A stretch of 64,000 nucleotides of DNA from an uncultured Enterobacteriaceae bacterium. Its GTDB lineage: Bacteria; Myxococcota_A; UBA796; SXON01. The position numbers and the translations under genes are program-made. Location of the stretch: the NCBI GenBank assembly GCA_964457335.1, contig CAYWGD010000002.1, positions 169,460-233,459 on the forward strand, in the 5' to 3' direction. Of the stretch, positions 1 to 64,000 are shown piece after piece. The notes beneath the pieces were generated by a model that did not search any database, had not been told where the DNA came from, and saw only the letters and a list, made by a program, of their open reading frames with translations. The stretch's first letter is position 1, and the number at the start of each line of letters is the position of its first letter.

Positions 1-210
1 ACCGTCGAGGAGGCCCTCGCCGGGATCACGGTGAACGCGGCGCGCGCGCTGGGGCGGCCCGATCGGGGCTGGCTCGGGCCGGGCGCCCTCGGCGACCTGG
101 CGATCTTCGACCCGCCGCCGGGCGAGCCGCCCGAGCTTCGCGTGCTCGTGCAGTACCTCGGCGGGCACCGGGCGAAGGCGGTGTTCAAGGGCGGCCGCCG
201 GGTCGTCTGA
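1..210 (+). CDS. C-terminal fragment of an amidohydrolase-superfamily enzyme (imidazolonepropionase/HutI-like); 5' end lies outside the window
   Basis: Frame +1 is open from base 1 to TGA at 208-210. It is not in the ORF track because it has no start in the window. Translation TVEEALAGITVNAARALGRPDRGWLGPGALGDLAIFDPPP...KAVFKGGRRVV resembles the conserved C-terminus of metal-dependent amidohydrolases. Confidence 0.55.
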   Translation, partial: TVEEALAGITVNAARALGRPDRGWLGPGALGDLAIFDPPPGEPPELRVLVQYLGGHRAKAVFKGGRRVV

Positions 211-216
211 GGCGCC

Positions 217-663
217 TCAGACGGCGATGTCCTCGTTCCACACGGCCGGGTGCCGCGCGATGAAGTCGCGCATGAGCTCCACGGCCTCGGGGAGGTCGAG
301 GTTCACGACCTCGACGCCGCGGGAGCGCAGGAGCCCCTCGGCGCCCTGGAAGGTGCGGTTCTCCGCGAGCACCACGCGCGGGATCTTGAAGAGGAGCGCC
401 GCCCCCGTGCACATGTCGCAGGGCGAGAGCGTCGTGTAGAGCGTGGCCCGGGCGTACGCGGACGCGGGGAGCCGCCCGGCGTCCTGGAGCGCGTCCATCT
501 CGCCGTGGAGGATGGGGTTGCCCTGCTGGACGCGGCGGTTGTGGCCACGACCGACGACCTGCCCGTCGATCACCAGCACCGAGCCGATCGGGACTCCGCC
601 CTCGGCGAGCCCGGCTCGGGCCTCCGCCAGCGCCGCCGCCATGAATTCGAGATCGTCACGCAT
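217..663 (-). CDS. Cytosine deaminase, yeast Fcy1-type (CMP/dCMP zinc deaminase fold)
   Basis: 148 aa. Zinc motifs LHGE and [15 protein letters not shown]. The C-terminal ...RGVEVVNLD...[17 protein letters not shown] is near-collinear with the Fcy1 family as I recall it. Confidence 0.88.
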
Positions 664-786
664 GCGGTCCAGGTAACGGTTTGTCGAGACCTCGGCCCGG
701 GGCGCGCGGACCGGCGCGGCCGTTCCCGGCGGGATATGCCGCCGCGTCCCGCGGAGGGTCGGATGCTCGGTTTCGGAATGCCCGGC

Positions 787-1047
787 ATGACAGAGTGGAT
801 CGTCATCCTGGTCATCGTCTTGATCTTCTTCGGCGCGGGCAAGCTCCCCCAGGTCTTCGCCCAGGCGGGCAAGGGCATCAAGGCGTTCAAGGACGCCTCC
901 GAGGGCAAGGACACCTCCGACCTCGAGGCCGAGGAGCCCGCCCCCCGGAACCGCAAGCAGATCGCCCGCGACCCGGACGACCTCGACGACGAGCCGGAAG
1001 GCGGCACCGCGAAGCGCGTCGAGCGCAAGCGGCAGGACCCGGCGTAG
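787..1047 (+). CDS. tatA: Twin-arginine translocase subunit TatA/E
   Basis: This is the real part of track ORF 250..1047. It reads [37 protein letters not shown] followed by an acidic tail, the classic TatA TM segment plus amphipathic helix. ATG at 787; alternative ATGs lie 9-24 nt upstream. Confidence 0.85.
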
Positions 1048-1051
1048 TAGC

Positions 1052-1831
1052 TCACTCCCGGGCCAGCAAGGCCCGGACCTCCGCGCGGAGCTCCTCGGAG
1101 AGCACCTGGGACGCGGCGAGCTCGGCCAGGTGCTGGCGGAGCAGGGTGGGGAGGAGCGGGCGCGCGAGCGCCAGGGGGCTCGCGGGGTTGAAGGCGAGCG
1201 CCTTCCGGACGCGGTAGCGCTGCCCCCAGCGGGTGTGCTGCGCGATCATGCCGAGGATCGTCGCGGACGTGGGCCGCATGGCGGCGATCCGCACCACGTC
1301 GCGCTCCGTGACGCGTGGGTTGTCCAGCAGCGCGGCGATCACGCGCGGGTCGCGGTCGTGGAGGAGGCGGTCGAGAACGAGGCGATCGCGCCCGCGCGCG
1401 GCCGCAGTGCGCTCGCCGGCCGAGAGCTCGAGGTGGGGGTTGCGGGGCTCGACGGCGCCGTCGTCGGCGCGGCGGCCGAGGAAGCGCGCGGCGAGCCGCG
1501 GCAGCTCGGCGGCGCGGGCGGCGGCGTAGAGGTCGACCGTGCGCTCGTAGGGCAGCTCCTGCAGGACCGACGGCGTCAGGGCGAGCTCGGCCGCGAGGGT
1601 CCGGCAGGCGGCGTCGCCCGCCGCCGCGCGCGCGTCGACGCGCAGGAGGAGGCCGAGCAGCGTGCCGTCGTCGGCCTCCGCGAGGAGCTCGGTCAGCACG
1701 GTGCGACGGAGCGCTCGGTCCGCGACGGCCCCGAAGCGGCGCAGCCACGTGACGAGGTGGAGGTCCGCCTCGGCCGGGTTGTCGAGGAGGTGGCGCAGGC
1801 GGGCCACGACCGCGGGGTGCACGGAGTGCAT
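1052..1831 (-). CDS. Hypothetical helical-repeat protein (leucine-rich-variant/HEAT-like)
   Basis: 259-aa ORF with high GC3. It has repeated DPRV...LL..NPRVTERDVVRIA type helical repeats. No catalytic motif was recognised. Confidence 0.6.
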   Translation of the reverse strand: MHSVHPAVVARLRHLLDNPAEADLHLVTWLRRFGAVADRALRRTVLTELLAEADDGTLLGLLLRVDARAAAGDAACRTLAAELALTPSVLQELPYERTVDLYAAARAAELPRLAARFLGRRADDGAVEPRNPHLELSAGERTAAARGRDRLVLDRLLHDRDPRVIAALLDNPRVTERDVVRIAAMRPTSATILGMIAQHTRWGQRYRVRKALAFNPASPLALARPLLPTLLRQHLAELAASQVLSEELRAEVRALLARE

Positions 1832-1884
1832 GTGCCCTTGCTATCGCGTGGGATGCGTGGGCTCGCGTGCGTTAGGTGGCGACG

Positions 1885-2478
1885 ATGCGGTACGCGCTGT
1901 CCTTCCTGCCTCTCCTGGCCGCGTGCTCCGGCGCCGCCCCCCGGTCCGCGGAGGACTGCGCCGACCTCCGGTCGGAGAAGGACCGCGACGAGTGCTACCT
2001 CGCCGTGCTCACCGACGTGTTCAAGCAGGACGCGGTCGCGGGCGTCGAGATGGTCGAGACGAAGATCTCCGACCCCGTGAACCGCGACTTCGCCTGGTAC
2101 CAGGTGACGAAGACGGTCGACCCGCACACGAACAAGTACTGCGACCGCATCAAGGACGCGACGCTCGCCGCGCGCTGCCGCACCGTGGTGAGCCGGCCGC
2201 ACCTTCACCGCGAGCTCATGGGCGGGGCGCCCGGCGGGAGTGGGGCGCCCGGCCCCGGCGGTGGCCCCGGCGGCGGTGGTGGGCCCGGTCCGGGTCCCGG
2301 TGGTGGGCCCGGCCCGGGTCCCGGTGGTGGGCCCGGTCCCGGTCCTGGTGGCGCCCCCGGTGGAGCGGCGCCTGGTGGGCCCGGTCCCGGCGGCGGGCCT
2401 CCCGGTGGGCCGGCCGAGCAGCTTCCTCCGCCATCCGGCGGGGTGCCTCAGCAAGGCGCGGGCACGCCGACGCCGTAG
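1885..2478 (+). CDS. Lipoprotein with Gly/Pro-rich C-terminal tail
   Basis: MRYALSFLPLLAAC has a lipobox (LLAAC). AGGTGG lies 5 nt upstream of ATG 1885; the track ORF starts at GTG 1876. The tail contains (GPGPGGGP)n. Confidence 0.7.
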   Translation: MRYALSFLPLLAACSGAAPRSAEDCADLRSEKDRDECYLAVLTDVFKQDAVAGVEMVETKISDPVNRDFAWYQVTKTVDPHTNKYCDRIKDATLAARCRTVVSRPHLHRELMGGAPGGSGAPGPGGGPGGGGGPGPGPGGGPGPGPGGGPGPGPGGAPGGAAPGGPGPGGGPPGGPAEQLPPPSGGVPQQGAGTPTP

Positions 2479-2532
2479 AGGCGGGCCCTCGTGGTTGCCC
2501 GTCGTGAGCACGGGGCCGGAGTCGGGCCACGG

Positions 2533-2601
2533 ACGCGCGCGTGAGCGCGGTAAAGGCCTCCGCGCATGAGCGCGGCAAGGCCTCCGCGCGTGAGCGCGGT
2601 G
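2533..2601. repeat. Three tandem ~24-bp units, each a short GC hairpin (CCGCGC-NTGA-GCGCGG)
   Basis: Sequence reads acgcgcgcgtgagcgcggtaa / aggcctccgcgcatgagcgcggca / aggcctccgcgcgtgagcgcggtg. It lies in the convergent intergenic region between the lipoprotein gene and the response regulator gene. Confidence 0.6.
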
Positions 2602-2752
2602 GGGCGTCGCGGTGCTGGTGGAAGAAGAGTCCCCCCCGCCATTCCCTCACCGCAAGAGATGGAGGAGACGCTTGACGTTGCCGGGTGGAAGTCTGCCGGG
2701 GGGGACTGAAACTCTTCCGAGCCGCGAGGCTTCTTCCGCATTGTAGGTCGGA

Positions 2753-2781
2753 CGCCGCCGTGCGGCAAGGCGATTTTTATT
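2753..2781 (+). terminator. Candidate intrinsic terminator (GC hairpin followed by ATTTTTATT)
   Basis: cgccgccgtgcggcaaggcg can pair (CGCC/GGCG outer stem, GCC/GGC inner stem) and is followed by atttttatt. This is one of the very few A/T runs in the window. It lies about 270 nt downstream of the nearest + strand stop. Confidence 0.4.
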
Positions 2782-2824
2782 CACGTGGGTCGGAATTCGC
2801 GTAAGCCCGCGGAGTCACACGAGA

Positions 2825-3229
2825 TCACCGGTCGTTCCGGGCCTTCTCGAGCAGCATCGCCACCCGCGTCGACAGGGTCCGCATCGTGAAGGGCTTGCGG
2901 ACGATGCTCCCGCCGACGACCCCCGCGTAGGCCTCGTTCACCACCTCGGCGCCGTGCCCCGTGGTCACGATGATGCAGCAATCCGGCTGACGCTCGCGCA
3001 CCGCCTGGATGACCTCCTTGCCGCCGATGTCCGGGAGCGTCCAGTCGACGACCGCCACGTCGAAGCGCGTCGTCGTGCGCAGGCGCTCCAACGCCTCGTG
3101 TCCCGACGCGGCGGGCACCACCCGGTAGCCCAGGGTGGTGAGGTACTCGGTGAGCACGCCGAGGACATCTTCCTCGTCGTCCACGATCAGGAGGGTTCCC
3201 GCCATCGCTCCGGATCCTACCTTGCTCAT
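2825..3229 (-). CDS. Stand-alone response regulator receiver (CheY-like)
   Basis: This is the C-terminal 134 codons of track ORF 2825..4411. It reads LLIVDDEEDV...DVAVVDWTLPDIGG...IIVTTGHG...KPF, which carries the receiver Asp pocket, phospho-Asp and conserved Lys. Start ATG 3229 (alternative 3205). Confidence 0.85.
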   Translation of the reverse strand: MSKVGSGAMAGTLLIVDDEEDVLGVLTEYLTTLGYRVVPAASGHEALERLRTTTRFDVAVVDWTLPDIGGKEVIQAVRERQPDCCIIVTTGHGAEVVNEAYAGVVGGSIVRKPFTMRTLSTRVAMLLEKARNDR

Positions 3230-3237
3230 GCGTGGAT

Positions 3238-4488
3238 TCACCAGTCTCCGGACGAGCGTCGGTCCGCCAGCTCGGTCACGGCGGCGGCGAACAGGCGGGC
3301 CGGCGGCGTCTCCGCGGCCTCGGGGAGCAAGGTGCCGCGCGGATCCGTGAGGCTGAGCGGGAGGTTCGGCGCGTTGTCCACGATGTTCGTCGGAAGCCAT
3401 TCGCTGCCGGGGTTGAGCCGGGTCCACGCGGCGCCCGCCGCCTGGAGCGCCTCGCCGAGCCCGTACACGTGGGGGTGATCGACCAGGGACTGGACGTGGT
3501 CCTGCTCGCTCGCGAGCAGGAGCACCGGGATGTCCGGACGCCGCTCCACGAGCGCCGCCGCGAGCCGTCCGGCGTCCCGCTCGGCCCACCAGTCGCGCGC
3601 GGTCTCCGCGTCGGCGAACCCGCCGGGGAGGACGCCACGCGCCTCGGCCGCGGCGGCCAGGGTCGGGGAGACGAGCACCTGCCCGGTCTGGAGGTCGCGC
3701 ACCCCGCGGACGAGCACGTCCGCCTCGTCGCAGGCGCCGCCGCCGTCCTCGTCGAAGCAGAGCACCTCCTCGCCGCCGACCGTCCCCGCGTGCAGCCGCT
3801 CGTCCGGGATGGCGCAGGTCACGCCGGTGTCCGGCGCGAACGCGCAGGTGCCCGCGGCGTACACGGTCGGCTCCACCCCCAGCTCGACGTTCGTGAACTG
3901 CGGGCCGGCGGGCGTCTCCCAGGCGACGAGCCCGGCCACGTCCGGCGTGCTCAGCGCGGGGTCGGCGAGCGTGGCGACCGCGAGGTTCCCGCCGTTGGAG
4001 GTCCCGACCAGGTAGATGGCGTCGGGATCCGCGGCGGGGACGCGGTCGGGCAGCGTGCAGCCGCCGAGGTCGGCGGTCTCGCCGGCGGCCCAGCGCAGCA
4101 CGGCGGCGAGCGCGGCGCGCGACCCGGCCCCGCGGCGGTCGTTGACGCCGTCGGTGCGCCCGTTCCCGGGGAAGTCGAGGTGCACGCTCACGAGGCCCGC
4201 GGTCACGTCCGGGCGCAGGCTCGCGTCGTCCAGCGGGGTCCCGAGCGGGTCCCAGGCGCCGTGCACGAGGACGGCGACGGGCCAGGGCCCCTCGGCCTCC
4301 GCGTCGGGCCAACGCGCCTGGACGTGGACCTCGCCCTCGTCGCCGGGCAGCTGCGCGCCGATGGTCCACACGCCCTCGTCCACCGTGTCCGGGAGCCGCT
4401 CGGCGGCGCACACGTCGTCGGCCTCTCCGGTCGCGGCCGCGCAGCCGGCGAGAGCCGCACCCAGGAGCGCGCTCGAAGCCCGCGTCAC
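3238..4488 (-). CDS. Secreted lipoprotein, alpha/beta-hydrolase-like
   Basis: GTG start at 4488 gives VTRASSALLGAALAGC (lipobox). GTSNG nucleophile-elbow-like motif within AIYLVGTSNGGNLA. The GTGA start/stop overlap with the upstream RluA gene suggests coupling. Confidence 0.7.
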   Translation of the reverse strand: MTRASSALLGAALAGCAAATGEADDVCAAERLPDTVDEGVWTIGAQLPGDEGEVHVQARWPDAEAEGPWPVAVLVHGAWDPLGTPLDDASLRPDVTAGLVSVHLDFPGNGRTDGVNDRRGAGSRAALAAVLRWAAGETADLGGCTLPDRVPAADPDAIYLVGTSNGGNLAVATLADPALSTPDVAGLVAWETPAGPQFTNVELGVEPTVYAAGTCAFAPDTGVTCAIPDERLHAGTVGGEEVLCFDEDGGGACDEADVLVRGVRDLQTGQVLVSPTLAAAAEARGVLPGGFADAETARDWWAERDAGRLAAALVERRPDIPVLLLASEQDHVQSLVDHPHVYGLGEALQAAGAAWTRLNPGSEWLPTNIVDNAPNLPLSLTDPRGTLLPEAAETPPARLFAAAVTELADRRSSGDW

Positions 4489-5068
4489 GGATCGAAGCCG
4501 GGCGGCGGCGGGGCCTCCGCCCACAACTCGTCGTTCGGCCCCGGCCAGGGCAGGCGGATCCGCCAGGCGTGCAGGTACAGGCGGTCGGCCTCGGGCCCCC
4601 CGTACGTGGGGTCCCCCACGATGGGCGCGCCCAGGCTGGCGAGGTGCGCGCGGATCTGGTGGGTGCGCCCCGTGAGCGGGATCGCGAGCACCCCCGTGCG
4701 GCCGCCGGCCCGCCAGCGCACCCGGAACCGCGTCCGCGCCGGGCGCCCCTCGCCGATCTTGACCCGCCCCCGCTTCCACTCGCCGATCGGCAGGTCGACC
4801 TCCCCTTCGTCGGGGAGGTCTCCCGCCACGACCGCCAGGTACTCCTTGTGGACCCGGCCCGTCGCGAAGGCCTCGCTGATCATCCGTTGTCCCGCGAGCG
4901 AGCGCGCCATCACGAGGCATCCGCTCGTCTCCCTGTCCAGGCGATGGCAGACCCGAAGCCCGGTCTCCGTGGCCACCGACGATCCCCCGTCGCGCGCAGG
5001 CACGACGGGGATCCCGACGGGCTTGTCGAGGATCTGGATATGACGGTCGCGATGAAGCGTGACGAACA
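4485..5068 (-). CDS. RluA-family pseudouridine synthase
   Basis: This is the last ~194 codons of track ORF 4485..7316. It reads ILDKPVGIPV...HRLDRETSGCLVMA...PLTGRTHQIRAHLA...GDPTYG. Start is tentative (TTG 5068); the remainder of the 943-aa ORF is an antisense shadow of the Lon-like gene. Confidence 0.8.
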
Positions 5069-5096
5069 AGGTGGCGCGCCGGTGGATCCCGGCACG

Positions 5097-7481
5097 ATGC
5101 CTATCCCCCCGCTCCGCGCCGAGCAGCTGAGATGGGAGGTGCCCGAGGGCACCCTCCTGTTCCGGACCACGGCGGAGCTCACCCCGGTCGAGGCGATCCT
5201 CGGCCAGCCGAACGCCTGCGCGGCGCTCCGGCGCGGCGTGCTCCTCGAGGGGCCCGGGTTCAACGTGTTCGTGGTGGGGCTGCTCTCCACGGGCCGCCTC
5301 GGCACGGTGAAGCGCATGCTGGACGAGCTGCGGCCGCGCCGTCGCGTGACCCGCGATCTCGTCTACGTCGCGAACTTCAAGGAGCCCGGCCGGCCGCGGC
5401 TCCTGGAGTTCCCGCCGGGGCGGGGCGTGGCGTTCCGCAAGGAGCTCCTCCGCGTGGCCGCCGCGCTCGTGGAGGAGGTTCCGCGGCTGTTGCGCTCCGA
5501 CGAGGTGCGCACTCAGCGCGAGCGCCGGACGCAGGACGCCGAGGTGGCCCACCACGGGGCGCTCCAGCGGCTCGAGGCGCACGCGCGCGAGCTCGGCTTC
5601 GTGATCGGGGACCTCGGCGAGCAGGGCGAGCCCAACCCGGTCGTCCTCTGGATGGAGCCGGGCGAGGACGACGAGGACGTGGAGGTCGAGGACGCGCCCG
5701 TCCACACGCGCGCCGAGCTCCAGGTGCTCGCCGACTCCGGCGGCATCGAGCTCCCCATCCCGGCGGAGGAGATCTTCCGGCGCTTCGACGTGCTCGAGCG
5801 GGAGCTCGCGGCCGCGTTGAACCTCTCGCGCGAGGCGGTGATGGACACCGTCCGGAAGGTCGCCGAGACCGAGCGGGCCGCCATCGGCGCGGCCACGCGC
5901 AAGGTGCTCGCGGACCTGGGCCGGCGCTGGCCCTCCGCGCGCCCCTGGCTCCACGAGCTGCACGAAGAGCTGGTCGAGTCGCCCGAGTGGTTCGAGGAGG
6001 AGGGCGACCAGGAGGCGCTCTTCGCCGCGTTCTCGGCGAACGTGGTGCACCGCGGCTCGCGGAGCCCGCACGCGCCGGTGGTCGTGGTCCCGAACCCCAC
6101 CTGGGCGCACGTCTTCGGCGGCCTCGAGGGCGAGGCCGGGGTCGACCACCGCCACATCCGCGGCGGTTCGCTGCAGGACGCCGACGGCGGCTTCCTGGTG
6201 CTCAACGCGGCCGACCTGCTCCAGGATCCCGGCGCGTGGCGGCTCCTGAAGCGGATGCTGATGTTCGGGCAGATCGACATCCAGAACCCCGAGAGTCCGC
6301 TCTCCGCGGGGGTGGCCGTGCTCCGGCCCGACCCCATGCGCCTCGACGTGAAGGTCGTCCTGCTCGGCGACGCCGAGACCTACGCGGCGCTGTTCTACGG
6401 CGACACCGACTTCGCCAGCATCTTCAAGATCAAGGCGGAGTTCGAGGAGGACGCCGCCATCACCCAGGAGCTCCTGCGCGACTACGCGGGCTTCGTGGCC
6501 CGCATGGTCCGGCGCGAGAAGCTCCCCGCGTTCACGCAGGAGGCCGTGGCGGCCATCCTGGAGTGGGCGGTGCGGGCGTCCGGGCGCGGGGGGCGCATCA
6601 CCACGCGCTTCGGCGGGGTCGCGGACCTGCTGCGGGAGGCCGCGTTCGAATCGGGCGGGGCCACGGTCGACCGCGTCCACATCGAGGCCGCGCAGCGCGC
6701 CCGGCGGGATCGGGACGACCTCGCCGAGCGGCGTGTGCTCGAGATGCTCGAGAGCGGCGTGCTCCGCGTGGACCTCGACGGTCGGCGCGTCGGGCAGGTC
6801 AACGCGCTCGTCGTCTACCACGTGGGCGGCCACGACTTCGGGCGGCCCATGCGCATCACGGCCACGGTCGGCGCGGGGCGCGGCGGCATCGTCTCGATCG
6901 AGCGCGAGGCCCGGCTCTCCGGGCGCATGCACCAGAAGGGCGTGCAGATCCTCCGGGGGCTCCTGCTCGAGCGCTTCGGGCGGCGCCGGCCGCTCTCGTT
7001 CACCGCGTCGCTCTGCTTCGAGCAGTCCTACGCGCGCGTCGACGGCGACAGCGCGAGCATGGCCGAGGTCGTCGGCCTGATCTCCGCGCTCGCGTCGGTG
7101 CCGGTGCGCCAGGACATCGCGGTCACCGGCTCGGTGAACCAGTTCGGCGAGGTGCAGGGCGTCGGCGGGGTCAACGAGAAGATCGAGGGCTTCTTCACCT
7201 CGTGCAAGCTGCGGGGCCTCACCGGCACGCAGGGGGTCGTGATCCCGATCCACAACGTGCCGGACCTCTGCCTCTCGGACGAGGTGCGCGACGCCTGCGC
7301 GGCGGGGCGCTTCCACGTCTGGGCGATCGAGCGCATCGAGCAGGGGATCGAGCTCATGACCGGGGTGACGGCGGGGGAGCGGGACGAGGTCGGGACCTAC
7401 CCGGCCGGCTCGGTGATGGCGCGCGTGGACGCGGCGCTCGACACCTTCGCCCTCGCATCGCGGCCGCGGCGGCCCGTGTAG
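5097..7481 (+). CDS. Lon-like serine protease with atypical AAA-like N-domain (LonC-like)
   Basis: Lon proteolytic domain with DGDSASMAE (Ser) and GGVNEKIEGF (Lys). The N-terminal P-loop position reads GLLSTGRL instead of GxxxxGK[ST]. ATG 5097 was chosen; in-frame ATGs at 5040 and 5052 are also possible. Confidence 0.85.
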   Translation: MPIPPLRAEQLRWEVPEGTLLFRTTAELTPVEAILGQPNACAALRRGVLLEGPGFNVFVVGLLSTGRLGTVKRMLDELRPRRRVTRDLVYVANFKEPGRPRLLEFPPGRGVAFRKELLRVAAALVEEVPRLLRSDEVRTQRERRTQDAEVAHHGALQRLEAHARELGFVIGDLGEQGEPNPVVLWMEPGEDDEDVEVEDAPVHTRAELQVLADSGGIELPIPAEEIFRRFDVLERELAAALNLSREAVMDTVRKVAETERAAIGAATRKVLADLGRRWPSARPWLHELHEELVESPEWFEEEGDQEALFAAFSANVVHRGSRSPHAPVVVVPNPTWAHVFGGLEGEAGVDHRHIRGGSLQDADGGFLVLNAADLLQDPGAWRLLKRMLMFGQIDIQNPESPLSAGVAVLRPDPMRLDVKVVLLGDAETYAALFYGDTDFASIFKIKAEFEEDAAITQELLRDYAGFVARMVRREKLPAFTQEAVAAILEWAVRASGRGGRITTRFGGVADLLREAAFESGGATVDRVHIEAAQRARRDRDDLAERRVLEMLESGVLRVDLDGRRVGQVNALVVYHVGGHDFGRPMRITATVGAGRGGIVSIEREARLSGRMHQKGVQILRGLLLERFGRRRPLSFTASLCFEQSYARVDGDSASMAEVVGLISALASVPVRQDIAVTGSVNQFGEVQGVGGVNEKIEGFFTSCKLRGLTGTQGVVIPIHNVPDLCLSDEVRDACAAGRFHVWAIERIEQGIELMTGVTAGERDEVGTYPAGSVMARVDAALDTFALASRPRRPV

Positions 7482-8990
7482 TCACTCGCAGGCGACGGCG
7501 GACACGTACTCGATCGAGATCTCGGCGCCGAGCGCGGGGACGGTGTCCCCATCGAAGCGGACGGCGTTCTCGGCGGCGTCCCAGCTCCAGTCCGTGAAGC
7601 GCACGCCCTCCGCGAGCACCTCGATGGAGCTCGGGACGGGGGCCTCCGCGAGCACGTAGCGGACGGCCCCGCGGCCGGCGGGGAGGTCCGCGAGGGCGTC
7701 GAACGCGGGCTCCCAGTCCATGGCGCAGAGATCCTGGAGCGTTCCGCCGTAGGCCTCCACGACCTCGGCGTAGTCTTCGGCCTCGTCGCCGCAGCTGTCG
7801 TCCCCGGGCAAGAGCGCGGAGACATGCAGCGCGGCCGGCGAGGTGACGCGGTCCGCGAGCTGCTCGGCCGCCTCCATCGCGTCGGCGGCGGAGGGGCCGT
7901 CCGCGACGATGATGACGTGCAGATCGGCCTCCTCGCGCCGGAAGTCGACGAGGCACTCCTCGGACGCCGCGCGCGCCAGCGCCTCTACGGCGAGCCCGAG
8001 GAGGTCGCCGTCCCAGGCGCCGGAGTCCCCGTCGAACCCACGCTCGAGCACGACCTCGGTCTGGAGCGAGGTGTCGGAGCGGTCGGCCCAGCCGGGCGTG
8101 GAGCTCGGGCACGGGCCGGCCCCGGAGAGGGCGGTGAGGTGGTAGTCGATGTTCGTGTCGCGCAGGGTGTCGACGAAGCGCGGGATCACGTCGGCCGCCT
8201 TGTCGAGCTGCGCGGTCATCCCGCCATCGGTCGCGACGACGAAGAGCAGGTCGGTGGGGTTCGAGGGCGTGTAGCGGAACGTCTCGGTGACGACCTCGCC
8301 CCCGTACACGTGCGTCGAGACCCACACGCCGAGGGCGGGGCGGTAGGGGTCGTTCGAGGTCACGCGCAGGGTGGCGCCGCGGTCGTCGCCGCCCGCGGGC
8401 GTGACGAGCAGCTCGACGGCCTCGGTGTCGCCGGGGGCGATCGTCGTCGGGGCCGAGACGATCGTGTACTCGGCGCCGTCCAGCGTCACGTCGGTGAGCA
8501 CGAGGTCCTCGGTGCCCTCGTTGGTGATCGCGACGTAGCCCGTACCCGAGCAGCCGAGCACCACGTCCTCGAACGGGGGCGCATCCGCGGCGATCACGGG
8601 CGCGGCCCCGACCCCGAGGAGCCGCACCGTCTCGTCGCTCGGCTCGATCAGCAGCTCGGCGGAGTCGGTCTGCTCGGTGAGCGGGAGGTAGCGGACCTCG
8701 AGGGTGAGCTCGTCCCCCGGGTCGAGCGTGATCAGCGGCGGGCCGTCGACGACGAAGAAGTCGCTGCCGATCGGCTCGTCGTGGCCGCTCACGGTCTCGG
8801 GCGTGTCGCCCGCGTTGTAGAGCGTGAGCTCGCCGACCGCGTAGCCGTCCTCGTTGACGGACACCGTGCCGAAGTCGATGCGCGCCGGGCTCGCGACGAT
8901 GCGGGGGCCGTCCAGCGCGGTGTCGCCATCGCCCGCGTCGGCCCAGGGGCCGATCGGGTTGCAGCCGAGGAGCGGGAGGAGGGCGAGCAC
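7482..8990 (-). CDS. Large secreted lipoprotein (Ig-like beta-sandwich repeats plus vWA-like C-terminal half)
   Basis: MLALLPLLGC lipobox. Repeated modules of the type ...IDFGTV...GELTLYNAGD... / ...GYVAITNEGTEDLVL.... The C-terminal half reads LLFVVATDGG...HVIIVADG. Function unknown. Confidence 0.72.
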   Translation of the reverse strand: MLALLPLLGCNPIGPWADAGDGDTALDGPRIVASPARIDFGTVSVNEDGYAVGELTLYNAGDTPETVSGHDEPIGSDFFVVDGPPLITLDPGDELTLEVRYLPLTEQTDSAELLIEPSDETVRLLGVGAAPVIAADAPPFEDVVLGCSGTGYVAITNEGTEDLVLTDVTLDGAEYTIVSAPTTIAPGDTEAVELLVTPAGGDDRGATLRVTSNDPYRPALGVWVSTHVYGGEVVTETFRYTPSNPTDLLFVVATDGGMTAQLDKAADVIPRFVDTLRDTNIDYHLTALSGAGPCPSSTPGWADRSDTSLQTEVVLERGFDGDSGAWDGDLLGLAVEALARAASEECLVDFRREEADLHVIIVADGPSAADAMEAAEQLADRVTSPAALHVSALLPGDDSCGDEAEDYAEVVEAYGGTLQDLCAMDWEPAFDALADLPAGRGAVRYVLAEAPVPSSIEVLAEGVRFTDWSWDAAENAVRFDGDTVPALGAEISIEYVSAVACE

Positions 8991-9032
8991 GGCGGTGATT
9001 GTAGCTTCGGCTCGTGCCCGTCAGGGGCCGAA

Positions 9033-10619
9033 CTAGCGGCCGAAGCGAACGCCGGCGCGCGCCGCGGCGCCGTAGGTCCACTCCGTGCCCGTCGCGAAGG
9101 GCATGGGCGACACGTGCCCGTCGACTCGGAGCTCGACCCGGAGGTCCCGGCCGACCGGGATCCCGCCGCCGAAGCTCGCGAGCCCCGCCACGCTCACGTT
9201 CTCCTGGAGCTCGCCGGTCTCGGAGTTGCGCCGGAAAGGGACGCGCACGTCCAGCCCGGGGCCGAGCCACAGCGGGCCGAGGTCGAGGCCGGCCGTGGCC
9301 CCGGCCGAGAGCGCGCCCGAGGTGGAGCGCGTCTCGTCCGGGAGGAGTCCGTCCGCGAGCTCGACGTTCAGGTGGAGATCCGGCCTCCACGGGGAGGGGA
9401 GCGACACTGGGTGCACCCACGCCACGCCGAGCGAGGCGTGGAAGGGGTGCAGGAAGTCGGTCCCGCCCTGCCAGGACACGCCCGCGAGCACGTCCACGGC
9501 GGGCTCTCGCCCGCGCACCAGGTCCTCGACCGGGAGCCGGCCACCGGCCTCGAGCCGCACCCGCTGCTTGACCAGGCGGCGCCCGTCCTCGGTCTGGATC
9601 TCGATGGTCTGCGCGCCGGGCTCGACCGCGTAGAGCCCGGGCAGCTCCCCGCGGGGGATGCCGTTGATCAGCAGGCGCGCGCGGTCCAGCACGCGGTCGT
9701 ACGCCGAGACGAGGGCCTGCTCGGCCGCCGATCGCTCCGTGGCGCGGCCCGAGAGGTAGATCTCCTCGCGGCCGACGATGCGGTACTCCGCGCGCGGCAC
9801 CTGGAGGCCGCCCGTGTAGGCGATCGTCCGGTCGCGCGCGTACTCGTGCGCCTCCGTCACGTCGACGAGCTGGTCCCCGTCGAGGTCGGCGTCCCGCCGC
9901 GCGGTGGTCAGGCCCTGGAGGAGGAAGTGCGTGTAGACGCCGTTCTCGAGGCTCGGGTCCTCCATCGCGGGCTGGTAGTACTGGGCCGCGAAGAGGCGCG
10001 CCTCGGACTCGGAGATCTCCCGGTCGCCCCGCGGGGCCGGCGGCTCGCCTCGGAGGCCCTGGAGCTGGCGGGAGGTCGTGTCGGAGAGCGAGGACTTGGA
10101 GCCGCCCCGGCCGTTGTGGCAGGTGTCGAGGATCAACACCCGCCGCCGCGCCGGGAGCGCGTTCACGAGGTCCTCGATCTCCTGGACGGCGAGCCCGGTC
10201 TTCGTCGGGTCGTCGAGCCGCGCGTCGGAGGGGAGGAACCAGAGGCGGCTCCCGTCGATCGGGTCGAGCGTGAGCGTGCCGTGGCCGGAGAGGTAGAGGA
10301 GGAAGGTGTCGTCGCGCTGCAGATCGGCCGTGGCCGCGGCGAACGCGCGGCGGAGGGCCTCGCGCGAGGTGGCCGTCGCGCCCTCGATGATGGTCACGCG
10401 GTCGAAGCCGCCGACGTCGGCGCTCCCCAGCACCGTCCCCAGGTCGCGCGCGTCCTTCTCGGCGAAGCGCAGGCCCTGGAGCTTCGGGTCCGCGTAGTCC
10501 TGCACGCCGATCACCAGCGCGACGCGGCGCGGCTCGAACGCGGCGCCGGCCTGCCCCGGGCTCACGTCGACCACCGCGGCGAGCGCGCCCGGCAGCAGCA
10601 GCGAGGCGAGCCCGATCAC
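9033..10619 (-). CDS. Secreted caspase-family (peptidase C14) protein with PEGA-like domain and beta-rich C-terminus
   Basis: GTG start at 10619 overlaps the stop of the anti-sigma gene (GTGA). Signal-like VIGLASLLLPGALAA. His/Cys dyad motifs YLSGHG and LILDTCHNGRG. LINGIPRGELPGLYAVEPGAQTIEIQ is PEGA-like. Confidence 0.85.
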   Translation of the reverse strand: MIGLASLLLPGALAAVVDVSPGQAGAAFEPRRVALVIGVQDYADPKLQGLRFAEKDARDLGTVLGSADVGGFDRVTIIEGATATSREALRRAFAAATADLQRDDTFLLYLSGHGTLTLDPIDGSRLWFLPSDARLDDPTKTGLAVQEIEDLVNALPARRRVLILDTCHNGRGGSKSSLSDTTSRQLQGLRGEPPAPRGDREISESEARLFAAQYYQPAMEDPSLENGVYTHFLLQGLTTARRDADLDGDQLVDVTEAHEYARDRTIAYTGGLQVPRAEYRIVGREEIYLSGRATERSAAEQALVSAYDRVLDRARLLINGIPRGELPGLYAVEPGAQTIEIQTEDGRRLVKQRVRLEAGGRLPVEDLVRGREPAVDVLAGVSWQGGTDFLHPFHASLGVAWVHPVSLPSPWRPDLHLNVELADGLLPDETRSTSGALSAGATAGLDLGPLWLGPGLDVRVPFRRNSETGELQENVSVAGLASFGGGIPVGRDLRVELRVDGHVSPMPFATGTEWTYGAAARAGVRFGR

Positions 10620-11275
10620 GGCGTCACCCCGGGGAGCTCGATCGCGTCGGACGCGCCGCCGCCCTCGACGACGAAGCGCGCCGGGCCCTCTCCGGCTTCG
10701 AGCGCGTAGCCGACGGGCAGGTCGGTGTCCCCCGCGGGCACCGGGCCGCGGAACAACACCGTGTCGTTTCGACGGAGCGTGACGTCCATGGGGACCTGGG
10801 TGGTGACGCGGAACACCAGGGTATCGCCGGATCGGTACGATCGTCCCGCGGAGAGGCGCTCGACCGCGTCCCCGCGCCGCACCGCGACGCGCAGGCCCAG
10901 CTCGGGCACCCGCTCGCCCGCGCCGCGGGGCACGAGCTGGGCGGGATCGCCGCGCTCGGCGGGCGTGGGGAGCGCGAGCAGGAGGCCGGCCGCGAGCGCG
11001 AAGACGCCCGCGGCGACAGGAGCCCAGCGGCGGAGGATCGGGGGGGCGTTGCGGGGGGCCCTCCCCCCGCCCCAAGAGCCCGGAGATCCCGACGCCACGT
11101 CGGCTTGCTGAGCGGCATCCGGTCGCGGGGCGACCACGAGCGCGGGCCCGCCGAGCACTTCCGCGACGCGTCCGGGAGGCACTCCCACCTCGGCGAGGAT
11201 GCGCGCCTGGAGCGCCCGCGGAGGCTCCACGCCCCCGAGGTCGGCCAGGAGCCGATCGAGCTCGGCGTCGTTCAC
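10616..11275 (-). CDS. Membrane anti-sigma factor (single TM, periplasmic beta domain, DUF4384-like by recollection)
   Basis: ATGA overlap with the ECF sigma gene. Short N-terminal helix, TM segment WAPVAAGVFALAAGLLLAL, and C-terminal ...YRSGDTLVFRVTTQVPMDVTL.... Confidence 0.7.
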   Translation of the reverse strand: MNDAELDRLLADLGGVEPPRALQARILAEVGVPPGRVAEVLGGPALVVAPRPDAAQQADVASGSPGSWGGGRAPRNAPPILRRWAPVAAGVFALAAGLLLALPTPAERGDPAQLVPRGAGERVPELGLRVAVRRGDAVERLSAGRSYRSGDTLVFRVTTQVPMDVTLRRNDTVLFRGPVPAGDTDLPVGYALEAGEGPARFVVEGGGASDAIELPGVTP

Positions 11276-11793
11276 GCGGCCTCCAGGAGCTCGCGCAGGC
11301 GCACACGCGCGCGGGAGACGCGGGCGCGGGCGTTGTCGGGCGAGATGTCGAGCGCGGCGGCGATCTCGTTGTGGTCGAAGCCCTGGACGGACGCGAGGAG
11401 GAAGGCGTCGCGCAGGTTCTCGGGGAGGTCGGCCAGCGCGCGCTCGAGCGCGATGCGGTCGGACGGCGCGTCGTTGGAGACGAGCTCGTGGTCCTCGCCG
11501 AGCACCTCGGGGCGGCGCGCCGAGCGGCGCTGGCCGTCCCGGAGCGCGTTCGTGGCGATGCGGTAGAGCCAGCTGCGAAAGCTGCCGTCAGCCCCGCTCC
11601 ACGTGCTGCGCGCGCGGTGGACGCTGAGGAAGGCCTCCTGGAAGACCTCGTCCGCGACCTCGGCCCGGCGCGTCATGCGCAGGAGGTAGCCGTACAAGGG
11701 CGCACGATGCCGCGCGAACAGGGTCGCGAAGGCGTCTGCGCTCCCCTGCTGCACCGCGTCCATCAAGGCCTCGTCGGAGGATGGGTCCTTCAC
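11272..11793 (-). CDS. ECF-type RNA polymerase sigma-70 factor
   Basis: 173 aa. Region 2 reads FATLFARHRAPLYGYLLRMT...EVFQEAFLSVH...FRSWLYRIATN. Region 4 reads LPENLRDAFLLASVQGFDHNEIAAALDISPDNARARVSRAR. Confidence 0.92.
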   Translation of the reverse strand: MKDPSSDEALMDAVQQGSADAFATLFARHRAPLYGYLLRMTRRAEVADEVFQEAFLSVHRARSTWSGADGSFRSWLYRIATNALRDGQRRSARRPEVLGEDHELVSNDAPSDRIALERALADLPENLRDAFLLASVQGFDHNEIAAALDISPDNARARVSRARVRLRELLEAA

Positions 11794-11811
11794 CCGGCTC
11801 TCCGTCGATAC

Positions 11812-13353
11812 CTACGACGGCGGGGTGGGAGGTGTGACAACGCGGCGGTTGCGGATCGCGAGGAGCAGCGCTCCGGCCCCGACGAGGCTCGCCAGCATCG
11901 GGAACCAGCCGCCCCAGGTGCGGTAGGGCGTCTCGAACTTCGCCATGCGGATGGGGACCACCTGGGCCACGTCGGTGTAGGGCGACGTGTAGACGGGGAT
12001 GTCCCCGTGCGGCTCCACCACCATGCTGACGCCGGTGTAGGCGATGCGGAGCATGGGGCGGCCGAGCTCGACCGCGTGCACCGCCGCCAGCATCGCGTGC
12101 TGGTGCGGCGCCGCGGTGTCCCCGAACCAGCCGTCGTTCGTGATGTTCACGAAGAGGTCGGCGTCCATGAGTCGGCGCATCTGGTGCTCGAGGATGGCCT
12201 CGTAGCAGATGGGCGTCGTGAACGTGAAGCGCCCGGTGTCGAAGATCTTCGGGTCGGTGCCGGCCCGGAAGTTCCCGACGCCCTCGATGTAGTCGCGGAG
12301 GTAGCTGACCGGCCAGGGCAGGTACTCGCCGAACGGGAGCGGGACCATCTTGTCGTAGCGGCCGCGGATCTCGCCGTCGCGGCCGAAGAGGTACGCCGAG
12401 TTCCAGCTGGCACGGCGGCCGTCGGGGTCCCGCTCGAAGGTGCCGCCGCCGACGAGGAAGTCGAAGCCGCCCTGGCGCGAGAGGGAGGAGAAGATCTCCT
12501 TCACCTTGCCCTCGTTCGGGTTGTAGCCGATCGAGCCCTCGGGCCAGACCACGAGGTCGGGCCGTTCGGAGGCGACCTGGCTCGTGAGCTTCATCCAGGA
12601 CTTCAGCACGTCGGAGCCGCGGTCCTGGAGGCGCGTGACCATCGAGACGTGCTGCTGGAGCAGGCTGGCGCGCACGACCGGCGCGGCGGCGAGGGCCTCC
12701 TCGACGCGCTGGTGGCGCCAGGCGCCGAAGCCCAGGTTCGCGAGCCACAACGCGGCGACCGCGACGACGGCGGGGACGGGCACGCGCGTGCCCTCGCGAC
12801 GGGCGATGATCAGCTCGGCCAGCGCGGCGTTCACGAGGATGACCAGGAACGAGACGCCCATGGCGCCGAACACGCTGGAGAGCTGCCAGACCCAGGGGAC
12901 GCGGTACTGGCCGACGCCCTGGTAGTAGGGGAAGAGCGCCGGCTGGAGGTACTCCATGCCGACCCACACCGCGGGGAAGAGGAAGATCCAGGCGGCGCCG
13001 AAGCGGGCGCGGAGCGGGTGGATCGCCATGGCGACGAGGCCGTAGGGCAGGCCCCAGACCGCCGCGAAGAGCACGACGATGAGCGCGGCGACGACGAGCG
13101 GGATGTTCGAGAAGATCGTGATCGTCTGGGCGAGCCAGAAGAACAGGCAGAAGACCCCGGAGAAGCCGCAGAGGTAGCCCAGCTTGAAGTTCGTGCGCGC
13201 CTCGCCGGGGCGGAGCGCCCAGAAGAGCGGGACGAAGGTCACCCAGTGGAGCCACGCGAGGCCGAACGGGGGCGAGACCAGCATGAGGACGAGGCCGGAC
13301 GTGAGCGCCGCGAGCGTGCGCGGCAGCGTGGCCCGGGAGAGGAGGGGGCTCAT
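11812..13353 (-). CDS. lnt: Apolipoprotein N-acyltransferase
   Basis: 513 aa. Multi-TM N-terminal half followed by a CN-hydrolase domain (VVWPEGS, ...TTPICYEAI...). Confidence 0.9.
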   Translation of the reverse strand: MSPLLSRATLPRTLAALTSGLVLMLVSPPFGLAWLHWVTFVPLFWALRPGEARTNFKLGYLCGFSGVFCLFFWLAQTITIFSNIPLVVAALIVVLFAAVWGLPYGLVAMAIHPLRARFGAAWIFLFPAVWVGMEYLQPALFPYYQGVGQYRVPWVWQLSSVFGAMGVSFLVILVNAALAELIIARREGTRVPVPAVVAVAALWLANLGFGAWRHQRVEEALAAAPVVRASLLQQHVSMVTRLQDRGSDVLKSWMKLTSQVASERPDLVVWPEGSIGYNPNEGKVKEIFSSLSRQGGFDFLVGGGTFERDPDGRRASWNSAYLFGRDGEIRGRYDKMVPLPFGEYLPWPVSYLRDYIEGVGNFRAGTDPKIFDTGRFTFTTPICYEAILEHQMRRLMDADLFVNITNDGWFGDTAAPHQHAMLAAVHAVELGRPMLRIAYTGVSMVVEPHGDIPVYTSPYTDVAQVVPIRMAKFETPYRTWGGWFPMLASLVGAGALLLAIRNRRVVTPPTPPS

Positions 13354-13360
13354 TTCGATC

Positions 13361-14152
13361 TCAGTCGCTCCAGCGGGGCGCCCGCTTCTCGCGGAAGGCG
13401 GCGACGCCTTCGCTGGCCTCGCCGCTCACGAGCGCGAGGACCCCGGCGCGCGTCTCGACCGACAGGGCCTCGTCGAGGCCCAGGTCGGCGGCGACGCGCA
13501 CCGCGTTGAGGGCCAGCCGGACGGCCATCGGCCCGTTGCCCACGATGTCACCGGCGGCGGCCCGCGCGGCGGCGAGGGCCGTGCCCGCGGGCACGACGCG
13601 CTCGATGACGCCGAGGCGGTAGGCCTCCTCGGCGTCGACGCGGCGGCCGGTGCACACGAGGTCGGCCGCGCGGCCGGGGCCGACGAGGCGGGTGAGGCGC
13701 GCGCACCCCCCGAGGTCGGGGATCATGCCGATGCGCACCTCGGGCAGGCCGAGGCTCGCGCCGGCACTCGCGATCCGAATGTCGCAGGCCAGGGCGACCT
13801 CGAGCCCGCCGCCGACGCACGCGCCCTCGATGGCGGCGATGGTGGGGCAGGGGAGGTCGGCGAGCGCCTGCACGCAGGCCTTGAGCTCGCGGATGAGGTC
13901 CTGGGCCGCGCGCTCGTCCCCGTTCACGATGGCGGGCGTGGCCGCGGCCAGGATGGCCTCGTCGGCCGCCAGGTCCATCCCCGAGCAGAAGTGCCCGCCC
14001 GCGCCCGTCACGATGACGACGCGCGCTCCCTCGGCCTCGCGAGCGGCCGCTCCCAGCTGGCGCCACATCGCGAGGTCGAGCGCGTTGCGCCGTTCCGGGC
14101 GATCGAGCGTGAGGACGGCGACACCTTCGGAGACCTGGAGGGTGACTGGCAT
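13361..14152 (-). CDS. Enoyl-CoA hydratase/isomerase (crotonase) family protein
   Basis: 263 aa. Contains VIVTGAGGHFCSGMDL and IAAIEGACVGGGLEVALACDIRIAS, with the C-terminal REKRAPRW. Confidence 0.9.
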   Translation of the reverse strand: MPVTLQVSEGVAVLTLDRPERRNALDLAMWRQLGAAAREAEGARVVIVTGAGGHFCSGMDLAADEAILAAATPAIVNGDERAAQDLIRELKACVQALADLPCPTIAAIEGACVGGGLEVALACDIRIASAGASLGLPEVRIGMIPDLGGCARLTRLVGPGRAADLVCTGRRVDAEEAYRLGVIERVVPAGTALAAARAAAGDIVGNGPMAVRLALNAVRVAADLGLDEALSVETRAGVLALVSGEASEGVAAFREKRAPRWSD

Positions 14153-14247
14153 CCGCCCAAGGTATCCCGTCGTGGGGGGAGCGCGGTGGCCCTGGGGCCG
14201 CTGCGATCGCGGCAGCGTCCGACCGGGGTTCGCGACGCGCCAGGGCC

Positions 14248-14284
14248 AAAACGCCGCGGAGCCGGCGTGGGGTACGCCGGCTCC
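14248..14284 (-). terminator. Candidate intrinsic terminator of groESL
   Basis: Perfect 10-bp inverted repeat GGAGCCGGCG-N7-CGCCGGCTCC at 14258-14284, 25 nt downstream of the groEL stop. On the minus strand it is followed by gcggcgTTTTgg. Confidence 0.55.
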
Positions 14285-14308
14285 GGGTCGTGACGGTCGG
14301 AGGAGGAC

Positions 14309-16295
<1,987 letters not shown>

Positions 16296-16441
16296 GGGTC
16301 GGACTCCGTGGAAGCAGGATTCGCTGGCGCCGCGGGGCGGCGCGCAGGGGTGGGTCGAGGACGACCCGGACCCGAGTGGGCGAAGGGGTAGACACCTGCC
16401 TGACGACCGTCAACGTCCAGCTTCGCGTTTTTGATGCGGAC

Positions 16442-16475
16442 GGCGTGGGAGCAGCCGAATTGCCGCTCCCACGCC
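16442..16475. promoter_or_regulatory. Perfect 11-bp inverted repeat GGCGTGGGAGC-N12-GCTCCCACGCC upstream of groES (candidate operator)
   Basis: Read directly from the sequence. It lies about 29 nt upstream of a TTGACG (-35-like, minus strand, 16408-16413). It does not match CIRCE or HAIR. Confidence 0.4.
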
Positions 16476-16676
16476 GCCATCCCGGGACCCGGCTGGGGTC
16501 AGGGCTGTTCGGAAGAGACGCCGAGGCCCGGGGCCAGACAGGCAAGCAAGAATCATGCCGCTTGGCGGTCCCGATGCGCCTGCGCTTCGCCGACGCGCGC
16601 CGGCAGTCTGGAGGATTGCTGATAAGCAGGCATGAACCTATACTTCGGTCAGGCGTCACCAGTTCGGGGGGCAGTA

Positions 16677-16704
16677 GGGGAGCGGCAAGGATGCCCGGCT
16701 CCCC
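16677..16704. promoter_or_regulatory. Second inverted repeat with the same core, GGGGAGC-N14-GCTCCCC, upstream of dnaK
   Basis: Read directly from the sequence. It lies 20 nt upstream of the TTGACG at 16725 and shares the GGGAGC...GCTCCC core with the groES-proximal repeat. Confidence 0.3.
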
Positions 16705-16724
16705 GCCGGAGGTGTGTCCTCGGC

Positions 16725-16752
16725 TTGACGACGCAGAGGCGGGGATTAGCAT
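16725..16752 (+). promoter_or_regulatory. Candidate dnaK promoter (TTGACG-N16-TAGCAT)
   Basis: A sigma70-like hexamer pair about 100 nt upstream of the dnaK ATG. Pattern match only. Confidence 0.3.
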
Positions 16753-16851
16753 CTGCGAGGCTTCGGCGCGCACGGCTGTGTGCGGGCCGATCAAGTAGCT
16801 TCTAGGTGAATTTCCGCGCTGCGGCGCCACTCGGAGAGGGAGGACGTTTCC

Positions 16852-18765
<1,914 letters not shown>

Positions 18766-18785
18766 CAGTCAGGGCGGCGGATCGA

Positions 18786-18806
18786 GGGCGGCCGAAGAGG
18801 CCGCCC
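18786..18806 (+). other. Intercistronic GC hairpin between dnaK and dnaJ (GGGCGGCC-gaaga-GGCCGCCC)
   Basis: Perfect 8-bp stem 21 nt after the dnaK stop, followed by the T-containing tccctctt. It may be a partial terminator or a processing or stability element. Confidence 0.35.
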
Positions 18807-18826
18807 TCCCTCTTGGAGGATGACGG

Positions 18827-19942
18827 ATGGCGGCGAAGCGCGACTACTACGAGGTCCTCGGCGTGGCACGAGGTGCCTCGGCCAGCGAGGTCAAGAAGGC
18901 CTTCCGTCAGATGGCGATGAAGTTCCACCCGGACAAGAACCCGGGGGACAAGGAGGCCGAGGCGCGCTTCAAGGAAGTGGCCGAGGCCTACGAGATCCTC
19001 GGGGACGACCAGAAGCGGCAGATGTACGACCGCTTCGGGCACGAGGGCGTGAGCGGCGCGGGGTTCCAGGGCGGGTTCCAGAACTCCGAGGAGATCTTCT
19101 CCCACTTCTCCGACATCTTCGGCGACCTCTTCGGGTTCGGCGGCGGTGGCGGAGGGCGGCGCCGTGGCCCGCGCCGGGGCCCGGACCTCGAGTACCCCCT
19201 CACCATCGACTTCCTCGAAGCCGCCAAGGGCTGCGAGAAGGAGATCCAGGTCCCCAAGCACGCCGTCTGCGGCGAGTGCGACGGGACGGGGGCGGCGGCC
19301 GGGAGCCAGCCGCAGGTGTGCGCGACGTGCCGGGGCGCGGGCGAGGTGGTCCAGGCGCAGATGTTCCTGCGCATCCGCACCACCTGCCCGAGCTGCAGCG
19401 GGCGAGGCAAGGTGATCAAGGATCCGTGCAAGTCCTGCGAGGGGTCGGGCCGCACGCGGATCAGCGAGCGGTTGAAGGTCAACATCCCCGCCGGCATCGA
19501 CGACGGGATGCAGCTCCGGCTGCAGGGGAAGGGCGACGCCGGCGATCCCGGCGCCCCTCCGGGCGACCTCTACATCACCGTACGAATCGCGGAGCACGAG
19601 ATCTTCGGGCGGGACGGGCACAACGTCCTCTGCCAGGTCCCGATCAGCTACGCGACGGCGTGCCTCGGGGGGGACATCTCCGTCCCGACGATCGACGGGG
19701 AGGAGCCCCTGACGATCGAGCGGGGCACCCCCTCCGGGAAGGTCTACACCTTGCGCGACAAGGGGATCCCGGCGATCAACGGGCGCGGGCGGGGCGACCA
19801 GCTGGTCCAGGTGGTCGTCGCGGTGCCGAAGACGCTCTCCGCGAAGGAGGAGGAGCTCATCCGCCAGCTCGCGTCGCTGCAGGAAGCAAAAGTTACCGAT
19901 CGGAGCATCTGGAAGGAATTCCTGAACCGCTGGACGAGCTAG
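18827..19942 (+). CDS. dnaJ: Hsp40 co-chaperone DnaJ
   Basis: 371 aa. J-domain with HPDKNP, a G/F region, and four CxxCxGxG zinc-finger repeats. GGAGGA lies upstream. Confidence 0.97.
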
Positions 19943-19982
19943 AGCGGCGGCGTCGGGGCGCGGTCGCCCCGCGGGAGGACGG

Positions 19983-20990
19983 ATGGCTGGGATGGAGGAG
20001 CTCCCCACCGGGACGGTGCCGGCGGGCCTGGGGGACGAGCTCGCGGAGGCGGCGCGGGACCTCGCGGAGGTCCGGCGGCAGGTCGCGCGGGTGATCGTGG
20101 GCCAGAAGTACATGATCGACCGGCTCCTGATCGCGCTCCTCGCGGATGGGCACATCCTGCTCGAGGGCGTGCCCGGTCTCGCGAAGACCACCGCGGTGAA
20201 GGCGCTGGCGAACACGCTCCACGCCGAGTTCTCGCGCATCCAGTTCACGCCCGACCTCCTCCCGGCGGACGTGCTCGGCACCCAGATCTACAACCCGCGG
20301 GACGGGGCCTTCTCCACGCGGAAGGGCCCGATCTTCACGAACATCCTCCTGGCCGACGAGATCAACCGCGCGCCTGCAAAGGTGCAGTCCGCGCTGTTGG
20401 AGGCCATGCAGGAGCGGCAGGTCACGCTCGCCGAGCAGACCTTCACGCTGCCGCGCCCCTTCCTCGTGCTCGCGACCCAGAACCCCATCGAGCAGGAGGG
20501 CACGTACCCCCTGCCCGAGGCGCAGGTCGACCGGTTCATGATGAAGCTCGTGGTGAGCTATCCGACGGCCGACGAGGAGCGCCAGATCCTGGAGCGGAGC
20601 GCCCTGCCCTCGGTACGGCCCGACGTGGTGCTGGATCCCGCGCGCATCCTCCGCATGCAGGACCTCGCGCGCCGCGTCACCATCAAGCCGATGCTCGCCG
20701 GGTACATCGTCAACCTCGTGCAGGCCACGCGCCAGCCCGGGGCCCTGTCCACGCGCCTCGCCCGGCTCGTCCAGTTCGGCGCGTCCCCGCGGGCGACGAT
20801 CTCGCTGGCGGCGGCGGCCCGTGCCGCGGCGCTCCTCGACGGGCGCGAGTTCGCCACCCCGGACGACGTGAAGGAGGTGGCCCTCGACGTGCTCCGCCAC
20901 CGCGTGCTGCTCACGTACGAGGCGGAGGCCGAGCAGGTGACGCCGGACCACGTGATCCGCGAGCTGCTCTCCACGGTGAAGACGCCCTGA
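19983..20990 (+). CDS. MoxR-family AAA+ ATPase (Bat operon gene 1)
   Basis: Walker A GVPGLAKT, Walker B LLADEINRA, and ...VLATQNPIEQEGTYPLPEAQVDRF. Confidence 0.92.
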   Translation: MAGMEELPTGTVPAGLGDELAEAARDLAEVRRQVARVIVGQKYMIDRLLIALLADGHILLEGVPGLAKTTAVKALANTLHAEFSRIQFTPDLLPADVLGTQIYNPRDGAFSTRKGPIFTNILLADEINRAPAKVQSALLEAMQERQVTLAEQTFTLPRPFLVLATQNPIEQEGTYPLPEAQVDRFMMKLVVSYPTADEERQILERSALPSVRPDVVLDPARILRMQDLARRVTIKPMLAGYIVNLVQATRQPGALSTRLARLVQFGASPRATISLAAAARAAALLDGREFATPDDVKEVALDVLRHRVLLTYEAEAEQVTPDHVIRELLSTVKTP

Positions 20991-21003
20991 GCCGAGGAAC
21001 CGC

Positions 21004-21861
21004 GTGCTTTCGCCCGAAGAGCTCCGCCAGATCCGCCGCCTCTCGGTCCAGGCCGGGCGTCGCGTCGACAGCCTGCTGGCCGGCGACTACCGCTCCGCCT
21101 TCAAGGGCAGCGGCATGGAGTTCGAGGAGGTGCGCCCGTACGTCCCCGGTGACGACGTGCGGCGCATCGACTGGAACGTCACGGCCCGCACGGGCGAGGC
21201 GTGGCTCAAGGAGTTCCGGGAGGAGCGGGAGCTCACGCTGCTCGTGCTGCTCGACGTGAGCGGGTCCGTCCGCTTCGGCTCCGGCGGGCGCGACGGGCGC
21301 ACGGACAAGCGGCTCCAGATGGCCCGCGTGGCCGGAGGCCTCGCCTACGCGGCGCTGCGCACCGGCGACCGGGTGGGGCTCTTGAGCTTCAGCGATCGGA
21401 TCCACCACTTCCTACCGCCCCGCCGCAGCCGCGGGCACGCCTGGCAGGTGATCCGCGCGGCGTTCGAGCACCACGGGGACGACCACGGGACCGACATCGC
21501 CGGCGCGCTGGCCTACGCCTCGAAGGTGCTCAAGCGCCGCGCGGTGGTCGCCGTGCTCTCGGACTTCCTCGCCGCGCGCCCCTTCGGCAGCGAGATGGGC
21601 GCGCTCGTGCGCCGCCACCGCACGCACGCGCTCCTCTTCCACGATCCCCGCGAGGCGGCGCTCCCGCCCGTGGGGCTGGTGACGCTGCAGGACGCGGAGA
21701 CCGGGCAGGTGCGGGTGGTCGACGCCTCCCGGGTCCACGCGACCCGCCCGGTGGACGCGCGGCTCGCCGAGCTGCGGCGGCACGGCGTCCGCGCGAGCGC
21801 GGTCGCGACGACCGACGACGCGTTCATCCGTCTCCAGCAGCACTTCCGGGGGGCGCGATGA
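21004..21861 (+). CDS. DUF58 protein (vWA-like partner of MoxR)
   Basis: GTG start. Contains GMEFEEVRPYVPGDDVRRIDWNVTAR and ...LLVLLDVSGS. Confidence 0.88.
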   Translation: MLSPEELRQIRRLSVQAGRRVDSLLAGDYRSAFKGSGMEFEEVRPYVPGDDVRRIDWNVTARTGEAWLKEFREERELTLLVLLDVSGSVRFGSGGRDGRTDKRLQMARVAGGLAYAALRTGDRVGLLSFSDRIHHFLPPRRSRGHAWQVIRAAFEHHGDDHGTDIAGALAYASKVLKRRAVVAVLSDFLAARPFGSEMGALVRRHRTHALLFHDPREAALPPVGLVTLQDAETGQVRVVDASRVHATRPVDARLAELRRHGVRASAVATTDDAFIRLQQHFRGAR

Positions 21862-22652
21862 CGCCGCTCCTCCTGCTCGCGCTGGCCTGCGGCGGCCCGA
21901 GTCCGTCCACGCTCGCCGACGCGCCGCCCGTCTGGCTGGAGGCGCGCCACGTGGACGAGGGCCAGCCCGTGCGCGTGCACGTCCCCGCCGGGACCACCCT
22001 GCCTGCGGTCGAGGGGATCACGGCGACCCAGGTGGTGACGGGGGATGACGGCTCGGCCACCTGGGAGCTTCGCGGCGCCGCCGGCTCCTACGTCCTGGAG
22101 GTCCCGAGCGCGTCCGGGGAGCCCACGCGACTCTTCTTCGACATCGGCGTGGAGGGCCCGACCGGCGGCCCGATGCAGGACATCGCCTCCCTGCCGCCGC
22201 CCACGCCTCCGCTGTGGCCGCGCGTCGCCGCCGCGGTCGCCGCGGTGGGGTTCGTCGTGGCGGCCGCGGCCCTGGCCTGGCGGAAGCTCAAGCCGGCGCC
22301 GCCGCCCCCGCCGCCCGAGCCGCCGGATCGCATCGCGCGCCGTGCGTGGGCCGCGCTGCGGCTGCGGGACGACCTCCCGCCCGATGTGCTCGCCGCCGAG
22401 CTCTCCGCCGTGTACCGGCGCTACCTGGAGGCCGTCCACCGGTGGCCCGCCACCTCGCGCACCTCGCGCGAGATCCTCGACGCGCTCGCCGGCGACCTGC
22501 CCGCGGTCCAGCTCGACCGCGCGCGTCGACTGTTGAACGCCATGGACATCGTCCGCTTCAGCGACCGGTCCACGCACGAGGGCTTCTTCAGCGCGCTGGA
22601 CGCCGACTTCGAGGCGCTCCTGGCGGCGCCCGTGCGGAGCGCCCGTGCTTGA
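21858..22652 (+). CDS. Membrane lipoprotein at the DUF4381 position of Bat operons
   Basis: ATGA overlap with DUF58. MTPLLLLALAC lipobox, a central TM segment (VAAAVAAVGFVVAAAALAW) and a Pro-rich stretch. The family assignment rests on operon position and architecture only. Confidence 0.62.
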   Translation: MTPLLLLALACGGPSPSTLADAPPVWLEARHVDEGQPVRVHVPAGTTLPAVEGITATQVVTGDDGSATWELRGAAGSYVLEVPSASGEPTRLFFDIGVEGPTGGPMQDIASLPPPTPPLWPRVAAAVAAVGFVVAAAALAWRKLKPAPPPPPPEPPDRIARRAWAALRLRDDLPPDVLAAELSAVYRRYLEAVHRWPATSRTSREILDALAGDLPAVQLDRARRLLNAMDIVRFSDRSTHEGFFSALDADFEALLAAPVRSARA

Positions 22653-23610
22653 GTGGATGCACCCGGGCTGGTTCGCTGCGCTGCCGCTCGCGCTCCTGCC
22701 GTGGATCGCGTGGCTCCGGCCGCACACGCTGCGCTTCTCGGCCCTCGCCAGCGTGCGCGCGCCGCGCAACTGGCGCAGCGTCGCCGCCCTGCTCGTGCCG
22801 CTCCTGGAGTGTGTCGCCATCGCGGGCGTGGTGCTCGCCCTCGCGCGCCCCCAGGAAGTGCGCCGCGAGACCGTCCGCGAGTCCCAAGGCATCGACATCC
22901 TGCTCGCCATCGACACCAGCGGGTCGATGCGGGAGCGCGACATGCGTGCGGGCACCCGCGAGCTCTCGCGGCTCCAGGCCGCGCAGGTGGTCATGGCGCA
23001 GTTCGTCGAGGGGCGGCCCGACGACCGCGTCGGGCTCGAGGTGTTCGGCGAGGAGGCCTTCGTCCAGGTGCCGCTGACGCTCGACCACGAAGCGCTCACG
23101 GCCTTCGTCGCGGAGCTGGACATCGGCATGGCGGGGCAGGGGGCCACCGCCGTCGGCACCGCGATCGCGGTGGGCGCCAAGCGGATGAAGGAACTCGAGG
23201 CGCCGTCCCGTGTCCTGATCCTCGTGACCGACGGCCGTTCGAACGCAGGGACGATCTCCCCCCTCCAGGCGGCCGAGGCGGCGGCGGCGCTCGGCATCCG
23301 CGTCTACACGATCGGCGTGGGGGCCGCGTCGCGCGGCGGGCTGTTCGGGATGATGGGCGGCGGCGCCGACATCGACGAGCGGTCGCTCCGCGCGATCGCG
23401 GCCACGACCGGCGGACGCTACTACCGCGCGGCCGACACCGAGTCGCTCGCCCAGGTGTACGCCGAGATCGACCAGCTCGAGCGGTCCAGCGCCCGGACGA
23501 AGGAGTTCGTGCACCGGGACGAGCGCTACCTCCTGCCGCTCCTCCCCGCGGTCGTGGCGTTCCTCGCGCAGCTGGCCCTCGGCGCCACGATCTTCCGGAG
23601 GGTGCCTTGA
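22645..23610 (+). CDS. BatA-like vWA membrane protein
   Basis: N-terminal TM segments, MIDAS motif LLAIDTSGSM, ...LILVTDGRSN..., and a C-terminal TM segment. Confidence 0.85.
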   Translation: MLEWMHPGWFAALPLALLPWIAWLRPHTLRFSALASVRAPRNWRSVAALLVPLLECVAIAGVVLALARPQEVRRETVRESQGIDILLAIDTSGSMRERDMRAGTRELSRLQAAQVVMAQFVEGRPDDRVGLEVFGEEAFVQVPLTLDHEALTAFVAELDIGMAGQGATAVGTAIAVGAKRMKELEAPSRVLILVTDGRSNAGTISPLQAAEAAAALGIRVYTIGVGAASRGGLFGMMGGGADIDERSLRAIAATTGGRYYRAADTESLAQVYAEIDQLERSSARTKEFVHRDERYLLPLLPAVVAFLAQLALGATIFRRVP

Positions 23611-25604
23611 GCTGGGCGCGACCGGACCTCCTCGCCCTCCTGCTGGTGGTGCCCGTCGTGCTGGTCGGCGTCATCCTCGCCGAGCGGGCGCGTCGGCGCG
23701 TGCTGCTCGCGCTCGCGGCCATCGAGACGCTGCCGGTGCTCGTCTCCGGCGCGGTCGCCCGCGCGCGCGCCGTCCAGGCCGCGCTGGCCACGGTCGCCGC
23801 GTTGGGGCTCGCGCTCGCCGCCGCCGGCCCGCGGCTCGGCTTCGAGTGGCAGCAGCAGTCGGTCGAGGGGGTCTCGCTCGTCGTGGTGCTCGACGTGTCG
23901 CGCAGCATGGACGCGCAGGACGTGACGCCGTCCCGCCTCGAGCGGGCGCGTCGCGAGATCGTGGACCTCGTCGGGCTGTTGCGGGGCGACGCGGTGGGCC
24001 TCGTGATCTTCGCGGCCGGCCCGTACGTCCGCATCCCGCTCACGGTCGACTACGACACGTTCCTGTGGGCGGTCGAGGACAGCTCGTCGGACACCATCCG
24101 CGCCCAGGGCAGCGCGCTCTCCGGCGCGGTGACCGCCGCGACGGGCCTCCTCGAGAAGGCGACCGGCTCAGGCAAGGCGATCCTCGTGGTGAGCGACGGC
24201 GAGGGGCACGACACCGACACGGAGATCGACGCCGCGCTCGAGCGCGCGCGTGCGGCTGGCGTCCGCATCTACGCCCTCGGCGTCGGCGAGCCCGGCGGGG
24301 CGCCGATCCCGGTGGCGACGGGGGGCTTCAAGAAGGACAACACGGGCAACGTCGTGCTCAGCCGTCTCGACGAGGCGGCGCTCCAGCGCCTTGCCGCCGC
24401 CACCGGAGGCGCGTACGTGCGGGCCGTGGCCTCCGACGACGACGTGCGCGCGCTCTATGTGGACGAGATCCGTGGCAAGCTCGACGCCGCCGAGCGCGGC
24501 GTGCGTCGCGAGAAGTTGTGGCACGAGCGCTTCCAGTGGCCGCTGGCGGGGGCGCTCCTCGCGATGGTGGCGTCCTCGGCGCTCGGCGTGGGGCACCGCG
24601 CGCGGGGCAACGGCTCGACGACCGCCGCCGCGGCCGTCGCGCTCCTCCTGGCCGCGGTCCACCCGGCGACGGCCCTCGCCGGGCCCCGCGAGGACGGCTT
24701 CGCGGCCGTACAGGCGCAGCAGTGGGCTCGCGCGGCCGAGCTCCTCGGCCAGGCCCGGGTGGAGGATCCGGGCGACGTGCAGGTCTCCCAGGGGCTCGCA
24801 GAGGCGCTGTACCGCGCGGGCCGGTACCGCGAGGCCGAGCAGCTCTTCCGCACGCTCGCTGCGCAGGATCCCGAGCACGAGGCCGTCCACCTCTTCAACG
24901 CGGGCAACGCGGCCTACCGGGGCGGGCGGCTCGGCGACGCGCTCCAGAGCTTCCGCGGGGCCGTCGCCGCCGATCCGGAGATGAAGGCCGCCCAGGGGAA
25001 CGCGGCCGCGGTGGAGAAGGAGATCGCGGCGCGCACGAGCCCGCCGCCACCCGAGGACCAGCAGAGCCAGTCGGGCCAGCAGGGGGAGCCGGGGGAGGAC
25101 GGCCAGGCGGACGCGCAGCAGCAGTCCGGCCAGCCGGGTGAGCAGGGCGAGTCGGGCGAGCAGGCGCAGCAGGCGCAGCAGGGCGAACAGCAGCCGGGCC
25201 AGGGCGAGCAGCAGCCGGGCCAGGGCGAGCAGCAGCCGGGAGAGCAGGGGGACGAGCAGGCATCCGGGCAGCCGGGGGAGCAGGCCCAGGCGCAGGAAGG
25301 CACGCCGCCCGAGCCGGGTCAGCAGGGCGAGCCGCAGGCCACCGGGGGACCCACGGACGACGACGAGGGCCGGCGCGAGGCGACCGCGGAGGGCGAGCCC
25401 ACCGGGGAGCCGGGCGCCGAGGGCGAGGGGACGACCGCGCTGTCGGACGAAGGCGAGCCCGGCGCCGGCGGGACGATCGAAGGCGCGGAGAGCGGGGGGC
25501 GGGACGGGATGAGCGCCGAGCAGGCCGCGCGCCTCGTGGACTCGATCCCCGACGGCACGCCACGGGTGGTGGTCGGCGGCGCGGACACGGAGAAGGACTG
25601 GTGA
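23607..25604 (+). CDS. BatB-like vWA protein fused to BatC-like TPR region and an acidic Q/E/G-rich tail
   Basis: TTG start at 23607 overlaps the batA stop. MIDAS motif VVVLDVSRSM. TPR-like AEALYRAGRYREAEQLFRTL.... Tail (GEQQPGQ)n. Only the part from 23607 of track ORF 22653..25604 is used. Confidence 0.8.
   Translation: MSWARPDLLALLLVVPVVLVGVILAERARRRVLLALAAIETLPVLVSGAVARARAVQAALATVAALGLALAAAGPRLGFEWQQQSVEGVSLVVVLDVSRSMDAQDVTPSRLERARREIVDLVGLLRGDAVGLVIFAAGPYVRIPLTVDYDTFLWAVEDSSSDTIRAQGSALSGAVTAATGLLEKATGSGKAILVVSDGEGHDTDTEIDAALERARAAGVRIYALGVGEPGGAPIPVATGGFKKDNTGNVVLSRLDEAALQRLAAATGGAYVRAVASDDDVRALYVDEIRGKLDAAERGVRREKLWHERFQWPLAGALLAMVASSALGVGHRARGNGSTTAAAAVALLLAAVHPATALAGPREDGFAAVQAQQWARAAELLGQARVEDPGDVQVSQGLAEALYRAGRYREAEQLFRTLAAQDPEHEAVHLFNAGNAAYRGGRLGDALQSFRGAVAADPEMKAAQGNAAAVEKEIAARTSPPPPEDQQSQSGQQGEPGEDGQADAQQQSGQPGEQGESGEQAQQAQQGEQQPGQGEQQPGQGEQQPGEQGDEQASGQPGEQAQAQEGTPPEPGQQGEPQATGGPTDDDEGRREATAEGEPTGEPGAEGEGTTALSDEGEPGAGGTIEGAESGGRDGMSAEQAARLVDSIPDGTPRVVVGGADTEKDW
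25188..25250 (+). repeat. 21-bp in-frame tandem repeat (cagcagccgggccagggcgag, two copies plus a partial third)
   Basis: Read directly from the sequence. It encodes QQPGQGE repeats in the BatB/C tail. Confidence 0.75.
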
Positions 25605-27214
25605 TCGCCTTCGCGCTGGTGCAGGCGGCGCTCGCCGCCCAGGTGGCCCTGCGGCTCGACAGCGACGAGCTGCGCGAGGGGCAGACGATCGGGCTCGAGC
25701 TCGTGGTGGTCGACGCCGCGCCGCGCGGGGTCCCCGAGCTCGAGGCCCCGAGCGGGCTGCAGATCGCCTACCAGGGCCAGTCCCGGCAGCGGCAGATCAT
25801 CAACTTCCAGTCGACGTCGACCACGACGTTCACGTACGCGCTCACGGCGCTCACGCCCGGCGACTACGTGCTCGACGCCCTGACGGTGCAGACCGACGCC
25901 GGCGCGCTCACGACCGCGCCGCTGAAGGTCCACGTCGACCCGCGGGCCGCCGGCGCGGTCGAGCAGATCGCGGCCTCGATCGGCACCCAGGTCGCCTGGG
26001 TGGGCCAGGTGCTGATCTACGACCTGCGCTTCCAGACCGACAAGAAGGTCGTCAACGGCCGCTGGAGCCCCCCCGACGCGCCCGGCTTCATGGTCGAGCC
26101 GTCGGTCGAGCCGCTGACGGCGGAGTTCTCGCTGGAGCAGGACGGGAAGCCGCTCTCCGTGATGGAGCTCCACTATCCGCTGCGCGCCACCGCGGAGGGG
26201 AAGTGGACCATCCCCGCCGGCGTCCTCCAGGCGCAATTCGCGGTGACGGACCCCCGAAAGCGTCGGCGCCCCGACAGCTTCATCGACGGGATCGGGCCCT
26301 TCGGGAACATTCGCACCGAGGTCTACTCGTCCCCGCCCATCGACGTGGAGGTCCGTCCGCCCCCCGCGGAAGGCCGCCCCGCCGACGCCTCCGGGCTCGT
26401 CGGCCGCTTCGTGGTGGAGGCGCGCGTCTCTCAGACGCAGGCGCGCGTCGGGGACACCGTCACCGTCGAGGTCGACGTGACGGGTGACGGCCCGTTGGCC
26501 GGCTACTCGCTCCCGCCGCTCACCGGCGACGGCTTCCGCGTCTACGACGATCAGCCCGTGGTCGACGCCCGCATCGAGGACGGCGCGTACCGCGCGCGCG
26601 CCAGCTTCAAGCGCGCGATCGTCCCGCAGGCCCCCGGGCGCGTCGAGGTCCCGGCCATCGAGCTGGCCTACTTCGACCCGGTCGCGGGCGCGTGGGCGCG
26701 CGCGACCACCGAGCCCATCCGGCTCGAGGTCACGGGCGAGGCCACCCAGGCCGACGTCACCACGTTCGACGAGGGCGGCGGCCGCCGCTCGGTGGACGCG
26801 CTCGGCGAGGACATCCTCCCGGTGCGCACCGAGGCGTCGCTCGGCCGTCCGCTCCCACCCGCGCTCGCCGCGACGCTCCTCCTCCCGGGGGGGCTCGCGC
26901 TCCTCGCCCAGGGCGCGGCCGCGCTCGGCCGGCGTCGGCGTCGCACGGAGACGGCGGAGCGCCCTCTGGGCTTCGCGGATCTGCCCGCGGAGCCCGAGGC
27001 GCGGCTCGCGGCCATCGAGCGCATCTTCCGGGCGCGGGTGGGCGCGCGCGTGGGCGTCGCCGCGGATGCGCTGCGGCGCGAGGATCTCGCCGCGCTCGGC
27101 CCCGCGGCCCCCGAGGCCGAGGAGCTCTACCGCGCGCTCGAGCGCTGCCGGTACGGTGGCGCGCGGCAGGTGCCGGAAGAGCGGGTCCGCGCGTTCGTCG
27201 AGGGGTTGCAGTGA
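25601..27214 (+). CDS. BatD-like protein
   Basis: GTG start overlaps the upstream stop (GTGA). Signal-like N-terminus, repeated beta-sandwich modules (...GDYVLDALTVQTDAGALTTAPLKVHV...), and a C-terminal TM segment followed by RRRRR. Confidence 0.78.
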   Translation: MIAFALVQAALAAQVALRLDSDELREGQTIGLELVVVDAAPRGVPELEAPSGLQIAYQGQSRQRQIINFQSTSTTTFTYALTALTPGDYVLDALTVQTDAGALTTAPLKVHVDPRAAGAVEQIAASIGTQVAWVGQVLIYDLRFQTDKKVVNGRWSPPDAPGFMVEPSVEPLTAEFSLEQDGKPLSVMELHYPLRATAEGKWTIPAGVLQAQFAVTDPRKRRRPDSFIDGIGPFGNIRTEVYSSPPIDVEVRPPPAEGRPADASGLVGRFVVEARVSQTQARVGDTVTVEVDVTGDGPLAGYSLPPLTGDGFRVYDDQPVVDARIEDGAYRARASFKRAIVPQAPGRVEVPAIELAYFDPVAGAWARATTEPIRLEVTGEATQADVTTFDEGGGRRSVDALGEDILPVRTEASLGRPLPPALAATLLLPGGLALLAQGAAALGRRRRRTETAERPLGFADLPAEPEARLAAIERIFRARVGARVGVAADALRREDLAALGPAAPEAEELYRALERCRYGGARQVPEERVRAFVEGLQ

Positions 27215-27939
27215 CCGCCCTCCTGCTCCTCGTGGCCATCGCGCGCGCCGACGGCGAGGCCGGGCTCGCGGACGCGAACGCCGCGCTCGCGAGCGGGGAC
27301 TTCACGACCGCAGAGCAGGGGTACCGCGCCCTGCTCGACGCCGGCCACACGAGCGGAGACGTCTGGTACAACCTCGGGAACGTCCTCTACCGGCAGGACC
27401 GCGACGCCGAGGCCGTCCTCGCGTGGCGCAACGCCGCCGCCCGGCTCCCGCGCGACCCCGACGTGCAGGCGAACCTCGACTTCGTGCGCCGGACGCTGCG
27501 GGACGGGCTCGTCGCGCCCGATCCGCGCCCCTGGTTCGCGCCGTGGCAGGCCGCGTTGACGCCCGACGAGGGCGTGTGGCTGGGCGCCGCGCTCGCGGGG
27601 GCGGGGCTGCTCGCGATCGCGCTGCGCGGACGGCGCCCGCGGTGGCCGCTGGTGCCGGTGGGCGTGACGGCCGCCGTGCTGGGCGGGCTCGTCGCGGCCG
27701 GCGGCCTCGCCGAGGCCGGGGCGCCCCCGGTGGCCGTCGTCGTCGTGGCCGAGACGGTCGCGACCTCCGATCTCGGCGGCGGCGTGGACCTCTTCACGCT
27801 CCACGCGGGCGCGGAGGTGCAGAGCGTCGAGCGCGCCGCCGGTCGGGTCCTCGTCGTGTTGCCGGACGGGCGCAAGGGGTGGGTCTCGGAGGCGGCCGTG
27901 GGCTTCGTGGAGCCGTCTCGTCCGCGCCCGGTGTTATGA
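27211..27939 (+). CDS. BatE-like TPR / TM / SH3-like protein
   Basis: GTG start in a GTGA overlap. TPR (GDVWYNLGNVLYRQDRDAEAVLAWRNA), two TM segments, and a C-terminal ...VLVVLPDGRKGWV that looks SH3-like. Confidence 0.7.
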   Translation: MTALLLLVAIARADGEAGLADANAALASGDFTTAEQGYRALLDAGHTSGDVWYNLGNVLYRQDRDAEAVLAWRNAAARLPRDPDVQANLDFVRRTLRDGLVAPDPRPWFAPWQAALTPDEGVWLGAALAGAGLLAIALRGRRPRWPLVPVGVTAAVLGGLVAAGGLAEAGAPPVAVVVVAETVATSDLGGGVDLFTLHAGAEVQSVERAAGRVLVVLPDGRKGWVSEAAVGFVEPSRPRPVL

Positions 27940-28496
27940 CGCGCCGCGGAGGCGTCATGCACCGTCTGTTCCTCGTGTTCGTGCTCCTGGCCGGCTGCGG
28001 CTGGGAGAGCCGTATCCGCTTCCTCTCCGACGCCGAGTTCGATCACTACTACGCGCTGAAGCCCTTCCTGTCCGACGACGAGCGGAAGTCCTACCTGAAG
28101 CTCAAGACCGAGGACGAGCGCAACGAGTGGCTCAAGACCAACGGGTGCCGCGAGATCCTGGGCAAGAAGGAGTGCTACTGGGATCGCTTCTACAAGTACC
28201 CGGAGAACATCCGCCAGGCGATCGTCGAGGGCGCCGTGCGCAACGGCTGGACCCGCGACATGGTCTTCATGGCGTGGGGCGCCCCGTGGGACAAGCGCGC
28301 GCTGGTCGGCCGCCCGGCCCCGAAGTCCGAGCTGCTCGTCTACCGCTTCGAGAAGCAGGAGGACGGCACCGTGCTCGTGTACGTGCCGGACAGCAAGACC
28401 GAGTACAACGCGGTCGAGCGCTTCACGCGCGAGGTCTACCTGGACAACGACCAGGTGACCGAGATCGTCGAGAAGCCGGGCTGGGGCGCGGAGTAG
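27936..28496 (+). CDS. Lipoprotein, possibly GWxTD-domain-like
   Basis: ATG 27936 (ATGA overlap with batE) or ATG 27957. Lipobox FVLLAGC. The motif NGWTRDMVFMAWGAP resembles the GWxTD signature, from memory. Confidence 0.68.
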   Translation: MTRRGGVMHRLFLVFVLLAGCGWESRIRFLSDAEFDHYYALKPFLSDDERKSYLKLKTEDERNEWLKTNGCREILGKKECYWDRFYKYPENIRQAIVEGAVRNGWTRDMVFMAWGAPWDKRALVGRPAPKSELLVYRFEKQEDGTVLVYVPDSKTEYNAVERFTREVYLDNDQVTEIVEKPGWGAE

Positions 28497-28612
28497 TCCC
28501 CTTCGTTCGGTAGTCTCCTCCGCCGATCCGCGCGGCCGCCGTCGCGAGCGCGGTCGGCGAGGTGGCATCCATGCGCGCCCGGGTCTAAGGTGTCACGGCC
28601 AGGAGTTCGACG

Positions 28613-30211
28613 ATGAAAGTCTCCCTGATCAGCCCGTATCCGGACATCACGAACTACGGCCTCAGGTCGATCTCGTCCACGCTCCGTGCGGCCGGTCACT
28701 CCACGCAGGTCATCTGCATGCCCGACTTCGCCGGCGACGGCGAGAGCGTGCACGTGCGGATGTCCGAGGACCGCTACTCGCCGCAGGTCATCGACGAGAT
28801 GCTCGAGCTCGTCTCGAAGTCCGACCTCGTCGGCATCACGCTGATGACGCACTACTACGACTCGGCGCGGCAGATCACCAAGGCGATCCAGACACGCCTC
28901 GGCAAGCCGGTCATCTGGGGCGGCTTCCACCCGTCCGTGCGCCCCGACGAGTGCGCGCGCCAGGCCGAGTACGTGGCCATCGGCGACGCCGAGGACCTCA
29001 TGCTCCAGCTCTGCGAGCGCCTGGAGAACGGGGACTCGCAGAAGCTGCACGGCATCAAGTCGCTCGTGTGGCGCAAGGGCCAGGACGTCATCCGCAACGC
29101 GCCGGGCTCGCTCGAGCAGGAGCTCGACCGCTATCCCGCGCCGGACTTCTCCCGGGAGGACCACCACATCCTCTTCGAGGGGCAGCTGATGCCGGTCACG
29201 AAGGACCTGCTCCGCCGCTACCTGCACAACGGCACGGTGAGCCGCATGTTCGGCCGCACCGGCTACCAGACCATGACCGGCCGCGGCTGCCCGCACGCCT
29301 GCACCTACTGCGGCAACAGCTTCTACCGCGACCTCTACAAGCGGCAGCGCTACGTGCGCTTCCGCTCGGTCGAGCACGTCATCGGCGAGCTCGAGACCGT
29401 GAAGCGCGACTACCCGTTCATCGACTTCGTCTGGTTCTCGGACGACAGCTTCTTCGGGCGCCCGCTCCCGGATCTGCTCGACTTCTGCCACCAGTACAAG
29501 ACGCGGGTCGGCGACCCGTTCTACCTGCTCGGCAGCCCCGGCACGATCACCGAGGAGAAGTACGAGGCCCTCGTCGATGCCGGCCTGCACTGCATCCAGA
29601 TGGGCGTCGAGCACGGCAGCAAGCGCATCCAGAAGCTCTTCAAGCGCTCGACGATGGGGAACGACAAGATCCTCAAGAGCGCCGAGATCATCACGAAGTA
29701 CACCGACCGCACCGCGCCGCCGCAGTACGACATCATCTACGACCTCGCCTACGAGACCATCGAGGACAAGCTCGACACCCTGCGCCTCGTCTCGCAGCTG
29801 CCGAAGCCCTACCGGCTCCAGGTCTTCTCGGTCATCTACTACCCGGGCACGTCGCTCCACACGCTCGCTGAGCGCGACGGCCTAGTGAACGACGAGAAGG
29901 CCGAGATCTACGACCGCATGTTCTTCGAGCGGCACGACAGCTACACGAACACGCTGCTGTTCCTCGCGCGCTCGGGCCGCTTCCCGCACCCGCTCCTGAA
30001 GGTGCTCATCGACCGCCGCGTCGTGGATGTCATGACCTCCGACTACATGGCCCCCGCGGGCAACGTGGCCAAGGCCGCGATCCACGCGCTGCGGCAGGCC
30101 CTGCGGAGCCCGGCGGTGGAGCGCGCGAAGGCCCTCGGCACCTACCGGGCGCGGCTCGTGGGCATGACCGGCGCCGACGCCGGAGCCGCGGCGCCCTCCG
30201 CCGAGGCTTGA
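28613..30211 (+). CDS. B12-binding-domain radical SAM protein
   Basis: 532 aa. N-terminal Rossmann-like cobalamin-binding region, then the radical SAM cluster motif GRGCPHACTYCGN. AGGAG lies 8 nt upstream of the ATG. Confidence 0.9.
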   Translation: MKVSLISPYPDITNYGLRSISSTLRAAGHSTQVICMPDFAGDGESVHVRMSEDRYSPQVIDEMLELVSKSDLVGITLMTHYYDSARQITKAIQTRLGKPVIWGGFHPSVRPDECARQAEYVAIGDAEDLMLQLCERLENGDSQKLHGIKSLVWRKGQDVIRNAPGSLEQELDRYPAPDFSREDHHILFEGQLMPVTKDLLRRYLHNGTVSRMFGRTGYQTMTGRGCPHACTYCGNSFYRDLYKRQRYVRFRSVEHVIGELETVKRDYPFIDFVWFSDDSFFGRPLPDLLDFCHQYKTRVGDPFYLLGSPGTITEEKYEALVDAGLHCIQMGVEHGSKRIQKLFKRSTMGNDKILKSAEIITKYTDRTAPPQYDIIYDLAYETIEDKLDTLRLVSQLPKPYRLQVFSVIYYPGTSLHTLAERDGLVNDEKAEIYDRMFFERHDSYTNTLLFLARSGRFPHPLLKVLIDRRVVDVMTSDYMAPAGNVAKAAIHALRQALRSPAVERAKALGTYRARLVGMTGADAGAAAPSAEA

Positions 30212-30246
30212 TGCCGGAGATCCATCGTCCCGGTTAGGGAGGGGCG

Positions 30247-30774
30247 ATGCAACCTGGACTTCTCGCGGTGCGCGTGGAGGCGGCGGTCCCCGGGGACGCG
30301 CCGGCGATCCTCGCGTTGCACCGCCGCGTCCTCGGCGAGGGCGAGTGGTTCATCACCGAGCCCGACGAGTTCCCCGAGGGGGTCGAGAGCAAGGTCGCGG
30401 TGATCCGGGAGGCCTCCCGGGCCGAGAACGGCGTGCTCCTCGTCGCGCGGCAGCAGCACGCGCTGGTCGGGTGGGCGCAGGTCGTGGGCGGTGGCCGGCG
30501 ACGCACGCGGCACGTCGGGCGGCTGGAGATGATGGTCGACGCGCGCGCCCGCGGCGTGGGCGTGGGGAGCGCGCTGCTCGGCGCGGTCGTGAGCTGGGCC
30601 GAGAAGAACGCGGTCGTGCACAAGCTCTCGCTCAACGTCTTCGCGCACAACACGCGCGCGATCGCGCTCTACCGGAAGTTCGGCTTCGTCGAGGAGGGTC
30701 GGCGCGAGCGCGAGTACCACTTCGCCGACGGGTCCTGGCGCGACGACGTGCTGATGTTCCGCTGGGTGAAGTAG
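30247..30774 (+). CDS. GNAT-family N-acetyltransferase
   Basis: 175 aa. Acetyl-CoA motif ARARGVGVGSALLGAVVSWA and ...NTRAIALYRKFGF. Confidence 0.88.
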   Translation: MQPGLLAVRVEAAVPGDAPAILALHRRVLGEGEWFITEPDEFPEGVESKVAVIREASRAENGVLLVARQQHALVGWAQVVGGGRRRTRHVGRLEMMVDARARGVGVGSALLGAVVSWAEKNAVVHKLSLNVFAHNTRAIALYRKFGFVEEGRREREYHFADGSWRDDVLMFRWVK

Positions 30775-30865
30775 GGGATCCGGGCAGCCGGCCCGCCCGC
30801 GGACGGGCGGCCGCCGCGGCGACGTCGGCGCGGGGCGGACGTCGGCGGCTCGGGTGCCCGGGGGG

Positions 30866-32218
30866 CTACTTCTCGCTCTCCTCGCGCCACTCGGCCTCGC
30901 GCCGGTAGATCGTCCGGGCGGTGATGCCCAGGAGGTTCGCCGCGAGCGCGCGATCACCGTTGCACTGGCGGAGCGTGGCCTCGATCATGCGCCGCTCCAC
31001 GTCGCGCAGCGGCGTGCCCGGCGCGAAGGTGAGGCGCTCGGGCTCGCTCGCGGTGGTCGCGGCGGCGCGCACGGCCGGCGGGAGATCGACGAGCCGCACG
31101 ACGTCTTCGCGCGCGAGGATCGTGGCGCGCTCCAGCGCGTTCTCGAGCTCGCGGACGTTGCCGGGCCAACCATAGCGCTCGAGCGCGGAGAGGGCGTCCG
31201 GCTCGATGCCGCGGAGCGGCTTGCCGTTCCGGGCCGCGTGGACGGACGCGAAGTGGCGGGCCAGGAGCGCGACGTCCGCCCGGCGCTCCCGCAGCGCGGG
31301 CACATGCAGCCGGATCACGTTGAGGCGGTAGTAGAGGTCCTGGCGGAGCCGCCCCTCGGCGACGGCCTGCTCGGGATCGCGGTTGGTGGCGGCGAGCACC
31401 CGCGCCTCGGCGCGGATCGTCTTCGTGCCGCCGAGGCGCTCGTACTCGCCCTCCTGGAGCACCCGCAGGAGCTTCACCTGGAGGGGGAGCGGCATCTCGG
31501 TGACCTCGTCCAAAAACAGGGTCCCGTTGGCCGCGAGGTCGAAGCGTCCCTCCTTGCGCCCGTGCGCGCCGGTGAAGGCGCCGGACTCGTAGCCGAAGAG
31601 CTCGCTCTCCAGGAGCGCCTCGGGGAGCGCTCCGCAGTTCACGGTCACGAGGCGCCCGGCGCGGCCGCTCATCGTGTGGATCCACCGGGCGAGGAGCCCC
31701 TTGCCGGTGCCGGACTCGCCGGTCAGCAGCACCGACGCCATCGACGAGGCCACCTGCCGGGCCTCCTCCATCAAGGCGCGCAGCGGACCGGACTGGCCGA
31801 CGAGCTCGCCGGGGGAGGCCTGCGCGATCTGCTGCTTGAGCTGCAGGTTCTCACGGAGAAGGTCGCGCTTCTCCAGCGCCTTGCGCACCGAGGCGATGAC
31901 CTCCGTGCGCCGGAGCGGCTTCGTGACGAAGTCGTAGGCGCCCTCCTTCATCGCCTCGACGGCGCTCTCGACGGTGCCGTAGGCCGTCACCAGGATGACC
32001 TGCACCTCCGGCGCGATCTGCCGCGTGGCGCGCAGGAGCTCGAGCCCGCCCATCCCGGGCATCTTGAGGTCGCTCACGACCACGCCGACGTCGCCCTCGC
32101 GGAGGATCTCGAGGCCCTGTCGGCCGTCGGCCGCGACGCGCACGGGCCACCCCTCGCGCGCGAAGATCCGCTCCAGGGCCAGCCGGTTGGACTCTTCGTC
32201 GTCGATGACCAGGATCAT
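30866..32218 (-). CDS. Sigma-54-dependent response regulator (NtrC family)
   Basis: Receiver domain (ILVIDDEE...VVSDLKMPGM), AAA+ domain (GESGTGKG, GAFTGA, ...LFLDEV), and a C-terminal Fis-type HTH. Confidence 0.93.
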   Translation of the reverse strand: MILVIDDEESNRLALERIFAREGWPVRVAADGRQGLEILREGDVGVVVSDLKMPGMGGLELLRATRQIAPEVQVILVTAYGTVESAVEAMKEGAYDFVTKPLRRTEVIASVRKALEKRDLLRENLQLKQQIAQASPGELVGQSGPLRALMEEARQVASSMASVLLTGESGTGKGLLARWIHTMSGRAGRLVTVNCGALPEALLESELFGYESGAFTGAHGRKEGRFDLAANGTLFLDEVTEMPLPLQVKLLRVLQEGEYERLGGTKTIRAEARVLAATNRDPEQAVAEGRLRQDLYYRLNVIRLHVPALRERRADVALLARHFASVHAARNGKPLRGIEPDALSALERYGWPGNVRELENALERATILAREDVVRLVDLPPAVRAAATTASEPERLTFAPGTPLRDVERRMIEATLRQCNGDRALAANLLGITARTIYRREAEWREESEK

Positions 32219-33903
32219 GGGACAACCTGTCTCGGCTGGGACAGGTTGTCGAGCGGCAGCCGGATGCGGAAGCGGGTGCCGGCGCCGGGCGTGCTCGCGC
32301 AGGTGATGGTGGCGCCGATGTCCTCGAGCGATTGCCTCGCGATCGCCAGGCCGAGGCCCGTCCCCCGCGCGCGCGTCGAGTAGAACGGCTCGAAGACGCG
32401 CTCCGCGACGGCGGGCTCCATGCCCGGGCCGTCGTCCACCACCACGAGCTCCACGGCGTCACCGACGTGCTCCACGATCACGCGGACCCGGTGCGCGCCG
32501 GCCTCGGCCGCGTTGCGGAGGAGGTTCAGGAGCGCGCGGCGCACGGTGTCACCGTCGGTCTCCACCAGGGGGACCGGGCCACCCACGACCTCGGCGCGGA
32601 CCCCGGCCCGGCGCAACGCCTCCTCTTCGAGCGCGACGACGCCCCGAGCGAGGGCCACCGCGTCCTCAGGGGCGGTCTCGGGCAGCCGGCGTCGCGCCAG
32701 GTCGAGGTAGCGCTCGGTCACGCCCTCCAGCCGGCGGATCTCGGCGACGATCGTGGCGAGGAGCGCGCGCGCCTCGTCGTCGATCGCGACCTCGGCGAGC
32801 AGCTCGGCGTGCAGGGAGATGGCGTTCAGCGGGTTCCGCACCTCGTGGGTGACCTGCGCGAGCATCTGCCCGACGAGCGCGAGGCGCTCGCTGCGGGCGA
32901 GCCGCTCCCGGTCGCGCTGGCGCTCCGTCACGTCCTCCCCGACGAGGATGGTCCCGCGCTCGCCGAAGGGGCGCACGACCACGTCCTGGAGGCGATCGTC
33001 GGCGCGCAGGTTCTCGTGCCGGCCCTCGCCGAGGGCGGCGAGCGGCGCAGGGAGCGGCGTGCCCTCCTCGAGCCGCCACAGCGCCCGGGCCGCCGGGTTC
33101 GTCATCCGCACCACCTCGCTCTCCGTGACGGCGACGGCGGCGCCGATGTGGTCGAGCACCCGCCGCAGGTAGAGCGAGAGCGCGTTGAGGTTCCGGTCCC
33201 GCTCGTCCACGGCGCGCACCATCTGGTCGAAGGCGCCGGCGAGCGTGTCGATCTCCTCGATCGTCGCGGTCGGGAGCGGGCGGGGGCGCTGCCCGGCGGC
33301 CACCTGGCGCACCTGCTCGGTGAGCGCGGAGATGGGGCGGAGCGCGGTGCCCGTGAGCCAGAGCAACACCCCACCGAGCAGCGCGGCGAAGCCGAGGAGC
33401 GCGCCGGAGACGCGCAGCGCGCGGGTCTGGGCGGAGGCGGCCTTCTCGCTGACCGCCGCGATGCGCCCTTCCACGAGGGTCGTGAGCTGGAGGATCTCGT
33501 TGCGCAGGGCGGTCCGGGCGGCGGTCTGGGTCTCGGAGCCAGCGGCAGCGCGCCAGTCGCGCACCGCGACCTCGACGTCGTCCAACTGACGGGCGGCGGC
33601 CTTGAGCGCGGCGCGCTCCTCACCGTCGGGGCGCAGGCCCCCGTTGGCCGCGACGATCGCCCGCGCTTCGGTGAGCGCGTCGTCGAGCGAGCCGGTGCCC
33701 GCGCGCTCGCGCTCCACCAGCCCGATCATCCGCGCGGATTCGTTTGCGAGCGGCAGGTACACCCGGTCGACGAGCTCCAACGACGCGCCGATGCGGGCGA
33801 GCTGGGCCTGGTTGTAGGCCATCGCGGCGAGGAAGCTCAACACGCCGAGGCCCAGGCCACCGAGCAGCCTGCCGCGCAAGGTACGGAGCCAACGGATCGC
33901 CAC
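32215..33903 (-). CDS. Sensor histidine kinase (TM-HAMP-PAS-like-HisKA-HATPase)
   Basis: H-box AQVTHEVRNPLNAI, N-box LLNLLRNAAEA, G-boxes VVDDGPGM and GTGLGLAIA. 4-nt overlap with the downstream regulator gene. Confidence 0.9.
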   Translation of the reverse strand: MAIRWLRTLRGRLLGGLGLGVLSFLAAMAYNQAQLARIGASLELVDRVYLPLANESARMIGLVERERAGTGSLDDALTEARAIVAANGGLRPDGEERAALKAAARQLDDVEVAVRDWRAAAGSETQTAARTALRNEILQLTTLVEGRIAAVSEKAASAQTRALRVSGALLGFAALLGGVLLWLTGTALRPISALTEQVRQVAAGQRPRPLPTATIEEIDTLAGAFDQMVRAVDERDRNLNALSLYLRRVLDHIGAAVAVTESEVVRMTNPAARALWRLEEGTPLPAPLAALGEGRHENLRADDRLQDVVVRPFGERGTILVGEDVTERQRDRERLARSERLALVGQMLAQVTHEVRNPLNAISLHAELLAEVAIDDEARALLATIVAEIRRLEGVTERYLDLARRRLPETAPEDAVALARGVVALEEEALRRAGVRAEVVGGPVPLVETDGDTVRRALLNLLRNAAEAGAHRVRVIVEHVGDAVELVVVDDGPGMEPAVAERVFEPFYSTRARGTGLGLAIARQSLEDIGATITCASTPGAGTRFRIRLPLDNLSQPRQVVP

Positions 33904-34046
33904 CTGTCACCCTTCGTGCTCCCCGGCTAACGTGAGGCCGGTTCGACCGACGTGTCGCGCGGTGTCACGGGCCTCAGCGGCTCGGTTGCCGGGTAGGCGG
34001 TTTGTGATACACAGCGGCGTTCGCTGGCCCTGTGCTGGAGGAAAGG

Positions 34047-35129
34047 ATGATTTCGATGCGGTCCGTGCTGCTCTCCCTCTGTCTCCTCGGTGTCGCTGCG
34101 TGCGATGGCGGCAACGCGGGCGGCGCCAACGCCCCGGCTGGCCAGGAGGCGAAGGCGGACCTGGGTGAGACCCTGGCGACCGTCAATGGCGTCGTCGTCG
34201 GCAGCAAGGAGTTCGAGCAGGCCGCGGCGCGCAAGGCGCCGGCGAGCGGCGATTCGCTCTCCGCCGAGGAGAAGAAGGAGGTCCTCGACTCCCTGGTCGA
34301 GGAGAAGCTCCTCTACGCCGAGGCGCTCCGCAAGGGCCTCGACAAGGACCCCAAGGTCCAGAAGGTGATGGTCAACACGCTCCTGCGCGAGGACGTGTAC
34401 AGCACCGTCAAGAACAGCGACTTCACCGACGAGATGCTCCAGGCCTACTACGAGGAGCACAAGAGCGAGTTCGTCGTCCCCGAGAAGGTCCAGATCAAGC
34501 GGATCCTCATCAAGGTGACGGACGCCCGCCCCGACGACGCGGCCAAGCAGGAGGCCGAGCGCATCCGTGGCGAGGTCTCCAAGTCCCCGGACAGCTTCAA
34601 GGACCTCGCGGCCAAGTACTCCGAGGATCCGTACAAGCGCCGCGGTGGCGACGTGGGCTTCGTCTCCAAGGACGGGAAGCCCGGCCTCGATCCGGCGATC
34701 GTGGACAAGGCGTTCACGCTCGAGACGGGCGCGGTGTCCGAGGTCTTCAAGACCGCCGACGGCTACAACGTCGTCCAGGTCGCGGCCCGGCGTGAGCAGG
34801 TCGAGCGCACCTTCCAGCAGATGAAGGGCTCGGTCCTCCGCAAGGTCAAGAACGACAAGATGAAGGAGCTCTACGACGGCTACGTCGCCAAGCTCAAGCA
34901 GGGCGCCGACATCAAGGTCGACGACGCCAAGCTCGCGGCCGTCGAGATCAAGAACAGCCGCCGTCCGTTCACCCCCGGTGGCCTCCCCGGCGCCGAGGGC
35001 GGCGAGGAAGGCGAAGAGGCCGCTGCTGCGCTCGGGGCCGGCGAGGCTGAGGAGGAAGGTGGCGCGGCTCCGGGCGGCGCGGCCGCTCCGGCCGGAGCCG
35101 GCAACGCCCCCGCCGTGGCGCCCAAGTAG
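34047..35129 (+). CDS. Parvulin-type peptidyl-prolyl isomerase lipoprotein (PrsA/SurA-like)
   Basis: GGAGG precedes ATG 34047; the track ORF starts at GTG 34032. Lipobox LLGVAAC. Parvulin core FKDLAAKYSEDPYKRRGGDVGFV...GYNVVQV. The tail is Gly/Ala/Glu-rich. Confidence 0.8.
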   Translation: MISMRSVLLSLCLLGVAACDGGNAGGANAPAGQEAKADLGETLATVNGVVVGSKEFEQAAARKAPASGDSLSAEEKKEVLDSLVEEKLLYAEALRKGLDKDPKVQKVMVNTLLREDVYSTVKNSDFTDEMLQAYYEEHKSEFVVPEKVQIKRILIKVTDARPDDAAKQEAERIRGEVSKSPDSFKDLAAKYSEDPYKRRGGDVGFVSKDGKPGLDPAIVDKAFTLETGAVSEVFKTADGYNVVQVAARREQVERTFQQMKGSVLRKVKNDKMKELYDGYVAKLKQGADIKVDDAKLAAVEIKNSRRPFTPGGLPGAEGGEEGEEAAAALGAGEAEEEGGAAPGGAAAPAGAGNAPAVAPK

Positions 35130-35135
35130 GCACGA

Positions 35136-36221
35136 GTGCAGCTCCTCGGTGTGATCCTGGCGCTCCAGGCGGCGGTCGCGGCGACCGAGCCCGCCGCCGG
35201 ATCGCCCCCGCCCGCCGCTGCGGAGCCCGCGCCGGCTCCGCCGGCTGAGGCGCCGGCCCCACCGACCGACAGCGCCACCCCGCCTGCCGCCCCCGTGGCG
35301 GGAGGGGTGGTGGTCGACCGTGTGGCGGCCGTGGTCAACGAGGACATCATCACGCTGAGCGAGGTCTACGCCTTCGGCGGCACCTACATCGAGCAGGTGG
35401 TCGCGGCCCAGGGGCCGGACGCCCGCGGGGCCGCCGAGGGACAGGTGATCGAGCGGCTCCTCGAGCGGCGGCTCGTCGAGCAGGAGATGCGGTCGCTCAA
35501 GCTCGACCTGACCGAGCAGGAGATCGATCGCTCGATCGCCGAGATCGCGGAGCGCAACGGCCTCGACGTCGAGGGCCTGCGCCGCGAGATCGAGAAGAGC
35601 GGCATGCGCTGGGACCAGTACCGCTCCGAGATGCGGGAGAGCCTGCGCGACATGAAGTTCGCCCAGTCGGTCCTGCGGCCGCGGGTCAACATCACCCCGG
35701 ACGAGCTGCGGGACGCCTGGCTTCGGGCCTCGCCCGCGGCCGCGGCCGCCGCGCGCGTCCAGGCGCTCGTGCTCTCCATCCCCCCCGGGGCGACCGACGC
35801 CGAGCGCGAGGCGGTGCTCGCCCGGGCGCGTGAGCTGCGCGAGAAGGCCAACGCCGGGGCCGACTTCGCGGAGCTGTCCAAGGAGCACGACCAGGGGCCC
35901 TTCGGCGCGCAGAACGGCGAGATGGGCACCTTCAAGCCCGGTGAGCTGGTCGACCAGCTCGACGCCGTCGTGGTCGGCACCCCGGTCGGCGAGGTGGCCG
36001 AGCCCATCGTGATCGGGGACGGCGTGTACCTCCTCCGCGTCGCGGAGCGCATCGCGGCGGCGAACGACTTCGAATCGCGGAAGGACGAGCTCGCCGAGCA
36101 GGTGTTCCAATCCCGCCTCGAGGAGGAGAAGGAGCGCTGGTTCCAGGAGGCGCGTCGCCGTGCGGCGATCCGCGTCGTCCTGCCGGGCGTGCCGCCCACC
36201 GGGACTTCAGCGGCCCGATGA
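35136..36221 (+). CDS. surA: SurA-like periplasmic chaperone/PPIase
   Basis: GTG start. SurA N-domain-like VDRVAAVVNEDIITLSEV. Parvulin domain FAELSKEHDQGPFGAQNGEMGTF...GVYLLRV. It sits immediately upstream of pdxA, as in the E. coli surA-pdxA arrangement. Confidence 0.78.
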   Translation: MQLLGVILALQAAVAATEPAAGSPPPAAAEPAPAPPAEAPAPPTDSATPPAAPVAGGVVVDRVAAVVNEDIITLSEVYAFGGTYIEQVVAAQGPDARGAAEGQVIERLLERRLVEQEMRSLKLDLTEQEIDRSIAEIAERNGLDVEGLRREIEKSGMRWDQYRSEMRESLRDMKFAQSVLRPRVNITPDELRDAWLRASPAAAAAARVQALVLSIPPGATDAEREAVLARARELREKANAGADFAELSKEHDQGPFGAQNGEMGTFKPGELVDQLDAVVVGTPVGEVAEPIVIGDGVYLLRVAERIAAANDFESRKDELAEQVFQSRLEEEKERWFQEARRRAAIRVVLPGVPPTGTSAAR

Positions 36222-37123
36222 GACGACCGCCGCTGGTGGTCACCCCGGGGGACCCGCTCGGGATCGGGCCCGAGGTCGCGGTCCGGGCGCTGCGTGGGAC
36301 CTTTGAGGACGCCGTCCTCCTCGGGGACGTGGACGCGCTCCGCCGTCACGCGCCCGAGCTCGTGGTCGTGGATCGCATCGAGCCGGGCGAGGGCCTGCGC
36401 GCGTTGGAGCTGGCCGCGGGCGACGAGCCGGTCGAGGTGCGCGCGATCCGGGCCGGGGTCGCCGCCTGCCTGGCCGGGAGCGCCCGCGCCCTGGTGACCG
36501 GGCCGATCCACAAGGCCCGCCTCGCGGCGCGGGGCTTCCCGTACCCCGGCCACACCGAGTTCCTCGGCGCCTTGTGCGGCGTGGACGACCCGGTGATGGC
36601 CTTCGTCGGCGGGGAGGTGCGCGTGGCGCTGGTCACGGTCCACCTGCCCCTTCGGGACGTCGCCGCCGCCGTGACGGTCGAGCGCGTCCTCCACACGGTG
36701 CGGACGTCCGCCCGCGCGTTGCGCGAGCAGCTCGGGATCGCGACGCCGCGGCTCGCCGTCTGTGGCCTCAACCCCCACGCCGGGGATGCGGGCCTCCTCG
36801 GTCGGGAGGAGATCGAGGTCATCGGCCCCGCGTGCGAGGCGGCGCGGGCGGAGGGGATCGCGGTCTGGGGGCCGGTGAGCGCCGAGACGGCGTTCTGCGA
36901 GGTCGAACGCGCGGACCTGATCGTCGCGATGTACCACGACCAGGGGCTCGCCCCGCTGAAGCGCGGGGACTTCGGGCGCTCGGTCAACTGGACCCTCGGA
37001 CTCCCCATCGTCCGAACCAGCGTGGACCACGGCACCGCGGACGCGCTCGTGGGAACCGGGCGGGCGAGCCCTGCGAGCATGGAGGCGGCGATCCGCCTCG
37101 CGACGCAGCTCACGGGCGGCTAA
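36218..37123 (+). CDS. pdxA: 4-hydroxythreonine-4-phosphate dehydrogenase
   Basis: ATGA overlap with surA. Motifs GPIHKA, GHTEFL, NPHAGD, YHDQGL, SVDHGTA. Confidence 0.92.
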   Translation: MRRPPLVVTPGDPLGIGPEVAVRALRGTFEDAVLLGDVDALRRHAPELVVVDRIEPGEGLRALELAAGDEPVEVRAIRAGVAACLAGSARALVTGPIHKARLAARGFPYPGHTEFLGALCGVDDPVMAFVGGEVRVALVTVHLPLRDVAAAVTVERVLHTVRTSARALREQLGIATPRLAVCGLNPHAGDAGLLGREEIEVIGPACEAARAEGIAVWGPVSAETAFCEVERADLIVAMYHDQGLAPLKRGDFGRSVNWTLGLPIVRTSVDHGTADALVGTGRASPASMEAAIRLATQLTGG

Positions 37124-37159
37124 GAAGAAACTCGTCGTCAGCACGGTGACGCTCGCGCC

Positions 37160-38185
37160 TCAGGCGACCTCCCGAAGGTCAACCTCGTAGCCGAGTTCCT
37201 GGAGCCGTCGCACCAACCGCGCGGTCGTCTTCCCCTTCTGCTGCGTGTCGAAGAAGTCTCCGCCAAGCTCCCGGTACTCCACGTCGTCTCTGAGCATGTA
37301 GTAGACGGCGGTGAGGATGGACGCCGCGACCGCGCAGATGGCCTTCATCGGGCCGCGTCGGCTCTTGAGGCGGAGGAACTTCGCTCGCAGGTAGGTGCCG
37401 TTCGAGCGGGATGCCGCCCACGCCGTCTGGACGAGGACGGTCTTCAGCTCGGAGACGATGACCTGAGCTGCGGTGTCGCTGATTCCCGGGATGCTCGTCA
37501 GGAGGCTGGCCTTGGCGCGAAAGGGTTCGAGGACGGACCCCACCTCCTGTTCCACCGAGGCGATGGCGGCGTCGAGTCCGTCGATCTGGCCCAGGTGGAG
37601 CCGGATCATGAAGCGGTGGTGGGCGGTAACGTAGCCCTGGAGCGCGGCGAGGATGGTCTCCCGCTTCGCCTTCAGGCGATTCCCCGCACGGCGGAGAAGC
37701 TCCTCGGGGCTCGTCTCGTCCTCCACGAGCGCATTCCAGGATGCACCTGCCGGTGAGACCCGTGATGTCGCTCGCGACGGAAGCCAGCTTGATGTTCGCG
37801 TCTTCGAGCACCTTCTGCACACGCTGGACGTGCTGCCCCTCTCGCGGACGAGCTGCTTCCGCGTCCGCGTGAGCGTGCGCATCTCCTGGATGGGCCGTTC
37901 CGGCACGAAGCTCGGCCGGATGAGCCCGTGAGCGAGCAGGTCGGAGATCCAGGTCGCGTCGGCGATGTCCGTCTTCCGACCGGGCAGGGCACGTTGCGGA
38001 TGTGCATCGCGTTGGCGAGGACGAGCGTGAAGTCCTCCTCGAGCACGTGCCAGACCGGGCGCCAGTAGACTCCGGTTGCCTCCATCGCCACGTGCGTGCA
38101 CTCGTTCTCTGCGAGCCAGTCGGACAGCGCGAGGAGATCCCAGCCTACGCCGTTTCCTCCGATGGAGTGCGGGAAGCGGATGCGG
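37160..38185 (-). pseudogene. Decayed IS110-family transposase (5'-truncated, at least 3 frameshifts, internal deletion)
   Basis: IS110-like sequence is spread over three minus frames (track ORFs 37672..38091, 37160..38101, 37179..37820). The pieces are ...LSDWLAENECTHVAMEATGVYW...HIRNVP / GRKTDIADATWISDLLAHGL... / QKVLEDANIKLASVASDITG... / ...TSIPGISDTAAQVIVSEL|KTVLVQTAWAASRS.... The N-terminal catalytic part is absent. Confidence 0.8.
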
Positions 38186-38191
38186 AACTGA

Positions 38192-38695
38192 CTACTCGTC
38201 GAGCACGGCCTCGCAGCTCACGCCCGCGTCCCACTCCGCCCACCGCTCGGGGGACTCGCCGAACGCCCGACAGTCCGCCTCCCCGCTCCCGTCGCGCTTC
38301 CAGACCCGCAGGATGCCCGTGAGCGCGGCCTCGCCGCAGTTGAACGCGGTGGAGCTCCCGAGCGTCACGTCGCGCCAGTCGGGGACCACCGAGAGCTCGA
38401 GCGCGAGCTCGTCGCGCGTGCCGTCGGCCGCCGCGCTCGTGGAGTACATCGTGTGCTTCTCGACGTACTCGCCGTCGACCGAGAGCACGACCTGGCCGTT
38501 CCCGGTCCAGGCGTCCGTCGTCACGGAGAAGCTCCAGCGGGCCTCGCCGGACTCACAGGTCGCCGTCGCCTCGGTGATCGCGGGGACGGCGTCCGGGATC
38601 TCAGTGGCCGAGTCGTCGCCCGTACCGGAGCAGCTGACCAAAACGAACACGGCGCAGACCCGGACGAGCCGAGCCTGCGCCGCGATGTGGGTCAC
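38192..38695 (-). CDS. Small secreted lipoprotein, divergent member of a local 3-gene paralog family
   Basis: GTG 38695 gives ...VCAVFVLVSC (lipobox). The C-terminal DCRAFGESPERWAEWDAGVSC parallels DCRVTGHDPDYYSDWC and DCAVYGDDPSYYSESC in the two neighbours. Start is tentative. Confidence 0.6.
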   Translation of the reverse strand: MTHIAAQARLVRVCAVFVLVSCSGTGDDSATEIPDAVPAITEATATCESGEARWSFSVTTDAWTGNGQVVLSVDGEYVEKHTMYSTSAAADGTRDELALELSVVPDWRDVTLGSSTAFNCGEAALTGILRVWKRDGSGEADCRAFGESPERWAEWDAGVSCEAVLDE

Positions 38696-38705
38696 GCCCG
38701 TCGTC

Positions 38706-39245
38706 TCAGTTGACGACGTTCGTGCACCAGTCGGAGTAGTAGTCGGGATCGTGGCCGGTGACCCGGCAGTCGAAGGCGGAACCATCGGCGCTCTCCGCAC
38801 CGAAGTACCACGTCGTCCGGTTGAGGACGCCACCGTCGCCGACGCTCGGGTTGAAGAGGGTGGTCTGGTTCACCACCACGTCGTCGATGTCGGTCACCCA
38901 GTCGAGATCGATGCGGTAGGTGAGCGAGCCGTCGTCGTTCGTGGACTCGAGGGTGAAGCCGTCGTGGGCCTCGTGGTAGAGGAACGAGTCGCCGGTCTCG
39001 GTCATGTCGAGCTCGAGGACGCCGGCGTCGGTCGTCGTCGTGATCCGGTAGATGCAGAGGTTGTCGGCGCACGACCCCTCGAAGCCGTTGCCGTCGTGGC
39101 CGGTCATCGCGAAGTCGACGTCGGTGTCCGTGTCGGTGTCCGTGTCGGCGTCGGTGTCACCGCCGGTCTCGCCCGTGTCCTTGTCGGTGGACGTGCAGCC
39201 GGCGAACAGGGCGAGAAGGCCCGTGGCGAACAGGTACTTGGTCAT
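38706..39245 (-). CDS. Small secreted lipoprotein (paralog family), with (Asp-Thr)n linker
   Basis: ATG 39245 gives MTKYLFATGLLALFAGC (lipobox). It then has GDTDADTDTDTDTDVD and a Cys-containing beta-rich domain. Confidence 0.72.
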   Translation of the reverse strand: MTKYLFATGLLALFAGCTSTDKDTGETGGDTDADTDTDTDTDVDFAMTGHDGNGFEGSCADNLCIYRITTTTDAGVLELDMTETGDSFLYHEAHDGFTLESTNDDGSLTYRIDLDWVTDIDDVVVNQTTLFNPSVGDGGVLNRTTWYFGAESADGSAFDCRVTGHDPDYYSDWCTNVVN

Positions 39246-39346
39246 AGTCTCCTCCTGGGGAACAGCGGGCTCCTTGTACACCAGGCAGGCGTACGCCGCA
39301 ACCGCCGAGCTGGCGATTCAGCGCGCCTGCCCGCGCGATCGTAGAG

Positions 39347-39895
39347 CTACCAGTTGTTGGCGTTGTTGGTGCAGGACTCGCTGTAGTAGCTGGGGTCGTC
39401 GCCGTACACCGCGCAGTCCAGGTAGTCCCCGGCCGTGTCGTAGACCGTGAACATGACGGTGAGCTGGTTGGAGATCGTCGAGTCGGACACGTCGAAGAGC
39501 GTCGACTCGTTGTTCACCTGGTTCTCGAAGTTGTCCACGAGCGTGAGGTTGATCGACTTCTCCTCGAACGCAGCCTCGCCCGGGTCGTTGAAGTCGCTGG
39601 TGCGGAAGTCGTTGTGGAACTCGGACCACACGCCGCACTCGAGGCCCTTGGTCGAGGTGGGGCCGCACTCGAAGGAGGGGTCGCCCGTCTCGATGAGGTC
39701 GAGCTCGACCTGGCCGAACTCACCGTTCACCTGGACCCACCAGTTGCAGGTTCCCCCGCTGCACGTCCCGTCCATCGACTGGATGAGGAGGTCTTCGGAG
39801 CTGCCACAGGCGGAGTCGCCCGTGTCGCACTTGTTGCCGCCGGCGCAACCGGAGAGGGTGAGCGCCGCGGCGGCGAGGAGCAGGAGTGGCTTCAT
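39347..39895 (-). CDS. Small secreted lipoprotein (paralog family)
   Basis: ATG 39895 gives MKPLLLLAAAALTLSGC (lipobox). It shares ...VELDLIETGDP..., ...ESTLFDVSD... and ...DCAVYGDDPSYYSESC with the 38706..39245 product. Confidence 0.72.
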   Translation of the reverse strand: MKPLLLLAAAALTLSGCAGGNKCDTGDSACGSSEDLLIQSMDGTCSGGTCNWWVQVNGEFGQVELDLIETGDPSFECGPTSTKGLECGVWSEFHNDFRTSDFNDPGEAAFEEKSINLTLVDNFENQVNNESTLFDVSDSTISNQLTVMFTVYDTAGDYLDCAVYGDDPSYYSESCTNNANNW

Positions 39896-39979
39896 GCGTC
39901 CGTCCATTGCATGGGTTCTGTGGAGCAACGTCTCTCCCGGTAGGGAGTGCGTGCACCTTAGCCCTGCGGAGGACGAGCT

Positions 39980-41542
39980 TCAAGCCGGGTGGGCGGACGC
40001 CGCGCGCCACGCTGCGGCGCTTCGTTCCCGGAAGATCGACCGCTCGATCCGGTCGAGGAGCACGGGGAGCCCCTCTCCGGTGCGGGCGCTGACGGGTGTG
40101 GCCTCCCAGGCCTCCACGAGTTGCTTCACCCGCTCGGGATCCGTCCGGTCGATCTGGTTGACCACCACCAGCGTGGGTGTGTCCGCGGCCCCGAGATCCT
40201 TTAGCACGGCGTCCACCGTGGTCTTCTGCGCCTCGGCCTCCTCGTCCCCCGCGTCCACCACGTGCACGAGGAGGTCCGCCTCCAGGGCCTCGTCGAGGGT
40301 GCTTCGGAAGGCGTGGACGAGATCCTTGGGGAGATCTCGGATGAAGCCGACCGTGTCCGTCAGGATGATCTCCCGATCCTCGGGGAAGCGCATCCGCCGC
40401 GAGGTGGGATCGAGCGTGGCGAAGAGCTTGTCCTCGGCGTCCACCGCGCTCTGGGTCATCCGGTTCAACAGCGTGGACTTGCCGGCGTTCGTGTAGCCGA
40501 CGATGGCGACCAGCGGCAGACCGACCCGCTTGCGTCGGTTCCGCCGCATCGCGCGCTCCTCGGCGATCTCGTCGAGCTGCTTCTGGACGCGGTGCAGGCG
40601 TTCGTCCGCCCGGCGGCGGTTGATCTCCAGCTTGGTCTCGCCCGGGCCGCGTCCGCCGATGCCGCCGGTGAGTCGGCTCATGGCGGTGGGCATGAGCGCG
40701 AGCCGCGGCTTGCGGTAGCGCAACTGCGCGAGCTCGACCTGGAGCTTGCCTTCGCGCGTGGTCGCGCGTTGGCTGAAGATGTCCAGGATCAGCTGGGTGC
40801 GGTCGAGCACCTTGAGCTCGGTCTCCGTGGCGATGTTCCGGAGCTGCGACGGCGACAGCTCCTGGTCGAACACGAGGACGTTGGCGCCGAGGTGCATGCA
40901 CCGGAGGACCAGGTCCTTCAGCTTGCCCTGGCCGACGAGCGTGCGGCCGTCGAGCTCGCGCCGGACCTGCAGCACCGAGTCGACCACCTGGAGGCCGGCC
41001 GTGTCCGCGAGGCGCCCGAGCTCCTCGAGGGAGCGCCGCGCGGTGCGCGGATCGCGCGTCGTGACGCTGATGAGGACCGCGTTCTCGCGCCCGGCGACCC
41101 GCCGCGCCTCCGCGGCCGTGCGGAACTGCGCTTCGAGGTCGCGGATGAACGCGGAGAAGTCCTCCTCCCACCCGTGCACCGACGGCACCTTCTCGACGCG
41201 CCACATCTCGCCGCCACGCGCCGCGTCGGGGGGGAGCAGCACGCCGTACTCGATCGCGCCGGGGAGGCCGTCGGGCAGGGCCTGGATCACCACCACCGTG
41301 TCGAGGCGGAGGAGCGCGAGGTCGGTGAGGTCGTCCTTGGAGAGGCCTTCGCCGCGGAGGTGCGTGTGGATGAGCCGGAGACCGCGGAAGCGGCCCGCGC
41401 CGGCGCGCTCGCGCCCGAGCTCCGGGATGAAGAGCTGGTGGGCGTCGCCCACGATGACCTTGTCCACCACGCCCATGCGGTCCACCAGCAAGCCGATCTG
41501 CCGGTTGCAGTCCCGGGAGACCTCCGTGAGGCGGCGGGCCAA
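39980..41542 (-). CDS. hflX: GTPase HflX (listed from the first canonical start, TTG 41542; the coding region probably extends to 41650)
   Basis: G-domain GYTNAGKSTLLN, ...DTVGFI..., NQID. The HflX N-domain lies upstream. See the finding on a possible ATC start at 41650. Confidence 0.9.
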   Translation of the reverse strand: MARRLTEVSRDCNRQIGLLVDRMGVVDKVIVGDAHQLFIPELGRERAGAGRFRGLRLIHTHLRGEGLSKDDLTDLALLRLDTVVVIQALPDGLPGAIEYGVLLPPDAARGGEMWRVEKVPSVHGWEEDFSAFIRDLEAQFRTAAEARRVAGRENAVLISVTTRDPRTARRSLEELGRLADTAGLQVVDSVLQVRRELDGRTLVGQGKLKDLVLRCMHLGANVLVFDQELSPSQLRNIATETELKVLDRTQLILDIFSQRATTREGKLQVELAQLRYRKPRLALMPTAMSRLTGGIGGRGPGETKLEINRRRADERLHRVQKQLDEIAEERAMRRNRRKRVGLPLVAIVGYTNAGKSTLLNRMTQSAVDAEDKLFATLDPTSRRMRFPEDREIILTDTVGFIRDLPKDLVHAFRSTLDEALEADLLVHVVDAGDEEAEAQKTTVDAVLKDLGAADTPTLVVVNQIDRTDPERVKQLVEAWEATPVSARTGEGLPVLLDRIERSIFRERSAAAWRAASAHPA

Positions 41543-41660
41543 CTCGGGGGTGGCGAAGCGCGAGGCGTGTACGCGGCGCTGGTAGAACGACTGGAGGGCC
41601 TTGTTCTGGCTGGGCTTCAGGCCCTCGGTGTTCCCGAAAAGCGTTTCGATGGTGGTGCTC

Positions 41661-42893
41661 CTACTTGGTCGCGACGCGCTCCAGCACGCCGGGCAGATCC
41701 ACCCCCAACGCCCCCTTCAGCTCCTCCACGAGGGCGACGGCCTTTCGGGTGTCGACCCCGGTGTCGGGAGGCAGGACGGTGAGGCGGTCCACCTTGACGG
41801 ACTGAATCGTAGACACGAGTTGTCCCATCGTCGCCTGCAACTTCTGCATCAAGAAGATGTCCCGGGCCGCGTCGCCGCCGTTCTTCCAGGTCTCGATCAT
41901 CTGGAGGAGGACCTGGTTGGTGGCACGCCCGTCCTCGATGATCTTGGCGGCGGCACCCTTCGCCGCGGCCACGCCCGCCTCCATCTCGGCCTGGGCAGGC
42001 GCGATGATGTCCGCCTCGAGCTGCAGGCGCGCCTGCTCCACGCGCGCGGCCTGCACCTTGAGCTCCCCCTCGGCCCGCGCGACGGCGGCCTTCACGTGGC
42101 CGACCTCCTCGGCCACGAGCGCCTCGCGCCGGGACAGGGTCTCGACGATCCGGCGCTCGGTCTGGGTCCGCGCGATCTCGATCTCCGAGTCGAGCTCCGA
42201 GACGCGGGCGCGCTCGCGCGCCGAAGCGTCCTGCGTGATCGACCGGGCCTTGGCGTTGGTCTCGGCGACCTTGGAGCGGCTCACCAGGTCCGCGGAGCTC
42301 TTGCGGCCGATGCTGTTGAGGTAGCCCTTCTCGTCCGACACGTTCTGGATCTTCAGCGTGTCGAGCACGAGGCCGAGCCGGGTGAGGTCGTGCTCCGCCT
42401 CCTCCAGGAGCTTCTCGGCGAACGCGATCTTGTCCTCGTTCACCTGCTCGGGGGTGAGCTGGGAGAGCACGCCGCGCAGGTTCCCTTCGAGCGTGTCCTT
42501 CGCCACCTGCACGATGTCCTTGCGGGCGTACCCGAGGAAGCGCTCGATCGCGTTGTTGAGGACCGGCTCGTGGCCGGCGATCTTGACGTTGGCGACGCCC
42601 TGGACGGTGAGCGGGATGCCGCCCTTCGAGTAGGCGTTGGTGACGCTGACCTCGATGATCATGTTGGTGAGGTCGACTCGATCGACCGTCTCGAGGAGCG
42701 GGATGCGCACGGAGCGCCCGCCCTTGACGATGCGGTAGCCGACCGGGCGCCCCTCCAGCTGCCGGGTAGTGCCCGAGAAGATGAGCACCTCGTTGGGGCC
42801 GCAGATGTAGAGGAGGTTCCGCAGCACCACCACCGCGCAGATGGCGAAGAAGGCGACGACGAAGAGGAGGACCAGGGGGACGAGCAGGTTCAC
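41661..42893 (-). CDS. Flotillin-like SPFH/band-7 protein (YqiK/FloT-like), copy 1
   Basis: GTG start in a GTGA overlap with copy 2. N-terminal TM segment, SPFH core ...GGRSVRIPLLETVDRVDLTNM...TNAYSKGGIPLTVQGVANVKI..., then a long Ala/Glu-rich coiled coil. Confidence 0.9.
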   Translation of the reverse strand: MNLLVPLVLLFVVAFFAICAVVVLRNLLYICGPNEVLIFSGTTRQLEGRPVGYRIVKGGRSVRIPLLETVDRVDLTNMIIEVSVTNAYSKGGIPLTVQGVANVKIAGHEPVLNNAIERFLGYARKDIVQVAKDTLEGNLRGVLSQLTPEQVNEDKIAFAEKLLEEAEHDLTRLGLVLDTLKIQNVSDEKGYLNSIGRKSSADLVSRSKVAETNAKARSITQDASARERARVSELDSEIEIARTQTERRIVETLSRREALVAEEVGHVKAAVARAEGELKVQAARVEQARLQLEADIIAPAQAEMEAGVAAAKGAAAKIIEDGRATNQVLLQMIETWKNGGDAARDIFLMQKLQATMGQLVSTIQSVKVDRLTVLPPDTGVDTRKAVALVEELKGALGVDLPGVLERVATK

Positions 42894-44173
42894 GACCGGG
42901 TCTCCGGGCTGACGGGGGCGGGGCGGGGAGCGAGGGTGCCGGTGATGTCGACGCCGGTGGTCAGGCGGAGCTCGTCGAGCACCTGTTTCACCATCGCCGG
43001 GTAGCCGGAGACGACGGCGGCGAGCGCCTTGCCGTCCCCGCGATCGAGCACGTTGACCTCGCCCACGTGGACGCTGCTCACCCGCGCGACCACCGTGCCG
43101 ACGATGTGCTCGAGCTGCTGGATCAGGAAGATGTCGCGCGCGTCCGTCCCCGCGGCCTGCCAGGTCTTGGTGAGCATCGCGAGGACCTCGGCCATGGCCG
43201 CGCCGTTCTCGGCGATGACCGCGGCCTCGCCGCGCGCGCGCAGAGCCTCGGCTTGCTGCTGTGCCCGGGCGGGCAGCACGACCTCCGCCATGAGCCTGGT
43301 CTGTTCGAGCTTCTGGCGGATGGTCTGGAGCTCCTGCTCGGCAGCGGCGCGGGCTTCCGCCGCGAACTGGCCGGTGAGCTCCTCCTCGGACTTCGCGCGG
43401 GCCTCGAGCTCGGCGCGGATGCGGCGAAGCTCGTTCTGCTTCTGGGCGATGCGAGCCTCCGCCTGCTCGACCGCGATTTTCCCGGACTGGTTGGCCAACG
43501 CGGCCGCCTGCTCGGCCGAGCTCTTGGCCTGGGACTCGGCGATGTCCGCCACCATGAGCACGTTCGCGATGCGCTCGCGCCCGATGCTGTCGAGGTACTT
43601 CACCTCGTCGTAGACGTTGAGGACCCGCAGCGTGTCGAGCTGCAGACCGAGCTTCCGCAGGTCGTCCTCCGCCTCGTCCAGGAGCGCGTTGGCGAACTTC
43701 AGGCGGTCCTCGTTGACCTCCTCGGGGGTCAGGCGGGCGAGGACGCCGCGGAGGTGCCCCTCGAGGGACTCCTTGGCGACCCGCCGGATCTCCGCCGGGT
43801 CCCGGCCGAGGAACCGCTCGACCGCGTTCATGATGACCTTCGGATCGCCCGAGACCTTCACGTTGGCGATCGCGTGGACGTTCAGGGGGATGCCGCCCTT
43901 GGAGTAGGCGTTCGTCACGTGCAGATCGAGCGGGATGGTCGCGAGGCTCATCGCGTCCACCCGCTCGAAGAGCGGGACCCGCACGGAGCGCCCCCCGAAG
44001 ACGAGGCGGTACCCGACCTCGGATCCGTCGGCCATCTGGCGCTTTTGACCCGAGAAGATGAGCACTTCGTCGGGTCGGCAGATGAACAGGAATTGTTTGG
44101 CGATGGTGACCGCCAGGAGCAGGCCGAAGCCGGCGCCGCCCGCGAGGCAGAGGGACGTGACGAGCTCTTCCAA
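42890..44173 (-). CDS. Flotillin-like SPFH/band-7 protein, copy 2 (paralog of 41661..42893)
   Basis: This is the real part of track ORF 42890..44851. TTG start at 44173 is tentative. The sequence ...GGRSVRVPLFERVDAMSLATI...TNAYSKGGIPLNVHAIANVKV... is collinear with copy 1. Confidence 0.85.
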   Translation of the reverse strand: MEELVTSLCLAGGAGFGLLLAVTIAKQFLFICRPDEVLIFSGQKRQMADGSEVGYRLVFGGRSVRVPLFERVDAMSLATIPLDLHVTNAYSKGGIPLNVHAIANVKVSGDPKVIMNAVERFLGRDPAEIRRVAKESLEGHLRGVLARLTPEEVNEDRLKFANALLDEAEDDLRKLGLQLDTLRVLNVYDEVKYLDSIGRERIANVLMVADIAESQAKSSAEQAAALANQSGKIAVEQAEARIAQKQNELRRIRAELEARAKSEEELTGQFAAEARAAAEQELQTIRQKLEQTRLMAEVVLPARAQQQAEALRARGEAAVIAENGAAMAEVLAMLTKTWQAAGTDARDIFLIQQLEHIVGTVVARVSSVHVGEVNVLDRGDGKALAAVVSGYPAMVKQVLDELRLTTGVDITGTLAPRPAPVSPETRS

Positions 44174-44184
44174 GTGGTTCTCGC

Positions 44185-44877
44185 TCAGGAGGAGGTGGAG
44201 ATGGGGGAGGGGGGGCGACGATCGGGCGTGAGGGAGGTCACGTCCGCCGTTCCGCCGGAGACATCGACGACGAGCACCCGCTCCGTCCGTTCGAGGAGGC
44301 GCTCCTCGCGCGTGGTGGCCGGGAGGTCGATGATCTGGCCGTTGTGGATCAGCCGGACCTTGCCGAGCTTCCCCGGGCCCACGGTCAGGACGACCTCGGC
44401 GTCGCGGCCTCGGAGCGTACGCGCGTCGAGCGCGCTGGAGACGGTCTCGCGGGACACCGCGCGCAGCAGCGTGGTGACGCCAACCCCGACGCCGATGCCG
44501 GTGAGGACGGCGAGCACGAGGCCGACCACCGGGGGGGAGCCGAGGAGCGTCAGCAGCACGCCGGTCATCCCGAACGAGGCGAGGGCGAAGGTCCAGAAGC
44601 GCAGGGAGAGCAGGGTCGCGGCGAGCGCGCCGACCCCCGGGGCGTGGGCGAGGTTCTTGTCCAGCGCCGCGGCGTGATCGTGGTCGTGGTCGTGCGAGAG
44701 GTCGTGGTCGTGCGAGAGGTCGTGGTCGTGCGAGAGGTCGTGGTCGTGGCCGAGATCCCCGTCCGCGTCCGGGCCGTCGGCCCCCCCGTCGACCTCCTTC
44801 CCGGCCCCCACCATCGAGGCGCCGATGAGGATCCCGCCGAGGACGAGGCATCCGGCATACAGCGCGAAGAGGGTCAC
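44185..44877 (-). CDS. NfeD/YqiJ-like membrane protein with His/Asp repeat loop
   Basis: 230 aa. TM segment, (HDHDLS)3-4 loop, two or three further TM segments, and a C-terminal OB-like ...GKVRLIHNGQIIDLPATT.... It sits directly upstream of the SPFH genes, as in yqiJ-yqiK-type operons. Confidence 0.75.
   Translation of the reverse strand: MTLFALYAGCLVLGGILIGASMVGAGKEVDGGADGPDADGDLGHDHDLSHDHDLSHDHDLSHDHDHDHAAALDKNLAHAPGVGALAATLLSLRFWTFALASFGMTGVLLTLLGSPPVVGLVLAVLTGIGVGVGVTTLLRAVSRETVSSALDARTLRGRDAEVVLTVGPGKLGKVRLIHNGQIIDLPATTREERLLERTERVLVVDVSGGTADVTSLTPDRRPPSPISTSS
44683..44754 (-). repeat. 18-bp in-frame tandem repeat, three perfect units plus a variant
   Basis: gtcgtggtcgtgcgagag is read three times (44683-44736), followed by a variant unit. 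It encodes HDHDLS repeats in the NfeD-like gene. Confidence 0.88.
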
Positions 44878-44902
44878 GACAGCGTCCTTCGAGGAGAGGG
44901 GG

Positions 44903-45232
44903 TCAACGACGGGCGAGGCTGAGCCAGCCCGCGATGAACGCCACGCCGCCCAGGGGCGTCACGGCGCCGAGGACGGGGAGGTCGAGCAGCACGAGCGCGT
45001 AGAGGCTCCCGCTGAAGAGTACGATCCCCGCCCCGAAGAGGGCGAAGGAGGTGGTCCGCGGGGTCGGCGCGGAGGCGAGCACGAGGAGCACGACGGCGTG
45101 CACGAGGTGGTAGCTCGCTGCGGTCTGCCAGGTGTCGAGCCGCTCCGGCGTGACCTGCCCGCGCAGGGCGTGCGCGCCGAAGGCCCCGGCGGCGACGGCC
45201 AGGGCTCCGAGCACCCCCGCGATCGGCCTCAT
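44903..45232 (-). CDS. DUF423 (YgdD-like) small membrane protein
   Basis: This is the last 109 codons of track ORF 44903..46369. MRPIAGVLGALAVAAGAFGAHAL...YHLVHAVVLL...GSLYAL.. carries the typical DUF423 GAFGAH signature. Confidence 0.8.
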   Translation of the reverse strand: MRPIAGVLGALAVAAGAFGAHALRGQVTPERLDTWQTAASYHLVHAVVLLVLASAPTPRTTSFALFGAGIVLFSGSLYALVLLDLPVLGAVTPLGGVAFIAGWLSLARR

Positions 45233-45450
45233 TCCTGCCCCCGCAGCGCGGCCAGCGCGTCCAGCAGCTCCCGCTCGTCGCGGAAGCGTGCGGTGGCGCC
45301 GTCCACGCGAGCGATCAACGCGCGCTCGCACGTCTCGCAACGGTCGAAGCACTCGACGGTCGACAGCGTCGCGCCGGTCGCCGCGACCCGGTCCGGGAGC
45401 GAGGGCGCGTGGCGGGACATGCCCGTCCTGCAGACCACGACCTCGGTCAA
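45229..45450 (-). CDS. DUF1450 (YuzB-like) small Cys-motif protein
   Basis: 73 aa. VVVC...VECFDRCETCERALIARVDG....ELLDAL resembles the YuzB-type pattern, from memory. ATGA overlap with the DUF423 gene. Confidence 0.55.
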   Translation of the reverse strand: MTEVVVCRTGMSRHAPSLPDRVAATGATLSTVECFDRCETCERALIARVDGATARFRDERELLDALAALRGQE

Positions 45451-45641
45451 GTCGCCTCCGGCTTACTCGCCATGCGAGTGCTCGACGGGTGGGCGAACCG
45501 GCAGATGTCTGGGAGCGCGGGCATGTTGCGGGTGTATCCCGTCGTCTCCGGCGGGCGAGGGGCCCTCGCCGCGCCACGGCGCCCGACGCCCCGGGAACCT
45601 CGACCTGAACGAGGTTCGGATGGGGCGGACAATTTCTGGCC

Positions 45642-45670
45642 TTGCGAGGGATGGTACCTGAACGTACGTT
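45642..45670 (+). promoter_or_regulatory. Candidate imuA promoter TTGCGA-N17-TACGTT, predicting a leaderless transcript
   Basis: The -10-like hexamer ends 6 nt before the imuA ATG (45677). There is no room for a Shine-Dalgarno sequence. The -10 hexamer lies inside the LexA-type palindrome. Confidence 0.4.
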
Positions 45671-45673
45671 CAG
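45658..45673. promoter_or_regulatory. LexA (SOS) box, perfect 16-bp palindrome CTGAACGTACGTTCAG
   Basis: Read directly from the sequence. It has a GAAC-N4-GTTC core and matches 15 of 17 positions of the M. xanthus LexA consensus CTRHAMRYBYGTTCAGS as I recall it. It lies 3 nt upstream of imuA. Confidence 0.72.
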
Positions 45674-45676
45674 ACC

Positions 45677-46495
45677 ATGCCCCAGCTGCCCCTCCGACTC
45701 GTCCCCCCCCTGGGGGAGGCCCTTCCGGGTACCCCGGCCGGGGCCGTCGTATCGGGTGCGACGCTCTCGGGACCTCGTCCGGCGGCGGGCCCGCGCGCCG
45801 CCACGCTCGATCGCCTGCGGGCCCTGGTGGGGTCTCGCGGGCGCGTGGGGATCCTCCCGCCGCCGCGAGAGCCCGACCCGGGGCTCCCGGCGCTCGACCC
45901 GGGCAGCATCTCCACCGACATCGCCGGGCTCGACGCGTGGCTGCACGGATGGCCGCGGCCCGGCCCCATCGAGATCGCGGGCCGGTCGGGGGCGGGTCGC
46001 CTCGCCCTCGTCGTCCCCCTGCTCGAGCGGCTCACACGAGAAGGGAGGACGGTGCTCCTCGTGGACCCGCTCCAGCAGCTGCACCCCCCGGGGCTGGGCC
46101 GGGTCGATCCCGCGCGGATCGTGCTCGTCCGCCCGCCGCCCGAACGCGCGGCCTGGACGGCGGAGCAGGTAGCGCGTTCGGGCGCCGTCGAAGCGATGGT
46201 GCTGCTCGATGCCCCGCCGCTGGGGCGGGCCGGCGTGCGTCTCGCGCGGGCCGCCGAAGCCGGCAACATGGCCGTCTTCGTGCTGGCCGACCGTCCCGAG
46301 GTGGATCTCCCCGCCATCCTCCGGCTCGAAGCCGACGGTTGGCAGGGCGACGAGCACGTGCGCGTGCACTGCACCCGCAGCCGGGACGGCCGCCGCGTGG
46401 GCACGCGGCTCGTGGCCCCGGGAGAGCGCCCGTCCGAGCCCGTCCGGATGAGCGAGGCGACAAAGGCCGTCCGGTACCGTGTGAGGTCCGCGTGA
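45677..46495 (+). CDS. imuA: ImuA (RecA/SulA-like component of the SOS mutagenesis cassette)
   Basis: 272 aa. ...GPIEIAGRSGAGRLALVVPLL... is a degenerate P-loop and ...AVEAMVLLDAPP... follows. Position upstream of imuB-dnaE2 and downstream of the LexA box. Confidence 0.8.
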   Translation: MPQLPLRLVPPLGEALPGTPAGAVVSGATLSGPRPAAGPRAATLDRLRALVGSRGRVGILPPPREPDPGLPALDPGSISTDIAGLDAWLHGWPRPGPIEIAGRSGAGRLALVVPLLERLTREGRTVLLVDPLQQLHPPGLGRVDPARIVLVRPPPERAAWTAEQVARSGAVEAMVLLDAPPLGRAGVRLARAAEAGNMAVFVLADRPEVDLPAILRLEADGWQGDEHVRVHCTRSRDGRRVGTRLVAPGERPSEPVRMSEATKAVRYRVRSA

Positions 46496-49400
46496 GCCAG
46501 CGCGGGTTCCTCGGCATCCACCTCCCCGGCTTCCGCCTCGAGCGGTGCGGCTGGGAGCCGCGCCTTCCGGCCGTCCTCGTCACGACCGAGCGCGGCGCGG
46601 AGCGCGTGCAGGCCGCGTCGCTGCCCGCGGGACGGGCCGGTGTCCGGGTGGGGATGACCCTGGCCGCCGCTCGGGCGCTCCTCCCGGAGATCCGGGTGGA
46701 GCGGCTCGATCCCACGGGAGAGCTCGCGGATCTCGAGGCCTTGTGCGCCGCCCTCGGCCGCTTCACCCCCGCGGCGCGCCCCGTCCCGCCGGATTGCCTC
46801 CTCCTGGACGTGGGGCCGGGCGCCATGGCGCCGATCCGCGCCTGCCTCGCCGAGCTGGGGCACGCCAGCCGCATGGTCCTGGCGGAGGAGGGGCGGACCG
46901 CGCTCGCGCTCGCGCGTCACGCGCGGCGGGACCGGGTCGTCCCGAAAGGCGGGATCGCGGCGGCGCTCGCCCCCCTGCCCGTCAGCGCGCTGGAGCTACC
47001 GGAGGAGGTCCTCCTGTCGCTCCGGGACGTCGGCATCCGGACGGTCGAGCAGCTGGCATCCCTCCCGACGTCCGCGCTGGTGGGCCGCTACGGCGCGGCC
47101 GTGGCGTCGGCGCACGCGCGGGCCCGCGGGGTCGCGGCGCCCTCGCCGCTCCCGTTGCCACCGCCACGGGAGGAGTCGGCGTTCCGGATCGACTTCCCCG
47201 ATCCGGTCGACGTCCTCGAGGCCGTGTTGTTCGTCCTCAACGGGCTGGTGCGGGATCTCGTGGGATCGGTGGACAGGGCGGGGCGCGCAGTCGTGCGGGT
47301 CCAGGTCCGGCTCCGCCTCGAGGAGGGCGAGCACGTCCTCCCGGTTCGGCTCGGCCAACCCACGCGCGGGCACGAGCGCCTGTTCCGCCTCCTGCGGGCC
47401 CGCCTGGAGCGGGTGCAGCTCGGGTCGCCAGTCCTGGGCGTGACGCTGGAGGTCCTCGAGGCCGTGGCCTTCACGCCGGTGCAGCCCGGGCTCCTTGATC
47501 GGGCCCAGGCCGCCGAGCCTCTGCCGGAGCTCTGCGCCCGACTGCAGGACGTGTTGGGGGCCGAGGCGGTCTGCGTGCCGGCGCCCGTCGACACCTGGCG
47601 GCCGGAAGCGTCCTGGGTCGCGGTTCCCTGGGGACAGGAGCCTCCGAAGCCGCCCCCCACGGCGGTCCTCCCGGATCCGGCGGCGCCCCACGAGCCGGCC
47701 GAGCCGGCCCGGCCGCGTCCGGCCGTCCTCCTCGCCGAGCCGACGGCCCTGCGGGTCGCGGCCGCGCCGTCGGGGCGGCCGCGTGCGTTGCTCCTGGAGC
47801 GGGAGTGGACGCCGCTCGATCCCGTCGAAGGGCCGGAGCGCATCAGCGGCGACTGGTGGCAGGACGGGGGGTGGGCTCGCGACTACTGGCGCGTGGGCCT
47901 GCCGGACGGGCGGCGCGCGTGGATCTACCGGCAGGCGTCGTCCGAGGAGGCGACGCCGCTCGCGCAGCGGTGGTTCCTGCACGGCTGGCTGGACGGCACC
48001 AGCCCCGTGGCGTCGACGCCCCCTCCCGATCCGCCCCCTCCCGATCCGCCCCCTCCCGATCCGCCCCCTCCCGACCCACCGCACCCCGATCCCTCCGTCG
48101 ACGGGACACAGCGACGGGAGCCCTCCTCACGCCGCGCTCCGCGCCCGACCGTCCGGTACGCCGAGCTCGTCTGCCGTTCGAACTACTCCTTCTGCGAGGG
48201 GGCCTCCTTCCCCGAGGAGCTCGTGGAGCGCGCGAAGGAGCTCGGGCTCTCGGCGCTCGCGCTCACCGACCGGGACGGCGTGTACGGCAACGTCCGCTTC
48301 CACCGCGCCGGGGGCGGGATCCCGCTCCTCCACGGCTCCCTGCTCACCCTCCGCGCCGGGGAGGAGCGCGTCCTGGACGGGGGGCCGGCCTGGTCGGCGG
48401 TCGCGCTCGTACAGGACCTCGAGGGGTGGGCCACGCTCTGCCGCCTCCTGACGCGGGCCCGCGGCGAAGCGGTGAAGGGGCGCGCGGAGCTGCCGCTGGA
48501 CGCGCTCCTCGCGCAGAACGAGGGCCTGATCCTCCTCGCGCGGGGGGACTGGCCCGCCGAGGACCTCGCCCGCCTCCACGAAGCCGCGGGCGACAGGCTC
48601 TACCGCGCGGTGAGCAGGCGCCTCGCCTGCGGAGAGGAAGCGCGGATCGACGGGCTCGTGCGGGGCACGGTGCCCTGCGTCGCCACCAACGACGTGTTGA
48701 TGCACGCCCCGGCCCGCGCCCGGCTGCAGGACGTCCTCGCGTGCATCCGCATGCAGACGACGCTCCCGGCGGCCGGGACCCGCCTCCAGCCCAACGCGGA
48801 GCGCGTCCTGAAGGAGCCGGAGCGCATGGCGCGGCTCTTCCGGCCCTGGCCCGCCCTGATCGCGCGCACGGTCGAGATCGCGGAGCGGTGCTCCTTCTCC
48901 CTGCGCGAGCTCACGTACCGCTACCCCAGCGAGGTCGTCCCCGACGGCTACACCGCGATGGAGTGGCTCCGCGAGCTCACACGCCGGGGGGTCCGGGAGC
49001 GGTACGGACCGCGGCCGCCCGAGGCGGTCAGCCGCCAGATCGAGTACGAGCTCGCGATCGTCGAGCGCCTGAACTTCCCGGCCTACTTCCTGACGGTGCA
49101 CGACCTCGTCCGCTTCGCCCGGGAGCGCGGGATCCTCTGCCAGGGGCGGGGGAGCGCGGCCAACTCCGCGGTCTGCTACGCGCTCGGCGTCACCGCGGTG
49201 GACCCCGCGCGGTCGAGCCTGCTCTTCGAGCGCTTCATCTCGGAGGAGCGCGGCGAGCCGCCCGACATCGACATCGACTTCGAGCACGAGCGGCGCGAGG
49301 AGGTGATCCAGTACGTCTACGAGAAGTACGGGCGGGAACGTGCGGCGATGGTCAACGAGGTCATCTGCTGGCGCGGGCGGATGGCGGTGCGGGACGTTGG

Positions 49401-51231
49401 CAAGGCGGTGGGGCTCGGCCTCGACCAGGTCGATCGCCTCGCGAAGGCGATGGACGGGTGGGGGGGCAAGCCCCCGTCCGAGGAGCGGCTGCGGGAGGCG
49501 GGGCTCGATCCCGCGGATCCCGCCCTGGCGCTGACGCAGTCCCTCGTCGGCGAGATCCAGGGCTTCCCCCGCCACACCTCCATCCACGTGGGAGGCTTCG
49601 TCATCTCCGATGGTCCCCTCGTCGACCGCGCCCCGATCGAGCCCGCCACCATGGAGGGCCGGACGGTCATCCAGTGGGACAAGAACGACGTCGACGATCT
49701 CGGCTTCGTGAAGGTCGACCTGCTCTCGCTCGGCATGCTCACGGCCATCCGCAAGTGCTTCACGTTCATGCGGACCTCCCACGGGGTCCACCACGACCTC
49801 GTGTCGGTCCCGCGGGAAGACCCGGGCGTGTACGACATGCTCTGCGAGGCCGACTCCACCGGCGTCTTCCAGGTGGAGAGCCGCGCCCAGCAGGGGATGC
49901 TCCCGCGCCTCCGCCCGCGCAGGTTCTACGACCTCGTCATCGAGACCGCGATCGTCCGACCCGGGCCGATCCAGGGGGGGATGGTGCACCCCTACCTCCG
50001 CCGGCGGAGCGGCCAGGAGGAGGTCACCTACGTGGACGAGCGGCTGCGGCCGATCCTCGAGCGCACGCTCGGCGTGCCGATCTTCCAGGAGCAGGTCATG
50101 GCGATGGCCGTGGCGGTCGGCGGGTTCACGCCCGGCGAGGCCGACGCGCTCCGGCGTGCGATGGGCGCGTGGCGCCGGCGGGGCGGGCTCGGCGAGCTCG
50201 GCGACAAGCTCATGCGCGGGATGCGCGCGAACGGGCTCCCGGACGAGTACGCGAACCAGATCTTCCTGCAGATCCAGGGCTTCGCGGAGTACGGCTTCCC
50301 GGAGTCGCACGCCGCCTCCTTCGCCCACCTCGTCTACGTCTCCGCGTGGCAGCGCTGCCACTACCCGGCGGCCTTCTGCGCCGCGCTGATCAACTCCCAG
50401 CCGATGGGCTTCTACGCCCCGCGCTCCCTGGTCGCCGACGCCCAGCGGCACGGGGTGGAGGTGCGGGAGGTCGACGTCACAGCCTCCGACTGGGACTGCA
50501 CCCTGGAGCCGGGCGAGGACGGTCCGGCGCTCCGGCTCGGCCTGCGTCTGGTGAAGGGCTTCCCGGAGGAGGTCGGTCACGCCATCGAGGCGGCGCGGCG
50601 CGGCGCGCCGTTCATCGATCTCCCCGATCTGGCCGTCCGCGCCGGGCTCGATCGCGCCCCCCTCCTGGCCCTCGCGCGCGCGGGAGCGCTCGATCCCCTG
50701 CTCCTCCCCGACCAGCGCGGCGCGCGCGGCGCCGCCTGGGCCGTGGAGGGCCTCTGGAGCGGTCTCTTCGCCCACGTGCTCCGGGGGGAGGGCAACGTGG
50801 CGCTGCCCGTCGCCTCGCCGCTCGACGCGGTACAGTCCGATTACCACGCGACCGGCCTCTCGGTGCGGGCGCACCCCGTGGGGCTCGTCCGCGCGCGGCT
50901 CGACAACGAGGGGGTGCTGCCGCTCTCCCGCCTCGCCGAGGTCCGCGCCGACACGCCGGTGAAGATCGCGGGGATGGTGTCCCACCGCCAGCGCCCGGGC
51001 ACCGCGTCCGGCGTGGTGTTCATGACGCTGGAGGACGAGACCGGCACGGTGAACGTCGTCATCTGGCCGAAGCTCTACGAGCGGCAGCGCCGGGTGATCC
51101 GCTCCGAGCCGTTGGTCACGATCACCGGGGTGCTCCAGCGCGAAGGGGAGGCCATCAGCGTGGTCGCGCGCCGCTTCGCGACACTGCGCGCCGCCCCGCC
51201 GGTGAGAGCTTCCAGCAGGGATTTCCGCTGA
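46492..51231 (+). CDS. dnaE2: Single ORF encoding ImuB (Y-family polymerase-like) fused in frame to DnaE2/ImuC (error-prone Pol III alpha)
   Basis: GTG 46492 sits in a GTGA overlap with imuA. The ImuB part is ...GIHLPGFRLER...RWFLHGWLD (to ~47994). A (PPPDP)4 linker follows. The DnaE2 part starts ~48151 with VRYAELVCRSNYSFCEGAS...PDIDIDFEHERREEVIQYV...GRGSAANS.... I read every codon from 47941 to 48240 and found no stop. This is the 3' 1,579 codons of track ORF 45409..51231. Confidence 0.85.
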   Translation: MSQRGFLGIHLPGFRLERCGWEPRLPAVLVTTERGAERVQAASLPAGRAGVRVGMTLAAARALLPEIRVERLDPTGELADLEALCAALGRFTPAARPVPPDCLLLDVGPGAMAPIRACLAELGHASRMVLAEEGRTALALARHARRDRVVPKGGIAAALAPLPVSALELPEEVLLSLRDVGIRTVEQLASLPTSALVGRYGAAVASAHARARGVAAPSPLPLPPPREESAFRIDFPDPVDVLEAVLFVLNGLVRDLVGSVDRAGRAVVRVQVRLRLEEGEHVLPVRLGQPTRGHERLFRLLRARLERVQLGSPVLGVTLEVLEAVAFTPVQPGLLDRAQAAEPLPELCARLQDVLGAEAVCVPAPVDTWRPEASWVAVPWGQEPPKPPPTAVLPDPAAPHEPAEPARPRPAVLLAEPTALRVAAAPSGRPRALLLEREWTPLDPVEGPERISGDWWQDGGWARDYWRVGLPDGRRAWIYRQASSEEATPLAQRWFLHGWLDGTSPVASTPPPDPPPPDPPPPDPPPPDPPHPDPSVDGTQRREPSSRRAPRPTVRYAELVCRSNYSFCEGASFPEELVERAKELGLSALALTDRDGVYGNVRFHRAGGGIPLLHGSLLTLRAGEERVLDGGPAWSAVALVQDLEGWATLCRLLTRARGEAVKGRAELPLDALLAQNEGLILLARGDWPAEDLARLHEAAGDRLYRAVSRRLACGEEARIDGLVRGTVPCVATNDVLMHAPARARLQDVLACIRMQTTLPAAGTRLQPNAERVLKEPERMARLFRPWPALIARTVEIAERCSFSLRELTYRYPSEVVPDGYTAMEWLRELTRRGVRERYGPRPPEAVSRQIEYELAIVERLNFPAYFLTVHDLVRFARERGILCQGRGSAANSAVCYALGVTAVDPARSSLLFERFISEERGEPPDIDIDFEHERREEVIQYVYEKYGRERAAMVNEVICWRGRMAVRDVGKAVGLGLDQVDRLAKAMDGWGGKPPSEERLREAGLDPADPALALTQSLVGEIQGFPRHTSIHVGGFVISDGPLVDRAPIEPATMEGRTVIQWDKNDVDDLGFVKVDLLSLGMLTAIRKCFTFMRTSHGVHHDLVSVPREDPGVYDMLCEADSTGVFQVESRAQQGMLPRLRPRRFYDLVIETAIVRPGPIQGGMVHPYLRRRSGQEEVTYVDERLRPILERTLGVPIFQEQVMAMAVAVGGFTPGEADALRRAMGAWRRRGGLGELGDKLMRGMRANGLPDEYANQIFLQIQGFAEYGFPESHAASFAHLVYVSAWQRCHYPAAFCAALINSQPMGFYAPRSLVADAQRHGVEVREVDVTASDWDCTLEPGEDGPALRLGLRLVKGFPEEVGHAIEAARRGAPFIDLPDLAVRAGLDRAPLLALARAGALDPLLLPDQRGARGAAWAVEGLWSGLFAHVLRGEGNVALPVASPLDAVQSDYHATGLSVRAHPVGLVRARLDNEGVLPLSRLAEVRADTPVKIAGMVSHRQRPGTASGVVFMTLEDETGTVNVVIWPKLYERQRRVIRSEPLVTITGVLQREGEAISVVARRFATLRAAPPVRASSRDFR
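48019..48078 (+). repeat. 15-bp in-frame tandem repeat (ccccctcccgatccg, three perfect units plus a variant)
   Basis: Read directly from the sequence. It encodes PPPDP repeats at the ImuB/DnaE2 junction. Confidence 0.88.
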
Positions 51232-51304
51232 TGTTCCGACAGGGTGGCGCATGGCCGCCTCCGCCTCGTCCGTGTAGGATCGCTCGGTCCTGCACCGAGG
51301 CCCC

Positions 51305-52501
51305 ATGCGCGCGCTCCCTCTCGCCTTCCTCCTCTGGGCCTGCGGCCCCGCCACCCCGACGGTGGGGGACGAAGAGGCGCCCGACACCAATACCGACACG
51401 CCGGGCGACACCGACACGGCGGACACCGACACGGACACCGCCGCCGACACGGACACGGCCCCTGGCGAGACGCTCCAGCTGGGAGATCCCTGCGAGCCGG
51501 GGGTCAGCGACTGCGGGCCCGACGCGGCCTGCTGCACCGAGTGCTGCACCTCCGACGCGGAGCCCGTGTGTACCGAGCTCGACGAGCTCGGCGGGTGCCC
51601 GCTGCCCGACCTCTGGATCGACGAGGGGCGCATGGCCGGGTCGATCGACATCCAGGACGTGCCCTTCGAGGAGGGCGACTGCGCCATCTACGAGGGCTGC
51701 GTGGACGGCCCGGGGATGCGCCGGCTCCTCAAGTTCGCCACCACGACGCCCAACACGGGGACCGCCGACCTCTACTTCGGGGACCCGGACGACAACGACA
51801 TCTTCGAGTACTCCGAGTGCCACGAGCACGACCACTTCACCGGCTACGCGACCTACGAGCTCCTCGCGGCCGACGGATCGCTCGCCGCGTCGGGCCACAA
51901 GCAGGCGTTCTGCCTCATGGACTACGAGGAGTGGGACAACGGCGGTCGGGCCCGCTACGACTGCAGCTTCCAGGGGATCGGCGTCGGCTGGGCCGACACC
52001 TACGACGCGTACCTGGATTGCCAGTGGGTCGACATCACGGACGTTGCGCCCGGCAGCTACACGCTCCAGGTCACGCTCAACCCCGACCGGATCATCCCGG
52101 AGCTCTCGTACGACAACAACCGGATGCAGGTGCCCGTCGAGGTGCTCGATCCGGTCGACGAGCCCCCGGTCACCGACGACTGCCTCACCTCCGGCTACGG
52201 CGAGCACCGCAACTGCGGGTGGGAGATCGCCGGCACCTTCCACTGCGAGCCAGGCGAGGAGGTCACCCTCGGCTGCGAGAACGCCTGCTCGGGCCGGTGC
52301 TGGAGCGACACCACGATGCGCATCTGCGAGGGCGACAACGTCGCCTGCCGGGGCGCCGATGCGCTGGTCAACAACGACGACGGGTGCGGCGGCACGTGCT
52401 CGGCCGACACGTTCACCTGCCCCACGAGCGGCGTGGTCACCGCGCTCGTGTCGGCGTGGGCCTCCTACGACAACGCCTCGTGCACCATCGCGGAGCTCTG
52501 A
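51305..52501 (+). CDS. Lysyl-oxidase-like copper amine oxidase lipoprotein
   Basis: Lipobox FLLWAC with a (DT)n linker. The LOX catalytic signatures are collinear: FEYSECHEHDHF (Cu His-x-His-x-His), GHKQAFCLMDYE (LTQ Lys) and WADTYDAYLDCQWVDITDVAPGSYTLQVTLNP (LTQ Tyr). A Cys-rich C-terminal domain follows. Confidence 0.85.
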   Translation: MRALPLAFLLWACGPATPTVGDEEAPDTNTDTPGDTDTADTDTDTAADTDTAPGETLQLGDPCEPGVSDCGPDAACCTECCTSDAEPVCTELDELGGCPLPDLWIDEGRMAGSIDIQDVPFEEGDCAIYEGCVDGPGMRRLLKFATTTPNTGTADLYFGDPDDNDIFEYSECHEHDHFTGYATYELLAADGSLAASGHKQAFCLMDYEEWDNGGRARYDCSFQGIGVGWADTYDAYLDCQWVDITDVAPGSYTLQVTLNPDRIIPELSYDNNRMQVPVEVLDPVDEPPVTDDCLTSGYGEHRNCGWEIAGTFHCEPGEEVTLGCENACSGRCWSDTTMRICEGDNVACRGADALVNNDDGCGGTCSADTFTCPTSGVVTALVSAWASYDNASCTIAEL

Positions 52502-52609
52502 GAGCCGGAGCGGCCGCCCCGCGGCGGGGTTGGTAAGCGATCCCCGATCGGGCGCCGAGCCGGCGCGCCGCACCCCGTCCGCGCGTACGGGCGCGGGTTA
52601 GCAGCCTGC

Positions 52610-54220
52610 ATGTTCGTCGTGCTGTCGCTCTTGGCGTGCTCGGGGGGAGGCGCGGACCCCGAGGCGTCTTCGTCGTCGCCGTCGTCGCCGCCCGTCGCGC
52701 CCCCCGAGGACGGGCCGCTCGCGGAGCCGCGGATGGGCGTCGCCGAGGTGTCCACGCCCGCCGAGGTCGTGCGCGCGACCGAGGTGCAGGACCGCACCGC
52801 GCCGCCGCGGCTGGACGTGTGGTTCGACCCCGACGCGACCACCTTCGAGGCGCTCGGCCGCAAGCTCGAGTCCTGGGGGTTCTCCATCCTCGACGGCGAC
52901 GGCGAGAGCTGGCGGGTCGGCGCGCCGCCCGGGGCCGAGTGGCCCGCGCGGCTCCTGCCCCTCCCCGAGGTCGCCTCCGTCGGCGAGGCGGTCGACATCG
53001 TGACCCTGGAGACCGGCGCGCTCCGCGAAGGCAGCGAGCGCTACGGCCAGCTCGTGCACACCTGGTCCTGGCGCGAGGGCGGCCCGGTGGCCTCCGTCAC
53101 GGGGGGCCCCCCGCCTGCCGAGCCGCTGCTCCCGCATGCCCTCCCGCCCTCGGTCGTCCGCTGCCTCGCGCCCGTGCGCACCGCCATGAAGACGGGCGTG
53201 TCCGTCGGGGTCGGCTGGGAGCGGGGGCTCCTCGAGGATCCGCCCACCTGGGTCGCCGTGCTCGAGGACTACGGCGCGTGCAAGGCCTCCGGGTGGCTCG
53301 CGCTCCGGCCGGACGCCGCGGTGGACACCCTCACCATCGGCGGTCGGCCCGTCGCGCAGCTCGACCCGACCGTGATCCACGGCGCCGCGGTCGACTACCT
53401 GCGCGTGCTCCGCCCCTACGACGACCCCGCGGCCCTCGCGGCGTGGGACATCCTCCGGCAGGCCCCCACCGAGACGCTCGCAGCCGCGGTCGAGGCCGTC
53501 GCCCCGGGGCCGTTCCAGGAGCGCCTATGGGAGGAGCTGGACCAGCGCGACCCCGACGCCGCTGTGATCCTGGCCGAGAGGTCGAGCTCGCCCGTGCTCC
53601 GGGCGGGCGTCACCGCCGAGGTGGAGGCGCTGCGCACGGCCGCGCTCGTGGAGCCGGACGCCCCTTCGGAGGCCGTCTACGCGGCGCTGACGGTGTGGCG
53701 CCCCGGGCCCGCCGATCCCCCGGGCATCCTCGACCGCCTCCGCACCCACCCGTCGCCCCGGGTGCGGGAGCGCGCCTGGGAGCTCACCATCGACGCGACC
53801 TCCGCCGCCTGCTCGGCCCGCGCGAAGACCGTCGAGACGGCCGACGTGAGCCTCGCCTCGGCGATCTACCGGGAATGCCCGCAGCAGCCCGTCCGCGTCG
53901 CGGCGTTCAACCACCTCCTGAAGCTCGACCGTGTCGCCGCCGCGGCGGTCGTCAACGTCGTCCTCGAGGAGCCCGAGACCACCCGAACGGGCGTCCTCGC
54001 CGCGCGCCACGCCGCCGCGCTCGAGCGCTACGACCTGCTCGAGGCCCTGGTCCGGCGCACCTCCGTGTCCCGTGACGTGCGCCGCGTGGGGCTCGACCTC
54101 CTGATGAAGGCCGAGCGCCCCGAGGCAGCGGAGCTCGTCGAGCAGCACGGCGCCTACGTCGGGTACCGCCCGGCGAGCGCCCCACCGCTGGTCCCGCCCA
54201 CGGCGGACGGCGTGCAATGA
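52610..54220 (+). CDS. Lipoprotein with HEAT/ARM-like helical repeats, function unknown
   Basis: MFVVLSLLAC lipobox, a Ser/Pro linker, and a C-terminal half with repeated ...PSPRVRERAW.../...PVRVAAFNHLL... helices. ATGA overlap with the downstream oxidoreductase gene. Confidence 0.65.
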   Translation: MFVVLSLLACSGGGADPEASSSSPSSPPVAPPEDGPLAEPRMGVAEVSTPAEVVRATEVQDRTAPPRLDVWFDPDATTFEALGRKLESWGFSILDGDGESWRVGAPPGAEWPARLLPLPEVASVGEAVDIVTLETGALREGSERYGQLVHTWSWREGGPVASVTGGPPPAEPLLPHALPPSVVRCLAPVRTAMKTGVSVGVGWERGLLEDPPTWVAVLEDYGACKASGWLALRPDAAVDTLTIGGRPVAQLDPTVIHGAAVDYLRVLRPYDDPAALAAWDILRQAPTETLAAAVEAVAPGPFQERLWEELDQRDPDAAVILAERSSSPVLRAGVTAEVEALRTAALVEPDAPSEAVYAALTVWRPGPADPPGILDRLRTHPSPRVRERAWELTIDATSAACSARAKTVETADVSLASAIYRECPQQPVRVAAFNHLLKLDRVAAAAVVNVVLEEPETTRTGVLAARHAAALERYDLLEALVRRTSVSRDVRRVGLDLLMKAERPEAAELVEQHGAYVGYRPASAPPLVPPTADGVQ

Positions 54221-55410
54221 CGGTCCCGTACTGGCTCGACGGCGCCGCGCCGCTCGCGGGGCCGCTCGAGGGCGACGTGACCGCGGACGTGCTCGTCATC
54301 GGTGCGGGGCTCTGCGGCGCGTCGGCCGCCCTGGCGCTCGCGCGCGCCGGGGTGGACACCGTGTGGGTCGACCGGGGCGCGGTAGCGCACGGGGCCTCCG
54401 GGCGGAACGCGGGCTTCCTCCTCCAGGGGACCGCGGAGCGCTACGTCCGGGCCGTCGCGATCCACGGCCGGGAGCGCGCGCGCCGCGTCCACGCGCTCTC
54501 GCGCGCCAACCACCTCGCCATGGCGGAGGTCGTCGACGAGCTCGGCCTCGACTGCGGCTACCAGCGACGCGGCTCCCTGCAGCTCGCCGGCAGCGCCGAG
54601 GAGGAGGAGGACCTCCTCGCGTCGGCCACGCTGCTGCGCGAGGACGGCTTCCCTGCCGACGAGCGCGTGGCGGACGCGCTCGGTCCCGCGCTCCGGGACG
54701 CCGGCTTCCGGCTCGGTGTGCACCTCCCGGACGACGGCGAGCTACAACCCGCGACGTTCGTCCAGGGGGTCGCACGCGCGGCCATGGCGCTCGGCGTGCG
54801 GCTCCACGAGCACGCGCCCGTCCTCGCGCTCGACGCCCCGGCCCCCGGAGACGTGCGCGCGCGGACCCCCCGGGGCGAGGTGCGCGCGCAGATCGCGCTG
54901 GTGTGCACGAACGCCGCGGCCGGCGAGCTCCTGCCGGCCCTGGCGGGCAGCATCGACCCGGTGCGGGGCCAGATGCTCGCCACGGCGCCCGCGCCGCCGG
55001 TGTTCGACTGCCCGATCTACGCCGATCACGGCTTCGACTACTGGCGGCAGGACGAGCACGGGCGCATCGCGCTCGGGGGCTGGCGCAACCTCGACCCGGA
55101 CGGTGAAGTCGGCACCGACGAGGTGCTCCATCCGGTCATCCAGGCGCGCATGACCGAGTTCCTGGGGCGCTTCGCGGCGCTGCGGGACGTGCCCGTGACG
55201 CACCGCTGGAGCGGGACGATGGGTTTTTCGCGCGACGGACTCCCGCTCGTCGGGGCCGTCCCCGGGCTCCCGGGCGCGCTCGTGGCCGCCGGCTTCACCG
55301 GGCACGGCTTCGGCTTCGCCTGGGTCTGCGGCCGCGCGCTGGCCGAGATCGTCCTCGAGGGGCGCAGCGAGGTCGCCGAGCTCTTCCCAGCGCGTCGCTT
55401 CCGCGCCTGA
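54217..55410 (+). CDS. FAD-dependent oxidoreductase (DAO / sarcosine-oxidase-like family)
   Basis: Dinucleotide fold ADVLVIGAGLCGASAALALARAG. The C-terminal ...GFTGHGFGFA... is typical of the DAO family. Confidence 0.88.
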   Translation: MTVPYWLDGAAPLAGPLEGDVTADVLVIGAGLCGASAALALARAGVDTVWVDRGAVAHGASGRNAGFLLQGTAERYVRAVAIHGRERARRVHALSRANHLAMAEVVDELGLDCGYQRRGSLQLAGSAEEEEDLLASATLLREDGFPADERVADALGPALRDAGFRLGVHLPDDGELQPATFVQGVARAAMALGVRLHEHAPVLALDAPAPGDVRARTPRGEVRAQIALVCTNAAAGELLPALAGSIDPVRGQMLATAPAPPVFDCPIYADHGFDYWRQDEHGRIALGGWRNLDPDGEVGTDEVLHPVIQARMTEFLGRFAALRDVPVTHRWSGTMGFSRDGLPLVGAVPGLPGALVAAGFTGHGFGFAWVCGRALAEIVLEGRSEVAELFPARRFRA

Positions 55411-55517
55411 CCTCGGTCGCAACGAGGATTTCCACAGGAAGGTAGCCCGGGCCCCCGTCGGACACTGGCGGATGCACGCCTGCCGGAGATAGGAACTGCG
55501 GCTTCAGGAGCCGCTCC

Positions 55518-56531
55518 ATGGGCCTCGACTACCGTGTCCGCTGCTGTCCCGACGGCCTCGTGACGGACCGCCGCCGTCGCATCAAGGTGCTCGACTGCAC
55601 GATCCGCGACGGCGGCATCTGCAACAACTGGCGCTTCGACCGCGCGTGGGTCAAGCGCACGTTCGAGGCGCTCCAGGCGGCCGGCGTCGACTACATGGAG
55701 ATCGGCTACCGCACCCGCGAGGGCGCGTTCGACCGCTCGAAGGTGGGCGAGTGGCGCTTCCTCGAGGAGGACGTGCTCGCCGAGGTCACCGCGGCCAACA
55801 ACAACACGATGAAGATCGCGGCCATGCTCGACTGCGGCAAGGTCGATCCGAGCGACATCAAGCCGCGCGGCCAGACGGTGGTGAACACCATCCGCATCGC
55901 GACGTACGCCCACCAGATGGACGAGGCGCTCCGCCTCCTCGATCGCGCACTGGAGGAGGGGTACGAGACCTTCATGAACGTCATGGCAGTGTCGACGCTC
56001 ACGCCGGACGAGGTCGACACCTTCCTCGACCGCCTGCGCACCAGCGGCGTGCACAACGTCGCCATCGTCGACAGCTTCGGGGCGCTCTTCCCGTACCACG
56101 TCGAGCACCTGTTCCGGGTCTACCAGAACCGGCTGGGCGAGAAGATCAAGGTGGGCATCCACACCCACAACAACCAGCAGCAGGCGTTCGCGAACACGAT
56201 CGCCGCCATCGACGCGGGGGCGGACTTCGTCGACGCGACGGTGCACGGCATCGGGCGCGGCGCCGGCAACTGCCCGCTCGAGCTGCTCCTCTTCTACCTG
56301 GACAATCCCCGCTACGACGTCCGGCCGATCCTCGAGCTCGTGGACGAGTACGCGACCCTGCGCGACGACCTCCGCTGGGGCTACCACCTGCCCTACGCGA
56401 TCACGGGCTTCTACAACGTCCACCCGCGCTCCGGCATCCAGCGCATGTCGCGGCCCGACCGCTACGAGTGCCGGGAGATGTTCGAGACCTTCACCGGCCG
56501 GTTCGGGGAGCGCTCGGGCGGATCGGACTAG
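55518..56531 (+). CDS. HMGL-like / DRE-TIM metallolyase (aldolase-type) protein
   Basis: VLDCTIRDGG (DRE-TIM signature) and ...GIHTHNNQQQAFANTIAAIDAGADFVDATVHGIGRGAGN (HxH metal ligands). Confidence 0.8.
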   Translation: MGLDYRVRCCPDGLVTDRRRRIKVLDCTIRDGGICNNWRFDRAWVKRTFEALQAAGVDYMEIGYRTREGAFDRSKVGEWRFLEEDVLAEVTAANNNTMKIAAMLDCGKVDPSDIKPRGQTVVNTIRIATYAHQMDEALRLLDRALEEGYETFMNVMAVSTLTPDEVDTFLDRLRTSGVHNVAIVDSFGALFPYHVEHLFRVYQNRLGEKIKVGIHTHNNQQQAFANTIAAIDAGADFVDATVHGIGRGAGNCPLELLLFYLDNPRYDVRPILELVDEYATLRDDLRWGYHLPYAITGFYNVHPRSGIQRMSRPDRYECREMFETFTGRFGERSGGSD

Positions 56532-56537
56532 CGCCGG

Positions 56538-57593
56538 ATGCCGTCCGGCGGGCCCGCGCTCCTGCGCCCCGGCGGGGTGCTCTCGCGCCTCGGGGAGCTC
56601 TCCGGGCTCGTGTACCGGCCCACCGAGGCCGAGCCCGTCCCGGTCGTACACGCCGGGATCACGGCCCCGCTCGATCCGGGGAGCCCGTTCCGCGTGGTGT
56701 GCTGGAACGTGCAGTTCGCGGGCACGCGGCGGCGGAAGTTCTTCTACGACGGCGGAGAGGCCGTCCACGTGCCGCCGGAGCACCGCGACGAAGGGCTCGC
56801 GCGGATCGCCGCGGAGCTACGCGCGCTCGACGGGGACGTGGTCCTCCTCCAGGAGCTCGACCGCGACAGCGACCGCACCGGCCGGCTGGACCAGCTGGCG
56901 CACCTCGTCGGCCGCCTGGGCGTCCCGGCGTGGGCCAGCGCGTCGTGTCACCGCTGCCGGTTCGTGCCCGTGCCCGCCCGAGAGCCGCTCGGGCGGGTCG
57001 ACCTGCACGTCGCGGTCTTCTCCCGCGCGTCGCTCGGCCGCGCCGTCCGCCACCAGCTGCCGCTCCTGAACGAGCCCCGGGTCCGGAAGGCCTTCAACCT
57101 GAAGCGCTGCCTGCTCGCGACCACGGTCCACGTCCGCGGCTGGGAGAAGCCGCTGCACGTCGCAGTCACCCACCTCTCCGCGTTCTCGCGTGGCGACGGA
57201 ACGCTCGCGCGGCAGGTGGCCGTGCTGCGCGCGTGGATGGAGGCCCGGGAGCAGGCGGGCGAGCCGTTCGTGCTGGGCGGGGACCTGAACCTGCTGCCTC
57301 CCGGCGACGAGCCGGGCCGCCTGGGCGCGGAGGCCGTCGAGTACGCGGACCACCCGAACCCCATCGAGGCGCTGATCCCCCGCTTCCGCTCGGTGGTGCC
57401 CCCCGGACGGCTCCTCGCGCCCGACGTGGCGACCTACCTGCCGTGGGGCGCGACGGCCGCCGATCGGGTGCTCGACTACCTGTTCGTCTCCGAGGGGATC
57501 GAGGTCCTGGAGGCAGGGCCCGCGTCGCGACCGGACCCGGTCTCGGACCACTACCCGCTCGTGGCCACGCTCCAGCTCCGCGCGCCGCGGTAG
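56538..57593 (+). CDS. Endonuclease/exonuclease/phosphatase (EEP) family protein
   Basis: FRVVCWNVQF, VVLLQELD, ...VTHLS... and the C-terminal PVSDHYPLVATL. Confidence 0.85.
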   Translation: MPSGGPALLRPGGVLSRLGELSGLVYRPTEAEPVPVVHAGITAPLDPGSPFRVVCWNVQFAGTRRRKFFYDGGEAVHVPPEHRDEGLARIAAELRALDGDVVLLQELDRDSDRTGRLDQLAHLVGRLGVPAWASASCHRCRFVPVPAREPLGRVDLHVAVFSRASLGRAVRHQLPLLNEPRVRKAFNLKRCLLATTVHVRGWEKPLHVAVTHLSAFSRGDGTLARQVAVLRAWMEAREQAGEPFVLGGDLNLLPPGDEPGRLGAEAVEYADHPNPIEALIPRFRSVVPPGRLLAPDVATYLPWGATAADRVLDYLFVSEGIEVLEAGPASRPDPVSDHYPLVATLQLRAPR

Positions 57594-57727
57594 CGCGCCG
57601 GCGTCCGGCCTCGAACCGGCGCCTGCAACCTCGATGGCGGCGATCTCGCGGTCGCGGCCGCGGGGGTGCTTCCCGCAGAGGTTCGGCCGGGGTAACATGG
57701 CGGGAATCTCCTGCCCCGGAAGCGACC

Positions 57728-60700
57728 ATGGCCCGCTCCAAGCAAGTCGCGCGCGATCGCAACCTCCCGGCGGGCCCGGATCAGGACGCCCTGGCGCGAA
57801 TCCCCGGGCTCAACCGGCGCAACGGCCCCGCCCTCCCCCAGGGGGACGGCCCGCTGACGGCCAACGGTGCGCGGCGCGCGGCGGGCGCGGCGGGCAACGA
57901 CTTCGTCTCCGACATGGTCGGCGGGCGCCGCGAGGGGCCGCGGGGTGGGAACGGGGTCCAGATCAACGCGGACGTGGCGACGGGCGGAAACGGCGGGCAG
58001 TCCTCGCTCCAGGTGTCGGGCAACCTGCAGGTGGGCGGGCTCCAGATCGGCGGGAACCTGCGCGTCGGCGGCGGCCGCGGGGCCAACGGCGGTGGGAGCG
58101 GCGGCAACGGCGCGGGCAACGGACCCGCGAACGGCGCCCGCGCGAACGGCCCGAGCCCCGAGTCCGCGCCCCGGGCGAACGAGACCGCGGCGCGGGGACC
58201 GGCGGGCCCCACGACCGGCGGGGGCGGCGGCAACGGCGGGGCGCCCGGCGCCCCGGCGGGCGCGAACGGGATGGGCGGGGGCAACGGCGGCGCCCCGGAC
58301 GACGTCCTGGCGGTCGGCGGCTTCCAGATGCGGACGGCCGGCGGCACGGCGGGCGGCGGATCCAACGCGCCGGCGGCGCCGAGCGGCGCGGGCGGGCCGC
58401 CCGCTGGCGGCGGAGCAGGTGCGCCCGGCGGCGGCGGGTCGGCGGGCGGGGGTGCGGGGCGCGGCGGCGCTCGCGGCGGCGGCGGGAACGGCCGGGGCGG
58501 GCGCGGTGGCCTCTCGGTGTCGGTCTCCGGCGGCGGGATCTCCGCGTCGATCTCCCAGGACGGCGCGTCGGTCTCGGCGGGGAACGTGTCGGCCGCGGTC
58601 TCGGGGAGCGGCGCGTCGGTCTCGGCGGGCGGCAACACGGCGTCGGTCTCGGCCGACGGGGCGTCCGTCTCCACGCCGAACGTGTCGGGGTCGGTGTCGA
58701 GCCAGGGTGCGTCGGTCTCCGCGCAGGGGAGCGGCGGCTCCGCGAGCGTCGCGGTGGCCGGCGGGGGCGGAGCGGCGGCCGTGACCGTCGGTGGCGGCTC
58801 CGCGGAGACGGCGGCGCCGACCACGGCGGCGGGCACCTCCCGGGCGGGCGGGACCACCGGCGTCGGGACCGCGGCGCGCACCGGCACGGGCGGCTCGAGC
58901 GGCAACGCGGCGGGCGGCTCCCGGGCTCCTCGGGGGGGGACCTCCGGCGGCGGCGGTGGCGCGCAGGGGGGGGGCGGCCGGGCCGGCGGCGGTGGGGGCG
59001 GCGGCGCGAGCCAGGCTCCGGCCGCGCCCGTCCAGGTGGGCAACAGCGACAGCGCCCAGGGGGCGATGAACGAGTTCCTCGGCTCCTCCCCGACGCAGCA
59101 GGTCAAGATGTGGACCTCCGTGGGCGGCGCGGTCGACGCGGGGATCCAGAAGGACGCGCAGTCGATCCAGGACGCCGCGCCCGAGCTTCACGCCACGATG
59201 GGCGGCGGCGGGCAGGAGCCCGAGGCGGACGACCGCAAGACCGAGGTGAAGGCGGGGCAGGGGAAGATCGACGACAAGAAGGTCTCGCCCGACGCGCCCA
59301 AGCTGAAGGCCGAGCCCACCGTGGTGCCCCCGGCCCCGAAGGTGTCCGGCGCCCGCGCGATGTCCGGCATCACGGCCGAGACTCCGATCGAGCAGAAGCA
59401 GGCCCGCGCCGCCGAGACCATCGCGGCGATGCCCACCACGATGGACGGCGTCCCGACCTCCCCCGGGCCCGCCCCGAAGGTGCCGCTCGCCGGCGACGCG
59501 GATCCCGCCAAGGCGGAGGCGAACCGCGCCGATGCGGACGCGCAGGTGCAGCAGGGCGCAAGCGATCTGCGCGCCGCCGTGGAGAACGGGCGCGGCCCGG
59601 ACGCCGTGCAGCCGAAGGTGTTCGACGAGGCCAACAAGGTGCGGAAGCTCGTCGACGCGAAGGTCGACGCGACGAAGCCCGTCGACCCGCTCCAGAAGTA
59701 CATGCAGCTCGGGCCGCCCGCGGACGTCGAGGGCGCGATCGACGAGCAGCAGCAGGCGGTCATGGACGCCGCCATGGGCGAGGCGCGCGGCAAGATCGAC
59801 GAGGCCGTGTCGACCCGGGACGCCGACTCCAGGCGGGAGATCGACAACGCGAACGCCGAAGCCGAGCGGATGCGCGCCGACGCGGAGTCCTCCCAGCAGG
59901 ACGCGGTCGGCAGGGCCCGGGGCGAGATCACCGACGCCCGGGAGGAGACGCTCCGCGAGCAGGAGCGGGCCGTCGCCGAGCTCAACTCCGAGGCGACCAG
60001 CAAGCAGTCGCAGGAGGTTGCCGCGATCCACGCGCGGGTCGCGCAGGACGAGGCGAAGATCGACGACGCCTACTCCAAGGCGGAGTCCGACGTCGAGAAG
60101 CAGATCCAGGAGGGCGAGAAGGACGCCGAGGAAGAGAAGCGGAAGGCCGAGGAGGCGTCGAAGAAGCGCTCCTGGTGGGACCGCGTGAAGGACGCCGTCG
60201 CCTCGGCGTTCGAGGCGCTCACCGACGCCATCAACGGCATCCTGAACGCCGTCCGCGACGCGGTGAAGGGCATCCTCGACGGGGTCAAGAAGCTCGCCAC
60301 CGACCTCATCGACGCCGCCTCCAAGTGGATCACCGACAAGCTGAAGGCGTTCGGGGACTGGCTCAAGTCCGCCGTCACCGCGCTCCTCGGCTCCGTGTTC
60401 CCGGAGCTCGCCAAGGCGCTCAACGAGGCCATCGACTTCCTCGTGAACGAGGCCTGCCAGGCCGTCGAGCAGCTCGCGAACCAGCTCAAGGAAGGTATCG
60501 CCGCGCTGTGTGACAAGATCGCCGGCGCGCTCGACGCGATCATCGGCGCCTTCCAGGCGGCGGTGAGCTTCGCGATGACCCTCGCCGAAGCCGCGATGAC
60601 CGGCAATTGGGCCAAGGTCGGGCAGATCATCCTCGAGGGCATCCTCAAGCTCGCGGGCATCCCGCCGGAGGAGTTCTACGCGGTCATCGGCAAGGCCGAG

Positions 60701-63700
60701 GGGACGATCGGCAAGATCGTCGAGAACCCGGGCGGGTTCCTCGGCAACTGCCTCGACGCGGTCGGCCAGGGCTTCGGGCAGTTCTCCGACAACTTCCTCG
60801 ATCACCTCCAGAACGGCTTCCTCAGCTGGATGACCGGCACGATGGGGGAGGCCGGCATCCAGATGCCGGCGACGTTGGATCTGGCTGGCATCTTCGATCT
60901 CGTGATCCAAGTGACAGGGCTCACCAAGGACCACCTCCGCGAGAAGGCGGTGGAGCACCTGGGCGAGGAGAACGTCGAGCGCTTCGAGTTCGTCTGGGGA
61001 TTCGTGGAGTCCGCGCTCGAGGGCGGCTGGGGCGGCCTCTGGGAGCACGTCGAGGGCTACCTCGGCGGCCTCTGGGACGACGTGATCGGGACCATCCAGA
61101 ACTTCCTCATGGAGAAGATCATCAAGTCGGCGGTCCTCAAGATCGCCTCGATGTTCAACCCCGTGGGCGCGATCGTCCAGGCCATCATGACCGCCTGGAA
61201 CCTCTACGAGTTCCTCCGCGACCAGATCCAGCGCATCTTCGGCGTCGTGCGCGCGGTGGTCGACTCCATCAGCGACATCGCCAACGGGAACATCGGCGGC
61301 GCCGCCGACATGATCGAGAACGCGCTCGGCAACCTCGTCCCGGTCGCCATCGACCTGCTCGCGAAGCTGCTCGGCCTCGGCGGGCTCGGCGCCAAGATCA
61401 AGGAGGTCGTGGGCGGCGTCCGCGCCAAGATCGACCAGGCCATCGACAAGATGATCGAGAAGGTGAAGGGGCTGTTCAAGGGCGGCGGGAAGGGCAAGGA
61501 CAAGGACGAGGAGCCCGCCGCCGCCGACCCCGCCGCCGCCGCGGGGGAGCAGGCGCCGGACCGGGCGCAGGAAGGCGCGACGCCGAACGGCCTGTTCACC
61601 TTCGAGTCCGGCTCGCTGCTCGGGCGTGATCCCACGTTGGGCGCCGTCAGCTTCAAGATCACGGGCACCGGGCGCGTCAAGAACGACAAGGGCGAGCTCA
61701 CCGAGGGCCAGATCAACTCCGCCAAGGCCGACGCGGTCCAGGCGGCGACGAGCGCGGTCGGCAAGGCCGTGAACGCCAACGGAGTCACCGGCGTCTCCGG
61801 CCAGCTCGGCGTGTTGTCCGACCAGGCCAAGGTGTCCGCCGCCCGGAACGTGAGTGGGCTCGGGCTCACGCTCGACGCGCTGACGATCTCCGGGATCGTG
61901 CTGCCGCCCGAGGTGCAGCAGGCGCTCGACCAGCGGGCCGCGAGCAACATCGTCGACGAGCCGCTCGGCTTCCAGGCCGGCGGGGAGAACCACCGCCTGT
62001 GGATCGCCGCGCAGGGGAACAACGTGGTCGCGATGGTGGCGTCCACGCCGATGTCGGTGAAGGATCGCATCGAGGGCTGGCGCGCGATCCTCCGCGAGAA
62101 GACCCCCGAGGAGCGCCGGGCCGCGGGCTCCGCGATCGGCCGGGCCATCGCGCTCGAACGGGCCGTCGCCTCCGTGGCGGCCGACGTGAAGGCGGGCACG
62201 AAGACGCAGCAGGACCTCGACATCAAGAAGGGCGAGCTCGCGGGCGCCCTCGGCGAGCTCTTCAACGTGCTCCCCGAGCACGCCGCGGCCGAGGCGCTGG
62301 ACCCCGAGCTCACGCTGACCGGGAACAACTTCAAGAACTTCGAGCGGCAGTTCCTGGCGATCGCGAACCAGGTCGGCATGGCCAATCCCCAGGCCGAGGC
62401 CCAGCGGGTGTGGCTCCAGGTCGTGCGGGGGCTGCTCGCGTCCCAGGAGACGGTGGCGCGCGCCGACAAGGACCCGGCGACGCAGCGCACCGACCTCGAG
62501 AACAAGGCGTTCCAGGATGTCTTGAAGACCTTCGATCCGGTCGTCGCCGCGTTGTCGCCCGCGATGGAGAAGCTCACCGCGGGGCAGGACACCTGGTCCT
62601 TCTGGTCGGGCCGCCCGGCGATGGCGATGGCGATCCGGAGCGGCGGCGTCGCGCTCGAGGGCAGCGCGCTGGGCAAGGTGTTCTCCGACATCTCGCTCCG
62701 TGCCACGCCGTCGATCCAGCTCTGGGCGGCCCTGTCGCGGGCCTACGCGAACTTCGCCGCCGAGAACATGGAGAAGCGCACCTACCTCGGCTTCGTCGGC
62801 ACCGGCAGCAGCACCAACCAGAGCGTGTTCAACAAGATCGAGCAGCCGGCCTTCAACGTGGCGGCCGAGTCCATCGGCTTCACCCCGCGGCTCACGTTCT
62901 TCGCCTGCGCGGTCAAGCTCACCGATCAGAACACGCCGGACGACCGCTTCGTCGCCGTCCCCGGGCGCCCCGGAACCTACGGGCAGGGCGACCGCGGGAG
63001 CATGGTCTCCCTCGCCGAGTCCAAGAACAAGGAGCGCGTCGAGGAGTTCGAGCGCCTCCTCGCGGCGGGCGCCACCAAGGACCAGGCGGCCGACGCCGTC
63101 GGTCCCAACTGGGTCAAGGGCAGCCCGCTACCAGGGAATTCCCAGCGCGTCGCGAACGGCGCGGTCGATGTCGCGGCGAGCCCGCCCGGGCTCACGCCCC
63201 CAGCCGTCGTCCCCGGGGTCGGGAATGGTCAGGGTCAGGTCCCGGCGCGCTCCGTCGGCGCCCAGGACGCTGACCGCAAAGGTCAGCTCGAACAGCCGGT
63301 ACCAGTCCCAACCAACCAGTCGGGCCGTCCAGGAACCTCCTCCGGGCAGGGGGGTGGGAACGGAGAAGTCCAGAACACGAGCGGCGTCGGCTTCGGTCAT
63401 GACAACTCAGTGTCCAGCCAGACGGGCGGCGTCAACAACGTCCAGACATCGAAGACGGCCGTTTCCAAGTACGCCGTGTCCGACGCGCCCGCCGGCTGGC
63501 GCGAGCGGGTGGTCCGGAGCGTCCCGTCGGAGACCGTGAACGCGGACGACCCCGGGCACACCTACCACATCCTCGACGACGGCTCCGTGGTGTCGGAGTC
63601 GCGGCCGATGCTGGTGGACGCGCGCACCTCGGACAAGACGAAGAAGCGCGTCGGCTTCAGCGCCCAGGCCAGGAAGAAGACCCCCGAGGACACGCTCCGC

Positions 63701-64000
63701 ACGAGCGGCGAGATGTCCTCCGAGGAGGTCGATCTCATGAAGGGCGCGCTCAAGAAGAACCCGCGCTCGGAAGAGAAGCTCCAGGCCGACGGCACGACCA
63801 AGGCCGTCGCCAAGCCGGAGCTGACCGACGCCACCGGCAAGAAGATCAGCAACGGCGAGAACGCGGACGGCACCACCCGCGCGGCGATGACCGAGAAGGA
63901 GAAGGCCGCCCTGCTCAAGGGGCACGGCGTGTTGGCGAAGGACAACAAGGAAGGCGCCGACATGCGGAAGGTGATCCCCAACGCGTCGGTGGGGAGCTAC
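57728..64000 (+). CDS. Giant (more than 2,090 aa) multi-domain protein, 3' end outside the window; polymorphic-toxin-like with an ADP-ribosyl-cyclase-like module
   Basis: Frame with codon starts = 2 mod 3. ATG at 57728, and I found no stop through base 64000, reading codon by codon at 59042, 60182, 61502 and 62702-64000. It is not in the ORF track, which has no stop-bounded ORF in this frame. GC3 is about 97-98% by hand count except for 63128-63400. See findings. Confidence 0.75.
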   Translation, partial: MARSKQVARDRNLPAGPDQDALARIPGLNRRNGPALPQGDGPLTANGARRAAGAAGNDFVSDMVGGRREGPRGGNGVQINADVATGGNGGQSSLQVSGNLQVGGLQIGGNLRVGGGRGANGGGSGGNGAGNGPANGARANGPSPESAPRANETAARGPAGPTTGGGGGNGGAPGAPAGANGMGGGNGGAPDDVLAVGGFQMRTAGGTAGGGSNAPAAPSGAGGPPAGGGAGAPGGGGSAGGGAGRGGARGGGGNGRGGRGGLSVSVSGGGISASISQDGASVSAGNVSAAVSGSGASVSAGGNTASVSADGASVSTPNVSGSVSSQGASVSAQGSGGSASVAVAGGGGAAAVTVGGGSAETAAPTTAAGTSRAGGTTGVGTAARTGTGGSSGNAAGGSRAPRGGTSGGGGGAQGGGGRAGGGGGGGASQAPAAPVQVGNSDSAQGAMNEFLGSSPTQQVKMWTSVGGAVDAGIQKDAQSIQDAAPELHATMGGGGQEPEADDRKTEVKAGQGKIDDKKVSPDAPKLKAEPTVVPPAPKVSGARAMSGITAETPIEQKQARAAETIAAMPTTMDGVPTSPGPAPKVPLAGDADPAKAEANRADADAQVQQGASDLRAAVENGRGPDAVQPKVFDEANKVRKLVDAKVDATKPVDPLQKYMQLGPPADVEGAIDEQQQAVMDAAMGEARGKIDEAVSTRDADSRREIDNANAEAERMRADAESSQQDAVGRARGEITDAREETLREQERAVAELNSEATSKQSQEVAAIHARVAQDEAKIDDAYSKAESDVEKQIQEGEKDAEEEKRKAEEASKKRSWWDRVKDAVASAFEALTDAINGILNAVRDAVKGILDGVKKLATDLIDAASKWITDKLKAFGDWLKSAVTALLGSVFPELAKALNEAIDFLVNEACQAVEQLANQLKEGIAALCDKIAGALDAIIGAFQAAVSFAMTLAEAAMTGNWAKVGQIILEGILKLAGIPPEEFYAVIGKAEGTIGKIVENPGGFLGNCLDAVGQGFGQFSDNFLDHLQNGFLSWMTGTMGEAGIQMPATLDLAGIFDLVIQVTGLTKDHLREKAVEHLGEENVERFEFVWGFVESALEGGWGGLWEHVEGYLGGLWDDVIGTIQNFLMEKIIKSAVLKIASMFNPVGAIVQAIMTAWNLYEFLRDQIQRIFGVVRAVVDSISDIANGNIGGAADMIENALGNLVPVAIDLLAKLLGLGGLGAKIKEVVGGVRAKIDQAIDKMIEKVKGLFKGGGKGKDKDEEPAAADPAAAAGEQAPDRAQEGATPNGLFTFESGSLLGRDPTLGAVSFKITGTGRVKNDKGELTEGQINSAKADAVQAATSAVGKAVNANGVTGVSGQLGVLSDQAKVSAARNVSGLGLTLDALTISGIVLPPEVQQALDQRAASNIVDEPLGFQAGGENHRLWIAAQGNNVVAMVASTPMSVKDRIEGWRAILREKTPEERRAAGSAIGRAIALERAVASVAADVKAGTKTQQDLDIKKGELAGALGELFNVLPEHAAAEALDPELTLTGNNFKNFERQFLAIANQVGMANPQAEAQRVWLQVVRGLLASQETVARADKDPATQRTDLENKAFQDVLKTFDPVVAALSPAMEKLTAGQDTWSFWSGRPAMAMAIRSGGVALEGSALGKVFSDISLRATPSIQLWAALSRAYANFAAENMEKRTYLGFVGTGSSTNQSVFNKIEQPAFNVAAESIGFTPRLTFFACAVKLTDQNTPDDRFVAVPGRPGTYGQGDRGSMVSLAESKNKERVEEFERLLAAGATKDQAADAVGPNWVKGSPLPGNSQRVANGAVDVAASPPGLTPPAVVPGVGNGQGQVPARSVGAQDADRKGQLEQPVPVPTNQSGRPGTSSGQGGGNGEVQNTSGVGFGHDNSVSSQTGGVNNVQTSKTAVSKYAVSDAPAGWRERVVRSVPSETVNADDPGHTYHILDDGSVVSESRPMLVDARTSDKTKKRVGFSAQARKKTPEDTLRTSGEMSSEEVDLMKGALKKNPRSEEKLQADGTTKAVAKPELTDATGKKISNGENADGTTRAAMTEKEKAALLKGHGVLAKDNKEGADMRKVIPNASVGSY
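58510..58750 (+). repeat. Degenerate ~27-30-bp tandem repeats encoding (x)nASVSA units
   Basis: The motif gcgtcggtctcggc(g/c)g recurs. The translation reads GLSVSVSGGGISASISQDGASVSAGNVSAAVSGSGASVSAGGNTASVSADGASVSTPNVSGSVSSQGASVSAQG. Confidence 0.6.
63128..63400 (-). CDS. Candidate 90-aa protein encoded antisense to, and codon-aligned with, the giant ORF (possible immunity-like cassette); unresolved
   Basis: Track ORF MTEADAARVLDFSVPTPLPGGGSWTARLVGWDWYRLFELTFAVSVLGADGARRDLTLTIPDPGDDGW... looks globular and Trp-rich. The opposite (+) translation is P/G/Q/N low complexity. Both frames show an atypically low GC3 here (about 75-79%). Confidence 0.3.
   Translation of the reverse strand: MTEADAARVLDFSVPTPLPGGGSWTARLVGWDWYRLFELTFAVSVLGADGARRDLTLTIPDPGDDGWGREPGRARRDIDRAVRDALGIPW

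Follow-up and report, generated by a model that had tools for sequence, protein, structure and literature searches.

In many bacteria, M. tuberculosis among them, damage-induced mutation and drug resistance are driven by the ImuA-ImuB-DnaE2 mutasome. This complex has no known solved structure, and the contacts proposed among its subunits derive from two-hybrid results and from models made with AlphaFold. No cryo-EM paper on an ImuB mutasome was found in the literature that we searched. A 2026 survey that covered more than 3000 complete genomes distinguished 11 module types, and in the M. tuberculosis mutasome as modeled with AlphaFold the main interface between ImuB and DnaE2 is formed by the C-terminal region of ImuB (ImuB-C) and the PHP domain of DnaE2 (PMC12926913). 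The text of this survey does not mention an ImuB-DnaE2 fusion (PMC12926913), and we found no report of a natural one in the literature searched (including PMC6511836, PMC12926913, PMC5285347 and PMC11002988), where the only fusions are engineered or fluorescent ones. These papers also contain the proposal that ImuB originated when a PolY became fused to ImuB-C. Moreover, split variants are known that consist of an inactive PolY, a standalone ImuB-C and DnaE2X or DnaE2B (Timinskas & Venclovas 2019, PMC6511836; NAR 2026, PMC12926913). These have the same domain repertoire in another distribution over polypeptides, which shows that splitting and joining at the boundaries between domains are tolerated by the module.

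The locus described here lies in a 64 kb stretch of DNA (hereafter, the window) and carries the components, with an imuA-like gene as the first, of the canonical ImuA-ImuB-DnaE2 (ImuC) mutasome of Caulobacter, Pseudomonas, Myxococcus xanthus and M. tuberculosis (ImuA') in the same order, imuA-imuB-dnaE2 (Table 1). Like the canonical system, it has an ImuB composed of an inactive Y-family-like part, a clamp motif and ImuB-C, a DnaE2 with intact catalytic aspartates, and a LexA-box-like putative operator upstream (PMC10421592; PMC12926913). Unlike the canonical system, ImuB and DnaE2 make up one chain, in this locus and its relatives, with a predicted disordered linker of 21-88 aa leading from ImuB-C to PHP. 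The two domains joined in this way are those modeled as interface partners in M. tuberculosis (PMC12926913). Whereas the split variants run the opposite way, with ImuB in two proteins, the fusion closes the next boundary, from ImuB-C to DnaE2. The fusion is a real variant of the known mutasome, previously unreported in the literature searched, and we consider it very probable that it represents a genuine and evolutionarily old joining of imuB and dnaE2 within a single clade of GC-rich, uncultured bacteria.

Table 1. Features of the imuA-imuB::dnaE2 locus (positions in the window; aa numbering of the fused product except for imuA).
Feature	Position	Strand	Remarks
LexA-box-like palindrome CTGAACGTACGTTCAG	45658..45673	.	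perfect, 16 nt; GAAC-N4-GTTC core, 3 nt before imuA ATG
imuA-like gene	45677..46495	+	272 aa; TGA stop overlaps GTG start of imuB::dnaE2 (GTGA)
imuB::dnaE2 single ORF	46492..51231	+	1579 aa + stop; 1579 codons, sole stop terminal (translation)
ImuB module, aa 1-501	46492..47994	+	degenerate Y-family polymerase-like region, then ImuB C-terminal region
Candidate beta-clamp-binding motif QPGLLD, aa 331-336	47482..47499	+	between polymerase-like part and C-terminal domain
ImuB-C region, aa 412-501	47725..47994	+	all-beta (predicted), ends RWFLHGWLD
Linker, aa 502-553 (52 aa)	47995..48150	+	Pro-rich, predicted disordered
15-nt tandem repeat in linker	48017..48092	+	5.1 copies, 90% matches, encodes (PPPDP)n
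DnaE2 module, aa 554-1579 + stop	48151..51231	+	PHP, palm/fingers, HhH and OB domains

A preliminary description of this DNA had proposed that imuB and dnaE2 form one continuous reading frame, and translation of the window bears this out. The terminal stop is the only one in the frame, so that its reading of codons 47941-48240 as stop-free holds as well. The junction, which agrees letter for letter with that description, reads ...RWFLHGWLD-GTSPVASTPPPDPPPPDPPPPDPPPPDPPHPDPSVDGTQRREPSSRRAPRPT-VRYAELVCRSNYSFCEGAS.... Two further details were also correctly noted: the N-terminal Val of DnaE2 is encoded by GTC (48151-48153), which is not a start codon, and GTG at 48007 is the only in-frame ATG, GTG or TTG in the linker. 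The imuB frame is also open upstream as far as 45409, and the start at 46492 matches the N-termini of 27 homologues in the alignment. A protein identical to the 1579-aa product is encoded on an NCBI contig of 282 kb (P0001).

An open frame alone is weak evidence at this locus, because the GC content of the region is about 75%, a 52-codon stretch of such composition has by our own arithmetic a chance of about 50% of being free of stops, and the +1 and +2 frames are likewise open across the linker. Codon-position GC (0.84/0.75/0.77 in the linker versus 0.8/0.55/0.95 in its flanks) is no help in showing translation, because Pro codons dominate. What goes beyond chance, as judged from the aligned sequences, is that the ImuB stop and the DnaE2 start are both absent and that both absences are conserved in relatives.

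The ImuB half aligns over 98-100% of its length with standalone proteins of 497-549 aa (38-44% identity), several of which are named 'protein ImuB' by JGI, and about 130 similar representatives of about 500 aa were found. Its Pfam IMS match is sub-threshold (E 5e-4, 20.4 bits versus a 23.2-bit cut-off), and no PDB relative of this part was found. In the N-terminal motif HLPxFRLERCG, where we take the Y-family catalytic Asp residues to be located, inspection against the general Y-family motif places His/Tyr/Phe and Pro at the Asp positions; by this criterion, the Y-family-like domain is without catalytic carboxylates. The candidate clamp motif falls in columns of the form [QG]-x-[GS]-L-[FLWY]-[DE] that are kept in 28 fused homologues, and it is of the same type and in the same relative position as 352-QLPLWG-357 of M. 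tuberculosis ImuB (PMC10421592). Binding of the clamp would probably occur through QPGLLD, and a covalent tether between a clamp-binding adaptor and a polymerase is consistent with the conservation of this motif. ImuB-C is predicted by AlphaFold2 to have eight strands (block pLDDT mostly 72-92), and its GPER, RDYW, DGRRAW and WxLHGW motifs are invariant or nearly so. The end of this region (WxLHG) is common to fused proteins and standalone ImuBs, and the latter stop 0-3 residues past LHGW(W/L/F)D. Instead of a separate ImuB subunit ending at this point, we find a frame that runs on into DnaE2.

The remainder of the protein is a complete DnaE2. The NCBIfam model NF004225, 'error-prone DNA polymerase', matches with 1344 bits (cut-off 939), aligning aa 553-1579 with profile positions 3-1047 of 1047, and the replicative DnaE model NF004226 reaches 634 bits, under its cut-off of 1002 bits. 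Pfam detects PHP, DNA_pol3_alpha, finger, HHH_6 and OB matches, and the closest solved structures are DnaE alpha subunits. The motifs PDIDxDFE (aa 924-931) and VKVD (aa 1073-1076), which we take to be the catalytic triad motifs of the DnaE palm, are invariant in 28/28 homologues, and on this assignment the catalytic aspartates are present. A separate dnaE2 gene with its own start codon is not what the locus contains, as the first codon is GTC, and among homologues the residue at the position of DnaE2 Met1 varies (V/P/A/L/T/Q/G) with no conserved Met. The PHP domain is predicted by AlphaFold2 to be folded, and the relative placement of ImuB-C and PHP is not established by this model (pTM 0.59).

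Between the two modules, the linker stands in place of an ImuB stop, an intergenic spacer and a DnaE2 start. It is modeled by AlphaFold2 without secondary structure (pLDDT about 43-57), and its identity to homologues is 20%, versus 56-79% in the domains. There are 23 distinct linker lengths among 28 homologues, all in frame, and the pooled composition of these linkers is 21% P, 16% A, 12% G and 11% R. The 15-nt tandem repeat is an in-frame expansion within the linker, and a similar run, (APSPT/A)n, occurs in another homologue (P0003). One motif alone recurs among the linkers, V-[VL]-x-F-P, and it is missing from the window and from 16/28 homologues.

Comparison with close relatives, suggested from the outset, reveals that the continuous architecture recurs with different linker lengths, always in frame. 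The preliminary claim of a natural ImuB-DnaE2 fusion is thereby upheld, with homology to both ImuB and DnaE2 over their full lengths and the same architecture in 27 further clusters. Drawn from four data sources (NCBI, ENA, JGI and Logan assemblies), the fused proteins form 28 clusters at 90% identity, counting that of the window, with about 94 member sequences. They are 55-100% identical, are 1528-1726 aa long and all come from metagenome assemblies of uncultured organisms; a genome scan found the continuous frame in at least four species-representative genomes. In a neighbor-joining tree of the DnaE2 part, the fused proteins all group together as a single clade, and an unrelated singleton (P0134) has the appearance of a fusion that arose independently. 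Neither a close standalone ImuB nor a close standalone DnaE2 was found, the next best matches having 44% (ImuB) and about 50% (DnaE2) identity. One relative is labeled Myxococcota and others carry the generic label 'Proteobacteria'. The nearest relative with available DNA is 79% identical in protein, so synonymous sites are likely saturated. Fused proteins of 1500-1700 aa are currently named solely 'error-prone DNA polymerase', a name that hides the ImuB half in annotation.

Some candidates were rejected. A 503-aa 'standalone ImuB' with 59% identity (P0070) proved to be fragmentary rather than a split relative: its contig is 1.9 kb long, and the sequence breaks off within the linker. Loci from other phyla (L007, L010, L011, L012, L017, L053 and L080), whose matches had seemed to cover both halves, have imuB and dnaE2 as neighboring but distinct genes that are divided by a stop or a frame change. 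In another group (L006, L020, L021, L026, L027, L037, L044, L051 and L079), the long frames upstream of dnaE2 are GC-driven, and the ImuB-C motif is absent from the open frame.

Upstream of the fusion, the imuA-like product matches the NCBIfam model NF033429 (ImuA_translesion) with an E value of 9.6e-21 and 74.5 bits, below the 150-bit cut-off. The overlapping upstream arrangement of imuA is shared by the window and relatives, and genes of 206-273 aa with faint or clear RecA_N matches occupy the imuA position in L081-L083 and L085. The palindrome preceding imuA is the sole match within the window, against 0.05 expected. L081 has the identical palindrome at the equivalent place, and variants with one or two differences (CTGAGCATATGTTCAC and CTGAACATACGGTCAG) adjoin the imuA start in L082 and L083. 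Its GAAC-N4-GTTC core presumably resembles the LexA boxes of Gram-positive bacteria and myxobacteria, and the palindrome is a probable LexA operator of the operon.

Three other explanations of the frame were weighed. The least probable, to which we give almost no credence, is that it stems from an error of sequencing or assembly, such as one in the 15-nt repeat, or is a chance opening across a GC-rich spacer. The base composition, the three open frames and the location of the repeat in the linker would suit such an origin. However, a repeat unit of 15 nt means that errors in copy number would preserve the frame, the ImuB stop is missing exactly where standalone ImuBs end, the DnaE2 start is missing as well, and the 27 other clusters come from independent assemblies with different linkers, mostly without the 15-nt repeat. 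A local sequencing error is ruled out by these clusters, by the continuous frame in at least four species-representative genomes and by linkers that vary in length but are always in frame. It is also improbable, if somewhat less so, that the fusion is a precursor cut in the linker by a housekeeping or damage-induced protease to yield separate ImuB and DnaE2, in the manner of a maturing polyprotein. The linker is long, exposed and predicted to be disordered, and proteolytic activation has a precedent in the cleavage of UmuD to UmuD' in the analogous Pol V system. However, a conserved cleavage motif is lacking in a Pro-rich segment that shares about 20% identity and varies from 21 to 88 aa, with V-[VL]-x-F-P present in a minority.

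Internal initiation accounts for more of the remaining doubt, and we still consider it unlikely. Under this alternative, the open reading frame is real, but a separate DnaE2 is also or mainly produced from a start in or near the linker, the fusion is a by-product and free DnaE2 is still a part of the active complex. The GTG at 48007 could serve in this way, and several relatives have an in-frame GTG, TTG or ATG in the linker. These codons are not conserved in position, however, and in two relatives (L002 and L003) the stretch from ImuB-C to the conserved DnaE2 N-terminus lacks any in-frame start codon. Moreover, the sequence preceding GTG 48007, GGCTGGACGGCACCAGCCCC, has by inspection no clear Shine-Dalgarno match, and a promoter and terminator scan inside the frame, which has little power because of the high GC content, found none. 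Every ribosome on imuB must in any case continue into dnaE2 and, with no imuB stop, free ImuB could be obtained by proteolysis only.

According to the gene-fusion explanation that we favor, the imuB stop and the dnaE2 start would have been lost, with the gene end and spacer turning into a disordered linker rich in Pro, Ala, Gly and Arg. The operon now comprises imuA followed by imuB::dnaE2, preceded by the LexA-box-like palindrome and translationally coupled through the GTGA overlap. DNA damage would derepress this operon, if the palindrome indeed confers LexA control, and would lead to production of ImuA and a single-chain ImuB-DnaE2 of about 170 kDa, which we infer to stay intact. The catalytically dead Y-family-like part would then engage the beta clamp via the Q-x-G-L-L/F-D motif, and ImuB-C, as the last fold before the linker, may dock in cis on PHP, the first fold after it, by analogy with the modeled M. 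tuberculosis interface. Error-prone synthesis would be carried out by the DnaE2 part with its intact catalytic aspartates, and the tether would fix ImuB and DnaE2 at a 1:1 ratio and keep their local concentration high. A stronger proposal, which we hold only tentatively and consider rather doubtful, is that the ~170 kDa fusion is the sole functional form in the clade, an obligate single-chain clamp-tethered polymerase with no free ImuB or DnaE2, and that V-[VL]-x-F-P is a docking motif in some subclades.

Other polymerases offer partial parallels. In Pol V of E. coli, catalysis lies with the Y-family subunit and a C-family polymerase has no part in it, and we know of no fusion of its subunits. 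Nevertheless, Pol V (UmuD'2C-RecA-ATP) is likewise a damage-induced, clamp-dependent, multi-part mutagenic polymerase, and it, too, combines a Y-family subunit with a RecA-like partner (PMC6511836). Precedents for joining a C-family polymerase to an accessory subunit are PolC, with its embedded DnaQ exonuclease, and some DnaE1-DnaQ fusions, in which a partner that binds the PHP region has likewise become covalent (PMC12926913). In those cases a proofreading exonuclease is attached to a replicative enzyme, whereas here a putative clamp-binding adaptor is attached to an error-prone one.

Retention of the fusion through extensive divergence provides independent 'Rosetta-stone' evidence that ImuB acts together with DnaE2 in a 1:1 pair, that ImuB-C and the DnaE2 PHP domain are neighbors in the working complex, as modeled previously (PMC12926913), and that ImuB and DnaE2 need not exchange during function. 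The fusion also offers a naturally stabilized single chain that could be used in expression, in biochemical work and in solving the structure. If the fused protein proves to be the sole functional form, then the mutasome of these bacteria would work as a fixed 1:1 ImuB:DnaE2 assembly whose ImuB-C/PHP contact never dissociates. Likewise, if V-[VL]-x-F-P does serve in docking, then the linker would be a second partner-binding site in some subclades.

The preliminary description read ImuB and DnaE2 as one continuous frame, and translation bears this out: the gene comprises 1579 codons whose sole stop is terminal, and the junction runs ...QRWFLHGWLD / GTSPVASTPPPDPPPPDPPPPDPPPPDPPHPDPSVDGTQRREPSSRRAPRPT / VRYAELVCRSNYSFCEGAS... 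as described. The Val at the usual DnaE2 Met1 position is indeed GTC (48151-48153), and GTG at 48007 is the only in-frame ATG, GTG or TTG within the linker. The frame is also open upstream, back to 45409, and both other forward frames of the linker are likewise stop-free. By our own arithmetic, a stop-free 52-codon stretch would occur by chance about 50% of the time at the composition of this region. The open frame across the linker, taken alone, is not more than chance, and the case for fusion therefore rests on related sequences. GC content is about 75% around the fused gene, and because of this there are overlapping ORFs of 1186-1940 aa in other frames and on the other strand (45409-51231 and 47805-52601, +; 48127-51687, -). 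ORF length by itself is not evidence of coding in the window.

Coordinates of the fused gene, its parts, its neighbors and the second fused ORF (positions in the window unless a locus is named)
Feature	Position	Strand	Details
imuA-like gene	45677-46495	+	NF033429, E 9.6e-21, under cut-off
imuB::dnaE2	46492-51231	+	1579 aa
Candidate clamp-binding motif QPGLLD	aa 331-336		conserved as Q-x-[GS]-L-[FLWY]-[DE] in homologues
Linker	47995-48150	+	aa 502-553
Tandem repeat, 15-nt unit	48017-48092		5.1 copies, 90% matches; encodes (PPPDP)n run
DnaE2-half Pfam domains			PHP, DNA_pol3_alpha, finger, HHH_6, OB (Pfam search)
Downstream ORF	51244-52536	+	430 aa
Downstream ORF	52610-54220	+	536 aa
DAO-family oxidoreductase	54217-55410		after 536-aa ORF
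P0134 ORF, fused imuB-dnaE2	L085 4001-8644		1547 aa; JGI 3300078543, 27 kb contig

Comparison with relatives supports the fusion. Besides an identical protein on a 282 kb contig (P0001, NCBI), our search of 5.8 billion proteins returned 27 clusters at the 90%-identity level that share the ImuB-DnaE2 architecture, measure 1528-1726 aa and are 55-86% identical; the fused clusters stand for about 94 member sequences in NCBI, ENA, JGI and Logan assemblies. The frame is continuous in at least four species-representative genomes (loci L001-L004), and the DNA of L002 and L003 has no in-frame start codon in the linker. The alignment of homologues conserves the ImuB-C motifs GPER, RDYW, DGRRAW and WxLHGW and the DnaE2 N-terminus YAELxxxSxxSFxEGAS, with V, P, A, L, T, Q or G at the former Met1 position. 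Among the matches listed from Verrucomicrobiota, Acidobacteriota, Binatia, Eremiobacterota and another Myxococcota MAG, the two genes are adjacent, yet separate. L002 (CALQBK020000018.1), a fusion of the window's clade that is very rich in GC (about 0.81, 0.55 and 0.90 at the three codon positions), comes from a MAG titled 'Bifidobacterium breve', a bin label that is almost certainly wrong.

Both halves are recognizable. Residues 553-1579 match the NCBIfam model NF004225 'error-prone DNA polymerase' over its entire length with 1344 bits (cut-off 939 bits) and score under the cut-off of the replicative DnaE model; the fused homologues all keep the palm motifs PDIDxDFE and VKVD unchanged, and among solved structures this half matches DnaE alpha subunits. 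Residues 1-501 give no better than a sub-threshold Y-family (IMS) match in Pfam, and no relative of this half was found among solved structures. The same residues are 38-44% identical, across 98-100% of length, to standalone proteins of 497-549 aa, several of which carry the name 'protein ImuB'. These standalone proteins terminate 0-3 residues past LHGWWD(R) or LHGLFA, the exact place where the window protein runs on into the linker. No clade member has Asp at the Y-family catalytic positions (N-terminus in the window, FLGIHLPGFRLERCG), and the lack of these residues is a hallmark of catalytically dead ImuB. The candidate clamp-binding motif matches, in type and position, the QLPLWG motif that is essential in mycobacterial ImuB (PMC10421592).

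The linker is hypervariable, with 20% identity versus 56-79% for the domains, and takes 23 distinct lengths (21 to 88 aa, counted from HGW to YAEL), the reading frame being kept through every change. Its pooled composition is 21% P, 16% A, 12% G and 11% R. The repeats suggest that it lengthens as 15-nt units are duplicated in tandem and in frame. In homologue P0003, an (APSPT/A)x5 run lies at the same place as the (PPPDP)x5 of the window. Of the 28 fused homologues, 12 (P0009, P0010 and P0015-P0024) share a short linker motif, [GKN]-V-[VL]-x-F-P-x-G, that the window linker lacks; L004 has two copies (6211-6474). This motif may serve in docking and is loosely similar to the Q-x-h-L-x-P form of MutL-type clamp motifs. 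AlphaFold2, run on residues 400-849 with 21 homologues, predicts eight beta strands in residues 412-500 (block pLDDT mostly 72-92), a linker devoid of secondary structure (pLDDT about 43-57) and a well-folded PHP domain; the pTM of 0.59 leaves the relative position of ImuB-C and PHP unsettled.

Upstream, the imuA-like gene ends in a TGA that overlaps the GTG with which the fused gene begins; in L081-L083 and L085 the two genes keep this order and either overlap or lie no more than 9 nt apart. A perfect palindrome, CTGAACGTACGTTCAG, lies 3 nt ahead of the imuA ATG; it has one match in the window against 0.05 expected, is identical in L081 and has near-copies in L082 and L083. Its core, GAAC-N4-GTTC, resembles known LexA operators, and we take it to be a putative site. 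Two Band_7 genes upstream are common to the window, L081 and L083. The 430- and 536-aa ORFs, immediately downstream of the fused gene, have no Pfam match; L081-L083 carry unknown 535-590 aa genes and DAO at the same place. The ImuA-like protein has GRSGAGRL, which lacks Lys, at the Walker A position and is probably not an ATPase, in contrast to Myxococcus xanthus ImuA (PMC11002988).

Fusion of this kind seems to be rare. When residues 1-800 were scanned with HMMER against 1.84 billion 50%-identity representatives, only two long proteins among the best 150 hits matched both sides of the junction: P0069, a member of the window's fused clade, and P0134, a singleton 37% identical. In a neighbor-joining tree of the DnaE2 part, 29 of 29 fused proteins form one clade and P0134 sits among standalone DnaE2s, and this placement points to one ancient fusion and one apparently independent, unreplicated fusion (L085). 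Because P0134 is seen on a single contig, it represents an independent fusion or else an error. Its sequence is lower in GC, its junction differs from that of the window clade (…VWFEPGCWRVPRAIAG…AAYAELVCATNFSF), and its upstream neighbors include an SRAP gene and imuA. The search matches included no close unfused relative: the best standalone proteins after the fused set are 44% (ImuB) and about 50% (DnaE2) identical. P0070 (59%), considered as a standalone relative, is a fragment: it comes from a 1.9 kb contig and stops within the linker.

In AlphaFold modeling of the mutasome of M. tuberculosis, ImuB and DnaE2 make their largest interface through the ImuB-C beta-barrel of the one and the PHP domain of the other (PMC12926913, Venclovas group 2026). 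These same domains are joined C- to N-terminus in the fusion, the shortest linkers having about 21 residues, and we therefore infer a single-chain mutasome core. Free DnaE2 could arise solely by internal initiation or by cleavage of the fusion, but neither has a conserved feature in its support, and free ImuB is impossible without proteolysis because imuB has no stop codon. For the single-chain core, expression would be damage-induced, probably under LexA control; the ImuB motif would recruit the protein to the clamp, ImuB-C would dock in cis on the PHP domain, ImuA would bind as a separate subunit and the DnaE2 active site would carry out synthesis. The tether would guarantee 1:1 stoichiometry and remove an assembly step.

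Our full-text literature search, which took in myxobacterial work and the systematic surveys of bacterial polymerases and of the Y family (PMC6511836 and PMC12926913), turned up no account of a natural fusion of ImuB with DnaE2. The latter, a 2026 survey of complete genomes, lists 11 module types, split ImuB variants among them, and its text does not mention ImuB fused to DnaE2; the fused members here are all metagenome-derived, and their source annotation is just 'error-prone DNA polymerase'. Since the joining of interacting partners is common in evolution, the fusion is not conceptually surprising, but it is real and useful to mutasome researchers.
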